From: Klebsiella phage KpLz-2_45
Sequence record: MN871446.1
Reading direction: 5' to 3' (one strand)
Length of the DNA stretch: 64,000 nt
The translations under genes and the position numbers were made by a program. This document shows, piece by piece, positions 1-64,000 of this stretch. The notes beneath the pieces were generated by a model. It saw only the letters and a program-made list of their open reading frames with translations, had not been told where the DNA came from and searched no databases. Position 1 is the stretch's first letter; each line of letters starts with the position of its first letter.

Positions 1-517
1 GGTTTGTTGGGTAAGCTAAACCGTCGAGGTCTTTGTTCCGAATAACCGTATCGATGGCCTTTTTCGGATCGCCGATGTTGACTTCCAGAATCCCCGTAAA
101 CGCCGGACAGGTTGGGCGAATACGAATCTGGGTCACAGTCGGAACGATGCTGAGGTTGAGTACTTCGTCGTAAATGTCTTCTGCGGCTAATTGAAAACCA
201 AAGTTAAGATTGATCTCTGGTAACAGATCAGATTTCTTAAACTTGTTGCTGGCGGAGACATAAACGTCAACTTCAGCAAAGATTTCAGCGATATCTGGAC
301 GGTTCCAGGTCAGGGCAATTTCCCCTTCGCGGCCCATCCCTAAGATCGCAACAAGTTTACCCGCGGTGTTGCGCTTGGGATCCCCGTTTGTATTTTCGGT
401 AAAATTGGTCAGGCGGACCTGATCTTGCGTAAAGTCGCTTTCTGGGTTCGCTTCTTTGATCAAATCAAAGACGAGTTCGTCGGTGGGTTTATTGTAGTAA
501 CCGTTCGGTGTGGCCAT
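1..517 (-). CDS. hypothetical protein, 3'-truncated by window edge (N-terminus MATPNGYYNKPTDELVFDL...; 172 aa visible)
   Basis: Open minus-strand frame from ATG at 515-517 to window start with no stop. The ORF track omits it because it is partial. A downstream hairpin and T-run separate it from the preceding gene. Confidence 0.6.
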   Translation of the reverse strand, partial: MATPNGYYNKPTDELVFDLIKEANPESDFTQDQVRLTNFTENTNGDPKRNTAGKLVAILGMGREGEIALTWNRPDIAEIFAEVDVYVSASNKFKKSDLLPEINLNFGFQLAAEDIYDEVLNLSIVPTVTQIRIRPTCPAFTGILEVNIGDPKKAIDTVIRNKDLDGLAYPTN

Positions 518-551
518 TATAGACTCCAAGTGAAAACTGTTATGTCATAAC

Positions 552-575
552 AAAAAAGGCGGTGACCCGCCTTTT
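552..575 (-). terminator. rho-independent terminator after gene 592..3036
   Basis: Minus-strand read GGCGG-GTCA-CCGCC followed by TTTTTT. Confidence 0.6.
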
Positions 576-591
576 CCGTAGCACAATCTTT

Positions 592-3036
592 TTATTCGAA
601 AGGCAATAAAACCGACGTCGGGAAAAACTCATCGAGTAACAGCGGCTCAGTGAACCCCAAGAGTCTATCTGGCATAACTTGCCACAACTGAACACGCGGG
701 ATCTTCCTTACCCATATACCGTCGAGAGTCGTTTCCCCTAAAACAATCTCAGGATCACGTTCGATCTTTTTCACCCAGAGACCGTCCAGATTTCGAACGA
801 GGACTTCCGTTTGAAGCAGGTCGTCGGCTTCCGGCGGGTAAACCCAAAGACCGGGGAGCGCCAATGTTTTAATGATGTCGTCAAGAGGACGGTAATCGAC
901 ATGGTACAGCCACAACCCATTGAGCTCGGTGTTCTTCACGTCAATAGTGATATCTTCTGTCAGACTTCCTTTAAAGCGTACCTCGGCAATCGGGATTCGA
1001 TGAATCGTTTTGATCGCTGTATCGCAAAGTAATCCGATACCCCAATCCAGTCGGTAATAGTAGTTAGCGTAGATCTCTTTAACATTGAGATCAATCGCTT
1101 TAAACGACGGGATCACCGTACTACTTTTTCCTTTCTGTTTTTGACCAATGACCTCTACACGCGAAGGCAGCTGAACTTTACCGTACCCCTTACTTTCCAC
1201 TTTACCGTAACGGACTGCCAGGTTGTCTAAAACGATACCCGGAGCAGCGATCGTTTTGTGGACGTACTGAACGCCGTAAGAAGAAAGTTGAGTCATGATC
1301 CCGATCATTGCGCTGTGAATATCCGAGATACTGATTGTCGACCGGAGATCTGAACCTGTCGCAATAGTGAATATACTCAGTGCAAAATCTGACCATTCCT
1401 GCGGGGTTGACATGGACAATGTCCAGTTCTTTTCTTTAAACCACGTCGCGTATGTTGTCGGTTGATCGACCAGCGTACAAGGTTCGTCACAATAGAATTT
1501 CCGACAGAGGACTTCCCACTCACCACGTTGGTAAAGATCTTCCATTGACGTATACATCATCCGGTGGGCTGACAAGTTCCCTTGTATAGCAACTGCCGTG
1601 GAATAAAAGGCTTCCGTAGAGATGATCGTACTTACTGAGGTCGTCTCTGTCATTGCCACTTGTATTCCGAGTTCTGTCACATACGTTTTCTGCGTTGCTT
1701 TACGCAGCTCTGAGAACGTTGGACTTGGAATACGTTGCGCGAAAAAAGCGGTCAGCTTAGGAATGTCCGTGAGCGTTATTTCAAACTGCTGCATCACCGC
1801 GTAGACCCAAAGTACCAATGCCTCCTTCACTGACATTGACATCGCTTCCTGCGAAATAGGGTCAGTTAAGATAATATTGGCAGTGTACTTTCCGTGAGAG
1901 GCGAGGTAGATCCATTCCGTTAATAACGTATCGGTCAGCTTCCGCGGCATGGCATCAGACTGGTCGACCATCACCGATTCGAGTACCTTCGTGGGGAGTA
2001 TGTTTGTGATCGCGTTTTTGACCATATTCGGCACGGTAGATTTTTGCGTCTCAAGATAATCGGCGTTATCTTTTGCGGAGTCGACTTCATTCTCTAACGC
2101 GTCTTCGATCGTGATATACTGAATACCGCTGACAGATTCAGCCAACGTATTCTGCGGGATCTTAGCCACGGTACCGGTGCTGTAAATCCCTTCGCCGATA
2201 CTTGACGTATCTTGTTGTAATTCGTACGCGGTGAGCGGGATACGTCGCTCCGTCAGGATGTTCGCGATAAGATCAACAAAGGTACTGGTTTTCCCGGCGT
2301 GCGCCTCGATGTATTCAATGTTACGGTACAGGTACAGCGCCTGTTTGAGGCTCGTGTAGTCTTTGAACTTATTGAGTCGACCATGCGACCCCAGATAACA
2401 CCAAAGATGATAACTGTGCACTTGGGGCGTTCTTACGTACCGATTTCGGATATTAATAATTTCGCCAGGAAGGTGAGAAAACATTAAACCGAAAAAGGTC
2501 GCCGGATATTGCAGTTGTACACGAGCAGGGAGCGGCATGTACCAGCGGTTGGTAAAATTATTAATCCACTCTTGCAGGTCGCTGATTAAATACACCTCTT
2601 GTGACTCAACGTGCTCTGAATCGTAATAGAGGATTTCCCAACTCTTCGCGCTCAGAATCGTCTCCATGGGAACCGGGTTGAGAATCCCACGTATCAGCGT
2701 TTCTTGATTAGGGTAACGGGAGAGTAGATTCTGATAATAACTTGTCCCGTACGCGTAGGCTTTACGCGTGGCGCGGTGTAATAGTAAGTTATCATATGTG
2801 AACTCGATCGTCTCGAGTGTATCTAAAGAAACAACCGTCATTGGGGTATCGCTGGCATGGTATTGTCCTGCCAGATTCATATAGTACGCCCATGTGCTAG
2901 GTGCACTTGGGTCGACGTTATACCCGATAAGTGAAAGGTATTCGTTACGCATCGTGGCGGCGGCAGGAAATTTAATCGTCAATGTCTGTGCCAATGCCAT
3001 AACGCTATCTAAATATAACTTCTGCGTGGTATCCAC
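592..3036 (-). CDS. large hypothetical (probably virion) protein, 814 aa, C-terminal LxGLW repeats
   Basis: Long ORF. The C-terminal 100 aa contain four copies of L-x-G-L/I-W-V/L (LNGLWLY, LPGLWVY, LDGLWVK, LDGIWVR). No catalytic motif recognised. Confidence 0.8.
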   Translation of the reverse strand: MDTTQKLYLDSVMALAQTLTIKFPAAATMRNEYLSLIGYNVDPSAPSTWAYYMNLAGQYHASDTPMTVVSLDTLETIEFTYDNLLLHRATRKAYAYGTSYYQNLLSRYPNQETLIRGILNPVPMETILSAKSWEILYYDSEHVESQEVYLISDLQEWINNFTNRWYMPLPARVQLQYPATFFGLMFSHLPGEIINIRNRYVRTPQVHSYHLWCYLGSHGRLNKFKDYTSLKQALYLYRNIEYIEAHAGKTSTFVDLIANILTERRIPLTAYELQQDTSSIGEGIYSTGTVAKIPQNTLAESVSGIQYITIEDALENEVDSAKDNADYLETQKSTVPNMVKNAITNILPTKVLESVMVDQSDAMPRKLTDTLLTEWIYLASHGKYTANIILTDPISQEAMSMSVKEALVLWVYAVMQQFEITLTDIPKLTAFFAQRIPSPTFSELRKATQKTYVTELGIQVAMTETTSVSTIISTEAFYSTAVAIQGNLSAHRMMYTSMEDLYQRGEWEVLCRKFYCDEPCTLVDQPTTYATWFKEKNWTLSMSTPQEWSDFALSIFTIATGSDLRSTISISDIHSAMIGIMTQLSSYGVQYVHKTIAAPGIVLDNLAVRYGKVESKGYGKVQLPSRVEVIGQKQKGKSSTVIPSFKAIDLNVKEIYANYYYRLDWGIGLLCDTAIKTIHRIPIAEVRFKGSLTEDITIDVKNTELNGLWLYHVDYRPLDDIIKTLALPGLWVYPPEADDLLQTEVLVRNLDGLWVKKIERDPEIVLGETTLDGIWVRKIPRVQLWQVMPDRLLGFTEPLLLDEFFPTSVLLPFE

Positions 3037-3100
3037 CGAGCAGTCTCCTCAATAGAACAATCGATTCCCCTTTTCAGAGTGAGAGAAGGATTCTGAATTT

Positions 3101-5899
3101 ATGAATAGTTACGAAAAGAAAACGGTGAATCCTACCGGGATCAAAGTTTCCAGTCGTCCACAGGATTGGCTCCAACGCACCCCTTCGGCTACGGCAATTA
3201 TGTCGAAACTGGTTCAGGATGCGGTACATCGTACGACTACACCTGGAAATGGTGTCGATGTTCCCGACCCAACGATTTTCGACCGTCTCGTCAGTCGTCG
3301 CGCCAGAAAGAACCTGGACGCAGAAACAATCATCTCTTTAGCGCCCGACATTAAATTGATTAAACAGATGATTGTTTCCACTACCCTTTCTCCGGTCGAT
3401 ATGACCCAAGGAGAGTTAGGATTTAAAACCGAGGCGTCAGAGATCCCGCCAAGCGTCCTCAATCAAGTCACAGAGGTCATACGGGATCATTTTGAGTCAT
3501 ACTACCCCTTACGCGATAAACTCCCTGAGATCATCGGAGAGGCGTTATTTGAAACAGGTGCGTGGGTCGGTGTAATTGTCCCGGAAGCTGTTATCGATGA
3601 CATCATCAACCTTCGCGAAGTCGGCAGTTATCTGGCCACGGAAAGTTTCAACGAGAAACTGAAAACGCATTTCGTTGACGGAACCTTAAAATCTGTCGGC
3701 ATCTTAGGTGACCCAGGAATTACCGATCAGGAAATCCGTGATGCGAATAAAGGTAAAAAGAACATTCGCAGTAGTGCACCGGCACCGTCTTTAGAAAGCA
3801 TGTTCTCCATGCCGGTTATGAACCCTAATCAGGTTCGTATTAATGACAGTGCCACCATCACCGATAACCTCGGAATTATGGGTTTGAGCCATATCCGTAA
3901 CCAGATTAATGAAGAGCGTTTGAGAAACAAATACCGCTACGGACGTAGCGGAGCAGGGATGGAGGCGTACCGGTCAAGAAACGGTCATAACAACGTCTCG
4001 ACGGTCGCGAGAACGCTTTACAACTCACGGTCTGGTCAAACTAGCGTTAACCCTGTTAAAGTCATTCCTGCGGCCTCAGAAGCCAGCAGAAGCAGTATTG
4101 GTCATCCGCTGGTCATTAAGTGCCCCTCAGAATCGGTGATTCCGTGTTACCCGAAAGGCGATGAGCGAAACCACATCGGTTACGTCATTGTCCTGGATGA
4201 GCTGGGTAACCCGATCAACTTAACCGATGAACTGAACCAGGCGGCCACTAATGGTCAGATCGGTACAATGGGTGCTCAGCAACAACTGGACATGACCTCC
4301 AGTTTAATCCAGCAAACCCGCATTGCGCAGAACGGTATCTGTATGGATACCGACAAAATGGCGGCGGAAGAACGTATTCGCGTCTATAACCAGGTCTTAG
4401 AGGAAAACATCCTCAACCGTATTAAAAACGGTTTGATCGGTCGTAACGTGAAGATGGCCTGGAACGAAGATATCATGCGTATCATGATGTTCCGTCAGTT
4501 TGCGAACCAACGTACTAACCTCGTCTTTGTCCCTGCTGAACAAGTCGCGTATTTCGCTTACGACTACGACAGTAACGGGATGGGGAAATCGTTGCTTGAT
4601 GACATCAAACAGGTCTCTGCACTGCGAGCCATGACCACCTTCGCTAACTTTATGGCGGGCGTGAAGAATGCGGTAGGACGAACCAAAGTAACGATGAACA
4701 TCGACCCGCGTACACCTGACCCCGAGAAAGCTTATGCGATCTTGATTGATGAGTATCAACGAATGACCAGCACCGTTACTCCTACGGATGTCAGTTCTTC
4801 GGCGGAAATGTTCCGCGTACTCAGAATGATGGGGACGACGATTGAGGTACAGGGTAACCCACGTATCCCGAATACCACTGTGGACATTAATGAGTACCAA
4901 TCTCAGAAACAGATCATTGATGAGAACTTTACCAATGATCTTCGTCGTCAACAGTATATGGGTCTCTTTGTTACACCGGCGATGGTGGACATGACTGACG
5001 AGGCAGACTTTGCTATCACCCGTTGGACGTCTAACCAGCTCTACGCTAAACGCATCATGATGATTCAAGACGACACCTGTAAGCACGGGAAGAAGCTCGT
5101 CAGATCATACGTGAACTCGGACGGTGTTTTAATCGGACGTATTCAGAAGATCTTTGCCGAGAACAACGATAAGCTCCCTGAAGAATATCGTCTCGATAAA
5201 GAAAGTCAAATCCCGGAAGATTTAAAATACCTCGATGCGATCGACGCTTATTTTGACGCATTCTACCTTGAGTTACCTCGTCCGGAAAATAACCGGATTG
5301 AGAAACAAAAAGAAGAATTCGACAAAGTGAAAGATATGATTGACGACATTGTCGACTGTTACATCTCGAGCGAACTTCTGGGGGCATTTGCACCGGAAGA
5401 TCAATCTAAGATCGATATGCTCAGGGCACACATGACAGCGTACCTGAAACGCGACTGGTTACAGAGTCAAGGCTTCGATATGGGCTTTGTGAAGATCCTG
5501 TCGCCGGTCACGGAAGAAGATCCATCGCTGGATATGATCAAAGTCTTTACTACCGACATTGTCAATATGCTGCATAACTTTGGCGATTTCAGTTCGGCAT
5601 TGGCGGCCACCCGTGACGCGTTACTGAAACGGATGGAAGTAGAGAACCCGAAACAACATGAGATCCTTACAGCCAATAATGACGCTGGCGGCGGTTGGGA
5701 CAATGGCAGTTCCGGAAACGATTGGGACAACAACGATTCCGGTGGTGGCGACGCCTTTGGCGGTGGCGACTTCGGTTCCTTCGAAGATACCGAGGAAGAT
5801 CCTTTCGCCACGGACGAGTTAGAAGGAGGAGGAGAAACTTCCACTGAAGAGGAAGCAGATCCTTTCGCTACACCAGAAGAAACAAACGGACCTGAATAA
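3101..5899 (+). CDS. large virion protein, 932 aa, acidic Gly/Asp-rich C-terminal tail with EDPFAT repeats (portal protein candidate)
   Basis: Long ORF with SD AAGGA 8 nt upstream of ATG. The C-terminal 80 aa are a GGG/D/E low-complexity tail with two EDPFAT copies. Size matches ~900-aa portal proteins of phiKZ-like phages. The function call is inference only. Confidence 0.8.
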   Translation: MNSYEKKTVNPTGIKVSSRPQDWLQRTPSATAIMSKLVQDAVHRTTTPGNGVDVPDPTIFDRLVSRRARKNLDAETIISLAPDIKLIKQMIVSTTLSPVDMTQGELGFKTEASEIPPSVLNQVTEVIRDHFESYYPLRDKLPEIIGEALFETGAWVGVIVPEAVIDDIINLREVGSYLATESFNEKLKTHFVDGTLKSVGILGDPGITDQEIRDANKGKKNIRSSAPAPSLESMFSMPVMNPNQVRINDSATITDNLGIMGLSHIRNQINEERLRNKYRYGRSGAGMEAYRSRNGHNNVSTVARTLYNSRSGQTSVNPVKVIPAASEASRSSIGHPLVIKCPSESVIPCYPKGDERNHIGYVIVLDELGNPINLTDELNQAATNGQIGTMGAQQQLDMTSSLIQQTRIAQNGICMDTDKMAAEERIRVYNQVLEENILNRIKNGLIGRNVKMAWNEDIMRIMMFRQFANQRTNLVFVPAEQVAYFAYDYDSNGMGKSLLDDIKQVSALRAMTTFANFMAGVKNAVGRTKVTMNIDPRTPDPEKAYAILIDEYQRMTSTVTPTDVSSSAEMFRVLRMMGTTIEVQGNPRIPNTTVDINEYQSQKQIIDENFTNDLRRQQYMGLFVTPAMVDMTDEADFAITRWTSNQLYAKRIMMIQDDTCKHGKKLVRSYVNSDGVLIGRIQKIFAENNDKLPEEYRLDKESQIPEDLKYLDAIDAYFDAFYLELPRPENNRIEKQKEEFDKVKDMIDDIVDCYISSELLGAFAPEDQSKIDMLRAHMTAYLKRDWLQSQGFDMGFVKILSPVTEEDPSLDMIKVFTTDIVNMLHNFGDFSSALAATRDALLKRMEVENPKQHEILTANNDAGGGWDNGSSGNDWDNNDSGGGDAFGGGDFGSFEDTEEDPFATDELEGGGETSTEEEADPFATPEETNGPE

Positions 5900-5905
5900 A
5901 AAAAA

Positions 5906-5961
5906 AAGAGGGCACAAACCCTCTTCCCTCCCACAGAGAGCGAAAGCTCTCTGTGGGAGGG
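5906..5961. terminator. bidirectional intrinsic terminator (two tandem hairpins flanked by A-run and T-run)
   Basis: A9 run, then hairpin AAGAGGG-cacaaa-CCCTCTT, then a 16-bp hairpin CCCTCCCACAGAGAGC-GAAA-GCTCTCTGTGGGAGGG. Lies between convergent genes 3101..5899(+) and 5972..8191(-). Confidence 0.75.
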
Positions 5962-5971
5962 TTATTACCGA

Positions 5972-8191
5972 TTAGTCTTGACGACGCAGAGCCAGTACAA
6001 AGCTATCGGATTTAGCATCCTGATAATCTTTGCGGACTTCTAACCAGCTGTTATCGGCGAACCAGATATAGTTCAGGCACGCGATATCGCTACCGGCATT
6101 AAAGTTCATGGCTTTCAGCGCGTTATGCAGTTTAGGTGAGGTTTCTTGGGACACGAAGAAGATTTCACCCGGCTGAGCATCAGCACTGATTCTCAGTTTC
6201 AGGTCGTTAACCAGCATCGGGGCGATAACCATATTGATACGTTTTACCACATAGATGGTACGCGCATCGGTGGTTTCGTTGACACCGGCACCAATAATCC
6301 CTGAACCCAATTTAAACATCTGGAAGTTAGCCAGGTGGAACGAGAACGCGCCAGCCAGTTTCTTCGCAAACTCAGCGCCACGTGCTTTAGTGACGTCATC
6401 CGCCAACGTCGCCAGATCTTCAAAGCTTTCAATGCGCAGACCGCAACCCATTTCCAGACGGAAGATAGAGTTCACCAGTTCGACGATATGGCGTTTCGCA
6501 GCCACTACCAGCGCAACAGGAACACGATCGATGACACGCTTCAGGTTATCGTGGATATCCTGAATATAGCTCAGTTCAATATTGTCATTGAAGTTGAGGC
6601 CCGTCATCTCCAGTTGACGCAGCGTGAACCGTGCTTCTTCCGGCGTAGCGCAAGTGTAAATCGGTTCGTAGGATTCCGCGGCGGTTTGGAACGCATTGAA
6701 GTTGGTGTGCAGGTGACCGTTCTGATCGTTGGTCATTTCTTCGGTACGAGACATTTCCTGCATACGGATATGACCCAGACCGAACCCCTTCACCGTTTCA
6801 TCTGAACGGAGAATATTCTCGAACGAGATTGTTCCCGCGTTCGGGGCTTCAGGAACCACCTTCTGTTCTTCCGGCGGCAGGGCGCTGTTTTCTTCCTTGA
6901 TACTGGCAACCACGGCTTCGTACTCCTGACGGTCCTGGTCACGAAGTTCGCGGTTAGCTTTCACGTTAAAACGTGGGCCGGCGATCGCTTTACGGATCTC
7001 GGCGTTTTTCGGGTGATAACGATTATCGGCTTCTTTTGCGCCGATGACGTTCAGTTCGTGAATTTTACGATCCACTTCTTTTACCTCTTCAGCGGTTAAC
7101 GGTTCAAACGCCATGTAACGATAACCGTCACTGGTGATGTCCCATACAGGGCGAACAGAGTCCACTTCCCATGCGATTGGGCGGTGGTTATTCGCTTCGT
7201 TCGGATGGAGCGGGATAGACATGACCACTTCGTAATCGTCTAATTTGATCAGACCCGATTCAATGTCTTCACGGGTAATAGGACGATTCGCTAAGCGGTT
7301 ACCTTTTGATGAGTAACCCGGTGCAGATTCAGCCGGCGCGGCTTTCTTTTTACTGAATGAAGCGGGGCGAGTGACTTCATGCGGTTCTACTCGCTCGTAC
7401 GCCGGCGCGGCGTTCGCAGTGCGTGGGTCTGGCATTTCGAAATCGTCACGTTCGTCACGATTCACTTCATTCCCATTTGCTTGTTCGCGCATACGGGCGG
7501 TGGCGACATACGGGTTAACACGACGGCGATTGTTACGGGCAGCATTAATATCTACCGCAGGTTCCCGACGAGAGTCGGCACGACCACGAGTAGGGATAGC
7601 GCTTTCGTAACGGCCGGGGCGAGAACCGAAACCACCGGAACTTCGTCCACGATCATCGCGATCTTCGTAACGACCTCTGCGTTCATCACGACCACGGCCT
7701 TCATAACGCCCACGACGCTCTTCTTCGCGTCCACGACCGAAGCCGCCACTGCTACGACCAAAACCACCACGACGGTCGTCGCGTCCACGGTCACCAAAGC
7801 GACGACCACGATCAGCTTCTTCCGCATACTCTTCCAGTGCACGACGCAGTTTATTAGCATTGTCAGCCAAAAACAGCATGTCGTCTTCTGTACGGCGATC
7901 GGGGATATCGACACTACGGTCTTCTTTGATCAGTGCCCCGGCAAAGAATGAGGCGAGTTCAATTGCTCCTTCCCAAAGGTCATCTGGTTCTTTACGGAGG
8001 TCAACTAACATTTCCATGGAGTCGAAAACGAAGTTGATTAAGTTTTCACGGGTCTGACGACTGCGACGAATCGCATCGTCAAGGTATTCGAAGAACGGAT
8101 CGTCACGGGACAGTTCGCTGATGCGTTCATCCAGGAAAGCAGCCAGGTTGCGATCGTTAAAATCCATCTCATTACGACGACGGTTATACAT
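5972..8191 (-). CDS. hypothetical protein, 739 aa, with internal RG/RGG-rich low-complexity segment (aa ~125-200)
   Basis: Long ORF. Segment RGRDDRRGGFGRSSGGFGRGREEERRGRYEGRGRDERRGRYEDRDDRGRSSGGFGSRPGRYE. CGT/GGT codon bias. Confidence 0.8.
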   Translation of the reverse strand: MYNRRRNEMDFNDRNLAAFLDERISELSRDDPFFEYLDDAIRRSRQTRENLINFVFDSMEMLVDLRKEPDDLWEGAIELASFFAGALIKEDRSVDIPDRRTEDDMLFLADNANKLRRALEEYAEEADRGRRFGDRGRDDRRGGFGRSSGGFGRGREEERRGRYEGRGRDERRGRYEDRDDRGRSSGGFGSRPGRYESAIPTRGRADSRREPAVDINAARNNRRRVNPYVATARMREQANGNEVNRDERDDFEMPDPRTANAAPAYERVEPHEVTRPASFSKKKAAPAESAPGYSSKGNRLANRPITREDIESGLIKLDDYEVVMSIPLHPNEANNHRPIAWEVDSVRPVWDITSDGYRYMAFEPLTAEEVKEVDRKIHELNVIGAKEADNRYHPKNAEIRKAIAGPRFNVKANRELRDQDRQEYEAVVASIKEENSALPPEEQKVVPEAPNAGTISFENILRSDETVKGFGLGHIRMQEMSRTEEMTNDQNGHLHTNFNAFQTAAESYEPIYTCATPEEARFTLRQLEMTGLNFNDNIELSYIQDIHDNLKRVIDRVPVALVVAAKRHIVELVNSIFRLEMGCGLRIESFEDLATLADDVTKARGAEFAKKLAGAFSFHLANFQMFKLGSGIIGAGVNETTDARTIYVVKRINMVIAPMLVNDLKLRISADAQPGEIFFVSQETSPKLHNALKAMNFNAGSDIACLNYIWFADNSWLEVRKDYQDAKSDSFVLALRRQD

Positions 8192-8233
8192 GTAGAATTA
8201 CTCCTGCGAGATTAGTTAATTATTTAAAATGGT

Positions 8234-9850
8234 TTATTCGGTAATTTCCCGCTGTACCATATCGAGGAGTTCAATGTTTTTCGGATTACGAATAAATTTC
8301 CCAGCGTCGTCGGTGTGGGCGTAAACGTTTAGACGTCCACGGCCGTCGGGGATACCTTTCGCAAAGTTGCACACTGAACCACATTCCATGATACTTGAAT
8401 GCAGGTGGTAAGCCGTTTCGTTAGGTTTGAAACTTTTTGTCTTACCTTTACCGATAACAGCATTGACTTGACGGATAGCGATACACGTGTGTTTGAAAAT
8501 CATGTTATCGCCCGGGTACTGAACAGAGTTAAGTTCGCCGTGTCCCCGTTGGATACCGAGGAATGCGTTAGTGGTTAGGAAACTAGACAGCTTCCATGTT
8601 AACCGCTTCAGTCGCAGCGTTTTCTGTTCTTTTTCTAACTGCCAGGTAAAGTTAAAGATACTCTCCGTGATGCCCGATAACGCATACCGTTTCACCAGGA
8701 GATATTTCCCCCACATGTTACCCGAATTATCGTCTTTCAGTCGATCCTGGATTGTTTCAAGGATATGGATAAACAACTCGTAAAGGTCATTGGCCATGAT
8801 CCCTTCTTGACGAAGATTTTTCTTCGTCTCGCCATCGACGTAAGAGTCGAGCGACTTAAGATGGAGATCAACCTTGTTGAGCAGTTTCCCTTCGTTCTCG
8901 TTCCCCTGATGCAGAATAAAACCCATGATAATGCGCCACGTGTCTGGCATATCGATGTACTGCAAATTGAAGCGTTGCGGGTAACGATCGACGACGTAGA
9001 AGAAATGCGTCGCCAGTAACTGAACACCTATGTTGTTCAACACCGCTTCACGCGGAATGATCAACGCCAGGTTCGTGGGTTTCCAATCGCTGATTGCGCG
9101 GCGGCGTTCCGGCGGCGGTAACCCTTGCGTGGTAAAGATCACGTAGTCTTGCTCTGGGTAATCCTCACGTAAGTTGTGACGGTTCTCTTCGATCACGACG
9201 TCAATGTCGTAGAAACGTTTAAAGGTTTCCGTTACGCCATACTTACAGAACAGGTAATGACCCAGCGTCGAGTTAAACGACGATTTCTTCCCTTCGTTCC
9301 CTGTTTTACCTTGATAGATATTTCCGTAGACTACAAAGGACGGGATTGATTCGCCGTCTTGTAGGACACTGTAAATACTCCGTTTCAAAGTGAACTTCGC
9401 TCGGAAGAGGATCGTGAACAAATCATTCCCGGCTACCGAGAAAACCAAATCCGCCAGGATCGGATGAATTGTTGCACGTGAGCCGCCTAACCATAACGTC
9501 CCTGCTTCCCTGACAAACGGAATATTGATGTTCCGTGGTAGGATGTGGATTTTCTGAAAACGCAGTTTCATTTCCGACATCACCGCGTCAGTTTGCGCAA
9601 TATCAACTTCCCCGCGACGTTCCGCCTTTTCATTCCCTTTAATGATCGCCTGAGACTCTTCGTAGGGCGTCAGTCTACGCATCCCCAGGTATTCGACATC
9701 GGGAGGAAAGTCCTGTGCCGCACAATGCGCAATTCGATCGATATACTGTTCGGCATCCTCTAAATCCTTAACAGCAAATCCACCGGCAATGTCTTTGTTG
9801 AACTTGGGTAACGGTTCAACAATGTCATTAAACAATGCTATATCAGCCAC
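8234..9850 (-). CDS. hypothetical protein, 538 aa
   Basis: Long ORF in an operon-like arrangement with short gaps to its neighbours. Confidence 0.75.
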   Translation of the reverse strand: MADIALFNDIVEPLPKFNKDIAGGFAVKDLEDAEQYIDRIAHCAAQDFPPDVEYLGMRRLTPYEESQAIIKGNEKAERRGEVDIAQTDAVMSEMKLRFQKIHILPRNINIPFVREAGTLWLGGSRATIHPILADLVFSVAGNDLFTILFRAKFTLKRSIYSVLQDGESIPSFVVYGNIYQGKTGNEGKKSSFNSTLGHYLFCKYGVTETFKRFYDIDVVIEENRHNLREDYPEQDYVIFTTQGLPPPERRRAISDWKPTNLALIIPREAVLNNIGVQLLATHFFYVVDRYPQRFNLQYIDMPDTWRIIMGFILHQGNENEGKLLNKVDLHLKSLDSYVDGETKKNLRQEGIMANDLYELFIHILETIQDRLKDDNSGNMWGKYLLVKRYALSGITESIFNFTWQLEKEQKTLRLKRLTWKLSSFLTTNAFLGIQRGHGELNSVQYPGDNMIFKHTCIAIRQVNAVIGKGKTKSFKPNETAYHLHSSIMECGSVCNFAKGIPDGRGRLNVYAHTDDAGKFIRNPKNIELLDMVQREITE

Positions 9851-9873
9851 ACATGCATCCTTATTTCAATCAA

Positions 9874-10872
9874 CTATAACACAACCGCGGCCGCGGTCGC
9901 ACCCAACACCGCCTTCTTCGTCAAGAAAGACAGTAACCATTTTCCGGCTTTCATCATAGTCGGTAGAATGGATTTAATAAATTCTCCGCCGGCTTTAATC
10001 CAGGCTGAGACCACTTTCGCTTTCTTCTCTTTATCTTCGCTTTGCTTCCCTTCCTTTAACGACGCCTTTTCCATCTCAAGTTCTTTCAAAGCTGCTTCTC
10101 GGGACGTATGGAACTTAATCCCTAACGGATTGTTTCCCGATATTGCATCTTCGAAAGAAAAGAAGCTTTTAGTCGCTAATAAGCGAAGTCCCTCCTTAAT
10201 TTTGCCGTAGTTTTGAACAGTGACGCCATCGGGCTCGTTAGACGCACGAGAGATATTGACTTTCAATACCTGGTTACCGATGGTATAATAAAGCCCTTCG
10301 ACAAATCGTTCTTTGTCGACAGCACTCACGACAATACCTGACACCTTACTGATTTTACACCCGATATCATCCTGGACAATATCGTGAATGGTTTCTTCAC
10401 GATCAACCAATGACGCTTTAGAAATCCGCATCCCTAAACCCGGGACGCTAATCTCCGACCCTAACGTATCGAAATCGCTTTCGTCTATCAAGAACACCAT
10501 ACGGTATTTGTAATGGTTTCTCGAGCAACGTAGGTCCTCGTCAAAGTGCACCATGCAGTTACCTTTGACAGCATCATAAAGGCCGAAGCTCGCCTCAGCA
10601 TAATTATTCTTCGGGTCGTCAATATTGACCGTATCAGTGCAATAGAGTACGGTAAGGTGGATGATCAAATACCCACGTAACTTTGCCGTTCCGTGAGAAA
10701 ATACAACATTGTCAGTCCCATCGGATTTCTGTACAGCAAGATCGTACCGATAGTTGTTAGTGATCTCCATGGTAACGGATAAATCACAATTCCCTGTACG
10801 GTAATCATTTGCCATCACTAGAAACTCATGGGGCATCTTTTCTTTTCGAGGATTATCTCTCTTATAGACCAT
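9874..10872 (-). CDS. hypothetical protein, 332 aa
   Basis: Long ORF with SD AGGAAG upstream. Confidence 0.75.
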   Translation of the reverse strand: MVYKRDNPRKEKMPHEFLVMANDYRTGNCDLSVTMEITNNYRYDLAVQKSDGTDNVVFSHGTAKLRGYLIIHLTVLYCTDTVNIDDPKNNYAEASFGLYDAVKGNCMVHFDEDLRCSRNHYKYRMVFLIDESDFDTLGSEISVPGLGMRISKASLVDREETIHDIVQDDIGCKISKVSGIVVSAVDKERFVEGLYYTIGNQVLKVNISRASNEPDGVTVQNYGKIKEGLRLLATKSFFSFEDAISGNNPLGIKFHTSREAALKELEMEKASLKEGKQSEDKEKKAKVVSAWIKAGGEFIKSILPTMMKAGKWLLSFLTKKAVLGATAAAVVL

Positions 10873-11002
10873 CCGTACTTCCTGTTAGTGAATTGAAATG
10901 GAACTTTCGTTCCGGCCAGTTTGGATCTTTCTCAAGGATCCTTCTATACACTCTCAATAAGGTAATATAGGTCTGAACATTTTTCGATTTGACGGACATA
11001 GA

Positions 11003-11032
11003 CCCAGTCTCCCGCCGAAGCGGGAGACTGGG
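11003..11032 (-). terminator. 13-bp perfect hairpin (CCCAGTCTCCCGC-CGAA-GCGGGAGACTGGG) downstream of capsid-candidate gene; terminator or RNA processing site
   Basis: Perfect 13-bp stem with a CGAA tetraloop 35 nt after the stop of 11067..13352. It lacks a clear U-tract. Confidence 0.4.
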
Positions 11033-11066
11033 CTAAGAGTTAGTAAACTAACTTACGCGCGTTAAC

Positions 11067-13352
11067 TTAGGACGCAGGAACAACCTGAGTTTCGTTAACG
11101 TCGAGCGCGGTACGCTGTGCGATCGCTTCTTCCAGGTTGACCACGTTGATGACCAGCATGATCGGCAGGAAGTTGAAATAGCGGTAGCGCGGGGTCAGGC
11201 GGATTTCTTTACCGATACGTTGGTTACGGATCATGTTGAAATCAACCAGGTATTCCGGGATGAAGCCCAGAACGCCGTGCTGCAGCGGATGCGGTTCAGA
11301 CTCGTTCGGCAGGATGAAAGTCATGACGATCTTGTCTTTCATACGCAGATCGGAGATACGCGCGATGGTGTAATCGTAACCGATACCCACGGTGCGGTCG
11401 TCGCCGTTGATCTGGATGTACTGCGGCAGACGCATGTCAGTACCGATCGCTACGTGCGGCTTCGGAGAACGGCCAGAGAAGGCAGCTTCCAGAGCAGCGG
11501 TGTAACCGGTCAGCTGATCTGCGGTGTAAACCATTTCGTTGATCTTGGACACGATCAGGCCCTGAATATCGCTCTGTTTTGCAGCAGAGGTCAGGCTGTT
11601 CAGATCGTTCAGAACATCGATGGTCGCTTCGTTGAAGTACGGACGCACGTAATACTGACCAACACCTTCCAGGCCCAGGTTGGACTCGATCGGGTGCGGA
11701 ACGCCAACGCCCAGATAGGACTTCAGGGTGTCTGCGCGGTTCAGCAGGGTGGTTACGGCGTTGTTACGCATCTGGATACGATACGCGGTGGTCAGAGCTT
11801 CCAGGCGCGGATAGGTTTTGTCGTCTTCAACCATGGCCGGTTTAACGATAACCAGCGGCGGCAGAGTCGGGATCATGAAACCTTGTTTCTGTACGTCGGA
11901 GTCAATCAGCAGACCCATTTCCAGCTGGTTGATGTTGGTCAGACGAGCTTCCAGGCTATAGCCTTCGCCTTTCACTTCCAGACCGGACAGTACCGCAGCA
12001 ACGCGCGAATCGGTCAGCGCGATTTCTTTACCGTCTTTGTCGAATACGCGAGCAACGCGCAGAGAACGCAGAGAGGTGTCGCCATTACCGTTTTCAACGT
12101 TCATTTCGCCGTCGATTTTCACGTCCAGCTCAACGCGATAACCCTGATCGAACAGAGAACCGAAGAGTTGGGATTCAGCGCCGTTCACCAGACGAGTCTG
12201 ATCGCCCAGACCGATAGCGGTGTGGAATTTCAGCTGCATCTGACGGAAGTTGTATTCGCGGGTCGCGGTGTACGCAGCGTACTGGTTCTGGTTAACGTCC
12301 AGCGCCAGCAGTTCAGTGGTGCCGCCTTTGGTGACGGAGACCAGCAGTTGTTTCAGGGCAATACGGCTGTCCAGGGAGTCGGTAAAGGTCATGGAACCTT
12401 TTTTCAGACGGGACGGCGTTTGCGCCAGCATCAGCAGGTTGAAGCCTTCGCCATTTTCGCTGAATTTCAGGAAGTTGGTATCGAAGGTGTCTTTACCCTG
12501 TTTCACGGTCTGCGCAGCCAGAACCGACGGGGCGATGAACTGGTCGTCGTTTTCGCCAGACTGGATAACCGGGATCAGCTCGGTGCTGTTGGTTTCCAGA
12601 GTGGTGTAATCCAGCAGGCCCTGCAGGATGTTACGCTTGATGATTTCTTGTTTCTCGCCGCCCAGACCTTCACCGGTCCAGCCTTCCCACACCATGTTAC
12701 GACGGATAGACAGCTGGAAGCCAGCCTGGTCCGGGGTCACGATATAGGTGCGATAGAACAGTTCAGCGAACTCGTGTTGTTTCGCTACGATCATGTTGAT
12801 CGCGTAGGAGTGTTCGCGCCATTTTTCGGTTTCTTTCTCGTCGAAAGATTCCAGAGACGGCAAGGAACCGGCCGGCAGGGTCGCGATGGAACCGTTAGCA
12901 CCCGCAGAAACGAATTCGTTAACACGAACGTCGTTTTCAAAGGACGGAATGCTGTAACCGTCACGGTAGTAAGCACGCGGTGCGTTGTGAGACATCGCCA
13001 GGACAGCAGCTGCTTCAACTGCAACTTCTTTCTGGTGTTCACGCAGTTCTTCACCGCCGTCAACAAAGCCTTCGCCTTCGCCGTCTACTGCATCAGCAGA
13101 TTCGGTGATGGAGCTGATCTGATCGACCGCGTCGTTCAGGGACTCTTTGACCGCTTCCAGGGTGGATTCTACTTCTTCCGGGTTTACGCCCAGTTCACCG
13201 TAGCTTTCCAGCGCAACAGACATGACACCAGCGGCAGCGCCCTGCGGCAGCAGGGTGTGGTTCTTTTCAACGGACTGGCGAACGCTGTCGACCAGTGATT
13301 TAATAGCACCAGCAGCGCCGGCGCCCAGTAGACCTTTTTTAGGACGTGCCAT
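11067..13352 (-). CDS. candidate major capsid protein, 761 aa
   Basis: Size is typical of phiKZ-like MCP (~750 aa). Codon usage is strongly optimised (CTG/GGT/CGT/GAA) unlike its neighbours, producing long spurious antisense ORFs. SD AAAGGAAC upstream and a strong hairpin downstream. No sequence-level verification was possible. Confidence 0.8.
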   Translation of the reverse strand: MARPKKGLLGAGAAGAIKSLVDSVRQSVEKNHTLLPQGAAAGVMSVALESYGELGVNPEEVESTLEAVKESLNDAVDQISSITESADAVDGEGEGFVDGGEELREHQKEVAVEAAAVLAMSHNAPRAYYRDGYSIPSFENDVRVNEFVSAGANGSIATLPAGSLPSLESFDEKETEKWREHSYAINMIVAKQHEFAELFYRTYIVTPDQAGFQLSIRRNMVWEGWTGEGLGGEKQEIIKRNILQGLLDYTTLETNSTELIPVIQSGENDDQFIAPSVLAAQTVKQGKDTFDTNFLKFSENGEGFNLLMLAQTPSRLKKGSMTFTDSLDSRIALKQLLVSVTKGGTTELLALDVNQNQYAAYTATREYNFRQMQLKFHTAIGLGDQTRLVNGAESQLFGSLFDQGYRVELDVKIDGEMNVENGNGDTSLRSLRVARVFDKDGKEIALTDSRVAAVLSGLEVKGEGYSLEARLTNINQLEMGLLIDSDVQKQGFMIPTLPPLVIVKPAMVEDDKTYPRLEALTTAYRIQMRNNAVTTLLNRADTLKSYLGVGVPHPIESNLGLEGVGQYYVRPYFNEATIDVLNDLNSLTSAAKQSDIQGLIVSKINEMVYTADQLTGYTAALEAAFSGRSPKPHVAIGTDMRLPQYIQINGDDRTVGIGYDYTIARISDLRMKDKIVMTFILPNESEPHPLQHGVLGFIPEYLVDFNMIRNQRIGKEIRLTPRYRYFNFLPIMLVINVVNLEEAIAQRTALDVNETQVVPAS

Positions 13353-13394
13353 TTTATTACGTTCCTTTAATAACGTTATTTTAGAAACTCTCTC

Positions 13395-13406
13395 GACAGC
13401 GCTGTC
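13395..13406 (-). promoter_or_regulatory. perfect 12-bp palindrome GACAGCGCTGTC overlapping a TTGACA hexamer upstream of the capsid-candidate gene (promoter/operator candidate)
   Basis: Minus-strand read ...TTGACAGCGCTGTCGAGAGAGTTTCTAAAATAACG...AAAGGAACGTAATAAAATG. TTGACA, 17-18 nt, TAAAAT arrangement. Confidence 0.3.
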
Positions 13407-13466
13407 AAGAAATTGTCATATGATTCAATAAACACGAATGCAGTAATGTTTCATAATATACTACAA

Positions 13467-14027
13467 TTAGCCGGATACCGCTACACGAAGGTAACGTTTA
13501 AAGAATTCGTATTGTTTGAATTCCCCGTACTCCAATTTACCACCGACGGTTTCCAATAAAGCATTGAAGAAAGCACGCTCATCCTGAAAAACCGGGACAC
13601 GGCTCCCTATAAGAACTAATGTATCGGAATCCACCAGTAACGGCAGGTAATACTCTTTCGCCATCAAACCCGTTGCCTGGAATGAGAGCGGCGATTCGTT
13701 CTTTTCGGCTAGAGCGTCTGACACATTAACAGAGATACGCACGTTCTCAACCTTTTTACTGCGATCGGCGAGGAACAGCGCGTTGGCATCGGTCGAAGCA
13801 ATAGAAGGAATATCTTCGAAAGCGCGATCCGTGAAGGCATTCACGAAATTCTGCGTCAGCGCATAAATAATGACTTGCTCCTCTGATAATATAGAAGACT
13901 TCGTCTCCAACAATTTAGAAAAGCAAAGAAGATCTTGATAGCTGAGGTCCGGGGATGCGGTGACTACCTCATCCAACCAACTCGGAACCACCGCGACACG
14001 AAGACGTTTTATTGGTGTGATCTTCAT
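13467..14027 (-). CDS. hypothetical protein, 186 aa
   Basis: ORF immediately upstream of the capsid-candidate gene on the same strand. Confidence 0.65.
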   Translation of the reverse strand: MKITPIKRLRVAVVPSWLDEVVTASPDLSYQDLLCFSKLLETKSSILSEEQVIIYALTQNFVNAFTDRAFEDIPSIASTDANALFLADRSKKVENVRISVNVSDALAEKNESPLSFQATGLMAKEYYLPLLVDSDTLVLIGSRVPVFQDERAFFNALLETVGGKLEYGEFKQYEFFKRYLRVAVSG

Positions 14028-14084
14028 AACGGCCCCTGTGGGTGAAAAATATTTTTTAACATAAAATTTGAGTGAGATGGAACC

Positions 14085-15644
14085 ATGAATTATAAAATGA
14101 CGATTGTGAACGCCTTGGCGCTGTTGTTCTGGGAAAACCAGATTAGTTCAGGAAGCGATAGTAAGGCACTCGTCAAGAATATCATGCAGTATGCTAACCC
14201 CGGTAAAAACTCCACCGACAGTGACAGAGTAAAAGAAATTTACGAAGGGTTACAAGTTCTCATTCTTAAGATGACGTCACGTCAGGATCTTTGTAAGAAT
14301 AGAGAACTCATTGTACAGAACGTCAGAATGATTGCAGCGGATGAACCTTACGTTGTCGACATTGTTGAAGGGGCACTCGATTTACACTTAGACGAAGCCG
14401 CCATCAAAAACCATTGTCGTCTCCTGATTCAGGAGTTAAACGACGTCATACGTAAAGCAGAGTTTCGCAAACGCTTCCAAGAATTCAGTAAAGATGTGCT
14501 TTACGGTGACGGGGAATTTCAGCTGAACGAAGTCGCCAGAAGCATGATCACGCATTTTGAAGGTTATGCGCACGATAAAAGTGATAAGCCTGAACATACA
14601 CCAGGCGTTATGGATTTCGTTGACTTCAACGATGAAGAATCCCTGAAAGCAATCTTCACCCGAGCCCGTGACCAGATCTCTCCGGACGAGATTATCAAGT
14701 TTGGTCTCCAGGGGCTCAACCGGATGTTTGGTGAGCAAATGGGTGGTCGTCGCGGTGAGATGGTTTTAGTCGGGGGTTTACAACACCATTTCAAATCGGG
14801 TCTGACAATGATGATGACTCGGGGCGCAGCACTTTATAATATCCCTAAATTAAAAGACCCGACGAAGAAACCGGCAATCGTACTGATATCGTCTGAGAAC
14901 GACCTGCCGATCAACATGCAAACCATGTATAAGCAATGTGTTGAACCGACGTTAGGACGTCAGATTAAGAAGAACGAAATTGATCCTAATATTGCAGCAC
15001 AGTTCATGAAAGAGAAGTTTGCCGAGAATGGTTGGCATTTCTTGATGTTCCGCATTAACCCGGATGAATTCACTTTCTCTTCACTGCAATCGTTGACGTT
15101 AGGTCTCGAAGCAGACGGTTACGAAATTGTCGTCATGACGTTCGACTATTTGGCGATGATGTCCAGTAAAGGTTTTGATAACGGTGGAATCACTGGACGT
15201 GAGAAACAAGCCATGTTTAAACGCACCCGTAACTTTATGGTCATGCGTCATGTTCTGTTTATCACGCCTCACCAGTTGTCAACCGAAGCCTTGAGCATCG
15301 AACGTGATCGCCCTGGGCAGTTCCTTAATGAGATACTTAACCGAGCTTACTATAACGAATGTAAAACCATCGCTCAGGAAGTAGACTTTGAAGTCAATAT
15401 CCAAAAACAAATTGTCGATGGCGTCGCGTATTTAAACTTGGGGCGCGGTAAACACCGTGGGGTAGATAACACACCAATTCAGGATCAACGTTGTACCTAC
15501 CGCTTTACGGACATTGGGATTCCTGATGACATTTACACCGAAGACCAATCGATGAAAAAACCAGGTGCCCAGACCGCAGGACAGGGTGGGGGTGCAGCTT
15601 GGTTCCAAACTAACGACCAACTCAACGATTTCGTACTCAACTAA
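14085..15644 (+). CDS. hypothetical protein, 519 aa
   Basis: Long ORF divergent from 13467..14027 and followed by an intrinsic terminator. Confidence 0.8.
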   Translation: MNYKMTIVNALALLFWENQISSGSDSKALVKNIMQYANPGKNSTDSDRVKEIYEGLQVLILKMTSRQDLCKNRELIVQNVRMIAADEPYVVDIVEGALDLHLDEAAIKNHCRLLIQELNDVIRKAEFRKRFQEFSKDVLYGDGEFQLNEVARSMITHFEGYAHDKSDKPEHTPGVMDFVDFNDEESLKAIFTRARDQISPDEIIKFGLQGLNRMFGEQMGGRRGEMVLVGGLQHHFKSGLTMMMTRGAALYNIPKLKDPTKKPAIVLISSENDLPINMQTMYKQCVEPTLGRQIKKNEIDPNIAAQFMKEKFAENGWHFLMFRINPDEFTFSSLQSLTLGLEADGYEIVVMTFDYLAMMSSKGFDNGGITGREKQAMFKRTRNFMVMRHVLFITPHQLSTEALSIERDRPGQFLNEILNRAYYNECKTIAQEVDFEVNIQKQIVDGVAYLNLGRGKHRGVDNTPIQDQRCTYRFTDIGIPDDIYTEDQSMKKPGAQTAGQGGGAAWFQTNDQLNDFVLN

Positions 15645-15684
15645 TTCATTCATAACCTTTTCACTCAATAACGGCATAGTGCCG

Positions 15685-15724
15685 CTCCCATGGATAGCGA
15701 AAGCTATCCATGGGAGGCTTTTTA
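15685..15724 (+). terminator. intrinsic terminator (CTCCCATGGATAGC-GAAA-GCTATCCATGGGAG + TTTTT)
   Basis: 14-bp stem with GAAA loop followed by a T5 run, directly after the stop of 14085..15644. Confidence 0.75.
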
Positions 15725-15726
15725 GT

Positions 15727-16089
15727 TTATACGCTTTTTAGCGGATTCAGTTTGTCTACTTCGGGGTTACACGGGTACTGCTGTTTGAGCTTGCGGTAAA
15801 GACACCCTTTATACCGTGTCAGGTTATCCTCCACCAACTTCAGTAATTCATCGCCGGTATAGTCCGCACCTTCGTCTCCCGTAAAGAAACCGACGTAGAT
15901 CAGATGGAGACAGATAGCGGCGGTACTGTCCTGCTGTTGATGTTTGTATTTGAGCAGTTCTAACATTTCACTGGCCGACTTGATCACGAAATGATCTATT
16001 TTATCGATGAGTCGGTAGACGTGTTCTATCTGTTCTGTTGTTGTCATACGTTCCATACGACGTTCGCCAAGATTAATCAAGTCAGCCAT
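15727..16089 (-). CDS. hypothetical protein, 120 aa
   Basis: ORF with SD AAGGATAA upstream of its ATG. Confidence 0.6.
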   Translation of the reverse strand: MADLINLGERRMERMTTTEQIEHVYRLIDKIDHFVIKSASEMLELLKYKHQQQDSTAAICLHLIYVGFFTGDEGADYTGDELLKLVEDNLTRYKGCLYRKLKQQYPCNPEVDKLNPLKSV

Positions 16090-16092
16090 AGA

Positions 16093-16266
16093 TTATCCTT
16101 CAGTTAGTTCTGCATACCGTTGTGCGATTTGATTGTCAGACATATTGGCCAGTTGAGCTTCGGTATAACCGAAACGATACTGTAACACGGTTTCCTGGTA
16201 GGCACGTGGAGAGAGTTCAACCTCACCGCCCGCGTCGATATGGTAAGATACCTTATTATCGCTCAT
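16093..16266 (-). CDS. small hypothetical protein, 57 aa (MSDNKVSYHIDAGGEVELSPRAYQETVLQYRFGYTEAQLANMSDNQIAQRYAELTEG)
   Basis: Short ORF below the ORF-track threshold, found by manual translation. Its stop lies 4 nt before the start of the next gene on the same strand. Confidence 0.35.
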   Translation of the reverse strand: MSDNKVSYHIDAGGEVELSPRAYQETVLQYRFGYTEAQLANMSDNQIAQRYAELTEG

Positions 16267-16298
16267 TCTCGTGATTCCTCATTAAGAAATAAAAAGTC

Positions 16299-16324
16299 CA
16301 CTGGTGAGGAAACCCTCACCAGTG
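16299..16324 (-). terminator. intrinsic terminator after 16348..17175
   Basis: Minus-strand read CACTGGTGAGG-GTTT-CCTCACCAGTG followed by GACTTTTTATTTCTT. Confidence 0.65.
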
Positions 16325-16347
16325 TAACCAAATGGTTTCTAATCTCA

Positions 16348-17175
16348 TCAGAAGTCGAAACGTAGGATATACGACAGAACAGGATTGCAGTAAACTGCCG
16401 CATCGGTCAATACCGCTAAACGCCGTGACCAGAATTGCTTTGTCAATTTCGTTTTATCGGTTAAGGCTTTCGCCATTACCCCATAAAGCGAATAAGCGAT
16501 GCCTCTGGCCTGCGACTGCATTTCAAATGCAGCACGTTCTTTACCGAAACTATAACCTTGTCCTGGGAAGTAAAGACTGAAGCTTTCTTCCTGATACGGG
16601 AAACGATTGACGGCAAAAGCCGACCAATCATCGATCTTCGTTAACCACGTTTCAATTTCATAATAATCCTTCCCGCGTAAAAAGAAATCCGGGGATTCAT
16701 TATTCACTAACGCAGCACGTTCCGCGTAAGTGGGTGGATCGTTACCGAACAGCACTTTGACACAGATATCTTCCGGATGAACTTTGTCTACCCAGACCAA
16801 CTCCGTATTCCACGCATAGAGCCATGAAAAGAGTTTTTGAATATGGGTACGAATGAGTTCATCGCTTTGATCGGTATCAAAACTGACGGTCTCCAAAAAG
16901 TTAACAATTTCTTGCGTGGCTTCGATAGCCATAGGGTAACGATCAAGTAAAGGTTCGTAGACCCCGTCCTTTGGAAACGTCGGCATGATATAGCCATCGA
17001 CTAATGAAATCGCGTAATTGATCGTGTTGTGTCCCCACGGGTCGCTGAAACACGGATTCAGTACTTCGTCGATAGTGAGAAGCTGGCGTTGATTGTACGT
17101 CTTGGTTCGGGCCAAGGAGTCAGTAATCCATTCCTTGACCTTCGGTACCCATTTCTGGTTCTCGGGATAAAGCAT
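16348..17175 (-). CDS. hypothetical protein, 275 aa
   Basis: Long ORF. Confidence 0.75.
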   Translation of the reverse strand: MLYPENQKWVPKVKEWITDSLARTKTYNQRQLLTIDEVLNPCFSDPWGHNTINYAISLVDGYIMPTFPKDGVYEPLLDRYPMAIEATQEIVNFLETVSFDTDQSDELIRTHIQKLFSWLYAWNTELVWVDKVHPEDICVKVLFGNDPPTYAERAALVNNESPDFFLRGKDYYEIETWLTKIDDWSAFAVNRFPYQEESFSLYFPGQGYSFGKERAAFEMQSQARGIAYSLYGVMAKALTDKTKLTKQFWSRRLAVLTDAAVYCNPVLSYILRFDF

Positions 17176-17755
17176 AAAGACTCCTGTCTGACGACAAAGG
17201 CGGGAAAATGATTAAGTGCGTAAAACGAGAAAGATGATCAAAGTCAACGAAGCCACCTTGGGCGAGATAGAACCCTAAAGCAACCTTGTCTTTGCGCACA
17301 ACGATTAACTTGATTGCGTGATTCTTTTTCGCCGCTCGAATCGATTGGAGTAATTTAGTTCCTAATCCTTGTCCTCGATATTTTTGACCGATGATCAATG
17401 TGTCGATGACGGGGTGTTGATCAATCAAACTGACTGCATACCCGACGACTCTTCCGCCATCGCGCAGCAGCCATAATTCAACTGATTTCTGATGGACGTC
17501 CATCACCTCAAGTACGGCTTCAGTAAACGTCTGGATTTGTAACCGATGACAATTGACTTTATTAAGATGCTGTTGTAGTTCCGACGTGAGTTTATTCAGC
17601 TGGGCGAGTTCACTCCCGTTTAAATTAAATTCTTCGTCTGGATTTAATACCCTGTGCTCTACCTGTAGTTCGGTTAAGGTTTCGCCAGGAAAAAGGTGAG
17701 TAAAGCGGCTGATACTTGTAATTTTTGCATCAGCCCTGGAGTTTCCGTGTTCCAC
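17120..17755 (-). CDS. GNAT-family N-acetyltransferase (start uncertain; the listed frame overlaps the upstream gene by 82 nt)
   Basis: Acetyl-CoA binding motif IGQKYRGQGLGTKLL (R/Q-x-x-G-x-G/A) followed by FYLAQGF. Confidence 0.65.
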   Translation of the reverse strand: MEHGNSRADAKITSISRFTHLFPGETLTELQVEHRVLNPDEEFNLNGSELAQLNKLTSELQQHLNKVNCHRLQIQTFTEAVLEVMDVHQKSVELWLLRDGGRVVGYAVSLIDQHPVIDTLIIGQKYRGQGLGTKLLQSIRAAKKNHAIKLIVVRKDKVALGFYLAQGGFVDFDHLSRFTHLIIFPPLSSDRSLYALSREPEMGTEGQGMDY

Positions 17756-19017
17756 TGTTCTTCTGCCCGTATAAGTGTACCTTCAAGGATCGTTGTCACT
17801 GACCCATTGTCGTAGTAAACGCGAACTGGCATTCCGGGGGTAAGTAACCGGATGTCAGACCGCTCCCATTTCACTGCCATGATCAGCCCGTCGTACGCAG
17901 CGATACGCGATTGTTCTCTCGCTAGGTTATCCGTAATAGGATTATCTGAAACATGGGCAATTGTTAACCCGTCGCTACGGGGCTTGCGCATGATATCGAC
18001 AGAGACCGCTTCACGGTTGTAAACCGCGCGGTTATCGCCATCAACCACCACCGGACTCTCAAAGAAATTACTGGCTTTCTGGAAGTGAACACCGTTACCA
18101 GACGACACGTTACCGGAGACAGAGATATCTTGTGTCTTTGCGCCACCGGTGGCGATGACCTTTAACGTTGACCCTTCCCACTTATACGTGCAATCTGCCG
18201 TGGGGAGTTTTAGCGAATCCGCCACAAAGACCGAGAGGCGTTTTTCGGTTTTAGTAAACCGTTGCGTGTTGTACAACGGGAAAATAAACCACCGCTGATT
18301 CTCAATAAACGAACCGATACCGTGGTTATACAACCCGCCCTCTTTCACCTGAAGATAATGCGGTAAACTCGTCATCTTCACTTGATGGTCAACGATGATC
18401 TGTTCACGGATCGCGCTTTCTCCGGTGACATCAGCATCAACCATCTCCAGCCCTAAGAGCGGCGGAAGACCCGCTTGCTTGTCCTCGTTCGTTTTCGCAA
18501 TGATATACGCCCGTAGGACGTCACTGGCGGTACTGAAGCGGAATACACCCTGTGCCGATTTAGCCGACATGCTCAATGCGATCGGGTCGACTAACTGTAC
18601 GTGAAAGATTCGGAGATCATCAGAACCGTCTGTGTAAGGCGTCGATTGTAATCCGGGTGTCCCGCCTAATGAGGCGATTTCGTTATTCGAAAAGAATGCC
18701 CGGTATGTCGTCTGAATGGTAAGGCCATTACTGAACTTCACTTCGGACACCGCATCCACCTGTTCCTGGAACAGTGTCAGGTAGAGATTGTCTCTGACTG
18801 CAAAGAGCTGATTAAAGTCTTTTGTAATCATGGCAATCTCAAGGGTGATATTCGAACAAAAACGCTCACCGTACTCCGATCGGATTCGTTTCCCGATAAC
18901 AGCCTTTACGGGATACTGAACGCCTTGCACCGTAAAGATTGCCCGGAGTTGGTAACGAGGGTTGGCGCCACTCGCCGCCAATGTCATGATTTGCTGGCGA
19001 AGTAATTGAGTATTCAT
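17674..19017 (-). CDS. hypothetical (structural-module) protein, 447 aa
   Basis: Long ORF in a tightly packed minus-strand block. Confidence 0.75.
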   Translation of the reverse strand: MNTQLLRQQIMTLAASGANPRYQLRAIFTVQGVQYPVKAVIGKRIRSEYGERFCSNITLEIAMITKDFNQLFAVRDNLYLTLFQEQVDAVSEVKFSNGLTIQTTYRAFFSNNEIASLGGTPGLQSTPYTDGSDDLRIFHVQLVDPIALSMSAKSAQGVFRFSTASDVLRAYIIAKTNEDKQAGLPPLLGLEMVDADVTGESAIREQIIVDHQVKMTSLPHYLQVKEGGLYNHGIGSFIENQRWFIFPLYNTQRFTKTEKRLSVFVADSLKLPTADCTYKWEGSTLKVIATGGAKTQDISVSGNVSSGNGVHFQKASNFFESPVVVDGDNRAVYNREAVSVDIMRKPRSDGLTIAHVSDNPITDNLAREQSRIAAYDGLIMAVKWERSDIRLLTPGMPVRVYYDNGSVTTILEGTLIRAEEQWNTETPGLMQKLQVSAALLTFFLAKP

Positions 19018-19715
19018 GAACGGTACCTCTTACGTTTCTTGAGGACGTCGTAATCAATACGTTCTTCGATAGGGATATAATCCGCCGCACTGCGTTTAGA
19101 GACCACCGCTTTTTGACCGAAAGGATCGAGGCCGATCGCGGGTGCAGCACTCTTGATAACCTTAGCCAATCCAGTGACGTTATCGTCTTTGCCGTGTTGA
19201 CGGACTTTGTTGTAAATCTGGCGAGCGAATTCGTCCATCTTACGAAGATCTTCTAAACGCTGCTGTGTGACACTTGGGTCTTCTCTGCGAAGGCCGTACT
19301 GCTGCGATTGGTGCCAACGCGTACAGTCTGCTAAATGTTCCTGTATGATTTTGTTGATCTTCTCGGCATCAACCATACCGTTGACCAGCTCCATCGCCAC
19401 GCCGTCATGCCATAACTCCACCATCTCCGCAATCGTTCGCCAGACCACGGTAGGACGTTTTGCTGCCTGTGCATCAATATCCGCATAACCGGTTGTAAAC
19501 ATCCCGCGAGAATGAACATCGTTTTCGTCCATGGCATCCACAACGGACATCCTCACGCTAAACATTTTGTCAAAGATAATCTGACCTGCAGTTTTTGGTT
19601 TGGTGCGTGCGGTTTCAATGACCACGGTTGTCGTCATTACGATAACCCTCTTAAAGCGGCAGGGATCAACGCGTAAAGGATCGGCAAGTAATAGAACTGG
19701 TTCAAGTCGTCCCAA
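19014..19715 (-). CDS. hypothetical protein, 233 aa
   Basis: ORF whose start (ATGA) overlaps the upstream stop. Confidence 0.7.
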   Translation of the reverse strand: MGRLEPVLLLADPLRVDPCRFKRVIVMTTTVVIETARTKPKTAGQIIFDKMFSVRMSVVDAMDENDVHSRGMFTTGYADIDAQAAKRPTVVWRTIAEMVELWHDGVAMELVNGMVDAEKINKIIQEHLADCTRWHQSQQYGLRREDPSVTQQRLEDLRKMDEFARQIYNKVRQHGKDDNVTGLAKVIKSAAPAIGLDPFGQKAVVSKRSAADYIPIEERIDYDVLKKRKRYRS

Positions 19716-21010
19716 TTGCGTGCGTCGTTAAACAACGCCATAACGTCCTGTGCCGATACTTGTCCTTTTTCGATGGCCTGCCAAACTAACGTTTCGAGAA
19801 CGGAAAGTTCCCCTGTCCGACGTCCGTAGAAGTCTTCACTAAAAATGTAGTAATCGTCAATCGTAACGTCTTTGATCCCTTTGTTCCATCCCTGGGAATA
19901 CGGAATGAGCACCTCTTCCGGGAAATACTGCTCAAGGGTATAACGTACTTTTGGTCGGGTACGGTAGCCTTGTTTCAACGAAACTGCTTTCGGTTTCACC
20001 TCCCAACTGTTCCGATACCGGTCAGACCGATTAGGGAAACAGACATACGGGATACCCATGTACTGTGGGCCACGGAAGAACGGATCATTCAAAAAGAAGT
20101 TTGAAGCGACGGCAGGGATCTTCGTCTCGACGATATCCATCATGATATCTTCTTGATCTAATAGCGCATCGAATACGGTTTTGATCTCTCTGATGGTACC
20201 GTCCATCACGTTAAGGAAAGCCATCCCGTGAAACGAGCCGATATTTTCATGGGACCAGAGCGCTGCTACAAAGGTGGTCAGGAAAGGATCGTAAATGACA
20301 TTCCGTCCTTGACCCGGTAAGGTCAGCGTGGCGTATTCCTTATCGTAGAACTTACTGAGATGGAACATCGGGATCTTTTCTCGCCATTCCATCAGACTTT
20401 GGTAGTCGCCATGCGCAGAGTCTGAAATAACGGGGTTAATCCCGGAATCCAGGAAGCTGGGAATAAAGAAGTATTCTTCGACCGTTTTGTCAGCGAGCTT
20501 CTTTGCGTAATCAGCGTTAAGGAAATCCCGCATGACGTATTCAATGCGGTACGTGGACTGCATGTAGATAGAGCGTTGCTCCGGTGGCGCTGACACTTGG
20601 AAAATCCCTACACGCCCGTCTAACAGAGTTGCCGTGAAAAGGTCTCCCACGTTTGGCCGTACGCCCGGGTACATGTTCGCTCCACCACGAACAGTGAATT
20701 CCTGGATTTCTGGTCGGAATTCTGGACTGACTTGAATAGGTTCTGTTACTTTCAGTTCAAGGTTATTGATCTTCTTGTACTGTTGGTTGATTTCAAGACG
20801 AGAAACCTGTAAGCCCGCTGGCGCGTTATCGCCGTTCAGAATTTGACTGTACCACGTCACCGGCCAACGTTTCCCTTCTATCGTCGTCAGGATTGTTCCT
20901 ACGGGCGTATAGGCGGTATCGATGGCAATATCCCGATACGGGGTTTTGTTCGCTTTAAACTGGGGAAGGGGCTGTGACGGTGCATCGTCTTCTTCGTTAA
21001 ACAGGGACAT
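19637..21010 (-). CDS. hypothetical (structural-module) protein, 457 aa
   Basis: Long ORF. Confidence 0.75.
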   Translation of the reverse strand: MSLFNEEDDAPSQPLPQFKANKTPYRDIAIDTAYTPVGTILTTIEGKRWPVTWYSQILNGDNAPAGLQVSRLEINQQYKKINNLELKVTEPIQVSPEFRPEIQEFTVRGGANMYPGVRPNVGDLFTATLLDGRVGIFQVSAPPEQRSIYMQSTYRIEYVMRDFLNADYAKKLADKTVEEYFFIPSFLDSGINPVISDSAHGDYQSLMEWREKIPMFHLSKFYDKEYATLTLPGQGRNVIYDPFLTTFVAALWSHENIGSFHGMAFLNVMDGTIREIKTVFDALLDQEDIMMDIVETKIPAVASNFFLNDPFFRGPQYMGIPYVCFPNRSDRYRNSWEVKPKAVSLKQGYRTRPKVRYTLEQYFPEEVLIPYSQGWNKGIKDVTIDDYYIFSEDFYGRRTGELSVLETLVWQAIEKGQVSAQDVMALFNDARNWDDLNQFYYLPILYALIPAALRGLS

Positions 21011-21021
21011 TTACCGTGCTC

Positions 21022-22563
21022 CTATTGGAATGTGAATAAAGTGTTGAGTTGAGTCGGGAGAAGAATGTACCGGTATTTTGGCGAGTAGAACCTTCTGGCG
21101 GTGACGGCCAGATTACGGGCGGCGTCAACATAGTCCAGTTTCGATACTAATCTCCCCGGTTTAGCCGTCGGGTAGCTATATTTCTTACCGTACTCTGGGT
21201 CAAGACCATCGATGGCCATTTTAAGGTACTCAGGACGTTTTCTAAGAAGATCTACGGCAAAAGGCTGTAATGACATCAACTGAGTAAATAAACTGATTCT
21301 GACGTGATACAGGGACCTTAAATCAAGTTCTGTGTCCACCCAGATAGTCAGGTCTTCGTCAATCGTTATTGAACGAGGATCTAAAGGACGGTCATTTTGG
21401 TAGACGGCGACATGCACCCAACTACCCGTACGTTTGGTTAAGTACGCACGAGTTTCCTTCATGTATTCGACCAGTAGCGGATCGAAAGACATCTTAGGGA
21501 GGTCCGTGAGCGACAAGACCTTCTTCCGGTTCGTGGTATCGACTTGAATCAGGAACTGGGTCAGGTTCGCAGTATCGGCAGCCACCTGTGTCGGCATCCA
21601 GTCGTCAAACGAAGGGACAATGTTCCCTCTGTTTAAATTCTTGTAGAAATACTGCTCCTGGAATAGTTTACGGTAACGGGTCGAACTGATTGACCCGCGA
21701 CCCGTTAGAGGGTCAGCGTCATACCACGAAGTTTGAGTCCGGTGAGTTCTCGGAACAATCTGATTGTGGATAACTAACGGGTGTTTCATCATAAAGCCGA
21801 TAGGACGGTCAAAACCAAATCGATAACTGAACTCGATTTCGTACGCGGTACCGTCATCGACCTTATCTTCAATGGGTGGGGTATCAAACTCAAAGTTCCC
21901 TAAGATATCGAGCTGGGTCTCACGGAAAACGAACTGAGGTTTTTCAGCCCCTTGCGTAACCAGTACGGTGTTGTCAGCCAACAGTCCTTGTTTGAACCAC
22001 TCGCTAAAGCTGTCACCGTAACCTTCGACCTTTTCTCGCATTTTGTAAAAGAGATCGAAGAAGTCAAACAGTGTGTACGGTAATACGTAATTGAAATCGG
22101 CGTAGAACGATTGGTCGATAAAATGGTTGCGCATTAGTTTACGCATTCTACTTTGCCAATTCTTGGCTTCGTTTTTATCTTTAGTTCGGTAAGTAAACGT
22201 CAGGCGTGCTTTGACCGGTTCACGGAAGGTGGTCAGGTACGTGTTGATTTTGGGATCCGCCCAGACAATGTTATTGTCCGGGTAGTAGTACGCACTGGTT
22301 AGAATGTTATCCGGTTCCGGTTCTTCGCTGTAGGCGACCTTTACCTTCCCGTAGAACCCAAACCTTGCGGTATCAGTAGGATCCCATTCTTGCTGATTGA
22401 GCGTGGTTCGCCAAGTGGGGATTCCTCGCTCATCGCCCGCGTATTCGATAAAGGTGTCTTCGGGCATACCGGTTACACCGATGATCGAGCGAGTGACCGC
22501 CATCACGATTGGGCGGGTAATCATGACGTCAACGTCAGGTAACTCATATGTGAAACGTGGCAT
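21022..22563 (-). CDS. hypothetical (structural-module) protein, 513 aa
   Basis: Long ORF. Confidence 0.75.
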   Translation of the reverse strand: MPRFTYELPDVDVMITRPIVMAVTRSIIGVTGMPEDTFIEYAGDERGIPTWRTTLNQQEWDPTDTARFGFYGKVKVAYSEEPEPDNILTSAYYYPDNNIVWADPKINTYLTTFREPVKARLTFTYRTKDKNEAKNWQSRMRKLMRNHFIDQSFYADFNYVLPYTLFDFFDLFYKMREKVEGYGDSFSEWFKQGLLADNTVLVTQGAEKPQFVFRETQLDILGNFEFDTPPIEDKVDDGTAYEIEFSYRFGFDRPIGFMMKHPLVIHNQIVPRTHRTQTSWYDADPLTGRGSISSTRYRKLFQEQYFYKNLNRGNIVPSFDDWMPTQVAADTANLTQFLIQVDTTNRKKVLSLTDLPKMSFDPLLVEYMKETRAYLTKRTGSWVHVAVYQNDRPLDPRSITIDEDLTIWVDTELDLRSLYHVRISLFTQLMSLQPFAVDLLRKRPEYLKMAIDGLDPEYGKKYSYPTAKPGRLVSKLDYVDAARNLAVTARRFYSPKYRYILLPTQLNTLFTFQ

Positions 22564-22631
22564 TATTCTTCCCTCTGGGGCCCGAAAAAGTCATAGGAAT
22601 GCAAGGCCAGAAGCCTTGCATTCCGGGTTTC

Positions 22632-23531
22632 TTAGAGGTAGATACGGCCTGGGACTTCTTTTCCTGGGAGATATTCTTCCCGACCAAACTCGGTGCCTTC
22701 CAGCGCGTTGTGGTCTTGTACTGCGGAACGGATCAAGTCCTCGAAACGGGACGCTTGTGCCTCAGAGACTGCCAACAGACGACGTCCGTTATCGGCCGTG
22801 GTGAGGACACCGTTCTGATCGAGATACCCTTTTAGTGTCTCAGCGAATGCAGTGGTCTGAAGACGATGTGCGATAGGGGAACGCAGCACAACTTCAATGA
22901 TAGGGTTTCCGATCCGACAAACCAGAATCCCTAATTCCTGCATTTTCTCTTCGCGTTGAGCGGCGACAACAGGGCGACCGTTTTTTACTTCCACCGGCAC
23001 ACGAGGCGCGACTTCAGTCTCAGGAGTGAAGAGAGGTTCTGCTGCCGGTGCTTCTTTTGGTACCGGGGGCACAGCGGTGTCCGCAGGGAAATCGTTACGA
23101 ACGGAGATCAGGAATTGCTCGAAGATCTCAAACATCGCTCGAGAACCTCTGATGTAGTTCAGGACATGATCGACAGAGTTCTGCGAATTGATTTGACAGG
23201 TAAATGAATCGATCCCGCCAACTTTGAACTGGTACGTATAAAGACCGTTATCTACGCTGGTGTTTCCTTCGAACTGGTCGTTCTTAATTCGAAGAAGACG
23301 AGGGTCAGCTTTACTGACCAGGTCGAACAGTTTCTTGTACAGCGCCGACCCGCTCACACCAAACTCAGTGGAGATACCTGACGGAGTAACGTTAAAGATG
23401 TTTTCCCCGGCTTTGTCGACGTTGACCAAATTACGGATAGTATAAATCCCCCTTTGGAATTCCTCGATGGTACCTTCGTAGGAAAACGATTGCTCAAAGG
23501 GAGCGGCGATAAAGTGAATAACAATAGACAT
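22632..23531 (-). CDS. hypothetical protein, 299 aa
   Basis: Long ORF. Confidence 0.7.
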   Translation of the reverse strand: MSIVIHFIAAPFEQSFSYEGTIEEFQRGIYTIRNLVNVDKAGENIFNVTPSGISTEFGVSGSALYKKLFDLVSKADPRLLRIKNDQFEGNTSVDNGLYTYQFKVGGIDSFTCQINSQNSVDHVLNYIRGSRAMFEIFEQFLISVRNDFPADTAVPPVPKEAPAAEPLFTPETEVAPRVPVEVKNGRPVVAAQREEKMQELGILVCRIGNPIIEVVLRSPIAHRLQTTAFAETLKGYLDQNGVLTTADNGRRLLAVSEAQASRFEDLIRSAVQDHNALEGTEFGREEYLPGKEVPGRIYL

Positions 23532-23587
23532 AGTGTTTCCTTATTGAACGACGTGTCAAATTAAACTGATAAAAAGTCAAAAATAAC

Positions 23588-23609
23588 AGAAGGACCTAAC
23601 GGTCCTTCT
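23588..23609 (-). terminator. intrinsic terminator after 23612..24841
   Basis: Minus-strand read AGAAGGACC-GTTA-GGTCCTTCT followed by GTTATTTTTGACTTTTTATC. Confidence 0.6.
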
Positions 23610-23611
23610 GC

Positions 23612-24841
23612 TTATGCTTTTAATAGTGACTCTTTTGCAAGCTGTTGCAAGGTGCGGGAAACATCGAGCAGTAAACTCGACAGTTCTACAGCCGGCGTTT
23701 TGACCCAGCGACTATAAGCGATCGGATAATCGATCAGGGTACTTAGCCGAACGTTCCTCGGTTCCTGAAGACCGTCTAGTTTCCGGTACGCGTCTTTCGT
23801 GAATTGTTTCACGCGACGCTCTAACCCAGTGAAGTTTTGATCCTCGATAAAACCGAGTACCGATAACCCAACCGATTTCACGTCGTCCATCAAATCGATT
23901 ACCTCTTGCGGTTGGAAAGGCGTAAAGGCGATCTTTTCTTTATCGATATAATCGGGGTCAGAGATCATGATCACTTTCTGTCGTTGGAGTTCTTTTGCGA
24001 GTTCCAACGTAGAGGCGGCCACAACATCCGTTCGGTCTACGACTAACGAAACACCCCCTAAGAGCGAGAGTGGCGTCTGGAGTTCACGTGGGAGTTTCTT
24101 CCAGAGTTCCTTAGCGAGTTCGTTCTGGTGCTCAATTGCGTTCAGTACGTTCTCGTGGCCTTCACTGGTGATTTTTTCAACAGACTTTTCACCTTGGTCA
24201 GCGACGTCCTTACACCACCCTTTGAGAATATCCAATATGGTTTTTTGGAGGGTACTATACTGCTTACGGACAGCACCGAAATCCTTAACCGTATTATTGC
24301 CAACAGAAAGGTGACGGATTGTTTTACCGGAAACAATCGACAATTTCTTATTAGAGTAGGATCGACCGATCTTCTCTTCTGCCATATTACGAATGGCGGT
24401 AGAGAGGTTAATCATACCGCGAATACGAATACGGTGGTGTTCCCAATAATCTGTGAGTTTCCCCCAGAGCGTATCGAGTAAAGCAGCGGCGGCTTTCAAG
24501 AGCTCCGAGAGTAATGAATTCAGTGACTCTAATGCAGGGTGACCCGATAATGCCGATTCTGAAGAAGGCATCACGGCGGCGTACTGTGCACCGGTGCCTT
24601 CAGCAAGGGATTCAGTGAATGCGAGGATAATATCCATTTCTTCTTGGGTAATTTCCTCAGGGGCGATTTGCAACCGCCCCTTCTGTTCTTCCTGGGTCAA
24701 ATAACGTTGACCCAGTTCTTCGCGTTCACGTATTTCGCTTATTTCAGAATCAATCTCATCAAGATCACGGCGGGTTTCAACACTGCCTTCGGCAGCGGTG
24801 ATCTCCTCCTCAAGAGAAGGAGCGCTAAATTGATCTTGCAT
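23612..24841 (-). CDS. paralog-array protein 1 (409 aa), candidate internal head / inner-body protein
   Basis: One of four consecutive minus-strand genes sharing architecture with the next three. Ends in terminal Ala. Confidence 0.75.
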   Translation of the reverse strand: MQDQFSAPSLEEEITAAEGSVETRRDLDEIDSEISEIREREELGQRYLTQEEQKGRLQIAPEEITQEEMDIILAFTESLAEGTGAQYAAVMPSSESALSGHPALESLNSLLSELLKAAAALLDTLWGKLTDYWEHHRIRIRGMINLSTAIRNMAEEKIGRSYSNKKLSIVSGKTIRHLSVGNNTVKDFGAVRKQYSTLQKTILDILKGWCKDVADQGEKSVEKITSEGHENVLNAIEHQNELAKELWKKLPRELQTPLSLLGGVSLVVDRTDVVAASTLELAKELQRQKVIMISDPDYIDKEKIAFTPFQPQEVIDLMDDVKSVGLSVLGFIEDQNFTGLERRVKQFTKDAYRKLDGLQEPRNVRLSTLIDYPIAYSRWVKTPAVELSSLLLDVSRTLQQLAKESLLKA

Positions 24842-24853
24842 TTTACCTCCCGA

Positions 24854-26113
24854 CTACGCTGGCGCGTTCAGGCGCATCGAAGTTGAGACCGCCTCTGGCG
24901 CAGTAGACTCAACAGAAGCAGAAATATACCGGAGCGAAGCCCTTACTGTTTTAACAACGTAACGGTAGGTTTTAAAACGGTCGCCTTCGATCAGTTTCAC
25001 CGAAGAACGCATTAAAGAACCCAGTCGAGAGATATTAATACTGGTTTGACTTTTCTTGTCTTCCAGAGTCTGAATAATAGCTTTAAACTGTTTTTCTACT
25101 TTATCGTAGCTACCTGAACTTTCGCGGCTGTTTTTTACGATATTGAGTAAATTTACCCCTTCGTCAATAATAATTTTTGCTTTGGCGGCGTTCAACGGTG
25201 CGCCGGAGAAAGTAATTCCACTTTGATATACTTTCACAAGGTTAGGTGAGAGCCCATCGAGCATTTTTATTAATGTATCAACAGCATTAACGAAAGAGTC
25301 GTCCATGCCCATAAAACCTTGACCGTTGATCTTTTTAACTAAAATAGAAGTCACTGCATAACCACCCGGTAATGGGAGGGATGCGACGTCTTGTACTTTT
25401 TCAAAGTTTCTACCGCCGAAGATAGCTTCGTTATGTGCGCGATTAGGGCCCGAAAATGTTTTTGATTCATTAGGTTGAGTCAGCACTCTCGAAATAGGTT
25501 CAGCGACTTTGGCGTAGCTCTGAATGACTGCGGCGGCTTCTTTCGATTCCTGGCCCGTGAAATGATCCTCTGCGTTAATCCATTTTTCAGCGACCGCCAT
25601 CGCGTTCTCGGCCAAGTCGGACAAACCATCGCGAACGTTAACCATCATTTCAAGTACGCCGCGAAGATTTACAAACTTATTCGGGAAGCTTTCATCTAAA
25701 GAACCTTGTACAGCTAACGCTCCTGTCACCGTTGGCAATAACGTAATCTTTTCTGTTTTAAAGTTACGATGCTCTGACAGCAGACCTTTTGCGGCTTCAA
25801 TTTCTTTTTCCGCCTGCTCTACGCCAATCAGATACGTTCTGGCCCAGTCTTTGAAATCACGGAAACGTTCCATGACCCACTCGATGAGGTTTTTGAGTGT
25901 TTCTTTGATTCTACTCGAAATTTTACCGAGTGTGCTATTTTTATCCCCATCGATTGTCACGGATTCGCGGTCGGCTTCGACAGATACTTCTGAACGCTCG
26001 CCCATGAAAATACCCAGAATTTTTTGGGCATCGGTAGGAATCGCTTGACAGGATTCCAAAGAAGCCTTTACTTCGCTGTAAACCGCTAAGTCTTTTAAAA
26101 GTTGTTCGCTCAT
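24854..26113 (-). CDS. paralog-array protein 2 (419 aa; ILGIF motif), candidate inner-body protein
   Basis: Shares the ILNIF/ILGIF N-terminal motif and a C-terminus ending ...NAPA with paralogs 3 and 4. Confidence 0.75.
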   Translation of the reverse strand: MSEQLLKDLAVYSEVKASLESCQAIPTDAQKILGIFMGERSEVSVEADRESVTIDGDKNSTLGKISSRIKETLKNLIEWVMERFRDFKDWARTYLIGVEQAEKEIEAAKGLLSEHRNFKTEKITLLPTVTGALAVQGSLDESFPNKFVNLRGVLEMMVNVRDGLSDLAENAMAVAEKWINAEDHFTGQESKEAAAVIQSYAKVAEPISRVLTQPNESKTFSGPNRAHNEAIFGGRNFEKVQDVASLPLPGGYAVTSILVKKINGQGFMGMDDSFVNAVDTLIKMLDGLSPNLVKVYQSGITFSGAPLNAAKAKIIIDEGVNLLNIVKNSRESSGSYDKVEKQFKAIIQTLEDKKSQTSINISRLGSLMRSSVKLIEGDRFKTYRYVVKTVRASLRYISASVESTAPEAVSTSMRLNAPA

Positions 26114-26130
26114 TTTTTCTACCTTAAGAA

Positions 26131-27618
26131 TTAATTTGGTTTCTGGCTATTTTCGTTTTCGTCTTGCTTCTCACCTTCAAGGGAAGCTTTAGCGTATTTC
26201 AACGCAGCACGCGAAGTGGAACCGAAGAAACTCACTAAGCTACTGGTCACTGAGGATGGCATACTTGCAACGGTAGAAACGATGGAGCGTAACGCTGAGG
26301 AGATACTGCCGCCGCCTTCGCTGGTTTCGTTAATGTTCATGTTAGCGATGTTCTGGCCAGCCTGATCAACGGCGCGATCGACTTGGGACTTCTTACTTCC
26401 CGAGTTCTTCAGTTTTAACATCGCGTTCGCTACCGCCAAGGCACCGTCTGCGATCTTCGCGGCGTCTGTCGGGGAACAGCGTGAGACTTCTTTGTCCTCA
26501 ACCTGGTGGTTACGTGAGTTCCAAAGTTTATTCTCTGCCGACAGATCAACTACGATAACCTTAGAGAACTTATACGCCTTTTCCAGCGCTCTGATTCCTT
26601 CGATCGGATTTTCTGTCGGGTTAACGGTGACCACAACTGCCGCTAATCGCGCGTTACCTAAGAAAGGTTCGGACGCTTCAACAACGGCATTAACAGAATC
26701 GTCGCCTTTGAGTAACACTTCATTAGCATCGCCTGGTAAACGAATGGTGAGTTCACCTGCAATCGCTTCGGACGGATGTTTTACGCTTTCGGCGAGCGTT
26801 TTAAACAATTGATTGAACGACGCTTCGCCGCCCGGCTGGTAGCTACCAATCGCGCTTGCTACCGCCTGTGCGTTACTGTAGGTATCCTCGATGACATTGT
26901 TCAATACCATGTCGGAGATACGACCCAGGCGCATCATTTCATTCGGAACATTAGGCCAGTTACCCTCGATGAGCAGTTTACCTTTCTCAGAGAATTCAAT
27001 GTCACCAGAGCCGGGCCTGGCGTGGGTGACTTCTTCTTTGAGTTGTTCAGCTAAACTCTTAAGTTGTTCAGCGCCGTTAAAGGCGTTTTCAAGCCAGTGA
27101 CCGAACCGACTGCGGGCTTCTTTCAAAAAGGCGGAGAATTTCTGCCACCATTCACGAAGGACTTCTTTAATCCCTTCCAGTGCAACTTTCGATTCATACG
27201 GCGTGATATGCGACGCAGACTCATTGGCGACAAAGGCACGGGCAGTTTGGATACCCATGCTGTTCGAGAAAATATTCAGAATCACAGCGGCTTCGGTAGA
27301 GAGAGATTGCCCTGCATTGATCTCTGGCGCGATGGCGTCGTAAACCGCTTGGTATTTATTCGTGGTTTCAGTCAAAGACGTCAAGCCCATGATGTCGGCA
27401 TCTACCGGATCAAGAGCGTTATCAATTTCGTCGGGTAATTCGCTTTCATTGGAGTCGAAGCCGATGGGACGTTCGTCGAACGATTCGACGGATTGTTTTT
27501 CTGGTTCTACAACGGCGGACTCAATCGAGACTTGTGGACGTCGTGCGAGGACGTTTTTAATCTTGGTCATTTTAAGTATTCCTTTCCCGGGAGAAGGCGT
27601 GTTAGGAAGAAAAGTCAT
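26131..27618 (-). CDS. paralog-array protein 3 (495 aa; VILNIFSNSMG motif), candidate inner-body protein
   Basis: Aligns by eye with 27670..29928 from the ILNIF motif onward. The N-terminal region is acidic. Confidence 0.75.
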   Translation of the reverse strand: MTFLPNTPSPGKGILKMTKIKNVLARRPQVSIESAVVEPEKQSVESFDERPIGFDSNESELPDEIDNALDPVDADIMGLTSLTETTNKYQAVYDAIAPEINAGQSLSTEAAVILNIFSNSMGIQTARAFVANESASHITPYESKVALEGIKEVLREWWQKFSAFLKEARSRFGHWLENAFNGAEQLKSLAEQLKEEVTHARPGSGDIEFSEKGKLLIEGNWPNVPNEMMRLGRISDMVLNNVIEDTYSNAQAVASAIGSYQPGGEASFNQLFKTLAESVKHPSEAIAGELTIRLPGDANEVLLKGDDSVNAVVEASEPFLGNARLAAVVVTVNPTENPIEGIRALEKAYKFSKVIVVDLSAENKLWNSRNHQVEDKEVSRCSPTDAAKIADGALAVANAMLKLKNSGSKKSQVDRAVDQAGQNIANMNINETSEGGGSISSALRSIVSTVASMPSSVTSSLVSFFGSTSRAALKYAKASLEGEKQDENENSQKPN

Positions 27619-27669
27619 ACAAACCTACCGTCCACCAGGGACGGTAGGTTTGGAAGTATGCATGTTTAA

Positions 27670-29928
27670 TTACGCAGCGGTTTTCGCTGAGGCTACAGCA
27701 TAATTCAGTGCTGCATTCACTGTACGAATAGACAGAGAGACCGTACTAGAACTGAACGCGTTCAAGAAACTAACGGTGTTTTGGAAATATGCGCGCAGCG
27801 CAGTGATTTCCTGTTTAACGTTTTCACCGGTCCCTTCAACGTTGTTCGACAGTTTCAGTAAACGATCGAGGTCGGGGAGCAGCGCACTCTCAGTTTTGCT
27901 GATATCGTCTGCCAGAGAAGAGTTTTTGATTTTCTTCAGAATCTCAATAGCGCTCTCGGCAACGGCGTTGATATCAGCCACAGAAAGCGCGGGCGCTTCT
28001 TTGACTTCACTACTTTCAGTGGCGACACGGAAAGCAGGTTCTTTCGCCCACTCGTGACCAGTGACGATGACAGTAAACACGTTGCCGCCTAACAGATTAG
28101 CGGTGTATTTAAACCCTTCGCCATCGACGTCAAACGGGCCGCGTTTAAGTACGTTGCTGTATTTCTCGTAAAGAGAGCTCAGGACTTCGCGTGTACCGCC
28201 ATTACCGCTGTAGTCTTCACCGTTCATGACTTTATCAAGAACGTTCTGACGAACCGCTTTGTGGATTTCGTTAGACGCGTCAATGACAAACCCTACGGTA
28301 TCGATCATGCCGGTTGATTTGTTTTTGAACTCATTGAACGCTTTAGCGAAGTTACCGTCAACTTTCCCGCCGGTAGTTAACTGAGAAAGAAACTCGCCTG
28401 AGACAGATCCGTTTGGTGTTTTACCCTGGTCGAGACCTTTCAGCGCTTCTGCTTTACGAATCAAAATGTCAGTGCGGCTAAAGGCGGAACGGATGAATTC
28501 TTTCCCTTTGGCCATTTTATCTTTGATGAACGCGATAATACGTTCGAACCACACTTTCATGTCTTCTTGAATTGACTCAACCGCTAAGCGAGTCTGGGTA
28601 CGAGAAGTGAAGTTGTAGTTCTCCAGGGAGACATCAGACTGCAGCGGGTTACCGTCGCGTTTCATGAAGATGTTCAGAATCATCATGGCTTCAACAGAAA
28701 CACCCTTACCGTCGAGGGATTTTTCCAGGACGTCAACCACCTGAGGATAGGTGTCAAGGGCTTCGGTCAGGATACTTTCTTCATCTTCGGTGCCGGTGGT
28801 GAAATCTTCAATCACCAGGTCGCCGTCGTCAGATTCCGGTGACAGGTCAACGGGTTCTTCCGCAACCGCTTCGACAACACCTTCTGCCGGTGCTTCCGCT
28901 GCCGGGGTCTCTGCTTCCGGGGTCTCGGTGACGACTTCTTCGACTACCGGGACTTCGCCTTCCACAACAGCAGCAACTTCTTCTGGGGTGTTTTCAGACG
29001 GCGCATCAACAACCTGCTCTTCCACAACCTCAGCACTTTCAGCGGAAACAATTTCGCCATCGTGCGTGTTTTCGCCTTTACCTTCGTCCACCACTTCACT
29101 TTCGCACGGTAGAGTTTCTTCACCCTGACCTTCTGCGGCAGGTTTTTCCTGGTCGACTTCGATATCGGATTCACCGGTGCCTTCGTCTACCGGTTTTTCC
29201 TGGACGGGTTTAACTTCTTCGCCTTTACCTTCGTCGACTGCAACCTGTTCAGACGGGAGATGCTGTTCACCCGCACCGGTACCGCCTTCATTCGGCGGAT
29301 TAGTGCCGTCAGATTCACACGCGCAATCTTCAGAGGAAACTTCTTCCACAACTTCTTCGGTATCGCCAACCACTTCGTCACTTGAAGGGACTTCGCCTTC
29401 TGGGGTGACGTCAGCAACGTCAACTGGCGCTTCTTCGGTTTCGGTCAGTTCTTCGGTGGCTTCTGGGGTGACATCGACTTCGTCGGTTTCCGCCGGTGCT
29501 TCCGCTTCGACTTCTTCTGCTTCCTCGATCACTTCTTCAGCAGTGGTGTCACCGCCTTCTGCGTTGTCGACTTCTGCAACAACTTCAGCAGCTGCTTCTG
29601 GGTCGCCTGCGGCGATGGCTTCAACCTGATCGACTGTGGCTTCGCCTGAGTCAGTTACCGGAACCACCTGCGGGGGTTCGATCGGCTCAATACCGTCTAC
29701 CGGGGCATCAGTCGCTACTGGCTCTTCTACGGTGGTTTCTTCCACAACTTCTTCGGCAGGGTCTTCGCTAACAACCGTTTCATCAACGGTGACGTCATCG
29801 GATACCGGAATATCTTCAGACGGCTGGGCATCGATAACTGCTTGATCGACGACTTCTTCCGTGTTCTCATTCTCAAGCGCTGGGCTTGCTTTACGTGAAA
29901 GAACACGTTGAGTGTAAGATAATTTCAT
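27670..29928 (-). CDS. paralog-array protein 4 (752 aa) with ~330-aa acidic E/V/T/D low-complexity N-terminal expansion; candidate inner-body/ejection protein
   Basis: The C-terminal 400 aa are paralogous to 26131..27618 (MMILNIFMKRDG...). The N-terminal half is a degenerate repeat ...VDEGKGEEVKPVQEKPVDEGTGE.... Confidence 0.75.
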   Translation of the reverse strand: MKLSYTQRVLSRKASPALENENTEEVVDQAVIDAQPSEDIPVSDDVTVDETVVSEDPAEEVVEETTVEEPVATDAPVDGIEPIEPPQVVPVTDSGEATVDQVEAIAAGDPEAAAEVVAEVDNAEGGDTTAEEVIEEAEEVEAEAPAETDEVDVTPEATEELTETEEAPVDVADVTPEGEVPSSDEVVGDTEEVVEEVSSEDCACESDGTNPPNEGGTGAGEQHLPSEQVAVDEGKGEEVKPVQEKPVDEGTGESDIEVDQEKPAAEGQGEETLPCESEVVDEGKGENTHDGEIVSAESAEVVEEQVVDAPSENTPEEVAAVVEGEVPVVEEVVTETPEAETPAAEAPAEGVVEAVAEEPVDLSPESDDGDLVIEDFTTGTEDEESILTEALDTYPQVVDVLEKSLDGKGVSVEAMMILNIFMKRDGNPLQSDVSLENYNFTSRTQTRLAVESIQEDMKVWFERIIAFIKDKMAKGKEFIRSAFSRTDILIRKAEALKGLDQGKTPNGSVSGEFLSQLTTGGKVDGNFAKAFNEFKNKSTGMIDTVGFVIDASNEIHKAVRQNVLDKVMNGEDYSGNGGTREVLSSLYEKYSNVLKRGPFDVDGEGFKYTANLLGGNVFTVIVTGHEWAKEPAFRVATESSEVKEAPALSVADINAVAESAIEILKKIKNSSLADDISKTESALLPDLDRLLKLSNNVEGTGENVKQEITALRAYFQNTVSFLNAFSSSTVSLSIRTVNAALNYAVASAKTAA
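28750..29650 (-). repeat. coding low-complexity / degenerate tandem repeat region (acidic E-V-T-D rich)
   Basis: Recurring GAAGAAGT/GTTGAA-type units encode a VEE/TEE/VDEGKGE repeat. The region generates spurious antisense Ser/Thr-rich ORFs. Confidence 0.6.
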
Positions 29929-29953
29929 TTACAAATTCTCCTGGAGAGGGGGT

Positions 29954-30511
29954 TTACCGGCTACTACCGGCGACGTGACTTATTTCGCCGAAGATGACGT
30001 TGACGGTCGCCAAGAGGTCTTCAAAGCCGTTATCGTGCTTCAACCAATGATACATATAATCTTTGCCGTCGATATTCAACATCATTTTAAGTTTTGGTGT
30101 TGAACGACCACGGCGGTATTTTGGTTTGTTCGGTAGCTCTCGTTCTGCCTGTAGACAGTAAGCGCGAGAGACGATTGCCATCCGGCGACGACCTGTATTA
30201 ATAAAGGAAAGTGTATCCTCTAAAAAGGCGCGCATATGAGGCGTGAGTTTTGGGTTTTCTTCTTGCGCCTGTAACCACTCAGGGAAGAAACGGAACAGAT
30301 CCATCGCCCGGTTAATAACCTTACGGCGAAATTCCCAGGAACTGGCGTCACCTTTCGGGTCAGTCGTCAACTTTTCCCATGCGGCAGTAATCAGGTCATC
30401 CGGTTCAGGTTCGGTTTTACCCCCCTCATAGAGGGGGGAGCGGAAGCCAATCGGACTGAATTGGTAAGACTGAATGTTCATCGTACTTACACTCCGTATT
30501 CGCGTTCCCAT
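29954..30511 (-). CDS. hypothetical protein, 185 aa
   Basis: ORF overlapping the next gene by 25 nt. Confidence 0.65.
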   Translation of the reverse strand: MGTRIRSVSTMNIQSYQFSPIGFRSPLYEGGKTEPEPDDLITAAWEKLTTDPKGDASSWEFRRKVINRAMDLFRFFPEWLQAQEENPKLTPHMRAFLEDTLSFINTGRRRMAIVSRAYCLQAERELPNKPKYRRGRSTPKLKMMLNIDGKDYMYHWLKHDNGFEDLLATVNVIFGEISHVAGSSR

Positions 30512-31392
30512 TTGGAAATCTTATAGTTAAGGTCACGGAGCCGTTGTTCGGTGACTTCAATGACTTTATCCTGTGCAGCGTCGCCTTGACCTTGTTTTGC
30601 CGCCATCATCTGTGCCAGACGAAGTTCCAGCGCACGACGTTCTTCTTTGGCACGTTTGAAGCTCTCGGCCTGGTACTCAACGTAATGGGAACCGATGAAC
30701 CAGATGATGTCAGAGACAACAGGAACGAATCCCATGCGCAGCGGGTCGACTTTCTGTTTCCCAACCATCGCATTCACGTCGTCTTCTTTACCCGGATCGT
30801 AAACGATATCGGGCACGGACTCAAGGGTGTTCAGAACCTGGCGCATAGGTTGCGCAAAGACTTTCGCACAACGGCAGAAGTTCACTAGGTGATCTTCGAG
30901 CCATTTCACTTCGCCTTTGGTAAACGGTTCAACCGTAGCACCATAATCTTTACCCAGCTCCGGAATCTCTTTACCGTAAGTGTACAGCAGTACCCGGCGC
31001 GAGTAGAGACTGAAGAAATTGATCAGACTGACAACGCGCATCAACGAGATCTTGTTGTACGTCAGACCATTTTTCATAATGGCTTCGGTTTTAAACGACG
31101 AATCTAAAGCAGCCTCTAAATTCGGCATCCCTTCAGCCAGGTTACTGATAACCATCGCCAGTGAATTCACGAAATTAGAACGCGCACCCGTTTCACGAAC
31201 GTACAAAGCGTTGATACGTTTGATCGCTGGTGATTTAAACGGGTTGTTCCCGATGAAGAGTTTGTTCTCTGCGGCTGTTTTATACGGCGGCAGGGTTTCT
31301 TCAATAAGGCTCTTTCTGGCCAGCTCATATTCTTCGATAATGCGCGAGCGCTCGAAGTTAGGGACCAGTGATCTGAAAAAATCTTTCAACAT
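30487..31392 (-). CDS. hypothetical protein, 301 aa
   Basis: Long ORF. Confidence 0.7.
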   Translation of the reverse strand: MLKDFFRSLVPNFERSRIIEEYELARKSLIEETLPPYKTAAENKLFIGNNPFKSPAIKRINALYVRETGARSNFVNSLAMVISNLAEGMPNLEAALDSSFKTEAIMKNGLTYNKISLMRVVSLINFFSLYSRRVLLYTYGKEIPELGKDYGATVEPFTKGEVKWLEDHLVNFCRCAKVFAQPMRQVLNTLESVPDIVYDPGKEDDVNAMVGKQKVDPLRMGFVPVVSDIIWFIGSHYVEYQAESFKRAKEERRALELRLAQMMAAKQGQGDAAQDKVIEVTEQRLRDLNYKISKWEREYGV

Positions 31393-31406
31393 GATTTTGC
31401 TCTCCC

Positions 31407-32657
31407 TTAGAAAGTAGGCGCTTTCATTGATTTGTACATCTCGAAAATCTTCATGACGTCTGGCCCGGTATTCTTCGAGGCATTTTTCATGGCGTTGATT
31501 GACAGCTCAGTAGACCCTTCAATCCCGCGGTGGAAGATTTCAACTTGTTCGAAACTCCGATCAACGACGACCAATAACATAATACCGGAGTTACGTTCGA
31601 GCGTACGGCGACCTGCTAAAGTGGAGAGTTTAATGTTCAGTTCGCGTTCCAGGATTACGCGCTGTTCCTCTGTGATGACCACGATGTTTGAAGCGGAGGC
31701 AACGGACGGACGACCGGAGATCAGACCAGCCAGGGTGTTCTTACGCTTCTGCTGAATCTGTTTCAGGTAAAGGCCGGTTTCATCTTTAATGATGTTTTTA
31801 CGGTGCTCGTCTAACAGATCGCGGACGCCAATCAGGTCAGCGAAGAAAGTCAGTTTATCCGCTTTGAATTCGTACCAGCGTTCTTTGAGGTTGCGGTTCT
31901 GAGCGCCAGCGGTCAGGAAGAGAGTCATGCTGCGCGTGGGGACCGGGACAGTCTGCAGACGAACGTTGACCGGAACTTTTATTTGGCTCTCGTCAACTGC
32001 CACAGTGACTTCGAGCATTTTACCCACTGCCAGGTTACTGTTGTCACGTAACGCCTGGAGAGTTTCTTTCGATACCAGTTCAGCGGAAATCGGTTTAGCG
32101 CCGCGGGCTGGTTTGTCGTTTTGTTCGTCGATACCCTCATTACTCATCGGATTAGGGTTGTGACCGACGCGCATTGCCTCGGTACTATGAACCGACCAGT
32201 TAATGGCCCCGACTTGATTGGCCTTAGCCAAGACATTCATGTTCTCTAAAGACGGCAAACCAAACTTGGTACCGTCCTCAAGCGCGACGGCACCGATGAC
32301 GGCGTCAGCAAGGTTGTTCAACGGATCACGTTTCGGATTAAAACGTTCTAAACGTTTAGTGACCGAGATCCCTTTGATTTCGGCAGCAAGGGCGACAGCC
32401 TGCATGTAATACCCAGAGAAGATGTTGAGCAGGGTCTGCATCAGATCTTCCATATACGGTTCACGCCATAGATTTTGTTCTACTAACGTGAGTGGCTCAA
32501 TACGGGTCGGCTGAGTGTATTCAATGAGTGAATCAGAAAAAACATCACTGGCTCGGTTATTTTTGGCTTCTGCCTTCCAGTTACTACCCGCTGCACCCAC
32601 TGCAGTCATCACCGCGGTCATAGTAGGAATGGCAATACTTTCTACTGACAGTTTCAT
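31407..32657 (-). CDS. hypothetical protein, 416 aa
   Basis: Long ORF, first gene of the minus-strand block that diverges from 32693(+). Confidence 0.75.
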   Translation of the reverse strand: MKLSVESIAIPTMTAVMTAVGAAGSNWKAEAKNNRASDVFSDSLIEYTQPTRIEPLTLVEQNLWREPYMEDLMQTLLNIFSGYYMQAVALAAEIKGISVTKRLERFNPKRDPLNNLADAVIGAVALEDGTKFGLPSLENMNVLAKANQVGAINWSVHSTEAMRVGHNPNPMSNEGIDEQNDKPARGAKPISAELVSKETLQALRDNSNLAVGKMLEVTVAVDESQIKVPVNVRLQTVPVPTRSMTLFLTAGAQNRNLKERWYEFKADKLTFFADLIGVRDLLDEHRKNIIKDETGLYLKQIQQKRKNTLAGLISGRPSVASASNIVVITEEQRVILERELNIKLSTLAGRRTLERNSGIMLLVVVDRSFEQVEIFHRGIEGSTELSINAMKNASKNTGPDVMKIFEMYKSMKAPTF

Positions 32658-32692
32658 CTAGTTTCCTCTGTGTTAAATAAAGGAGTGGAGTA

Positions 32693-33868
32693 ATGGCTTC
32701 ATATAACCAAATCATGCAAGACAACCTGGACCTCGTTTTTCGTGCGGGTGGTCTGGGTTCTCGTCGTGCTGCGGCCTATGAAATGTTGTTCGGGTTAAAT
32801 TATCGAGCAAGAGGACAGGTCGTTCCGGCGCAACGAGATCAGGTAGGTCTCACATTTTTTACTCGTCCAGACCTGAACTTACACAGGGACAACGTTACAC
32901 AAGATAGGACGCTGACCGATTTGATTTCCACTGACGAGATCACGTATCCTCGTGCGATTCGTGCGATTCTCGACCCCGTGGGCTCAAGTGATCCTAACTT
33001 TGATTACAGTTGTAAGTTGGTCAATCCACGTAACCCTTTCATGTGCGTTTTAACGAATACCTTAAAAAGCGTTTCAGGTTTCCCTGACAACGCCATTGGT
33101 AAATACACCAGTAATGAAGGGATTGCCGGTGAACAATGGGGGATGGCAGACGGCTATTACAACATCCGTGGTAACTATCAATTGACAGCTTCATTCGCTA
33201 ACGTTGACGGTTCCCCGGTTCTCAGACTCTTCGATGTCTGGGAACGCTATATGGAAAATATCCGCACCAAAAAGATGAAGCCGTGGAGCCGAAATATTTA
33301 CCGTAATCGAATGGATTACACCACACGTATTTATCGTCTGATATTGGACCCCGGTCGGCGCTTTGTTCAACAGATTGGAGCCACCGGTTATGCGTTCCCT
33401 ATCACTAACCCACGTGGCGGTGTCATGAACTTTGATGCGGACGATAACTACGACCGCAGTACGGATCTGATTTCCATTCAGTTTGACGCTTACGGTGCGA
33501 TTTATGACGATCCGTTATTGATTCGTCAATTTAATAAAGTCGTGGCCATGTTTAACCCGGATCTGCGTATCATCAATGAAACCAGTTTAAACAAAAGTAA
33601 TATCGCGGTGAAGAGTAACAACTATTATCGTGTCACTCCCGATCAACGAGAATACCTGAACTATTATTGTTACCCTCTCATTCATCCGTATACTCGAGAA
33701 CTCTGCTGGTTTATCGAGAAACCGATTTACGACTTAATCATGGCGAACAATTACGCTGTTCCTAACTACGACTATAACGCACTCCCTAACGATACTGATG
33801 ACACTTATACCGGTTATCAGTCTAATGTTTGGGATACCCTTGACCTCACGAAATCAGGAGACAATTAA
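32693..33868 (+). CDS. hypothetical protein, 391 aa
   Basis: ORF with SD AAGGAGTGGAG upstream. Its stop overlaps the next start (ATGA coupling). Confidence 0.75.
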   Translation: MASYNQIMQDNLDLVFRAGGLGSRRAAAYEMLFGLNYRARGQVVPAQRDQVGLTFFTRPDLNLHRDNVTQDRTLTDLISTDEITYPRAIRAILDPVGSSDPNFDYSCKLVNPRNPFMCVLTNTLKSVSGFPDNAIGKYTSNEGIAGEQWGMADGYYNIRGNYQLTASFANVDGSPVLRLFDVWERYMENIRTKKMKPWSRNIYRNRMDYTTRIYRLILDPGRRFVQQIGATGYAFPITNPRGGVMNFDADDNYDRSTDLISIQFDAYGAIYDDPLLIRQFNKVVAMFNPDLRIINETSLNKSNIAVKSNNYYRVTPDQREYLNYYCYPLIHPYTRELCWFIEKPIYDLIMANNYAVPNYDYNALPNDTDDTYTGYQSNVWDTLDLTKSGDN

Positions 33869-36774
33869 TGTCTGATTACGACGTTAGTGCGGCGTTAGCG
33901 CGCGCACCGATTAACCCGGAATCCTTTCAGCGTGTAGGGATCGAATTCCTGACGAGCAAATTGAACGGTGACTCGTTAGTGGATGTAAATGCGCCCGCTA
34001 TTCACTTGCTCGAAGCGAGCAGTTCGATGGCGGCTTATCATATCCAAGAAAACTTTGCGTTAGACCGTCGCCATTATCGTTTACTTGCGCAGAACTACAT
34101 GGACCTTTATGGCCATCTTTCTGACGTTGATTACCTCGGTCGTTTTAGTTCACCGGGGAAAGTCACCATGCGGTACACTGTGAGCTACGATGACATTATT
34201 GCCAGCATGATCGAGGTCCCTGACACCAACCTGAAACGCGTGGTGATTCCGCGTTACACTGAAGTCAGACCAGGCGGTGATTACCCGTTAACGCTTCTCT
34301 ACCCGATTGAGATTCGACAGCTCCCGCATGACGGTTTACAAGTGGTGTTCAACACCGACGAGACCAGTCCGATTCAAACTTTGACTGATAACGTTCTGAA
34401 CTGGCAGTTCTTAAAAGACGCCACGAGCGATCAAGCAACTTATTTGCAGATTGAGATCCCCATGTTCCAGTTGGCCAGGAACAGTATCATCGAACAGATC
34501 TCCGACGGTAATTCTCGTTTCGCGGTACCGTTCACTGACAAATATTACTACGCCCGTGTTTTCCAGGGAACAAGCGGAAATTGGAAAGAACTCGGTACTA
34601 CGCACTCTCTTCAGGTTTACGACGCATCGTCTCCCACGGCGGTATTGCAAGTAGGCGACGGGGTTCTTAACGTTACGATCCCGCCTATCTATTACACAGC
34701 GGGCTTAGTCTCTGGTAACCTTCGTATCGACGTTTATACTACGCAAGGCGAGATCTACGAAGACCTGACTAACTTCGCAACCGAGAAGTTTCAGATCACC
34801 TGGGGAAAAGACGCCGAGATTCCTGATCTCGACAACTACTCATCGAGTATTCCTAACCTCCCTTATGCGTGGACGTCGACAGAAGCGATCACTGGGGGAT
34901 CAGACGGTTTGACGTTTGAGGAACTTCGTGAAAGAAGTATTTTTAACGTTTCTAATAGCGTAGATAATACTCCTATTACTCCGGCACAAATTTCTGCACG
35001 CTTGAATTTGTTAGGGTTTGATATTGTCAAATCCAGAGATGACATTGTTGATCGTCTTTATCTGGCGACCACGAATATGCCTACTGCACCGGAATCAATT
35101 CTCAATGCAGGGATTCCCGCAGCGATGACGACGCTTCAAACCAGTATTGAAAAGTTAACGAAAGTCCAGGGTGTTTACGATAACGGTGATCGTATTACGT
35201 TATCGCCGGAAGTGCTCTTCTCGTTAACTAACGGGGTGTTATCACTGGTCGATAATAACATGCGACCGGAAGTACTGTATAAAACCCCGGAAACATTTGT
35301 CAATGGAATCAACCAAGCGAACTACGCGTTTACTCCGTTCCATTACGTATTAGATACGAGTTCGAATGCGTTCTCATTACGACCGTATTACCTGCAAAAC
35401 CCGGAACAAACCAAACGCCGTTTTATCCGTGACAACGCCACGCTCCTGATTGACGTCAGTACAACCGGTTTCAACATCACCCGTACGACAACAGGCTACC
35501 GACTGACCATTGCTTGCACAGTGGGGCAGAGTTACTTAAACATCGAGGCAAGTAACCGTCATGTTCAGTTGGCCTTTATCCCTGCCGGGGAAAACGCTTA
35601 TGCTTATCTGAACGGAACCTTTATGGGGATTACCGGGAAAACGGCAGTCTGGGCGTTTGACTTTAAAACCAACTTCGATCTGGACAGTGACAACAATCTC
35701 ATTATCACCAACTTCAGTATCTTTGAGGAAGAACCGCGTAAACTGGCATTACCGTTAGAAACGGAGTTTATGTTATTACATGCGGTCAGCGGTGATGTTG
35801 ACGACGGTTATCAGTATTCGGCGATCGACGGATTGCTCGGTGAGTTTTTACTCCCTGACGACACGAAAGGGATCTCGCAAGAGTTTGTTACGCTGAAATT
35901 TGGTACAGCGTTAGAACGACTCTGGCACGGTGCACGTAACGTAGCCGGTTCTTACGTTTATCAGACCTACGCAAGTGACGTCTACGATTATTACACCGCA
36001 GACATCCCGGAATACGATGCAAACGGTGTCCCGGTCTTTGTCATTGAAAATGGTCAACCGGTGATCTCTTATGCTCACAAATCAGGGGATCAAAAAGTGG
36101 ATGGTTCGGGTAACCCGATTGTCTTACATAAGGCGGGCGACCCCGTTTTAGACAGTGGCGGTAATCCGGTTCCCGTATCCGCAAGACCGGTACTTCGTCT
36201 CATCGATCTCTTGATCTTTGACGGTAACTACGCCTACGTCTCTCAGGATACGGATTTGACAGATTTGAAATGGACAGCAAATAATCTGGCTAATACACAA
36301 CTCGAGAAATTAGCGGAATTAGGAAACGCAGTCCTGGAGAAAACCAATATCTACCTCTACCCGAAACGCGGCTTCGGTCCAATTTCGGTTGTCGTTGATG
36401 ACGGGGTGGAGAAAGTTATTGACTCGTCACTGACCTTTTCCGTGAAGTTCTATTTAACTGGGACGGCGTATCGTGATATGGACTACCGGGCTGCGTTACA
36501 AACGTTGACTGCGAAGATTCTGAACGATGGTATCCGAAACGAAACCGTTTCTGTCTCAACACTGGTTACGTTGTTGAAACCACAGCTCGATGAGAACGTA
36601 GTCGGCTTTGATATCAACATGTACGCACAAGGGACGGAGATGACCACCTTCACGCTTTCTGACGCATCGGTTCAACCTACCATTGATCGGGTGATTGAAT
36701 ACACCGAGGACGGTAAATACGCCGTGAAAGAAAACATTGAGTTTCTGTTTAAAAACCATACGGTAAGTAACTAA
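33868..36774 (+). CDS. large hypothetical (virion) protein, 968 aa
   Basis: Long ORF translationally coupled to 32693..33868 and followed by a terminator. Confidence 0.8.
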   Translation: MSDYDVSAALARAPINPESFQRVGIEFLTSKLNGDSLVDVNAPAIHLLEASSSMAAYHIQENFALDRRHYRLLAQNYMDLYGHLSDVDYLGRFSSPGKVTMRYTVSYDDIIASMIEVPDTNLKRVVIPRYTEVRPGGDYPLTLLYPIEIRQLPHDGLQVVFNTDETSPIQTLTDNVLNWQFLKDATSDQATYLQIEIPMFQLARNSIIEQISDGNSRFAVPFTDKYYYARVFQGTSGNWKELGTTHSLQVYDASSPTAVLQVGDGVLNVTIPPIYYTAGLVSGNLRIDVYTTQGEIYEDLTNFATEKFQITWGKDAEIPDLDNYSSSIPNLPYAWTSTEAITGGSDGLTFEELRERSIFNVSNSVDNTPITPAQISARLNLLGFDIVKSRDDIVDRLYLATTNMPTAPESILNAGIPAAMTTLQTSIEKLTKVQGVYDNGDRITLSPEVLFSLTNGVLSLVDNNMRPEVLYKTPETFVNGINQANYAFTPFHYVLDTSSNAFSLRPYYLQNPEQTKRRFIRDNATLLIDVSTTGFNITRTTTGYRLTIACTVGQSYLNIEASNRHVQLAFIPAGENAYAYLNGTFMGITGKTAVWAFDFKTNFDLDSDNNLIITNFSIFEEEPRKLALPLETEFMLLHAVSGDVDDGYQYSAIDGLLGEFLLPDDTKGISQEFVTLKFGTALERLWHGARNVAGSYVYQTYASDVYDYYTADIPEYDANGVPVFVIENGQPVISYAHKSGDQKVDGSGNPIVLHKAGDPVLDSGGNPVPVSARPVLRLIDLLIFDGNYAYVSQDTDLTDLKWTANNLANTQLEKLAELGNAVLEKTNIYLYPKRGFGPISVVVDDGVEKVIDSSLTFSVKFYLTGTAYRDMDYRAALQTLTAKILNDGIRNETVSVSTLVTLLKPQLDENVVGFDINMYAQGTEMTTFTLSDASVQPTIDRVIEYTEDGKYAVKENIEFLFKNHTVSN

Positions 36775-36780
36775 AGCACA

Positions 36781-36810
36781 TAGACTGAGAGGCGAATGCC
36801 TCTCAGTCTA
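36781..36810 (+). terminator. intrinsic terminator (TAGACTGAGAGGC-GAAT-GCCTCTCAGTCTA + TTTAT)
   Basis: 13-bp perfect stem immediately after the stop of 33868..36774. Confidence 0.65.
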
Positions 36811-36814
36811 TTTA

Positions 36815-38050
36815 TCACGCATCGGTAGATTCGGGTTGTGCACTAACCATGTAGATGTAAAGCCGTTTCAACCAGCGGCGGTTGTCATCGTAAAAATCCA
36901 GTGAGACGTCCGTCACAAATTGCAGAATGGTCAAACATTCATGGACATGTTCACTGACGTGACGGATCTGCTGAACAACGGTTTTATCACGGTCGTTATA
37001 CTTCGACTGCTCAACTAACTTCTCGGTCGCTGACAATGAAGCATGTACCCGCTTTGAAACCGCAATGATTCGATCACCATCGGCATCGCTGAACAGTAAC
37101 GGGGAGGTTTCGACTTTTAAGTTATCGTACGCATGTTTACAAAGGTCGGCGATCTTGGTGCTGTCAAAAGCAATATCATTATTGACGGCGACTTCTTTAA
37201 GATCGGCCAACGTTTGATAACCGCTTTTGATTTTTTCCAGCGTACTATCACCTTCTGCGTTCAACAACTTAAAGATCTTCTCGAGATCCGTTGACTTAAA
37301 CCCGGTGCTCTCTGCGGAAGTGATCTCGTGACCCTCGTCCCACTTCCCAGTTACTACAGCCTTCACTAACGCTTCAAGGCGGTCCACGTTCGTCTCGAGA
37401 TAGTCAACGATTTTACCCGGATGTCTAATAAAGGCACCGAGTGCTTTGTGCAAGTTTGTATCCGTGATCGCCCTGGCGCTATATTGGCTGTAGTTATCGT
37501 TGATGGCGGCAGCGATAGGGGAAAGCTTTTCGTCGTTAACGATTTCTTCTTTGCTGCGCATCTTAAACTGGAAGCCCAGTTCGTCAACCTTTTTCAGAAA
37601 CGCATCAGTCTCTTCCCGTTTGACCTTCCCGATTGCCTTGTTAAAAAATTCACCAAAGGCTTTGATTTTCTCACCCACCCATTTTAACGCCCGTTTGATC
37701 ATGCTTAAAATGGAATGACCGATCTGTTTAATGATCTCTTCACAGGCGACGTTCTGTTGTGTTTTGGAACGCTTCAGGGTATAGGAGTTAGTCGGGTAAT
37801 GATCGGGGAAGGGGAGAATATTCAGAGCTTCCACTGCCGCCATACTGGCACGATCAACACCGTTCTTCTCCACGTCTTCGAGTGTCTCTTCCAGTGCCTC
37901 AAGTTGCGCATCGTCACCCACACGTTTCACCATGTAAAATGACCACTGGTTATTTAACTCCATGACGATATCGCGGAGATTTTTACCGTCCTCACCGACA
38001 AACGTGAATACGCCGGGTACCGGCTTCACAATTTGATTATTCGTTTCCAT
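36815..38050 (-). CDS. hypothetical protein, 411 aa (K/E-rich, predicted helical)
   Basis: Long ORF. Contains FSDADGDRI (a D-x-D-G-D triad); see noticed_but_rejected. Confidence 0.7.
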   Translation of the reverse strand: METNNQIVKPVPGVFTFVGEDGKNLRDIVMELNNQWSFYMVKRVGDDAQLEALEETLEDVEKNGVDRASMAAVEALNILPFPDHYPTNSYTLKRSKTQQNVACEEIIKQIGHSILSMIKRALKWVGEKIKAFGEFFNKAIGKVKREETDAFLKKVDELGFQFKMRSKEEIVNDEKLSPIAAAINDNYSQYSARAITDTNLHKALGAFIRHPGKIVDYLETNVDRLEALVKAVVTGKWDEGHEITSAESTGFKSTDLEKIFKLLNAEGDSTLEKIKSGYQTLADLKEVAVNNDIAFDSTKIADLCKHAYDNLKVETSPLLFSDADGDRIIAVSKRVHASLSATEKLVEQSKYNDRDKTVVQQIRHVSEHVHECLTILQFVTDVSLDFYDDNRRWLKRLYIYMVSAQPESTDA

Positions 38051-39056
38051 TGTCTTGGTTCTCGCTTAAAATGGGTTTCAGCTTAATCATAATGACGGCT
38101 TTGAGAGCGGTATCTTTCTCTGCGTCTAATTGTAATTTTAGATATTGACGCTGGATCGTTAAAGCGCTCTCTTGGACAGAAAGGTGCGTATCCAAAAGGA
38201 ACATTAAAAGACGAATCTGTTCGGCTGTCCGTGTCCAAGCTTGGAGCAACGGTGTTTTCGCTTCGGCCAGTAAAGTTTTAATTAGCGTGTTTTTTACAAT
38301 ATTGAAACGAAGCGCCAAAACCTGGGATTTAACTTCATCTACGCCTTCTCGAATAACTTCCGGGATAAACTCTCTGAGGTTCTGAATAGGGTCATTGGTC
38401 AAATAACTGTTTGGCCAACAGACCTCGTTACCTGAGGTTGGGATGAAGTTTTCTTCGATAGTAGGGAGAAGCGATTCGCTGACGTCACGGTTCCGTAATT
38501 GACGGCAATGTAAATCAAAATGTTTGTGGTAATTCTGGTCGCGGCATTTCTCTAAATTCGAGAAGGTTTCCGCAATGAGTTCTGGGTCGTTATCGAGTAA
38601 CGGATGGATTACCCCGGAAGAAAAACTTCGTGTTCCTTGAATAAGGTCAGGGAGATCCATGTAGATCGTTTTAACGGCCGAAAAATACTCTTCAACCAAA
38701 ACACCGTTACGATAAAATTGATCAGTGAACCCAGTGCGTTTCGCATTGAGTGCCTGAATCGCAACTTTTAAACCCGGATCATCAATCGGCGTATGCGGGC
38801 GAACCGTTCGCATGTACACCAGACAATCATTGATTAAGGTATTCTGTTCGATAAGATTATCGAGTGCTTTCTTGGCGCTAAAGAATAACGCAAGTCCCTC
38901 ATCTACGTAATGTATCTTCGGTAAAAAGACATCGAGCACTGAAGCGCTCGATTGCGCTTCAGTATCCGTAGATTTATCACTGACCATCTCCGCGATTCGA
39001 CAACGAAGACCAGGAGGGAAATGCGGGCGCTGATATTCCAACGTAGTGATGGTCAT
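38037..39056 (-). CDS. hypothetical protein, 339 aa
   Basis: Long ORF overlapping the downstream gene by 14 nt. Confidence 0.7.
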   Translation of the reverse strand: MTITTLEYQRPHFPPGLRCRIAEMVSDKSTDTEAQSSASVLDVFLPKIHYVDEGLALFFSAKKALDNLIEQNTLINDCLVYMRTVRPHTPIDDPGLKVAIQALNAKRTGFTDQFYRNGVLVEEYFSAVKTIYMDLPDLIQGTRSFSSGVIHPLLDNDPELIAETFSNLEKCRDQNYHKHFDLHCRQLRNRDVSESLLPTIEENFIPTSGNEVCWPNSYLTNDPIQNLREFIPEVIREGVDEVKSQVLALRFNIVKNTLIKTLLAEAKTPLLQAWTRTAEQIRLLMFLLDTHLSVQESALTIQRQYLKLQLDAEKDTALKAVIMIKLKPILSENQDNGNE

Positions 39057-39068
39057 CTTTTTAAACCC

Positions 39069-39530
39069 TTATTTCACTGCCGCTCCCGGACGCGACATAT
39101 CGAGAATAACCGGGGTGATCTTGTCCTTCAATAAGAAGGCGGCATTTGCAACAACCGAGTAGTCCATCCCGTCACCTGCGTATTGCGCCAGGAATACCGC
39201 AGCAGGCGTATTACCGGTCAGTACCGCTTCCACCTCGGCTTGGGTATGGACATGACAGGCACGGTAGCGCCCTAACCACACTTCGTGAACGCCGGCCTGT
39301 ACCAGATTAATATCCACCAGGAAACGTTCGTTAAATTCAGAAACAAACTGGGTGACCTTCCAGCGGTATTGTTCCTGGTACCAAACTGCCGGGTTTTCAA
39401 CGGCGGCATTAGGTAAAGGTAAGGCGTACCCCAAACCGATAGCCAGCGCCAGAGAAAGTCTGACTTTGTCGACACCAACCACTTTAGTCAGCGGTTCAAC
39501 GATGTCTTGGACGAATTGACGATTCATCAT
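39069..39530 (-). CDS. hypothetical protein, 153 aa
   Basis: ORF in the same operon-like block. Confidence 0.6.
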   Translation of the reverse strand: MMNRQFVQDIVEPLTKVVGVDKVRLSLALAIGLGYALPLPNAAVENPAVWYQEQYRWKVTQFVSEFNERFLVDINLVQAGVHEVWLGRYRACHVHTQAEVEAVLTGNTPAAVFLAQYAGDGMDYSVVANAAFLLKDKITPVILDMSRPGAAVK

Positions 39531-39536
39531 TAATCC

Positions 39537-40838
39537 TTATTTCAACGTGTTGAGTAAATTCGCAGCAGCGAAGAGATTGTTATTCGCCACGGCTTGGAGA
39601 TCTTGCAGTAAGATACGTTTTTCTTTTTGGTCGCGTAACTTACTCGAGAAGAACAACCAGAGTTTTTCATAATAGCTTTCTTCATCGAGATTACTTTTCA
39701 GATTGGCAATAACATCGATATTCTGACTCAGCTCCACACGTTCTTCAGGCAGAAGACCAGGTTCTTTCATCCGTTGGATAATATCCTGACGTAACCTTTC
39801 TAAACGCTCGTCTGCTTTATCGTAAACGCGATCTACGGGTTTGATTAAAAGTACCAGTAGTTCAATGTATTTACGGAAGTTAAAACCGAACTTGTTTACC
39901 GCAAAACCAAGAATGAAGAAGAACCGAATAATTTTCATTCCCCATAACTGGAAATGATCTTTGAGTGTTTTCTCGGTCATGTTCTTTTGGATTTTATCCA
40001 ACCCAGTGGCCAGCGGTACGGTCAAACCCATACGGGAAGAAAATTGGTCGGACAGACTCTCCCATGATCGCATGTCGTAAATGCTGGCACCGAATTCAGA
40101 CTTCGTTTGGTCGTAAATATCAGAGAAAATCGAAATGGCCAATACGTCAGGATTGATGTCTTCCTCGGCGACGACATCAAGATTGCTGATTTTAATCCCG
40201 GAGAAGTTTTCCACGCCCATCAGAATTTTGACTTTTTCTTCTGGTGAATTCGATTTCTCAAGACGTTTAACTGTATCAACAAGGATAAAGCAGGTACTGA
40301 AAGTATAAGCCAGGGTCTCGAGATACGTAAAGATGTGACCGACTTCATGGAGAATGATAGCGACCACTTCGTCTGGGTTAACATCCGGGCTAGAGATTAA
40401 CTCTTGGGTCACCATCACCGAACACGGCATTTCCTGGAAAAACCCGCCTACTGTCGCTGTGGCACGGTTCACCCAACCTACCCCATTATTGAGGTTCTTA
40501 TCTATTGCGGCTTTACCGGCACCCGCGTGACCAAGTTGATTGCTGTACGTTCTGACCATCACGCTGTTTTTAACAATAGACGGGGTTTGGGCGATGGCGT
40601 TGAAACCTCTTTCCGGGATTATTTGGAACGTGAGTCCTTTCAGTTTGAAACGGTCTCTCAGGATTCGTTGAAAAATCGTGCAGAATGCTTTGTTTACTTT
40701 TTCATTTACCTCACCGTTACTCTCTGTACGGTAGTCTTCTATCGTAATGATCAGTTTCTTACAAACAGGGTCGTAGCCCTGAAAATCAATTGACTCAAAT
40801 GCAGGCAGTGAGAGTCGGGTAATTTTTTCATCTAACAT
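39537..40838 (-). CDS. putative zinc metallopeptidase (HExxH), 433 aa
   Basis: Motif AIILHEVGHIFTYLE (H-E-x-x-H) in an otherwise unrecognised protein. Confidence 0.7.
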   Translation of the reverse strand: MLDEKITRLSLPAFESIDFQGYDPVCKKLIITIEDYRTESNGEVNEKVNKAFCTIFQRILRDRFKLKGLTFQIIPERGFNAIAQTPSIVKNSVMVRTYSNQLGHAGAGKAAIDKNLNNGVGWVNRATATVGGFFQEMPCSVMVTQELISSPDVNPDEVVAIILHEVGHIFTYLETLAYTFSTCFILVDTVKRLEKSNSPEEKVKILMGVENFSGIKISNLDVVAEEDINPDVLAISIFSDIYDQTKSEFGASIYDMRSWESLSDQFSSRMGLTVPLATGLDKIQKNMTEKTLKDHFQLWGMKIIRFFFILGFAVNKFGFNFRKYIELLVLLIKPVDRVYDKADERLERLRQDIIQRMKEPGLLPEERVELSQNIDVIANLKSNLDEESYYEKLWLFFSSKLRDQKEKRILLQDLQAVANNNLFAAANLLNTLK

Positions 40839-40964
40839 TTCGTGGCTCCTCAGGGGAAAGCGCTACCATAAAGGAAGGGTTACACAAGAAAGCGACACGC
40901 TCCAAAAAGAAGACGCTATCTATTCCTGTAGACCTTGAAAGTTTGACTCAGGAACCAGCCCGTT

Positions 40965-42701
40965 ATGAAAAATATTAAGCGCGATGACATTGAAGGTTAT
41001 GAGTTTAAAAACTCCTTTTTTGTTCAGTCTGCCAATACGCCTGGAAGCGACCTATTAGTCGTTAAAGAAATTATTCATCTTAAAAATAAAGAACAAGTCC
41101 CTAATCTTCGTTTTATCAAAGACTTTAAACGTCCTTATTACGTTACTCGTGAGAGCCAACGTAAGTACAAAGAAAAACGTGTTTGGGAAAGCCTTGATAA
41201 TCTGCGCCGTTACGAGTGCACGCAATCAGCCTTAGCCTCTGATATTCAACGCAAATTAAAAACCGGTAGAGGCGGCGTAAAAACACTCAATCGCAACCCA
41301 TATCTTTTTGGTACTGATATCACTAGTTCTGTTCTGATCAAACATCAGTACATGACGAAATTCCCGCACCTTAAAAGTTTATACCGTGTCGCGCATCTCG
41401 ATATTGAATTTGACGTGGTCGACGGAACGAACAGTATCAACATGATCTCGGTGTCCTGTGGTGACCGTGTCTTTCAAGCGATCACTAAAGCCTATATCGG
41501 AACGAGTATTGATTTCGTTGAGAAAGTCAAACAGTGCTACGAAAGGGAAGTTGTCCCTATCCTTCGCGAAGTCGATCAGAAGATAAAGCAGTTTAAAGAT
41601 AAAAAGATTCATCACCATTTTGACCTCGAAATCTACGAAGCCGCTGACGAAGCTGATGCGGTACAATGGATCTTTAATATTCTCCACAATGTCTTAAAAC
41701 CTGATATGCTATCGATTTGGAACCTGCCTTACGATACCAAAAAGATGATGCAGGCATTAGACCGGAGGAATATCCCACGTGAGTACGTTTTCAATGATCC
41801 TTCTATCCCTGACGAGTTTAAGTTCTTTAACCTCAAAGAAGGCGAAGCGAAGATCTTTGACGCGAACGGCGTAGGGGAATCAAAAGACCCATGTGACCGT
41901 TGGCACCGTGTTCAATCTCCAGGGCACTTCTTCTGGGTTGACCAGATGTCTGTTCGTCGTGCTGTTCGTAAACACCTGAACAAAGAACCCTCTTATGCCT
42001 TAGGCGACATTCTGTACAAGGAATTGGGTTTTGGTAAGTTGAAAGGCGATAAGGGCGTTCGTTCCACCGGGATCGACTGGCACAAACACATGCAGCGCGA
42101 AGAAAAAGTTTTCTACTGCGTTTACAACATGTTCGATAACATCGGTGCCCAACTCCTCGACGAGAAAACAGAAGACTTACGTTCTACGTTTCCTGCTCAA
42201 TGCGGATTCAGTGAACTGCAGTCGTACGGTTCTCAAGGTCGTAAACTTGCTGATGACTTTTACTTTGATCTCTTAGAGAAAGGGTACGTCTTAACGGGTA
42301 CGTCCGATAAGATGGAGAAAGAGCTCGACAAGCATCTGGTTCCACTCGATGGTTGGATCTCTACGTTAGCAGCGCATCTTATCCACGAAGAGATGGGGAA
42401 CAAAGTCCTTAAAGAGCACCCGGGTACATTCACTAAGATCGTTAAGTGGGTATTGGACATCGACGTTAAGTCTTCCTATCCTTCTACTGGGGTATGGATG
42501 AACCTGTCGCAAGAAACCACGAAACGGGCGATGTGTAAAATCATTGGGGTCGATTTCGAGGAACAAAGACGGGCAGGGTTGAACTTGTGTGCAGGGAGGG
42601 TCAACTCCGTCGAAATTGTGACAAAGCTCTGTAAAGCGCCTACTCAATTACAGATGCTTCAGCGCTTCTGTAAGGCGAAGGGAATTAAACTTGAGGATTG
42701 A
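40965..42701 (+). CDS. family B DNA polymerase, N-terminal fragment (3'-5' exonuclease domain + polymerase motif A); split polB
   Basis: Exo I: VAHLDIEFDVV (D-I-E). Exo II: YCVYNMFDNIG (Y-N-x-x-F-D). Pol motif A: LDIDVKSSYPS (D-x-x-S-Y-P-S) about 70 aa before the stop. No motif B (KxxxNSxYG) or C (YxDTDS) before the ORF ends. Confidence 0.8.
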   Translation: MKNIKRDDIEGYEFKNSFFVQSANTPGSDLLVVKEIIHLKNKEQVPNLRFIKDFKRPYYVTRESQRKYKEKRVWESLDNLRRYECTQSALASDIQRKLKTGRGGVKTLNRNPYLFGTDITSSVLIKHQYMTKFPHLKSLYRVAHLDIEFDVVDGTNSINMISVSCGDRVFQAITKAYIGTSIDFVEKVKQCYEREVVPILREVDQKIKQFKDKKIHHHFDLEIYEAADEADAVQWIFNILHNVLKPDMLSIWNLPYDTKKMMQALDRRNIPREYVFNDPSIPDEFKFFNLKEGEAKIFDANGVGESKDPCDRWHRVQSPGHFFWVDQMSVRRAVRKHLNKEPSYALGDILYKELGFGKLKGDKGVRSTGIDWHKHMQREEKVFYCVYNMFDNIGAQLLDEKTEDLRSTFPAQCGFSELQSYGSQGRKLADDFYFDLLEKGYVLTGTSDKMEKELDKHLVPLDGWISTLAAHLIHEEMGNKVLKEHPGTFTKIVKWVLDIDVKSSYPSTGVWMNLSQETTKRAMCKIIGVDFEEQRRAGLNLCAGRVNSVEIVTKLCKAPTQLQMLQRFCKAKGIKLED

Positions 42702-42732
42702 TATCAAAAAAGAAAAGTAACGGCACAGAGAG

Positions 42733-42764
42733 GCTACTGGAACCCTTAACGGGGTTCCAGTAGC
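42733..42764 (+). terminator. intrinsic terminator after polB fragment (GCTACTGGAACC-cttaac-GGTTCCAGTAGC)
   Basis: 12-13 bp stem 30 nt after the stop, followed by GATTGTGTCTTTAG. Confidence 0.55.
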
Positions 42765-42810
42765 GATTGTGTCTTTAGTATCGACAAAGAACCGTTTTTC
42801 TATTGCGGGT

Positions 42811-44184
42811 TTACTTCAATGCACTCTTCCAGTCAAACTTCTCCACTTTCAATGACCTTCCATGCATCGCACTCATCTGGATACCCATAATTATCGATCC
42901 GACCTCTGTAGCCAGTGCCCCTAAAGCGGTCTTCGTATTCTCGAAACGTTTCCCGATACACTTCACGCAGAAGTTACCGTCGGTCGTGTGGCAAAAAAGC
43001 GGTGAGCGGAACAGATAACGTTTCCCATGTGAGGCAGCGGCGATCTCTGGCGTCATGAGAGTGAGTACGTTCTTCTCATCAAAGAAGTAAGACCAATGAA
43101 AACCTTCCTCATTCTCTTTCGTTACCGTGTGCTCCAGCCCAAGTCTGGAACCGCAATCGTCTTCTGCAATAGCCGTGTTCATGAAGAAGCGACCAATGAA
43201 CTTAGCGGCCTCGCCCCCTAAGGCGGTCATAGCGCCTCGGTTGAAGGAACCGTCGATAAGGGAGTTCGCCATCTCCGGAAGTTTATTGATATCCCATTGC
43301 TCTGACAGCGGGTTTTGAATAACCGTGATTTTGTTTCGGTTTTCAAAGTCGTATTCGATAGCGTGGGAGATATAAGCCTTAGCACGGACGACGTCGAAGT
43401 CTTTAGAACCGGGTCTCAGGAATCCTTTCTCGGGGTCTTGGGACTGGAATTCGATATCGTACTTGATCAGTTCGGACATGATTTTGGCGACAATTGCAGG
43501 ATCGTCAAGTTGGTCCTTATACTGTTCGTACAGTGCCGTACGGCGTTTTGCCATGTCAGGGGCAGTAACGATCGTGTAGGGTGTTGCAGCGGGTGTTGCG
43601 AGCTGACACCAGCCCGTTAAAGAGAAAGCGGCCGGATAGTATTTACTTTCCAGTTCATCGGTGTAGATCTTCTGTGGATCGCGTTCACTGGGGTCTTCCG
43701 GGGGTGTTTCTAACAGTTCGGCAATCTTATCTTCGATCTTGCCTATTTTGATCTCACCCGCTATAAAAGGAATACGGTCTTTGAAAGGGTAACAAAGTAC
43801 CGTTTGATTAACCATGACATTCCCTACAAGTGTAGTGACTTTCTCTTTTACGTTGACGAGGTCGCCTGGTTCTAAATCAATTTTGTCTTTGAACCGGAAA
43901 GGGGCGATACCTGGTTCAGCACCTTGAAGAACTTCCCATTCTTTACTGAAGGGATTAAAGAAGACTACCTGACCGTCTTCCTGGAAAAGTTGAAAGGGGT
44001 ATTCCTCGAAATCTTCGCGACGGGGTTCATCTTTAAAGTAAAGCGGGTACTTCCCGTTCGGTCTGCGCTCAGGGTCTTTCTCCGGGTAGTTGACGATACC
44101 AAAAGCATCGATGACCCATCCTTTATAAAGGAAACTGCCGTAGTTCAGAGCAGTTAATAAATAATCGCGTTTAAGCATGGTCAA
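42811..44184 (-). CDS. multisubunit RNA polymerase beta-prime subunit, C-terminal fragment homolog (phiKZ-like split RNAP)
   Basis: [30 protein letters not shown] aligns to bacterial beta-prime ...[57 protein letters not shown] aligns to ...[21 protein letters not shown]. A stand-alone 457-aa ORF. Confidence 0.8.
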   Translation of the reverse strand: [457 protein letters not shown]

Positions 44185-45010
44185 ACTCCGGGAGTGGTAA
44201 TTTAGTCACAATTCTTGAAATTGTTAATAGCGTTTTCGGGTCGATGAAATAATGCGGCAGTTCTTCGCCAATACGCTCTTTGATTTTATCGTTCGGAATA
44301 CCAGCAGCAATCGCAGAGAAAACTGCTAACTTACCAATAACCTCCGGTGTATTCTTTTCCTCTGAAAAGTAATAATCCAGGAAATTAGTTAATGGCTCAC
44401 CTACACTACCGCCGTCTTTGAAGAAACGCACTGCTCGTTCGATCCCGTAGAAATTCAGGGCGTTCTTTGTTCTTTCAACCAGGGCGGTGTCGACGGAATC
44501 GTCTTCGGGGAAACGATAGGTCATTTCGTTGAGGTAATCTCGGAGACGATAGAGTAATGAAGGTGAGACTTCGGCGGTGAGTTCAAGGATCTGATTAGTG
44601 TCGAGCGTATTGTCCACCACGTGCAGTACTTCGGCGATTTTTTCTTTTGGGTCCTCGGCGATTTCTAACGCGTACTTAACCGACTGAAGATCCTCGTGTG
44701 AATCGACGTGATATAAAGCCTGACAGATCTTTGCGAGGAGTTCGAGTTTACCGTAAAGCGGTTGGTCATCGCTCAGGTATAGACCGAACTCTTCAATACC
44801 TTCTACCAACAAGTCGGTGACGATCTGGTCGAATTGTGCGACGTTGTCTACTGTCGTAAATTCATCGAGGTAGGTGGTAAACTGATTAAACTGTAGTTCG
44901 AAAGTACCTGGGTCTAAACGATACAAAAACGGCAGTACAACTTTATATGTTGAAACTCTGGCTTCTGACACCGTACGTGTCAGATAGTTGAGTAAATTGT
45001 CGATCAGCAT
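44171..45010 (-). CDS. hypothetical protein, 279 aa
   Basis: ORF overlapping the RNAP fragment start by 14 nt. Confidence 0.7.
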   Translation of the reverse strand: MLIDNLLNYLTRTVSEARVSTYKVVLPFLYRLDPGTFELQFNQFTTYLDEFTTVDNVAQFDQIVTDLLVEGIEEFGLYLSDDQPLYGKLELLAKICQALYHVDSHEDLQSVKYALEIAEDPKEKIAEVLHVVDNTLDTNQILELTAEVSPSLLYRLRDYLNEMTYRFPEDDSVDTALVERTKNALNFYGIERAVRFFKDGGSVGEPLTNFLDYYFSEEKNTPEVIGKLAVFSAIAAGIPNDKIKERIGEELPHYFIDPKTLLTISRIVTKLPLPEFDHA

Positions 45011-45052
45011 TATTGAGCCCTTATGTAAATTTTAATTCACAGTAAGCGTAAT

Positions 45053-45517
45053 TTGAATGAAAATCTTTTTCTAACTGAGGCAAATGACATGTCTAAAGCA
45101 CGTAAGAAGAAACCCACTAAAAAGCCCGGTTACATGAAGTTACACGGGTTTCAATACATCAATGACATTATTCGGAAATCACCGAAGTTACTCTCCGAAG
45201 CCGCCACTATAGTAGTGCAGTTCGACGCCTTAGATGAAAAAACTCTTTCTTTAGGGGAAATCCTGAAAGGGAAAGAAGAGATCAAGAAGATCGCAGAGAA
45301 AGCACCCTCTATTCGAACGACGCTCGAAGAACTGAAAACCGATTTCGAAACGCTGGTTGCGACACCGGGTAAAAAGGAAGAAGAGCACTTCGCCGATTTG
45401 GTTGGACGTGCTGCTGAATTTATTTCAATGATCACCGAAGACGTGATTGCTCCGATGGCAGAGATCGCGGAGATTGTAGAAAAACGCATTAACCAAAAGG
45501 AAACTGTCAATGTCTGA
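45053..45517 (+). CDS. hypothetical protein, 154 aa (alternative start at MSKARKK, 45089, with SD TGAGG)
   Basis: ORF with K-rich N-terminus. Confidence 0.6.
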   Translation: MNENLFLTEANDMSKARKKKPTKKPGYMKLHGFQYINDIIRKSPKLLSEAATIVVQFDALDEKTLSLGEILKGKEEIKKIAEKAPSIRTTLEELKTDFETLVATPGKKEEEHFADLVGRAAEFISMITEDVIAPMAEIAEIVEKRINQKETVNV

Positions 45518-47234
45518 TTTTGAAAACGAACAGTCCGGTACTGAAGAAACCCCTACTATTCCTACCACGGGTGTAGGTATTCCGGTCACCAAACACGTTA
45601 TCACTGACGACGTGTTTGAGGAAGCGCCGGTAGCAGTCTCCGATGAGACTGTTCAGGAAGACACTGTCACTCCGGCGGAAGAAGAAACCAAACCGGAAGA
45701 AGAGACGGAAGAAAAAGAAGAAGAAGAACATCTTCTCTTTGACGTCGAACCGAATAAAATCGTGATTGATCCGACTCGCCCTATCTTTGTCAGGATCGAT
45801 CCTAATCAACGCGGCATTGCAGCGTTAAGTGTATTACCCACGACGCGTGCTGATGCAGAGACGTTTGAAGAAAGTTTGAATAACGTCACTAACGAAGACC
45901 TTGAATGGATTCTCTCGACTCGTAACGCGACGGATTCAGCGTATCCCGGAAACGGTCTTCTGAAAGCGGCGATACGTAACGGAGCAAAGTGGAAGACTCA
46001 GATCGAGAACCCGACGACAGCAATTCCGCTTTGCGATTACCGCAGTGCGTATAAGATCTTTGATCAACCGGCTACCAAAATTTCGGGTATTGATGCAATC
46101 GATATGTTCACTGCCGGAACTAACCTGGGTCGTCCTGTCACGGTACCGCTGTGGCACTCTGGTTTTTGGGTGAAACTCCGTGCACCGTCGGCTGCATTCT
46201 TAGCGGATATCGACCGTGCCTTAGCCTTCTCGCGTGAAGAGCTGGGTCTGGAAGTCTTTGGGGCGATTGGGGCCAATGACCGTTTGATCTTTGACGAGAT
46301 TCTCGTTGACGCGGCGTTGAAACTCGTTGTAGAAACCAATATCCCGATTGCGAAATCCCCGATGGAATTAAAAGAGGTTATTGACTTCTTTGATATCGAC
46401 AACCTGATCTGGGGTATGGCATTAGCAGCATTCCCGGACGGTTGTGAGATCGCCATTCCGTGCCCGAGCTGCCGTGGTGTGAGTCACGTCAAAGCAAACC
46501 TTCTCCGTATGCGTTTTGTCGACGAGTCGCGTTTGACGCAGGTTCAGATCCGTCAGATGGCCAAAGGGATTAGCCATAAGACAACGCTGGAAGAACTGAA
46601 AAAATACAAAGAAGAGTTCCAAATTCTCAATACCCAGAAATGGGAATGGAACAAACGTACCTTCACCTTCCGTTCGCCGACGATCGAAGAGTACTTAACG
46701 TCAGGTCGAGAGTATATCACTTCGGTTTCCCGTGCGTTAACCGAAACGCTGCGCGATGATATCACCGATGACTACCGTCGCGGTCAGAGCATGAAGTCAA
46801 TCCTTAACACGGAAGAGACAGCGCGGTTCATGCACTTCATTCGTGAGATTCGTATCCCGAACACCAATGAAAAAGGTAATCCGGATAACTACGGGATTGT
46901 TACCGATTCCCATGCTATCCTCGATATCATGCGTTATATTTCGGGTGACTTCGAAGCCAGTGATGGTTTAATCGTGGCAATCAATGATTTCATCAATGAC
47001 GCCATCTGCACTATCATTGGATTCCCTAACGTCAATTGCCCGGCCTGTGGTAAATTCTATCTCTCGAAGACCGGGGAAGCGACAATCATTGTTCCGTTTA
47101 ACCCTGCTGTGGGTTTTTTTATCCTTGCGCAACACAAGATTACGGAAGCGGGGTCGGAGCCACTGACGAATTTAATGACGTTAGGTCTGACCGGTTTGCT
47201 ATCCAAGGTATCGGCCAGCGAGGCTCAGGGTTAA
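45510..47234 (+). CDS. hypothetical protein, 574 aa with acidic N-terminal ~90 aa
   Basis: Long ORF. Start overlaps the previous stop. The N-terminus is E/T-rich (EETKPEEETEEKEEEE). Confidence 0.75.
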   Translation: MSDFENEQSGTEETPTIPTTGVGIPVTKHVITDDVFEEAPVAVSDETVQEDTVTPAEEETKPEEETEEKEEEEHLLFDVEPNKIVIDPTRPIFVRIDPNQRGIAALSVLPTTRADAETFEESLNNVTNEDLEWILSTRNATDSAYPGNGLLKAAIRNGAKWKTQIENPTTAIPLCDYRSAYKIFDQPATKISGIDAIDMFTAGTNLGRPVTVPLWHSGFWVKLRAPSAAFLADIDRALAFSREELGLEVFGAIGANDRLIFDEILVDAALKLVVETNIPIAKSPMELKEVIDFFDIDNLIWGMALAAFPDGCEIAIPCPSCRGVSHVKANLLRMRFVDESRLTQVQIRQMAKGISHKTTLEELKKYKEEFQILNTQKWEWNKRTFTFRSPTIEEYLTSGREYITSVSRALTETLRDDITDDYRRGQSMKSILNTEETARFMHFIREIRIPNTNEKGNPDNYGIVTDSHAILDIMRYISGDFEASDGLIVAINDFINDAICTIIGFPNVNCPACGKFYLSKTGEATIIVPFNPAVGFFILAQHKITEAGSEPLTNLMTLGLTGLLSKVSASEAQG

Positions 47235-47251
47235 TTGAGAAGACAGGCGGA

Positions 47252-47638
47252 TTGGGGAACCTTTCCGCCAAAGTGGCGTTGCGCAGGGCGTACGACCTCG
47301 ATAACGGGATTTACTCTGAAGCAGTAGATGCCAAAGTCCCATTCTCTCTTATTGCGATGCATGAACCTGAAGCGGCTGCAAACAAAGGGAAATGGGATGA
47401 GTTACTCGAAAAATATCACACGCACCAGATTAAAGATTACTTCAACTTTACGTTTACAGATTGGGTGAGTCAACCTAATGATATGGTTGAAAAGCAAATC
47501 AACACTTCTATTCGGTGGCGTGAACGAGAAGTCAATGCTAAATCGGAAGAAACGAAAGAGTTAGAGGCACAACTTTCCCAACAGGGTATTACGGTCCCTA
47601 ACGTTCAAATGATGAAGGAAAAAGGCCATGGCCAATAA
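47252..47638 (+). CDS. hypothetical protein, 128 aa
   Basis: ORF. Confidence 0.6.
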   Translation: MGNLSAKVALRRAYDLDNGIYSEAVDAKVPFSLIAMHEPEAAANKGKWDELLEKYHTHQIKDYFNFTFTDWVSQPNDMVEKQINTSIRWREREVNAKSEETKELEAQLSQQGITVPNVQMMKEKGHGQ

Positions 47639-48266
47639 GTTTGATAAAATCCAAAAGAAATCTCAGGAACTCTCTGACGCAGCAGATGCGGTAGCAGAAA
47701 CGGCTGCTTCGGGTGAGAACGACAACGCTCCTGTTTCAGCAACCGTGGCAACCGAGTCTGCGGTAGGTGGCAGCGTGAAAGTAAGCACGGTCTCTGAAAC
47801 TGCGGCTAAGACTTCAGCTGATGTTTACGCTGGAGAAAGCGATGCGGTCAAATTGATCATTGCACACCTCGAAGACTACGTTCTGAAAATGGCGCCAGAA
47901 AAAGCGCAGACTGAATCTTCACTGAAAGAAAATCAGAGCGTGCTCTATCGGACACTGGAACAACTGGTTAATCTGGACAATGTTGCGGATTTTGCGGTCT
48001 GTATGAAACGTCTGTTTGCGCTGGTTCGCAAATACGAAGACGGAGCCTTTGCGCCCAATATGCGTTTTCGCCGTCTGAGCCTTTTAGCGAAGGGTGATAA
48101 ACAACTCGACAAATACATCGCGTTCGTCGACATGGTTTGCGCGTTTGCTACTCCTGCAGTGCGTAAAACTATCATTCAGCGTTACAACTTGGCACGAGCG
48201 GCAGAATTCGCTAAACCGGATTACCGTGAGCGTCTGATTGAATTCGTGAAGGCGATCAGCGGTTAA
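47628..48266 (+). CDS. hypothetical protein, 212 aa
   Basis: ORF with start overlapping the previous stop, followed by a terminator. Confidence 0.7.
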   Translation: MANKFDKIQKKSQELSDAADAVAETAASGENDNAPVSATVATESAVGGSVKVSTVSETAAKTSADVYAGESDAVKLIIAHLEDYVLKMAPEKAQTESSLKENQSVLYRTLEQLVNLDNVADFAVCMKRLFALVRKYEDGAFAPNMRFRRLSLLAKGDKQLDKYIAFVDMVCAFATPAVRKTIIQRYNLARAAEFAKPDYRERLIEFVKAISG

Positions 48267-48273
48267 GTTATAA

Positions 48274-48307
48274 CTCCCCTCTTCCCGTAAACACGGGAAG
48301 AGGGGAG
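48274..48307 (+). terminator. intrinsic terminator (CTCCCCTCTTCCCG-taaaca-CGGGAAGAGGGGAG + T-rich)
   Basis: 14-bp stem directly after the stop of 47628..48266. Confidence 0.65.
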
Positions 48308-48324
48308 AATATATGTTATTTCAA

Positions 48325-49281
48325 TTAATTCGTTTTATCCCATTCCAACAGAATAAGGTCTACCAACTTTTCTTTTTGAGTCTGGTTAAGACCATCTCCC
48401 AAAAAGAAATAAATAAGGTCTTTTACGACGACTTCTTTTTTATTATCGTAATCAGGGGCGAGGAGAGCGACACGACGTTTTATCTCATCTGGATTAGTCA
48501 GAGAGAGGTCAATGAGAGGTGAATTGATATTAATGAATTTTTCTGTCAAAAAATTCAGTTCAGCAGGGTCATTAAGATCTATCACATACTTATTTCGCGA
48601 GCTTTCATTTACTGGGGTGGGTGTAAAACTCGGATCAGGGCGGTCGTTTGGCATTAACCCAGTTACCGTGAATTGCGGTGTGCGATACGATGAAAGATCT
48701 GGGGATTTACATTTACCAAAAATATCATTGATTTTTTCAGTAATATGTTCTTCATGAGTTGGTTGAGGGGCAATTTCCAACTGGTCGCTGATATATCCGT
48801 TAAAAATAAGATCGAATCCGGTAATGTTAACATTACCATTATTTCCCTCGGCTTCTTTACTCGTGTCTAATGCAGGATAAATATAACGTCCATTGACGGA
48901 TAAACGCGGATAAAAACTGAATTCACCGTCACGTAATCCGTTTGCATATTGGAGGAAATGTTCGTGTGGGGTATTGGGGTTCAGTAATGTGATTTTGACC
49001 GAATAAATTGTTCCGGAAAGATCGCCCTGAAGCTGATGGGTATTTAGGGTGAATTTGGCTTCGGATAAAGAAGGGAAATAATCCATTTGGTTATTTTTAT
49101 TTTTAGCTTCTTCACGAGACACAACGGAAACATAAGCCAAAATAGGCGGAGTAGTTTGTTTTACGGCGCTTATTACCTGGGCTACTTTTTCGATGGGCAG
49201 CAGGCAGGCTTTAGCGACATCCTGCAATGAGAAATAAACGATCATGGAGTCGTTACTTACAATTTTTACTTGATGGTTCAT
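48325..49281 (-). CDS. hypothetical protein, 318 aa
   Basis: Long ORF. Confidence 0.7.
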   Translation of the reverse strand: MNHQVKIVSNDSMIVYFSLQDVAKACLLPIEKVAQVISAVKQTTPPILAYVSVVSREEAKNKNNQMDYFPSLSEAKFTLNTHQLQGDLSGTIYSVKITLLNPNTPHEHFLQYANGLRDGEFSFYPRLSVNGRYIYPALDTSKEAEGNNGNVNITGFDLIFNGYISDQLEIAPQPTHEEHITEKINDIFGKCKSPDLSSYRTPQFTVTGLMPNDRPDPSFTPTPVNESSRNKYVIDLNDPAELNFLTEKFININSPLIDLSLTNPDEIKRRVALLAPDYDNKKEVVVKDLIYFFLGDGLNQTQKEKLVDLILLEWDKTN

Positions 49282-49383
49282 CTTGACCGTACCTTTTCTT
49301 TGTTAGAGCCTCCTAGCGGGCTCATAATAGCTGTGGGTACGTATTTTTTGTTATGAGATCAATTTATCACGAAGGGTCAGATT

Positions 49384-51348
49384 ATGTTTAATTTTGCTAA
49401 AGCCGCATTTGGAATGGTTGAAGTAGAAGAATCGAACGGAAAGATTAAGATCACCGCTATTCGTTCTAAGGACGCTTTAGGGGAAATTTATAATACCTGG
49501 CGTACCTCTCGTATCGAACAAAGTATGTTCACTAAGATTACGCCTTACAGTATCGAATTTTACAGTTTCTTCGCGGTAGAGTTTGTTTACATTCTCGATC
49601 AGATTATCGCCAAACAGGGGCGAAGTATGATTGCGAAGAAAACATTGAAACAAGTGAAAGAAGGTATTCTCACTAATACTTGGATGCGGTCTACTCAGGT
49701 AGATCACGACCCTATTTTGGATCGCAGTAAACTGAGCCTGTTTACCAAAAGCCCGCTGCGCCATCAAATGGAATTCATTGATCATTACGATACTGTTGTT
49801 CCTAAATGGCAGCTCAGCGGTTACTGTATGGCTATGAATACTGGGTCCGGGAAAACCTTGTCTTCGTTAATGATCGCAGAAATGCTCAATGTTGATATCA
49901 TTATCATGGTATCATTAAAAGCGTCTATTTATCGTGTCTGGGAAGATGCGATGCAAAATGATTACAAAAAGACGCCTGAGTACTGGGTTCAGGCACGAGA
50001 TGGATCATTGCCCTCGGGAACATTACCGAAGTATTTAATCTACCATATGGAAGCTATTGGTAAATTACTGGAAGATTCCGGGCGATTCACTGGTAAGAAA
50101 ATTGCATTAATACTCGACGAATCTCACAAACTGAATGAGCTTAGTTCTCAGCGCACTCAAGATATTTTACAATTTTGTAAGCGTATACAACCCGTTACAA
50201 CGCTATGGGCTTCCGCAACACCGATCAAAGCGTATGGTTCAGAAGCTATCCCAATGCTGGCGACGTTTGATAAGATGATGACGTTAGAGGCCATGGAAGC
50301 CTTTAAGAAACTATACGGGAAGTCAAGTAAAAAATGTTTTGACATCATACGTCATCGTATGGGCAATGTCATGTTTAAAGTGGAAATTGTTAAAACCAAC
50401 CCAATCATCGAGAATGTTCCGATCAAACTGAAAGACCCGGATAGGTTTTTACTGTCTACGTTGAAAATGGACATGAAAGACTATATTCTGGAGCGGATTG
50501 AGTACTGGAAAAAACTTGAGCCGCAAGTTAAGTTAGGTTACTATTCTGGCGTAGACAAATATGCTCGTACTGTTAAGACTAAAGAACAAGAAGCTCAACT
50601 AAAACAATACCGACGTTTTGTTGAGCAAATCTCTAAAACCACCGATTACCAAATGGTGAAAGAAGAGATGATGTTCTGTAATAAGTTTGAAAAGAATTTA
50701 ATCGAGCCCTTGCTGCGCGGAGAAGATTTAAAGAATTTCCGTAGTTACAAATCAGTGATCAAATATTTACCGTTAAAAGTTCGTGGTGAGTGTTTAGGTA
50801 ACGTCGTAGGGAAGCGCAGAGAAGAAGTTACACTTGCTTTAATTGCGGAGTGTGATCTTCCTAAATACATTAAAGCGGCAGAGAAGAAAACTATCATTTT
50901 TACTAGCTACGTGAAAGCGGTAGAAATGACAGAAAACTATCTGGTGTCGAAAGGATTCAAACCTGTAACCGTTTACGGGGAAGGTGAGGATTTAACTAAA
51001 CAAGTGAAGCGATTCTTTGATGATAGTAGTATTAACCCATTGATTGCAACCTATCAAAGTTTATCTACTTCGGTTCCCTTGATCGCAGCGAACGTTATTT
51101 TAGCCATCAACGCGCCATTCCGCGATTACATCATGGAACAGGCTATCGGTCGTATCGACCGTATTAACCAAAGTGCCCAAACCTATGTCTTTAAGTTCTA
51201 TTTGGAGACATCGGAACCTAACATCAGTAGTCGAACACTTGATATCTTAACCTGGTCGGAAGAACAAGTGAACCAAATACTTGGTGTGAAAGAGGAGGCG
51301 GTAGCCCTGGAAGCTTGGTCACTTGAAGCCATTCCGCAATACACGTAG
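49384..51348 (+). CDS. superfamily 2 (DExH-type) helicase, 654 aa
   Basis: Motif I MNTGSGKTLSS. Motif II LILDESHKL. Motif III WASATPI. Motif VI QAIGRIDRINQ. Confidence 0.8.
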   Translation: MFNFAKAAFGMVEVEESNGKIKITAIRSKDALGEIYNTWRTSRIEQSMFTKITPYSIEFYSFFAVEFVYILDQIIAKQGRSMIAKKTLKQVKEGILTNTWMRSTQVDHDPILDRSKLSLFTKSPLRHQMEFIDHYDTVVPKWQLSGYCMAMNTGSGKTLSSLMIAEMLNVDIIIMVSLKASIYRVWEDAMQNDYKKTPEYWVQARDGSLPSGTLPKYLIYHMEAIGKLLEDSGRFTGKKIALILDESHKLNELSSQRTQDILQFCKRIQPVTTLWASATPIKAYGSEAIPMLATFDKMMTLEAMEAFKKLYGKSSKKCFDIIRHRMGNVMFKVEIVKTNPIIENVPIKLKDPDRFLLSTLKMDMKDYILERIEYWKKLEPQVKLGYYSGVDKYARTVKTKEQEAQLKQYRRFVEQISKTTDYQMVKEEMMFCNKFEKNLIEPLLRGEDLKNFRSYKSVIKYLPLKVRGECLGNVVGKRREEVTLALIAECDLPKYIKAAEKKTIIFTSYVKAVEMTENYLVSKGFKPVTVYGEGEDLTKQVKRFFDDSSINPLIATYQSLSTSVPLIAANVILAINAPFRDYIMEQAIGRIDRINQSAQTYVFKFYLETSEPNISSRTLDILTWSEEQVNQILGVKEEAVALEAWSLEAIPQYT

Positions 51349-51372
51349 CAAAAAAAAAGAATATAGCGGATA

Positions 51373-51404
51373 GTTTCCCTACTGCCACTAGGCAGTAGGG
51401 AAAC
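51373..51404. terminator. bidirectional intrinsic terminator (GTTTCCCTACTGCC-acta-GGCAGTAGGGAAAC) between convergent genes
   Basis: 14-bp stem flanked by an A9 run on the 5' side and TTATATTAGTTTG on the 3' side. Confidence 0.7.
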
Positions 51405-51409
51405 TTATA

Positions 51410-51793
51410 TTAGTTTGCGTCTGTCAAATCAAGGAATTCAATTCCCATGAAAACACAGAGAGAAGGGTTAGTAGTCGATGAGTTAGCGTACATGACCCGT
51501 ATACGCGTATCATTGAATCGTGAGACGGCCGCGGTAAACTCGATAGGGTGAATGTATTGCTCTGGACGAACCGGGTTCTTGAACGCTTTAGGGAACGCTG
51601 GGGGAAGGTTATCAACCTGATCGTAATTCCATTCTCCCATCGCCGCGTATGTCTTGAGCATGATCGCCGCTTTTTGTTTGGCTTCCGCGACACACGGTTT
51701 AGCATATTTAACATCAGGCGATGCGTATCCTTCTGCTGCAAAGGAGGTGGCGGAAATGACGGAGAGAATCAACGCGATAAAAATGTTTTTCAT
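51410..51793 (-). CDS. small secreted/periplasmic protein with N-terminal signal peptide (MKNIFIALILSVISATSFAAEG...), 127 aa
   Basis: Classic signal peptide (basic residue, hydrophobic core, AxA-like cleavage site). Function unknown. Confidence 0.65.
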   Translation of the reverse strand: MKNIFIALILSVISATSFAAEGYASPDVKYAKPCVAEAKQKAAIMLKTYAAMGEWNYDQVDNLPPAFPKAFKNPVRPEQYIHPIEFTAAVSRFNDTRIRVMYANSSTTNPSLCVFMGIEFLDLTDAN

Positions 51794-51834
51794 TTATGAA
51801 TTCCTTATTGACTGAAGTAAGTAGGAGGGGGTGT

Positions 51835-52380
51835 TTAAACACTAACGGCGAAATTAACCATGCCAAGTTCTAAAATTATTTCAGCCAACTTTTTACAGTT
51901 AGCGTAACTTGAATGTTCAAACGTACGAACCATGTCGATGGTTAAGCCATCGATGTTTTCATAGTCTTTCACGTTGAAGGTTTTAAAATTAACTTTACCT
52001 GCATCCGGGTCGTTAACGTAATCAGGTTTAACTGGCAAAACAGAATCGATAATGTCGGAATAAAGTTCCTTAATTACACTCACCGCCATTGCGTCAGTAT
52101 CGTAGCTACTAGTCTCAGTGATGATAGGTCCGATAAAATACAACGTTCCGTCATTGATGCCATAGCTAAAGGCTTGGACGCCGAGTGCTTCAAAAAATTT
52201 TAAGAAGTGACCCCAATGTTCATTTTCATTGTTTTCACGATACGTGTGCGTCGGACAAAATTTGTATTCAATACCCTTATTGTAATGAAAATTACAGTCT
52301 TTAATCTCTGACCCCAAAAATATTTTTGCACACGCTTCAACATATTTTTCGATTACGACTTCAGTTAATTTAATCCGCAT
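51835..52380 (-). CDS. hypothetical protein, 181 aa; tandem paralog of 52455..53099
   Basis: Shares motifs CNFHYNKGIEYKF versus CNFYYTNMYDFKF, and GVQAFSYGINDGTLYFIGPIITE versus GVKGFSYCFDRNELYFISPIISE. Confidence 0.7.
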   Translation of the reverse strand: MRIKLTEVVIEKYVEACAKIFLGSEIKDCNFHYNKGIEYKFCPTHTYRENNENEHWGHFLKFFEALGVQAFSYGINDGTLYFIGPIITETSSYDTDAMAVSVIKELYSDIIDSVLPVKPDYVNDPDAGKVNFKTFNVKDYENIDGLTIDMVRTFEHSSYANCKKLAEIILELGMVNFAVSV

Positions 52381-52454
52381 TTTAAATTCCTTAATATTAG
52401 TTTAGTTTGTTTATATTCACTAAATGAAAAATAAATTTCACTTTGACCGGAAAC

Positions 52455-53099
52455 TTAGCCACTGTACTCGATGGAAGTAATGCCAAGATCTCGATAGAGA
52501 CTGGCCGCTTTAAGCGCTTCGAAATACGTTAAGGTATCAAACCTTTCACCGAGAGCGTGAGCAAATTCGGTCGCAGAAGCGTAGCGCTGTGGACAGAACT
52601 CTTTGTAGAATAACCGCTGCTGTTCTGCGATATCGAAATGGCTCGCGGCACAATTACGAAGATACGGTTCGGTGAATAGTTCCCGTATCGTAACTATCGC
52701 GGTTGTATTAACTCGATGTGACGGAGCTTCGCTAATGATCGGGCTGATAAAGTAAAGTTCATTGCGGTCAAAGCAATAACTGAAACCTTTGACGCCGATG
52801 AGATTAAGGTGGTAAAGAAAGTTTTCCCAGGGTGTCTTTTCACCTGGGGTTGGTGCAGACGTCGACTGGAACTTAAAGTCGTACATGTTGGTGTAATAAA
52901 AATTACACGCTGTGACATTCTCAGATAAAAATCTTTTCGCGGCGAGTTCAACGTGTTTCTTAACTTGGTCTTCTGTCAGGACAGTGTTCATTTCCTTTCC
53001 TTTGTTATCGGATTTCAATAGCGTGATATATACACAAAACAGATTGGAGACTGATGTCTCCAATCTGTCAGTTATAAGTAAGGTTTTACTACCGCCCAT
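52455..53099 (-). CDS. hypothetical protein, 214 aa; tandem paralog of 51835..52380
   Basis: See the paralog motifs listed for 51835..52380. Confidence 0.7.
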   Translation of the reverse strand: MGGSKTLLITDRLETSVSNLFCVYITLLKSDNKGKEMNTVLTEDQVKKHVELAAKRFLSENVTACNFYYTNMYDFKFQSTSAPTPGEKTPWENFLYHLNLIGVKGFSYCFDRNELYFISPIISEAPSHRVNTTAIVTIRELFTEPYLRNCAASHFDIAEQQRLFYKEFCPQRYASATEFAHALGERFDTLTYFEALKAASLYRDLGITSIEYSG

Positions 53100-53303
53100 C
53101 TTTCTTCTTCTGTTAGTTCGTCTAAATCACGACTAGTCGACCCTCTGCTGAAGTTACGACTAAACTTCTCACCTGCTTTATCATCGTCTCCCAAACAAAC
53201 AAATTCGTAGGGAAGTAATAATAACTGTTGTTTCAGTTGAGGGGAAAGGTCAGAACCTAATGCGCTCCAGCTATTTAAGTCCAGGACATGAAGACTGGCT
53301 GAT

Positions 53304-53573
53304 TTAAAGACAGACTCCGTTAAGAATACGGGACCGGGTTTCAGTTCTAATTTCTAAACCAAAAACACCGGCATTACCAAGAAGTCTCGTGAAATAACGG
53401 GCTTCTTTTGGGTTCTTTGTTTTCTTGGGGGCGTCGGGTGTATATACCTGATAACCGCGCAGTTTATAATCGAAACCAAACAAAGGTACGGTAAGACTGG
53501 TTTCTGTTAACCAATTAGTCGGGTAGCGGTTTACGTCGTAATGACGTTCGAGCAAGTGTTCGGTTAAGTTCAT
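53304..53573 (-). CDS. hypothetical protein, 89 aa
   Basis: ORF. Confidence 0.5.
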   Translation of the reverse strand: MNLTEHLLERHYDVNRYPTNWLTETSLTVPLFGFDYKLRGYQVYTPDAPKKTKNPKEARYFTRLLGNAGVFGLEIRTETRSRILNGVCL

Positions 53574-53680
53574 GACTTGGTCTCTCTTTTATCTTGAGCT
53601 GAGTGTTTTCATACGGGTTTGCAGTAACTGCGGAAAACAGATTTAATCTTTGCATCCCGATAAAAATAGTAAGTGCGTTC

Positions 53681-53881
53681 TTAGCGAACATAATTCCTCC
53701 TTTGGTTTAATTCTGTTCTGGTCGGTTTTTCAGCATCGATAGGTTCTAGCCAAAAATGTTTACATTCCCTACATTCCCAAGTTATTTCATTGTCGTCCTC
53801 ATCGTATACTTGAGAGCAGTGCATAGCTTGGCACATAGGGCAATCCATCCCGGTCCACTGGAACGTCATGGTTTTGCACAC
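53681..53881 (-). CDS. small Cys-rich zinc-ribbon protein, 66 aa
   Basis: C-x2-C ... C-x2-C spacing (CPMCQ ... CRECKH). Confidence 0.5.
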   Translation of the reverse strand: MCKTMTFQWTGMDCPMCQAMHCSQVYDEDDNEITWECRECKHFWLEPIDAEKPTRTELNQRRNYVR

Positions 53882-54342
53882 AGGTATTTGGTCTGCTCCA
53901 GGAAACCCTGAGACTCATAGAATTTCTGGGCAGTGGTGTTGTACAGGTGGACGGACAAACTAACTTGATCAACGGCTAAATGCTTTGCGAACATCCTAAC
54001 CTGATTCAGTAATGCTTTACCGTAACCATTACGACGGTATAGGCGTTTAACGTAAAGATAACTGATCGACATCCAGTTAATGCTGCCATTAGCGATAGGG
54101 TGCGTATACTCAACAAACCCTACGACATTCTCTTTATCCACTACCAGAAGAATGTTAGTTTGGTCAGTCCAACGATCAACGAGTCTTTCTGTTTTTAACT
54201 CGTTAGTAAGGATGTCGAGATTACTTCTCGATTTCCATAAAGTCGCTTCATTTTTATCCATGACATGAAACATGTCTAAAAGTTCTTTTTCATACTTGAT
54301 AGCTTCCGGATCTTCAGGACCCAGTAATAAAACAAATTCCAT
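53866..54342 (-). CDS. GNAT-family N-acetyltransferase, 158 aa
   Basis: Motifs VGFVEY, RRNGYGKALL (R-x-x-G-x-G/A) and FYESQGF. Confidence 0.7.
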   Translation of the reverse strand: MEFVLLLGPEDPEAIKYEKELLDMFHVMDKNEATLWKSRSNLDILTNELKTERLVDRWTDQTNILLVVDKENVVGFVEYTHPIANGSINWMSISYLYVKRLYRRNGYGKALLNQVRMFAKHLAVDQVSLSVHLYNTTAQKFYESQGFLEQTKYLCAKP

Positions 54343-54539
54343 AGTTTCTCTCCTGAATTGATGGCATAAAGGGAAGAGCTTCCGCCCTCCCCTTAGCCCG
54401 ATTATTTGAATGTCTCACGACAAGCAAAGTCGTATTGTTGCCACGCTGATTTCTCAGACGAAGCTACCGCGCTGGCATCGCGATTCGGTTAACAGGTGGT
54501 GCTGTTTACATAATAACAGGTCACCGCTGTTAATTTAAA

Positions 54540-54692
54540 TTAGCTGCCCAGTTTATCGCTAACCTTGTCTTTCACTTCGTTAAATTTTTCCGCTACTTTG
54601 TCCAGCGCCGGATCCATTTTAGCTTTGTGTTTACGATAAACAAAGATCGCAATAATTGCAACTACTACTACACCGAGAATAGTACCGATCAT
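54540..54692 (-). CDS. small membrane protein, 50 aa (MIGTILGVVVVAIIAIFVYRKHKAKMDPALDKVAEKFNEVKDKVSDKLGS)
   Basis: Found by manual translation. N-terminal transmembrane helix followed by a charged tail. Preceded by a terminator and followed by a pair of similar hairpins. Confidence 0.4.
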   Translation of the reverse strand: MIGTILGVVVVAIIAIFVYRKHKAKMDPALDKVAEKFNEVKDKVSDKLGS

Positions 54693-54751
54693 CTTTTTGC
54701 GCCTTCAATTGATGAAAAAGAAAATGTATGGTTCATAAAATTAACAGCATA

Positions 54752-54775
54752 AAGAGAGGGTCTTTCGACCCTCTC
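54752..54775 (-). terminator. intrinsic terminator (AGAGAGGGTC-GAAA-GACCCTCTCT + TTTATGCTGTTAATTTTATG) ending minus-strand transcription from the tRNA region
   Basis: 10-bp perfect stem followed by a U-rich tract on the minus strand. Confidence 0.6.
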
Positions 54776-55815
54776 TCGTACTGACTAATAGTCAAAAGGA
54801 TCTCAGTGTTTAGCTCATAGATGACTTATCGCACATCATCCTTTTCATGTTAAGGTCGCCACCGAAACATGTTTATTCTCGGCTATACGAGTTAGCTTAA
54901 TTTCCAGATTTTTAATACCCGATCCCTTCTACGTTGGAGAAATGGATCGAATAGGGTGACGCCCCCGGACATTTTTGCCGGCTCCTTGCACCTCTTTCGC
55001 CGGAATCCCCGGCTGAGGTCTATGGTCTATGGCCGCCTATTTTCGCTCTAAGGCGTAGGCCGCCGAAATTGACAGGCGTCATAATTAGTACCCCTCGGCC
55101 GATTCCGCGGCGCGTTTAACCGGCGGGTCGCCGAAGTCTTTGTCTCACGAGAGTTACCAATAAGTTATTGCTTATTGGACAAATCATTCGGATACGATTC
55201 CGAACTCCCTTCCTACCGAGCCTCTACTACCGAGCAGGAGTCGAACCTGCACTCTCTGTAAACAATATCACTTGACTAGAGCAGTATTGTAAAGGTTACG
55301 TGGACTTTAAAAGTGTAGAATGGGTATCAGTTAATTTGTTGCGGCCGCATACCGGTAACTGACTTCTTCTACTAGCGCCACCACTGACTCCGGTGTCTCG
55401 CCTAGTGGCGTTGTGCGACCCATTAACTCGCACTCTCTCTTTTAAGTCCAACTTTGGTTGATAGGTACCGAATCGAACGGCTATCTCAGGCTCCCATGTT
55501 AAGGCGCCCCTCGTATGAGAGGGGGCCTAATGCCCGCGCTTTACCTTTAAGCTAGCCTATCATTGAATAGGTTCCCTAGCACTCAATGAGTATCATCTAC
55601 ACCAGCAGCGCCCGGTGTTTAGCCGAGATGCAATTATGCTTAAATGGGTCGTATTTAACGGCTCATTTATTCGTCGATGATTTACGTAGGGATAACAAGG
55701 AGACATCCCCCTCAGCACGCCGAGGTCAACTTTTTCCTTAGGTCAAGATTAACTCTCCGCAACATTAAGTCGCCTGGTTAACCCCTGCCTTTAGTCTAAG
55801 CAAGATGTCATTATT

Positions 55816-55905
55816 TGGCAGAGAGTGAGAGATTCGAACTCTCGGTACCCTTTCGGATACACTCCCTTAGCAGGGGAGCGACTTAAACCGCTCATCCAAC
55901 TCTCT
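55816..55905 (-). tRNA. tRNA-Ser (anticodon GCT), class II, CCA encoded
   Basis: Folds manually: acceptor AGAGAGT/ACTCTCT, anticodon arm CTCCC-CTGCTAA-GGGAG (same sequence as the E. coli Ser-GCU tRNA arm as I recall it), long variable arm, T-arm GAGAG-TTCGAAT-CTCTC. Confidence 0.85.
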
Positions 55906-55912
55906 ATTAAAA

Positions 55913-55989
55913 TGGCGACTCTTCCAGGACTTGAACCTGGGACCTACAGCTTAACAGGCTGCCGTTCTAACCAACTGAACTAAAGAGTC
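55913..55989 (-). tRNA. tRNA-Asn (anticodon GTT), CCA encoded
   Basis: Acceptor GACTCTT/AAGAGTC, anticodon loop CTGTTAA, T-arm CCAGG-TTCAAGT-CCTGG. Confidence 0.85.
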
Positions 55990-55995
55990 ATTATT

Positions 55996-56070
55996 TGGCG
56001 GTGCTACGGAGAATCGAACTCCGGTCTCCTCCGTGACAGGGAGGTATCCTTTCCGCTAGACGATAGCACC
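55996..56070 (-). tRNA. tRNA-Asp (anticodon GTC), CCA encoded
   Basis: Acceptor GGTGCTA/TAGCACC, anticodon arm CCTCC-CTGTCAC-GGAGG, T-arm CGGAG-TTCGATT-CTCCG. Confidence 0.8.
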
Positions 56071-56081
56071 TTTTGTTTGGT

Positions 56082-56178
56082 TGTTCCCTTCCGGATTTGA
56101 ACCGGCAACCTCCTGCTAAGCAGTGGGCGGCGCAGTGGCCGCCGATGCAGGCGCTCTACCTAGTTGAGCTACGAGAAC
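56082..56178 (-). pseudogene. tRNA-Ala-like gene with 30-nt insertion in the anticodon loop (disrupted or intron-containing tRNA); no encoded CCA
   Basis: Minus-strand read GTTCTCG-TA-GCTCAACTAGGTAGAGC-G-CCTGC[ATCGGCGGCCACTGCGCCGCCCACTGCTTA]GCAGG-AGGTT-GCCGG-TTCAAAT-CCGGA-AGGGAAC-A. The backbone resembles enterobacterial tRNA-Ala (..AGAGCGCCTGC..GCAGGAGGT..). The insert contains a perfect hairpin GGCGGC-CACTGC-GCCGCC. Confidence 0.5.
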
Positions 56179-56186
56179 ATTGAATC

Positions 56187-56262
56187 TGGAGCAAGCAGCG
56201 AGGTTCGAACTCGCGACCTATGACTTGGAAGGACATCGCTCTACCAACTGAGCTATACTTGC
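56187..56262 (-). tRNA. tRNA-Gly (anticodon TCC), CCA encoded
   Basis: Acceptor GCAAGTA/TGCTTGC, anticodon loop CTTCCAA, T-arm GCGAG-TTCGAAC-CTCGC. Confidence 0.85.
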
Positions 56263-56340
56263 TTTGAATTTCGTTCATAAGATGATGAAATTACTTAATT
56301 TTTGATCCGCGCACCAGTATTCTCGTTAACCAACGGGGAA

Positions 56341-56796
56341 TTATATCTTTGGTTTCTTATTAGCCTTTTTACAGGCAGCTCTGTAACCGACCGTATCAAA
56401 AATACCATTGATGGAATGTTTAATGATTATACCCTGAGAAAGTCCGGTAAATAACGCGGCATCTCTAATCGTGTCATAGATCCACCCATCAATAACCCAA
56501 CAAGTTCTCCGTTTCACGTCGGCGTAATAATGAACTTCTTTACTATCATGATAATTATCACGATCCGTACCAATAGACAAATGCTCAGGATTACAGCAAC
56601 GGGTGTTATGGCAAGAATGTCTTACTACTTTACCAATTGGCACTGGCCCATAAACTGTAGTGAAGACAAATTTATGAGTTGTCCAATATTTACCGTTCCG
56701 TGTAAACTGGCCGTAACCAGCGCTATTGCAAGATTTATTCCAATTCCAGCAACCGGTTACTTTATCTACCGTTGTATTTTCTTTAATAAATTCCAT
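56341..56796 (-). CDS. HNH homing endonuclease, 151 aa
   Basis: Motif GCWNWNKSCNSAGYGQF...HKFVF...GPVPIGKVVRHSCHNTRCCNPEHLSIGT, the canonical C-W-x-W...G-Y-G...H-x-C-x-N...C-x-N-P-x-H-L HNH signature. It sits between two groups of tRNA genes. Confidence 0.75.
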   Translation of the reverse strand: MEFIKENTTVDKVTGCWNWNKSCNSAGYGQFTRNGKYWTTHKFVFTTVYGPVPIGKVVRHSCHNTRCCNPEHLSIGTDRDNYHDSKEVHYYADVKRRTCWVIDGWIYDTIRDAALFTGLSQGIIIKHSINGIFDTVGYRAACKKANKKPKI

Positions 56797-56894
56797 GTGT
56801 TTATAATCTCTTTCTGTTAATTGTTTATCAACAGAGTGATATATATTTTAAGGAATTTTGGTTGCTCTATCCTGCTGAGCTAAGAGGACGTAGA

Positions 56895-56979
56895 TGGTGC
56901 CCAGGGCGGGGCTCGAACCCGCACGCGATAAAGCGAGGGATTTTAAATCCCTTGTGTCTGCCGATTTCACCACCTGGGC
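56895..56979 (-). tRNA. tRNA-Leu (anticodon TAA), class II, CCA encoded
   Basis: Acceptor GCCCAGG/CCTGGGC, anticodon arm AGGGA-TTTAAAA-TCCCT, T-arm GCGGG-TTCGAGC-CCCGC. Closely resembles E. coli Leu-UAA tRNA. Confidence 0.85.
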
Positions 56980-56984
56980 AAATA

Positions 56985-57060
56985 TGGTGGGTCCAGCAGG
57001 TTTTGAACCTGCGACCAAGCGATTATGAGTCGCCTGCTCTAACCACTGAGCTATGGACCC
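56985..57060 (-). tRNA. tRNA with CAT anticodon; anticodon arm and body match enterobacterial tRNA-Ile2 (ileX, lysidine) rather than elongator/initiator Met
   Basis: GGGTCCA-TA-GCTCAGTGGTTAGAGC-A-GGCGA-CTCATAA-TCGCT-TGGTC-GCAGG-TTCAAAA-CCTGC-TGGACCC-A-CCA. The GGCGACTCATAATCGCTTGGTC block matches E. coli ileX as I recall it. Confidence 0.8.
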
Positions 57061-57279
57061 GAAAACGATGTTTTATTAAGAGCACATAAATGTACCCTTT
57101 GTAAAATACCGTCAGCTCGATTGTTTCTTTTTCTTTCTGAAAGCAAGCTGCACATAAACGGCAATTGCACCAGCAAGAATAATAAGCAGGACAATATCAA
57201 TCAATACGCCTGCCATTCGAAACAACACCAAAAAGATGACGGCCAGTAATATTAACCAGCCGATCTTTTTCAGCATAAC

Positions 57280-58143
57280 TTATTTTCCCGACGCTGTACC
57301 CTGAACGCGCGCAGAGTTCTTCAGAAGAATTGTAGAGGCATCTTCAAGGAACTGGTCGCTGTCGCCTGAGGTATTCGCTACCACCAGGGTTTTAGTGCAA
57401 GGGACTTTTACTGTCGAATTGAAAAGGATGCCCGAGTCGGTTGTTGCTTTTTCGATCGTGTACACCGCTTTACCGTTCGGCAGTTTTGCATCAGCATTCC
57501 AGGAGTTGAAATCAATGATCTCGAGTCCCGAGTCTTTTTGCATGACTGCGTCCAGGAATTTATTATTCCGGTCGGGTGCAGAAACCCAAAGGAACGCGTC
57601 GTATTCGCCAGTATTCACTTTAGCCAGGGAACGGATACCGCCTTTGGCATACGTTTCAACTTTCGCGTAGTTTTTCTCCAATGTCTGGAGATACTGCCAC
57701 GAAGCGTAAGATCCAGAGGTAGGTTCGCCCACAGCGATCTTCGTACCTTCTTTTAAATCACCTTTACTGGTGACCTTACCGTCTTTCTTGACGGCGACAA
57801 AGACGCACTCGCTGGCCAATTCGCCAATGATATCAACGTTCTGTGCTTCATTGGCATGACGCGAACGCCAGAACTGATAGGCATCAGCTTGGGTAAACCC
57901 GATAGTGGCTTCTCCCGAGGCTACACGATCAAGGTTATCGAGTGAGCCTTTAGAAGGGACAACCGAGGTCTGGTAACCGTACTCACCCAGAGCACTGGCT
58001 AAGTTTACACCATAAATGGCGTTATAGGTTAAACCTTGTTGACCGGTGGTAATAACAATTTTGCCATCGGCCGCGGATACGCCAGCACTCATGCAAAGTA
58101 ACGCTACCGAAATCACGGCAAAAGCAAGTTTCTTCATTTGCAT
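57280..58143 (-). CDS. periplasmic solute-binding protein with signal peptide, TAXI-family (TRAP-associated) like, 288 aa from MQMKKLAFAVISVALLCMSAGVSAADG
   Basis: Signal peptide followed by KIVITTGQQGLTYNAIYG, resembling the TAXI consensus (TIGTGGxxGxYY). SD AAGGGA 5 nt before ATG at 58143. The ORF-track start at 58227 is an upstream in-frame extension. Confidence 0.6.
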   Translation of the reverse strand: MQMKKLAFAVISVALLCMSAGVSAADGKIVITTGQQGLTYNAIYGVNLASALGEYGYQTSVVPSKGSLDNLDRVASGEATIGFTQADAYQFWRSRHANEAQNVDIIGELASECVFVAVKKDGKVTSKGDLKEGTKIAVGEPTSGSYASWQYLQTLEKNYAKVETYAKGGIRSLAKVNTGEYDAFLWVSAPDRNNKFLDAVMQKDSGLEIIDFNSWNADAKLPNGKAVYTIEKATTDSGILFNSTVKVPCTKTLVVANTSGDSDQFLEDASTILLKNSARVQGTASGK

Positions 58144-58248
58144 TCCCTTTAAGGAAAGTATGGGTGTCAAGCGGCATAACCGCCACAGTGAATTTGAGAG
58201 GCTGACAAGTTGGCCCAACATGTGCATTAATCATGTCACGGAATAAAG

Positions 58249-58466
58249 AGGCGCCTTTGTTTCGTGCTACCTGTAAGGGTTTAAGATTAAGTTAGTTGCA
58301 AGTCAGCCCCTCAAAAGGGGCGATGACATCTACAAACTTTCAGCTTTCCTATCTTTGGATTCCGGGCCACAGTAGGAGTAAGTTGAATTATGCCGATTTA
58401 AGGTCAGCCTTATCTGTAGATGTCATCTATTGTAAAAAGACAGGCGCCTGAATTAGCTAGGCGCCT
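58249..58466. promoter_or_regulatory. palindrome-rich putative regulatory region upstream of the TAXI-like gene
   Basis: Three copies of the 8-bp palindrome AGGCGCCT (58249, 58442, 58459). A 13-bp perfect inverted repeat GATGACATCTACA (58322..58334) / TGTAGATGTCATC (58415..58427) with an 80-nt spacer. A GCCCCT-CAAA-AGGGGC hairpin at 58305..58320. Confidence 0.4.
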
Positions 58467-58672
58467 GCGTCGGTGAAGAAGTGTCGTCGTCTCTCCATTC
58501 ATGGAAAGAACCTTGAAAAAGGAATCACCTGTTTATCTTACCAGCCAGCCCGCATTGAGATAAAAGAGTTGTTGTGATTCCCTTGGCGTTCATTCGCAAC
58601 GACAGGGGTTTACTACCGTGAAAAGGAACCTGAAGGTTGGGTTCATAAATGACTGACCAGAGTATTTTTTGA

Positions 58673-58876
58673 TCAATTCGAGTCTTCAGGTAAAGGAGTT
58701 TGCTGGAAATCATCCGACCCGCAGTTCTTACAAAGTAGTGGTTTATCTTGCAGTTTAAATTCCTTTAACTGCTTATCTGTTGGGGAGGTCAAGCAATTTT
58801 TGCATTCGTATTCGTGATGCTTTTTCATAACCTGTCCCTCCTTGAAGGGAATTAAATAAAGTTCCACTCTGCCCAT
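58673..58876 (-). CDS. small zinc-ribbon protein, 67 aa (CKNC ... CKNCG)
   Basis: Two C-x2-C pairs. Confidence 0.5.
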   Translation of the reverse strand: MGRVELYLIPFKEGQVMKKHHEYECKNCLTSPTDKQLKEFKLQDKPLLCKNCGSDDFQQTPLPEDSN

Positions 58877-59739
58877 TCTGGTCGTTTAGAATAGCAACGG
58901 GCGTAAACTTCTCTCGGTTGAATAGATTCTCCCTGAGAGCATTTGAAAGCGTTTTGGTACTCTTTCTTACCTACTTTCACTCTTCGCTTGTAATCCGGGT
59001 TATTCGGATTTTTACTTTTTGGCTTCTGACGAGACTCGGCGAATTTATCACGCCAAACCGGTTTGGTTTTTCTTTCCTGTCCGTAGTCGTCGCTCTGATC
59101 TTCAGTAACCGTAGGGTAACCTTGACGAGTGTCTTTCCACCACATAGAGAAACCTTTTGAAACTGCCCAGCATTTCTCATGGTCGTTCACTAACAAGAAT
59201 CGTGACGCCAGTAAATTGATAGGGGTAGCATCAAAAGCGTTCTGAAGGACTTTGCTACTATGGATACCCAGGCGAAGAAATTCTTCTGTTTGTACTACTG
59301 CGTGCCTTGGCATTCGACTGACTTCACTATAGTACACCGCGGAGTCTTTCGGATGGTAAACTACAACGCCCTCTATCGTCTTATCATTAACGTCGGGAAT
59401 CTTCAATCCGTTAATGATAGTCCAATCCGGGAAATGTTTAGGGTCACGATTTGCAAAGTGTAACCAAACCGTGTCATCTTTCCATTCTGCTTTTTGTAAC
59501 CCGTAACCCATCCGAACCTTAAAGAATTCCTCTTCGTGCTCTTTGAGAAAGCGTTCGTAGAGATCTTTGAAGATAGGGATCAATTCTACCGGTTTACGTG
59601 AAACAAATTGTTGCACCGACCATTCCAATAGGCAATGGGAGAGAATCATCCAATCGCTATTCTCATTAGCCAGTGTAGTCATTGATTTACGGAGCCTATG
59701 GCTCAACGTCAAAATAATGACAACGGTTGAGTTATCCAT
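58852..59739 (-). CDS. hypothetical protein, 295 aa, basic C-terminus
   Basis: Long ORF. Confidence 0.7.
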   Translation of the reverse strand: MDNSTVVIILTLSHRLRKSMTTLANENSDWMILSHCLLEWSVQQFVSRKPVELIPIFKDLYERFLKEHEEEFFKVRMGYGLQKAEWKDDTVWLHFANRDPKHFPDWTIINGLKIPDVNDKTIEGVVVYHPKDSAVYYSEVSRMPRHAVVQTEEFLRLGIHSSKVLQNAFDATPINLLASRFLLVNDHEKCWAVSKGFSMWWKDTRQGYPTVTEDQSDDYGQERKTKPVWRDKFAESRQKPKSKNPNNPDYKRRVKVGKKEYQNAFKCSQGESIQPREVYARCYSKRPEWAEWNFI

Positions 59740-59797
59740 AAATTCCTCAATTAAAAAGTGTCTTCTACATTAAAACGGTTTACCGTAAAAAAGCATA

Positions 59798-59826
59798 GGA
59801 GAGAGGAGGGAATTCCCTCCTCTCTC
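59798..59826 (-). terminator. intrinsic terminator (GGAGAGAGGAGGG-AATT-CCCTCCTCTCTC, then CTATGCTTTTTTACGG on minus strand)
   Basis: Perfect palindromic hairpin centred on GAATTC, with a T6 run on the minus strand. It closes a short minus-strand transcription unit that contains the permuted tRNA-like element. Confidence 0.6.
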
Positions 59827-59992
59827 GATTAATTCATTTATCAAAAAGTGATCTCTTTGAAAAAGAAACTTTTGTGGTAAGAAGGGCGGAGGTAAGGATA
59901 TAACCATCCCCAACACCGCCCATAGCCATTCAGCTATAAACAGAATTTAGCGCGACCTATCTAAGAATAAGATTGGAAGTTTTATTTTATAA

Positions 59993-60087
59993 TCTAGTGC
60001 TCTACCGGCTGAGCTATCTGCCTCCAAGAAACACTCTGTGAATGTGTCCAGGTAGGCAGAGCGGAATTCGAATCCGCGACCTCTAGA
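59993..60087 (-). ncRNA. circularly permuted tRNA-like element: tRNA 3' half (anticodon-stem 3' strand + variable loop AGGTC + T-arm + acceptor 3' strand + A + CC) located upstream of the matching 5' half (acceptor, D-arm, anticodon-stem 5' strand), 27-nt spacer
   Basis: Minus-strand read TCTAG-AGGTC-GCGGA-TTCGAAT-TCCGC-TCTGCCT-A-CC | TGGACACATTCACAGAGTGTTTCTTGG | AGGCAGA-TA-GCTC-AGCCGGTA-GAGC-A-CTAGA. Acceptor strands (AGGCAGA/TCTGCCT) and anticodon-stem strands (CTAGA/TCTAG) are perfectly complementary but in permuted order. Confidence 0.45.
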
Positions 60088-60235
60088 ATTCTTTCCGTAA
60101 AAGAAAGAAAGTTCAGTCCGCTATTTTACTGTTTACTCTTTATCTTTAAGCGTGTGAGGCGATAAGATAAAGTTAACACTAACCATCTGGGTCGCATTAT
60201 GGGTGCATTGATGACTGCGTCTACCAATTCCGCCA

Positions 60236-60276
60236 TTCTCCCATAGTTTGGTGGGAGAAGAAAGAGTCGAACTTCC
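60236..60276 (-). ncRNA. tRNA 3'-end-like minihelix (T-arm GGAAG-TTCGACT-CTTTC + 7-nt acceptor strand + A + CCA) whose acceptor strand pairs with an immediately adjacent downstream segment
   Basis: Minus-strand read GGAAGTTCGACTCTTTC-TTCTCCC-A-CCA-AACTA-TGGGAGAA. No D or anticodon arm is detectable. Confidence 0.3.
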
Positions 60277-60309
60277 AGTGGGGTCATCACACCTGCAACA
60301 CGGACTAAC

Positions 60310-60350
60310 AATAAAGATAAGGTTGGCCTCAATCTTTATTATCAATGGGC
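60310..60350 (-). terminator. intrinsic terminator after gene 60379..61146 (AATAAAGAT-13 nt loop-ATCTTTATT)
   Basis: 9-bp A/T-rich stem whose 3' side is U-rich on the minus strand. Confidence 0.45.
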
Positions 60351-60378
60351 ACTCGTGAGAATACCCATTACTAACACA

Positions 60379-61146
60379 TTAAGCAGTGAAGTTTTTCAGA
60401 ATCACGTTGGTCAGTACTTCGCCGATAGAACCCTGAACAACTTCGGTGCAGTTTGCACGCATACGTGCATTAGTGACTTCAACGATCAGTTCGTCGATAT
60501 CACGCAGTGCGTTGGCTTTCTGCATCGGGGTGCAGGCGCCGGAATAACTTTTACGGGTGAAGCTACCAATTACGACGGTGCTTTCCGATTCTTTCACCTG
60601 TGCAGGGTGGTGGTCGGTAGCCGGCGCCAGGATAACCGGAGTGAGTACTTTCTCGGTTTTCGTCGTGACTTCGTCCGTCACGGTACGGAATCCGTAGGTG
60701 CTGTTGCTATCGCGTTCCCATTGTTTGGACGAATCCAGAGTAGGGGCAGCGGCGATCAGTTTGCGCAGTTCCGCCAGGCGTTTTTCCAGGCCCAGGAGTT
60801 CATCTACCGGCACTCCAGAAACGAGGACTTCGCCTTTGAACATGATGTCTGCTTTTGCGACCTGGTTAGTCAGGGCTTTTTGCAGGCGAAGGTCTTCTGC
60901 CGTGGCGAAATATTCGAAGAGGTACTGCAGCGTTTCGGCAACAGTGGTGATCACTGCCTTGCTGGTACTTTCGCTTTTTTCGATCGCGGCGTTGGCGTCG
61001 TTGTCTTCGTGCAGTTTCAGGGTTTTATCAAACCCGCTGAAATATTCAGCCGATTTATTGAATTTTTTACTGGCGTCTTCGATCAGGACTTGCACTTGTT
61101 TGGTGCGAGTGGGTTCTGCTGCCAATACTTCGTGTAACTTAGCCAT
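60379..61146 (-). CDS. hypothetical protein, 255 aa (codon-optimised, probably abundant)
   Basis: Natural-looking protein sequence, SD AAGGAAA upstream, terminators on both sides. The antisense 260-aa ORF is Phe-rich nonsense. Confidence 0.8.
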   Translation of the reverse strand: MAKLHEVLAAEPTRTKQVQVLIEDASKKFNKSAEYFSGFDKTLKLHEDNDANAAIEKSESTSKAVITTVAETLQYLFEYFATAEDLRLQKALTNQVAKADIMFKGEVLVSGVPVDELLGLEKRLAELRKLIAAAPTLDSSKQWERDSNSTYGFRTVTDEVTTKTEKVLTPVILAPATDHHPAQVKESESTVVIGSFTRKSYSGACTPMQKANALRDIDELIVEVTNARMRANCTEVVQGSIGEVLTNVILKNFTA

Positions 61147-61216
61147 TTGATTTCCTTACGATAAGAGTGAAAATAAAGTTTGTTCATAAACTAGTTAACG
61201 ACGTAAAATAAAAAAA

Positions 61217-61239
61217 AAGAAAGGGCGTACCCTTTCTTT
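61217..61239 (-). terminator. intrinsic terminator (AAAGAAAGGG-TACG-CCCTTTCTTT flanked by A9/T9)
   Basis: Hairpin followed by a T-run on the minus strand, downstream of 61248..61826. The plus strand also carries a T-run. Confidence 0.7.
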
Positions 61240-61247
61240 TTGGCAGA

Positions 61248-61826
61248 TTAATCTACCATAGCCAACCGTAAAACCACCCCGCTGTAATGACCGCCTAAAT
61301 CCATACGACTGGCCAAAATCCACTGGAAGCCAAACGCTCTCGCAATGTAGCGAAACCCTGCGACATTAACGGCCGGTTCGTACCGATCACCGTCAACATC
61401 ATCCGGCAGATTACGTTGGTGAACTTGTGCCATTAAAGAATCGAAATCTGGGAGTAGCTTATAAGCGTACTCGACTAAAATATCTTTCATCCAGACGACG
61501 TACACCTCGCAGTCAAAACTTTCCATTACCGGAGTAATAGATAACCGCGTAATATTGCGCGCTTTATCTTCCAGCGTATATGCTTTGATTTGACGCACTC
61601 CGGCGGCATAAAGTTCGTCGAGTGTTTCGTTGAGTTCGTAATTAAAAGGGAGATCAAACCCAAGGATATTTTTAGCGTCATTCTCTACGTCCAGGTCAAC
61701 GATGCTCGTTCCAGGGGGCGAGATATGGGTAACCGTGATAAGAATGTGTTTGGCAGTGGAAGCAGAAACTTTTCCGGCCAAGTTAAACGCAGCAACAAAT
61801 TTTCCTAACGAGATTAATTCTGACAT
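61248..61826 (-). CDS. hypothetical protein, 192 aa
   Basis: ORF. Confidence 0.7.
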   Translation of the reverse strand: MSELISLGKFVAAFNLAGKVSASTAKHILITVTHISPPGTSIVDLDVENDAKNILGFDLPFNYELNETLDELYAAGVRQIKAYTLEDKARNITRLSITPVMESFDCEVYVVWMKDILVEYAYKLLPDFDSLMAQVHQRNLPDDVDGDRYEPAVNVAGFRYIARAFGFQWILASRMDLGGHYSGVVLRLAMVD

Positions 61827-61854
61827 GTTATTCTCCTAAAACAAAATAAGGGCA

Positions 61855-61876
61855 GGTAGGGGTCGAAACCCCTACC
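61855..61876 (-). terminator. intrinsic terminator (GGTAGGGGT-TTCG-ACCCCTACC + TGCCCTTATTTTGTTTT)
   Basis: Hairpin followed by a U-rich tract on the minus strand after the stop of 61884..62336. Confidence 0.6.
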
Positions 61877-61883
61877 CAGTAAA

Positions 61884-62336
61884 TTATTCGGCCATCAGTA
61901 CGTTTTTGCAGGAGAACAAATATTCCTGCTGATCAAAATGATCCCAGTCAACTTCGACATAGATTTTGATCGCATTGGTACGGGCTCCAACTTTGCCCTT
62001 CATGGCGATGTGAACACGCACTGTACCTAAGCCGCATTTACAAACACGGTCAATTGTTTTTGCGACATCCAGCGCGCGAGCACCTTGACCAAAAAGAGAA
62101 ACAAACTCTTTTGCATCAAAACGATCACCATGGGAATGAATGCGATTAGACAAAAGGATACGAGCATTGGCCGCGAAAGCTAACTGTTCGGCTTCTTCCA
62201 GGGTCTCAACGAATTTCACTTCGGGGAGATAACCTGTACTTTCGGCTAAGCCTTTGGTTTTCAGAATGACACGTTGAATCTTGATCTTTTGTTCTTCGGT
62301 AATCATGTACGTACGAATCCTAATTGAGAGTTGCAC
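61884..62336 (-). CDS. hypothetical protein, 150 aa; weak resemblance to T-fold (dihydroneopterin aldolase FolB-like) proteins
   Basis: The segment VRVHIAMKGKVGARTNAIKIYVEV resembles FolB VRIKLSKPGAVARAANVGVIIER. This is an unverified by-eye similarity only. Confidence 0.65.
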   Translation of the reverse strand: MQLSIRIRTYMITEEQKIKIQRVILKTKGLAESTGYLPEVKFVETLEEAEQLAFAANARILLSNRIHSHGDRFDAKEFVSLFGQGARALDVAKTIDRVCKCGLGTVRVHIAMKGKVGARTNAIKIYVEVDWDHFDQQEYLFSCKNVLMAE

Positions 62337-62364
62337 AAAGAATAATCACAACGTTAAACTTTGA

Positions 62365-62652
62365 TTAACGAAGCGCAGCATTAAAACGCTGTTTAAATAA
62401 CTTCTGGAAACCCGTTTTCACCATCGGATTAAAGCCGGTTTCGGTACGGTGACGGAATTCAATTGTCGATCCGTTAACGATCAACAGGAGTTTTTGATAG
62501 GGTTCCAGGCCGTCTTCTACCGAGAACGACATCGCATCGACGTTAATAAGATCAATCGCGTGGAACGCGTTATCGGTTTCAATCGTAACGACGTTTCCTT
62601 TTTCGCTGGCCTGGGAATCTACTTTGAAGAGATGTTTGGTATAAACAATCAT
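62365..62652 (-). CDS. hypothetical protein, 95 aa
   Basis: ORF. Confidence 0.55.
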   Translation of the reverse strand: MIVYTKHLFKVDSQASEKGNVVTIETDNAFHAIDLINVDAMSFSVEDGLEPYQKLLLIVNGSTIEFRHRTETGFNPMVKTGFQKLFKQRFNAALR

Positions 62653-62664
62653 TTTACCTCCGGA

Positions 62665-63834
62665 TTAAATAAAACTTGTTTTGATCATACTTTCAGTTTC
62701 GATGAAGGTCTCCCAGTTTAATGCTTCCGCCAACGTGATTTTCTCACGACCAGCGAAATCTACCGGTTCGAGATCAACTGCGCTCCGGGCCTTCGCTGCT
62801 TCGGTTTCGTTTAACGTTCTGAATGACAGGGCTTTAAACAAACGGCCGGGGCGAATAATTGCATTATCGACTGACTTGAGGTTAAGTAAGTTAGTTGAGA
62901 TAATGAATTTGACGTTACCGGAAGTGATCCCCTCTGCGGCGTTTAATAAACCGGACATTAAGCTATTACCGTTTTCGCGACGCTCCAGCATAACTAGCTG
63001 GTCTTCGGTGACGAGCCAAGTACCGTCATCCAAATCATGGATATACGGAACAATAGATGGCGAATTGAGTACGTCTGCAGTATCCGCTACAACGACGTTA
63101 TCATTTTTTTGTTCATTTTTCCACCGTATCATTTCACGAATGAACTGACTCTTACCTAACCCTGGTGCACCATAAAGGACTAAAACATTATTGTTTGATT
63201 TATCAAATGCTTCCGCCAATTCCGCAGGGGATAATGAGAAATAAGGCCAGAATCCCTTAAAGTCTTTTATCTCTTTTTTATCTTGCAGTCGTTTGTTCCG
63301 CGCAACGACATTACCGGCAGCATTCAGCGACAAACGAGAAACCGTTTCCGGTAAGCGGGCCGTGAAGAACGTACTGATGATTTCCCCGAACCCTTGACAG
63401 AGATCGTCAGGCCCGTAACAGAATACAAAGTTTTCTGAGACACCGGACCCAAAATAGAGCATCCCTACAATCTCTCCTCGTAGGTTAGCGAGAAGGAATG
63501 CCCCAGGAATAATTTCGGTGTAAACAAAAGTGTCGAATTTCGAGAGGTAATTACGTAACTGATTGGAAAGCAGTTCCTCAACACTTTTCCCTAAGTCGCG
63601 TGCATTCCCTGTTAACCAAAACCCTTTCCTTGAGAAACCCATAGGGCGATTATTGACCCCCAAGAAAATTTTGATCGCTTTTTTAACATGGTCGCCGTTA
63701 CTTCGACCTTCAACATTTATCCGGCAGTAAATATCGAAAAATTCCATCATTTCTTCTTTGAGCTTACCTGAATCGGCGCGTGCATTTGACGTAAAATCTT
63801 TAGTCAAAACATTGTTTTTACTTTCATTAGCCAT
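62665..63834 (-). CDS. P-loop NTPase (putative AAA-type ATPase), 389 aa
   Basis: Walker A LVLYGAPGLGKSQF. Candidate Walker B NDNVVVADTAD. Confidence 0.75.
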   Translation of the reverse strand: MANESKNNVLTKDFTSNARADSGKLKEEMMEFFDIYCRINVEGRSNGDHVKKAIKIFLGVNNRPMGFSRKGFWLTGNARDLGKSVEELLSNQLRNYLSKFDTFVYTEIIPGAFLLANLRGEIVGMLYFGSGVSENFVFCYGPDDLCQGFGEIISTFFTARLPETVSRLSLNAAGNVVARNKRLQDKKEIKDFKGFWPYFSLSPAELAEAFDKSNNNVLVLYGAPGLGKSQFIREMIRWKNEQKNDNVVVADTADVLNSPSIVPYIHDLDDGTWLVTEDQLVMLERRENGNSLMSGLLNAAEGITSGNVKFIISTNLLNLKSVDNAIIRPGRLFKALSFRTLNETEAAKARSAVDLEPVDFAGREKITLAEALNWETFIETESMIKTSFI

Positions 63835-64000
63835 TTAGATTTCCTTATTAAACAAAGTTAGTTATTGACAAGTACAACCACCAGAGAAAATACTCCCGTA
63901 GCACTTTTCGCAGATGACATCTTCAATGGTCAGTATAATCATTTCTTTTTCCTACTTGGGGATTTCATCCCGGTTTCCAAAATACTGAGTTGTACTTCCA

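Follow-up and report, generated by a model that had tools for sequence, protein, structure and literature searches.

The closest described relatives of the RNAs analyzed here are the YrlA RNAs, bacterial Y RNA-like tRNA mimics that their own literature likens to circularly permuted tRNAs. Their mimicry has hitherto been tied to Ro60 and its purpose is unclear. A Ro-binding motif, GNCGAA(N0-1)G, lies near the YrlA 5′ end (PMC4201824). YrlA of M. smegmatis, which has a 7-bp acceptor stem, has been found experimentally to be cut by RNase P and to receive CCA. Bacteria therefore possess permuted tRNA-like genes, and the premise of the original prediction for the present locus, that permuted tRNA genes are known only from eukaryotes and archaea, is wrong where such tRNA-like genes are concerned.

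We analyzed a 64,000-nucleotide stretch of DNA from Klebsiella phage KpLz-2_45 (MN871446.1), here called the window, in which a minus-strand element had been reported to carry the 3′ half of a tRNA ahead of the matching 5′ half. This element, which we call module B, is one of two non-coding RNA modules at the locus (A, 60287..60211; B, 60087..59993, both minus strand). Listed in the direction of the minus strand, the features of the locus are:

60379..61146, minus: DUF7873 gene (255 aa; Pfam PF25283, E 2.7e-72)
60314..60345, minus: AU-rich hairpin and putative promoter upstream of module A; a promoter is annotated at the equivalent position in FBKp24
60283..60313, minus: 5′ strand of the long stem closing the module A RNA; contains UAGUCCGUG, with GUCCG at 60305
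60211..60287, minus: module A, a Leu-type tRNA mimic (scanner, folds, family model)
60287-60283, minus: ATGAC of module A, followed by the variable loop (60282-60277) and the T-arm (60276-60260)
60259-60253, minus: acceptor 3′ strand of module A, followed by A73 (60252) and CCA (60251-60249)
60248-60243, minus: spacer AACTAT of module A, followed by the acceptor 5′ strand (60242-60236)
60233-60217, minus: D-arm of module A, with GTCAT at 60215-60211
60177..60210, minus: 3′ strand of the module A closing stem (consensus fold; region 96.7% conserved)
60138..60172, minus: inter-module hairpin (CUUUAUCUU...AAGAUAAAG; folds), invariant in 4 aligned phages
60115..60123, minus: 5′ strand (UAGCGGACU) of the helix closing the module B RNA (MFE and centroid folds)
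60089..60109, minus: hairpin H1, directly 5′ of module B (folds); its loop contains UUA
59993..60087, minus: module B, the reported element; 3′ half first, then the matching 5′ half
60087-60083, minus: TCTAG of module B, followed by AGGTC (variable loop, 60082-60078) and the T-arm (60077-60061)
60060-60054, minus: acceptor 3′ strand of module B (TCTGCCT), followed by ACC (60053-60051)
60050-60024, minus: 27-nt spacer of module B, which lengthens the acceptor stem into a hairpin of ~18 bp; inner motif CAUUCACAGAGUG
60023-60017, minus: acceptor 5′ strand of module B (AGGCAGA), followed by the D-arm (60014-59999) and CTAGA (59997-59993)
59948..59957, minus: 3′ strand (GGUC-G-CGCUA) of the module B closing helix (fold), overlapping a duplication scar
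59799..59826, minus: intrinsic terminator closing the locus, a 12-bp stem followed by a T-run (terminator scan)

Module B reads exactly as had been claimed. Its T-arm (GCGGA-TTCGAAT-TCCGC) leads into the acceptor 3′ strand, a discriminator A and CC, and the acceptor 5′ strand is followed by TA / GCTC-AGCCGGTA-GAGC / A / CTAGA. Both stem pairs are fully complementary, with 7/7 pairs in the acceptor stem and 5/5 in the equivalent of the anticodon stem, and the topology agrees with a break between the halves at the anticodon end. The tRNA Levitt pair is present as G15:C48. The loop that follows the acceptor 3′ strand begins with ACC-U here and with ACCA in FBKp24, and the inner motif of the spacer is seen again in 11 family members. 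A scanner for the permuted topology found modules A and B, and no others, on both strands of the 64 kb window, none in 30 dinucleotide shuffles, and, when the complete genome of the closest relative (302 kb) was scanned, the same two alone. RNAfold, run without constraints, returns the module folds.

Module A, located 124 nt upstream of module B on the same strand, had been overlooked in the original prediction, as had hairpin H1 directly 5′ of the module B 3′ half. It has a D-arm of the tRNA-Leu type and a full encoded ACCA, and its stems are again completely paired (acceptor 7/7, anticodon-stem equivalent 5/5). The identity set of E. coli LeuRS consists of A73, A15:U48, G18G19 and the tRNA-Leu D-loop (PMC9976931). 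Module A holds all of these, A15:U48 being its Levitt pair, and with every known E. coli determinant present in its sequence it could be leucylated.

Of the two intrinsic terminators proposed to flank the element, the downstream one (59798..59826) was recovered by our terminator scan at 59826..59799, and it carries compensatory changes in FBKp24. The upstream one (60310..60350) has to be abandoned: it is an AU-rich hairpin that lacks a following T-run, the scan made no call there, and the authors of the FBKp24 genome annotate a promoter at this place. The hairpin itself (60314..60345) is 96.7% conserved relative to FBKp24. In the consensus fold of four phages, the closing stem of module A shows one compensatory change (U.G to A-U, columns 24/128). 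Beyond module B, the block ATAGGTCGCGCT in the 59948..59957 region is invariant, in a surrounding flank that is 84% identical.

Between 60378 and 59993, the locus and its FBKp24 counterpart share 96-98% identity and differ by no indels, compared to third-codon identities of 71, 46 and 31% in the flanking genes. The few substitutions within the modules are located in loops or change A-U to G-U pairs. The locus is thus evidently under strong purifying selection, and its identity of 96-98%, against 31-71% at flanking third-codon positions, shows that the modules are not decaying pseudogenes. Regarding the origin of the permuted order, a duplication scar after module B, whose alignment was equalled by 25 of 5000 shuffles, suggests that it arose by duplication; in searches for a corresponding scar at module A and for upstream remnants of 5′ halves, neither was significant. 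Recent copying of tRNAs of this phage is not the source of the modules. A distant blastn search of the RNA locus against phage genomes returned the same clade of Klebsiella jumbo phages only.

At gathering thresholds, Rfam matched only the ordinary tRNA cluster. The best Rfam match of module B was YrlA (RF02553; 37.6 bits, E 1.7e-6), below the gathering score of 69 bits, a cut-off that is uninformative for phage members because modules adjacent to TROVE genes in phages themselves score just 35-42 bits. In these phages the Ro protein is encoded next to the RNA; the genes near the KpLz-2_45 locus, however, are those for DUF7873, for a 295-aa protein without a Pfam match and for an NMT1-like protein. 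Pfam found no TROVE domain in the phage genome (ORFs of 330-800 aa), and a TROVE HMM run on all six frames gave a best E-value of 2.8. The HMM was home-made and recovered its positive controls, phage Ro proteins, with 500-744 bits; both whole-genome screens used the genome of a relative, as the FBKp24 annotation consists mostly of 'hypothetical protein' entries. The GNCGAA(N)G motif was not found in 60378..59790, where we saw only the GUCCG at 60305.

The gene that accompanies the modules is DUF7873. We found 232 homologues, many on contigs of 100-370 kb; the AF2 model of the protein (pLDDT 90) had no informative fold match. In KpLz-2_45, the T-arms of modules A and B start 102 and 301 nt past the DUF7873 stop codon, respectively. 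Of 79 diverse DUF7873 loci, 70 have at least one module downstream of the gene and on its strand, at a median distance of 151 nt past the stop codon, and when equal lengths of sequence were searched on each side of the gene, 91 modules were downstream on the same strand, one was upstream and none was antisense. In six of six named phages tested, the modules lie in an unannotated gap after DUF7873; named phages of Gordonia, Arthrobacter, Vibrio, Rhizobium, Ralstonia and Pseudanabaena have both gene and modules. The arrangement is kept in FBKp24 and recurs in unrelated phages with different sequences.

Across this family, which has 76 distinct acceptor strands, the module stems covary in the sequences compared. 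An enclosing stem, which the module scanner does not demand, is present in 49 of 90 modules and uses 42 distinct sequences; 2000 permutations of the partners gave a mean of 4.9 and a maximum of 13. N-CCA stands at the start of the loop in 53 of 90 modules (1.2 expected), and the Leu-type module takes the first place in 17 of 18 cases, as it does in KpLz-2_45. A covariance model of the family (R1), trained solely on modules from other phages, ranked modules B (43.8 bits, E 1.3e-15) and A (40.6 bits, E 2.6e-14) as the top two matches of the window as well as of the complete genome, and gave the junctions of tandem tRNAs at most 29 bits. This model is limited to the T and acceptor pairs, because the variable D-loop end could not be aligned with MAFFT.

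When modules were sought solely by RNA pattern, those recovered were adjacent to TROVE or to DUF7873, never to both, and eight of the ten NCCA-type modules from this search were linked to DUF7873. At one locus (L006), a module is present beside collinear tRNAs. One pattern scan of metagenome data gave four unrelated GC-rich matches. We had also considered that NCCA-type modules might go with the absence of TROVE, but this association was a weak one (p about 0.04) in a biased sample, and the linkage to DUF7873 subsequently accounted for it. Taken together, the modules constitute a large and widespread family of phage RNAs, apparently undescribed so far, that is genetically coupled to DUF7873 and not to Ro60/TROVE.

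We consider it likely that the locus encodes DUF7873-linked tRNA mimics with the architecture of YrlA, whose acceptor loop is opened to expose a CCA end and which form a ribonucleoprotein with DUF7873. The original prediction had envisaged a permuted gene that yields, through a circular intermediate, a decoding tRNA of ~75 nt, the ends being joined, perhaps with the help of DUF7873 or of host RtcB, and the acceptor loop opened. Every element of a cloverleaf is indeed there, along with an encoded CCA, an acceptor loop that seems open to processing and a linked, dedicated protein of unknown function. Yet joining leader and trailer does not yield a canonical anticodon loop: in a 7-nt loop test of module A no option has U33, the joined ends of module B offer AGA or AUA as the only anticodons, both with A34 first, and no more than 23 of 49 trailers in the family carry a U at the would-be position 33. 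Since a canonical anticodon loop cannot be rebuilt, we conclude that the modules are not genes for a decoding tRNA. Leader and trailer instead form continuous imperfect helices that extend the stem, as in Y RNAs, and the types of D-arm and the acceptor stems vary from module to module without any matching anticodon. Further, Pfam detected no RtcB, Rnl1/Rnl2 or TROVE domains in phage ORFs of 330-800 aa, and DUF7873 has no similarity to ligases or endonucleases. A true permuted tRNA gene is thus scarcely credible. Hardly conceivable at all is that the locus is a decayed tandem tRNA duplication, the fallback of the original prediction, or the collinear 'tRNA-Sup/Stop(UUA)' of GenBank relatives. 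The scar 3′ of module B speaks for duplication, and ARAGORN and tRNAscan do call a tRNA(tta) of 80-85 nt in LPKP23, FBKp24 and Centimanus. This call, however, has 4-5/7 acceptor pairs, a degenerate D-arm and C37 and borrows the T-arm of module B, and the UUA annotated as its anticodon lies in the loop of hairpin H1; on the window, ARAGORN made no tRNA(tta) call at the locus. Decay as the present state is rejected because of the strong purifying selection, which preserves the locus among fast-evolving flanks, and unrelated phages with different sequences share the arrangement.

Two further explanations accept the modules as functional tRNA mimics. They could be classical Ro-dependent YrlA RNAs that use the Rsr (Ro60) protein of the host, as YrlA tops their Rfam matches, the family model rates Ro-linked YrlA as highly as the DUF7873-linked modules, and the GUCCG in the closing stem of module A resembles the Ro-contact motif GGUCCGA. 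Against this stand the missing GNCGAA(N)G motif, the lack of a TROVE gene in any frame of the phage genome and the mutual exclusion of TROVE and DUF7873 linkage in loci ascertained by RNA, which make a dependence on host Rsr very improbable. Alternatively, the modules could act in cis as a 3′ tRNA-like structure of the DUF7873 mRNA, with which they would be co-transcribed; RNase P cleavage in the acceptor loop would give the message a terminal tRNA-like half with CCA that protects or regulates it, in the manner of the 3′ tRNA-like structures of plant viruses. Their position directly past the stop codon on the same strand and the enrichment of the encoded CCA would fit this, as would the outcome of the terminator scan, which gave no clear terminator between the gene and module A. 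In this interval, however, the FBKp24 authors predict a promoter, and a conserved hairpin follows the DUF7873 stop codon. Moreover, some loci have their modules 600-1000 nt or more downstream, or a tRNA intervening (L006/L284, L226), and the YrlA RNAs linked to Ro, whose core is the same, act in trans (PMC4201824). We therefore regard a cis-acting role as unlikely.

For DUF7873-linked mimics of the YrlA type, we infer the following course of events. Transcription of the intergenic region would begin at a promoter of its own or enter by read-through from DUF7873, and would end at the terminator (59826..59799); each module would fold into a tRNA-like L-shape. Module A presents an open 10-nt loop (ACCA-AACUAU) on a 7-bp acceptor stem, with U at position -1; host RNase P could thus cut 5′ of G60242, and trimming back to the encoded CCA would leave a tRNA-like RNA that is nicked into two pieces and has its CCA end free, comparable to YrlA of M. 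smegmatis and possibly leucylated. Module B, with its long closed acceptor hairpin, would probably remain uncut. The RNA may then join DUF7873 in a ribonucleoprotein that interacts with tRNA-handling proteins, serving as a decoy or competitor for host factors that target tRNAs, or else as a dedicated acceptor. A more specific version, to which we hold only tentatively and which may well be wrong, is that DUF7873 and the N-CCA mimics represent a new phage ribonucleoprotein system, distinct from Ro-Y RNA, in which the mimics are opened by RNase P and aminoacylated, the first module with leucine, for a use other than decoding. If so, this system would be spread over phages of Actinobacteria, Proteobacteria and Cyanobacteria, and might serve as a sponge for tRNA-targeting immunity or toxins, or as an aminoacyl donor or acceptor for DUF7873.

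The family is a second, larger-looking branch of the YrlA architecture in phages, with a different conserved protein and an encoded CCA mark. It offers a handle on the purpose of anticodon-less tRNA mimics, in the form of a defined two-gene cassette in culturable phages (Klebsiella FBKp24 and relatives, Ralstonia phiRSL1, Gordonia Ronaldo, Arthrobacter Racecar, and Vibrio and Rhizobium phages), and bears on the interplay between phages and tRNA-targeting defence. The Pfam family DUF7873 gains a context, and the 'suppressor tRNA' annotations in GenBank, which might lead studies of stop-codon recoding in jumbo phages astray, are corrected.

Among known systems, the permuted tRNA genes of Cyanidioschyzon merolae, some green algae and some archaea likewise encode the 3′ half before the 5′ half on one strand, with an intervening sequence between the acceptor strands that RNase P and 3′ processing can remove. 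Genes of the C. merolae type yield decoding tRNAs by way of a bulge-helix-bulge, a splicing endonuclease, a ligase and a circular intermediate, whereas the phage modules have no reconstitutable anticodon loop and their flanks form a long closing stem. Two-piece tmRNA, the product of permuted ssrA, shares the order of T-arm, acceptor 3′ strand and CCA before the acceptor 5′ strand, as well as an encoded CCA exposed through processing, and beta_tmRNA gave a partial match over T-arm and acceptor (24.8 bits; gathering score 84). The modules differ from tmRNA in their canonical D-arm, in having G3:C70 in both cases and no G3:U70, and in lacking both pseudoknots and a tag reading frame; ARAGORN, whose search includes permuted tmRNA, reported none in the window.

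Further tRNA mimics that do not decode are the 3′ tRNA-like structures of viruses, such as that of TYMV, and RNase P substrates of tRNA-like form, such as mascRNA; they recruit host tRNA enzymes, among them RNase P, the CCA-adding enzyme and aminoacyl-tRNA synthetases. These mimics, however, belong to RNA viruses and eukaryotic lncRNAs and are collinear or pseudoknotted, whereas the phage modules are cloverleaves in permuted order, accompanied by a dedicated protein gene of the phage. With YrlA, the modules share the T-arm, the loop-closed acceptor stem, the D-arm and the variable region, the tRNA tertiary pairs, and an anticodon-stem equivalent that runs into the closing stem in place of an anticodon loop; our covariance model scores Ro-linked YrlA modules as high as those linked to DUF7873. 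They differ from YrlA in that no Ro60/TROVE gene is found within 4 kb or elsewhere in the phage genome, that the Ro-binding motif is absent and the linked gene is DUF7873, that most DUF7873-linked members encode N-CCA in the genome, and that the modules frequently form a tandem pair led by the Leu-type module.

Direct reading of the minus strand bears out the permuted order of tRNA halves originally predicted at 60087..59993 (module B), and a second such element, absent from that prediction, lies upstream at 60287..60211 (module A). Both follow the DUF7873 gene (60379..61146, minus strand; Pfam PF25283). Their parts, read along the minus strand, are:

Module B, 60087..59993 (-), 3' half: anticodon-stem 3' strand TCTAG, variable loop AGGTC, T-arm GCGGA-TTCGAAT-TCCGC
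Module B (-), acceptor 3' side: acceptor 3' strand TCTGCCT, A, CC, then a 27-nt spacer
Module B (-), 5' half: acceptor 5' strand AGGCAGA, TA, D-arm GCTC-AGCCGGTA-GAGC, A, anticodon-stem 5' strand CTAGA
Module A, 60287..60211 (-), first part: ATGAC / CCCACT / GGAAG-TTCGACT-CTTTC / TTCTCCC / A / CCA / AACTAT
Module A (-), second part: GGGAGAA / TG / GCGG-AATTGGTAGA-CGC / A / GTCAT

Module A has a D-arm of the tRNA-Leu type and encodes a full ACCA. A topology scanner for a T-arm, a closed 7-bp acceptor hairpin, a D-arm and an enclosing 5-bp stem found exactly these two matches on both strands of the window and none in 30 dinucleotide shuffles of it; the closest relative, with a genome of 302 kb, has the same two modules and no others. 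Folded without constraints by RNAfold, both form cloverleaves with a closed acceptor end and an open anticodon end, and the 531-nt intergenic RNA has a folding z-score of −7.4.

The original prediction weighed a functional permuted tRNA gene against a decayed tandem duplication. Duplication is the probable source of the permuted order, since a scar that looks like the beginning of the 3' half lies after the 5' half of module B (equalled in 25 of 5000 shuffles). Decay, in contrast, is ruled out, and with it the pseudogene reading: between the promoter region and the end of module B (60378..59993) the locus is 96-98% identical to phage FBKp24, without indels, amid three flanking genes with third-codon identities of 71, 46 and 31%, and directly past module B identity falls to 79-84%. 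The few substitutions within the modules are in loops or change A-U to G-U, and the long closing stem of module A carries one compensatory change. The present locus is under selection. Nor is there support for a functional permuted tRNA gene, as none of the trailer-to-leader joins, all of which we enumerated for both modules, gives a canonical anticodon loop. No join in module A yields a loop containing U33, and the sole anticodons from module B are AGA and AUA, both beginning with A34; the flanks pair with each other, lengthening the stem in place of an anticodon loop. A U at the would-be position 33 occurs in just 23 of 49 family trailers, and the 75 long ORFs of the genome encode no RtcB, Rnl or TROVE domain.

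In GenBank, three relatives, LPKP23, FBKp24 and Centimanus, have an annotated 'tRNA-Stop/Sup(tta)' (L001 2167-2250, L002 2172-2251 and L003 2167-2250, respectively), corresponding to window 60134..60051 (-). In the ARAGORN drawing it joins hairpin H1 to the T-arm and acceptor 3' strand of module B, forms just 5 of the 7 acceptor pairs and has a degenerate D-arm; ARAGORN makes no tRNA(tta) call at this place in the window. We reject it as a chimera that is very likely a mis-annotation, which bears on suppressor-tRNA claims for jumbo phages.

In a sensitive Rfam scan the top match, exactly over module B, was YrlA (RF02553; 37.6 bits, E 1.7e-6), a bacterial Y RNA-like RNA for which permuted topology is a published hallmark. 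The Rfam cut-off of 69 bits is uninformative for phage modules, because those directly adjoining TROVE genes score just 35-42 bits. Alignment of the model with module B extends over the T-arm, the closed acceptor stem, the D-arm and the enclosing stem, but not to the outer Ro-binding helices. YrlA RNAs mimic tRNAs, bear a GNCGAA(N)G motif and are encoded no more than 4 kb from a Ro60/TROVE gene in over 250 bacteria and in 22 phages (Chen et al. 2014, PMC4201824). The nearest genes here encode DUF7873, a 295-aa protein without Pfam match and an NMT1-like protein. An HMM built from 12 phage Ro proteins, which scores 500-744 bits on these controls, gave no TROVE match in genome or window across all reading frames (best E 2.8), and Pfam found none among the whole-genome long ORFs. 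The GNCGAA motif is absent from the locus, where GUCCG at 60305, in the closing stem of module A, is the sole sequence recalling the Ro-contact motif. With neither gene nor motif present, we reject a Ro-linked YrlA identity; TROVE has been reported just in a small subset of group 2 and 3 jumbo phages (Iyer et al. 2021).

The gene to which the modules are linked is instead that of DUF7873; this protein is well conserved among phages, and many of its 232 homologues are on 100-370 kb contigs. Among 79 DUF7873 loci from viral contigs (protein identity 33-50%), 70 have at least one module outside any ARAGORN tRNA. With equal sequence on each side of the gene, 91 modules lie downstream on the same strand, one upstream and none antisense, at a median of 151 nt from the stop codon. 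Tandem pairs occur in about 25 loci, and in 17 of 18 cases the Leu-type module is the first of the two, as it is in the window. DUF7873 was found by tblastn in 73 named phage records, and all six phages tested (Gordonia Ronaldo, Arthrobacter Racecar, Vibrio D497, Rhizobium RHph_TM30, Ralstonia phiRSL1 and Pseudanabaena Pam2) carry a single module or a pair of them in the unannotated stretch past the gene. In the distant syntenic contig L006, whose DUF7873 is 37% identical, the gene is followed by a module of its own, with wholly different stem sequences and a loop starting C-CCA.

Directly after the L006 module, at 5640..5711 (+) (= L284 4640..4711), lies a tRNA-like gene with a 6-nt anticodon loop, which ARAGORN calls 'tRNA-???(ct)'; comparable 'tRNA-???' calls occur in L256, L275 and L287. 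The 14.3 kb locus L095 has five closed-acceptor modules on one strand (minus; 12181-12239, 10386-10442, 3984-4038, 3838-3894 and 951-1006) downstream of a single DUF7873 gene (12385-13140), which suggests that modules can undergo amplification.

Reciprocally, 36 non-tRNA modules found earlier via the RNA pattern alone comprised 12 with DUF7873 upstream on the same strand, 10 with TROVE adjacent, 14 with neither partner within the available flanks and none with both; of the ten NCCA-type modules, eight were linked to DUF7873 and none to TROVE. Phages thus have two classes of permuted tRNA-like RNA, one Ro-linked (YrlA) and one linked to DUF7873. Closed-acceptor modules with neither gene in the available flanks occur on six viral contigs of 110-356 kb (L022, L067, L080, L170, L172, L208), several at the edge of large phage tRNA arrays; they may have further partner proteins, or the flank may simply be too short.

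The T and acceptor stems cannot serve as evidence for the structure, since the scanner demanded them perfect. The enclosing stem, which was not required here, is perfect in 49 of 90 modules (2000 partner permutations: mean 4.9, maximum 13), with 42 different sequences. The acceptor loop starts N-CCA in 53 of 90 modules (1.2 expected), and a U directly precedes the acceptor 5' strand in 38 of 90. Eleven members with a long-hairpin acceptor extension like that of module B share the inner motif CAUUC-N-AGAGUG. The trailer motif ATCGT is about seven-fold enriched (22 of 67 loci, against a background of 4.6%) and could be a protein-binding or processing site. It recurs as (U)AUAUCGUUA 3-20 nt past the enclosing stem (e.g. 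L250, L261, L274, L277), with a weak version at about 59975..59965 of the window (AAUCUUAUUC). A covariance model trained solely on modules of other phages gave its two best scores, in the window as in the whole genome, to modules B (43.8 bits, E 1.3e-15) and A (40.6 bits, E 2.6e-14), with tandem-tRNA junctions at 29 bits or less. Ro-linked YrlA modules score equally high, so that both classes have one common core architecture.

Of the two terminators originally thought to bound the locus, the terminator scan recovered the one at 59826..59799; the other, at 60310..60350, did not hold up, being an AU-rich hairpin at a position given as a promoter in the annotation by the FBKp24 authors. A further hairpin, GGGCGG...CCGCCC (59884..59921, minus strand), which separates module B from the terminator, appears to be a conserved structure inside a fast-evolving stretch, since its pairing survives multiple changes in FBKp24 (GGGUGGCGG...CCGUCGCCC).

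The window comes from a Klebsiella jumbo phage of about 300 kb and is 99% identical to KpYy_2_45, KpLz_1_41 and LPKP23, and 87% to FBKp24 (Maaswegvirus). Pfam identifies a PhiKZ-type major capsid protein, chimallin and further phiKZ-like proteins in the genome. A whole-genome screen of KpYy_2_45 also found phiKZ internal head proteins, a Tad3-like Thoeris inhibitor domain and the NAD-salvage enzymes NAPRTase and an AAA_28 NadR-like domain, a gene content indicative of a jumbo phage that forms a nucleus and carries anti-defence and NAD-related genes. The same strand holds, at a distance of 3 kb from the modules, an ordinary cluster of seven tRNA genes, all with encoded CCA, which is interrupted by an HNH homing-endonuclease gene (PF13392, E 1.8e-11; 56341..56796, minus strand). 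Its seventh, tRNA-like gene (56082..56178, minus strand; 97 nt; Rfam tRNA 38.9 bits, without ARAGORN call) has a hairpin-forming insertion of about 23 nt within the anticodon arm (CCUGC-AUCGGCGGCCACUGCGCCGCCCA-CUGCUUA-GCAGG); the equivalent position in FBKp24 is occupied by tRNA-Gln and tRNA-Tyr.

M. smegmatis YrlA, with a 7-bp acceptor stem, is cleaved by RNase P and then receives CCA (PMC4201824). The features that make it a substrate recur in module A, namely an open 10-nt loop (ACCA-AACUAU), U at position −1 and a 7-bp stem, from which we would expect RNase P to cut 5' of G60242 and the end to be trimmed to the encoded CCA, leaving a nicked two-piece tRNA-like RNA. Leucylation of module A is plausible, because it has A73, the A15:U48 Levitt pair, G18G19 and the tRNA-Leu D-loop, which are E. 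coli LeuRS determinants, and variants can be charged even when they have neither anticodon arm nor long variable arm (PMC9976931). Module B, whose acceptor runs on into a hairpin of about 18 bp, probably stays closed. The anticodon-less tRNA-like domain of YrlA has been proposed as a competitive inhibitor of anticodon nuclease (Hughes et al. 2020); the phage modules could reasonably act as decoys against tRNA-targeting host factors. The main alternative is that they form a cis-acting, tRNA-like 3' end of the DUF7873 mRNA.

While the RNA architecture is already known, a search of open-access papers and preprints gave no description of four features: the linkage to DUF7873, the encoded-CCA subclass, the Leu-type-first tandem order and the spread of the family through phages infecting three bacterial phyla. 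The Ro-linked YrlA class has short closed loops without CCA, whereas the DUF7873-linked class has a 7-bp acceptor stem with encoded N-CCA and often pairs a Leu-type module with a second one behind it.
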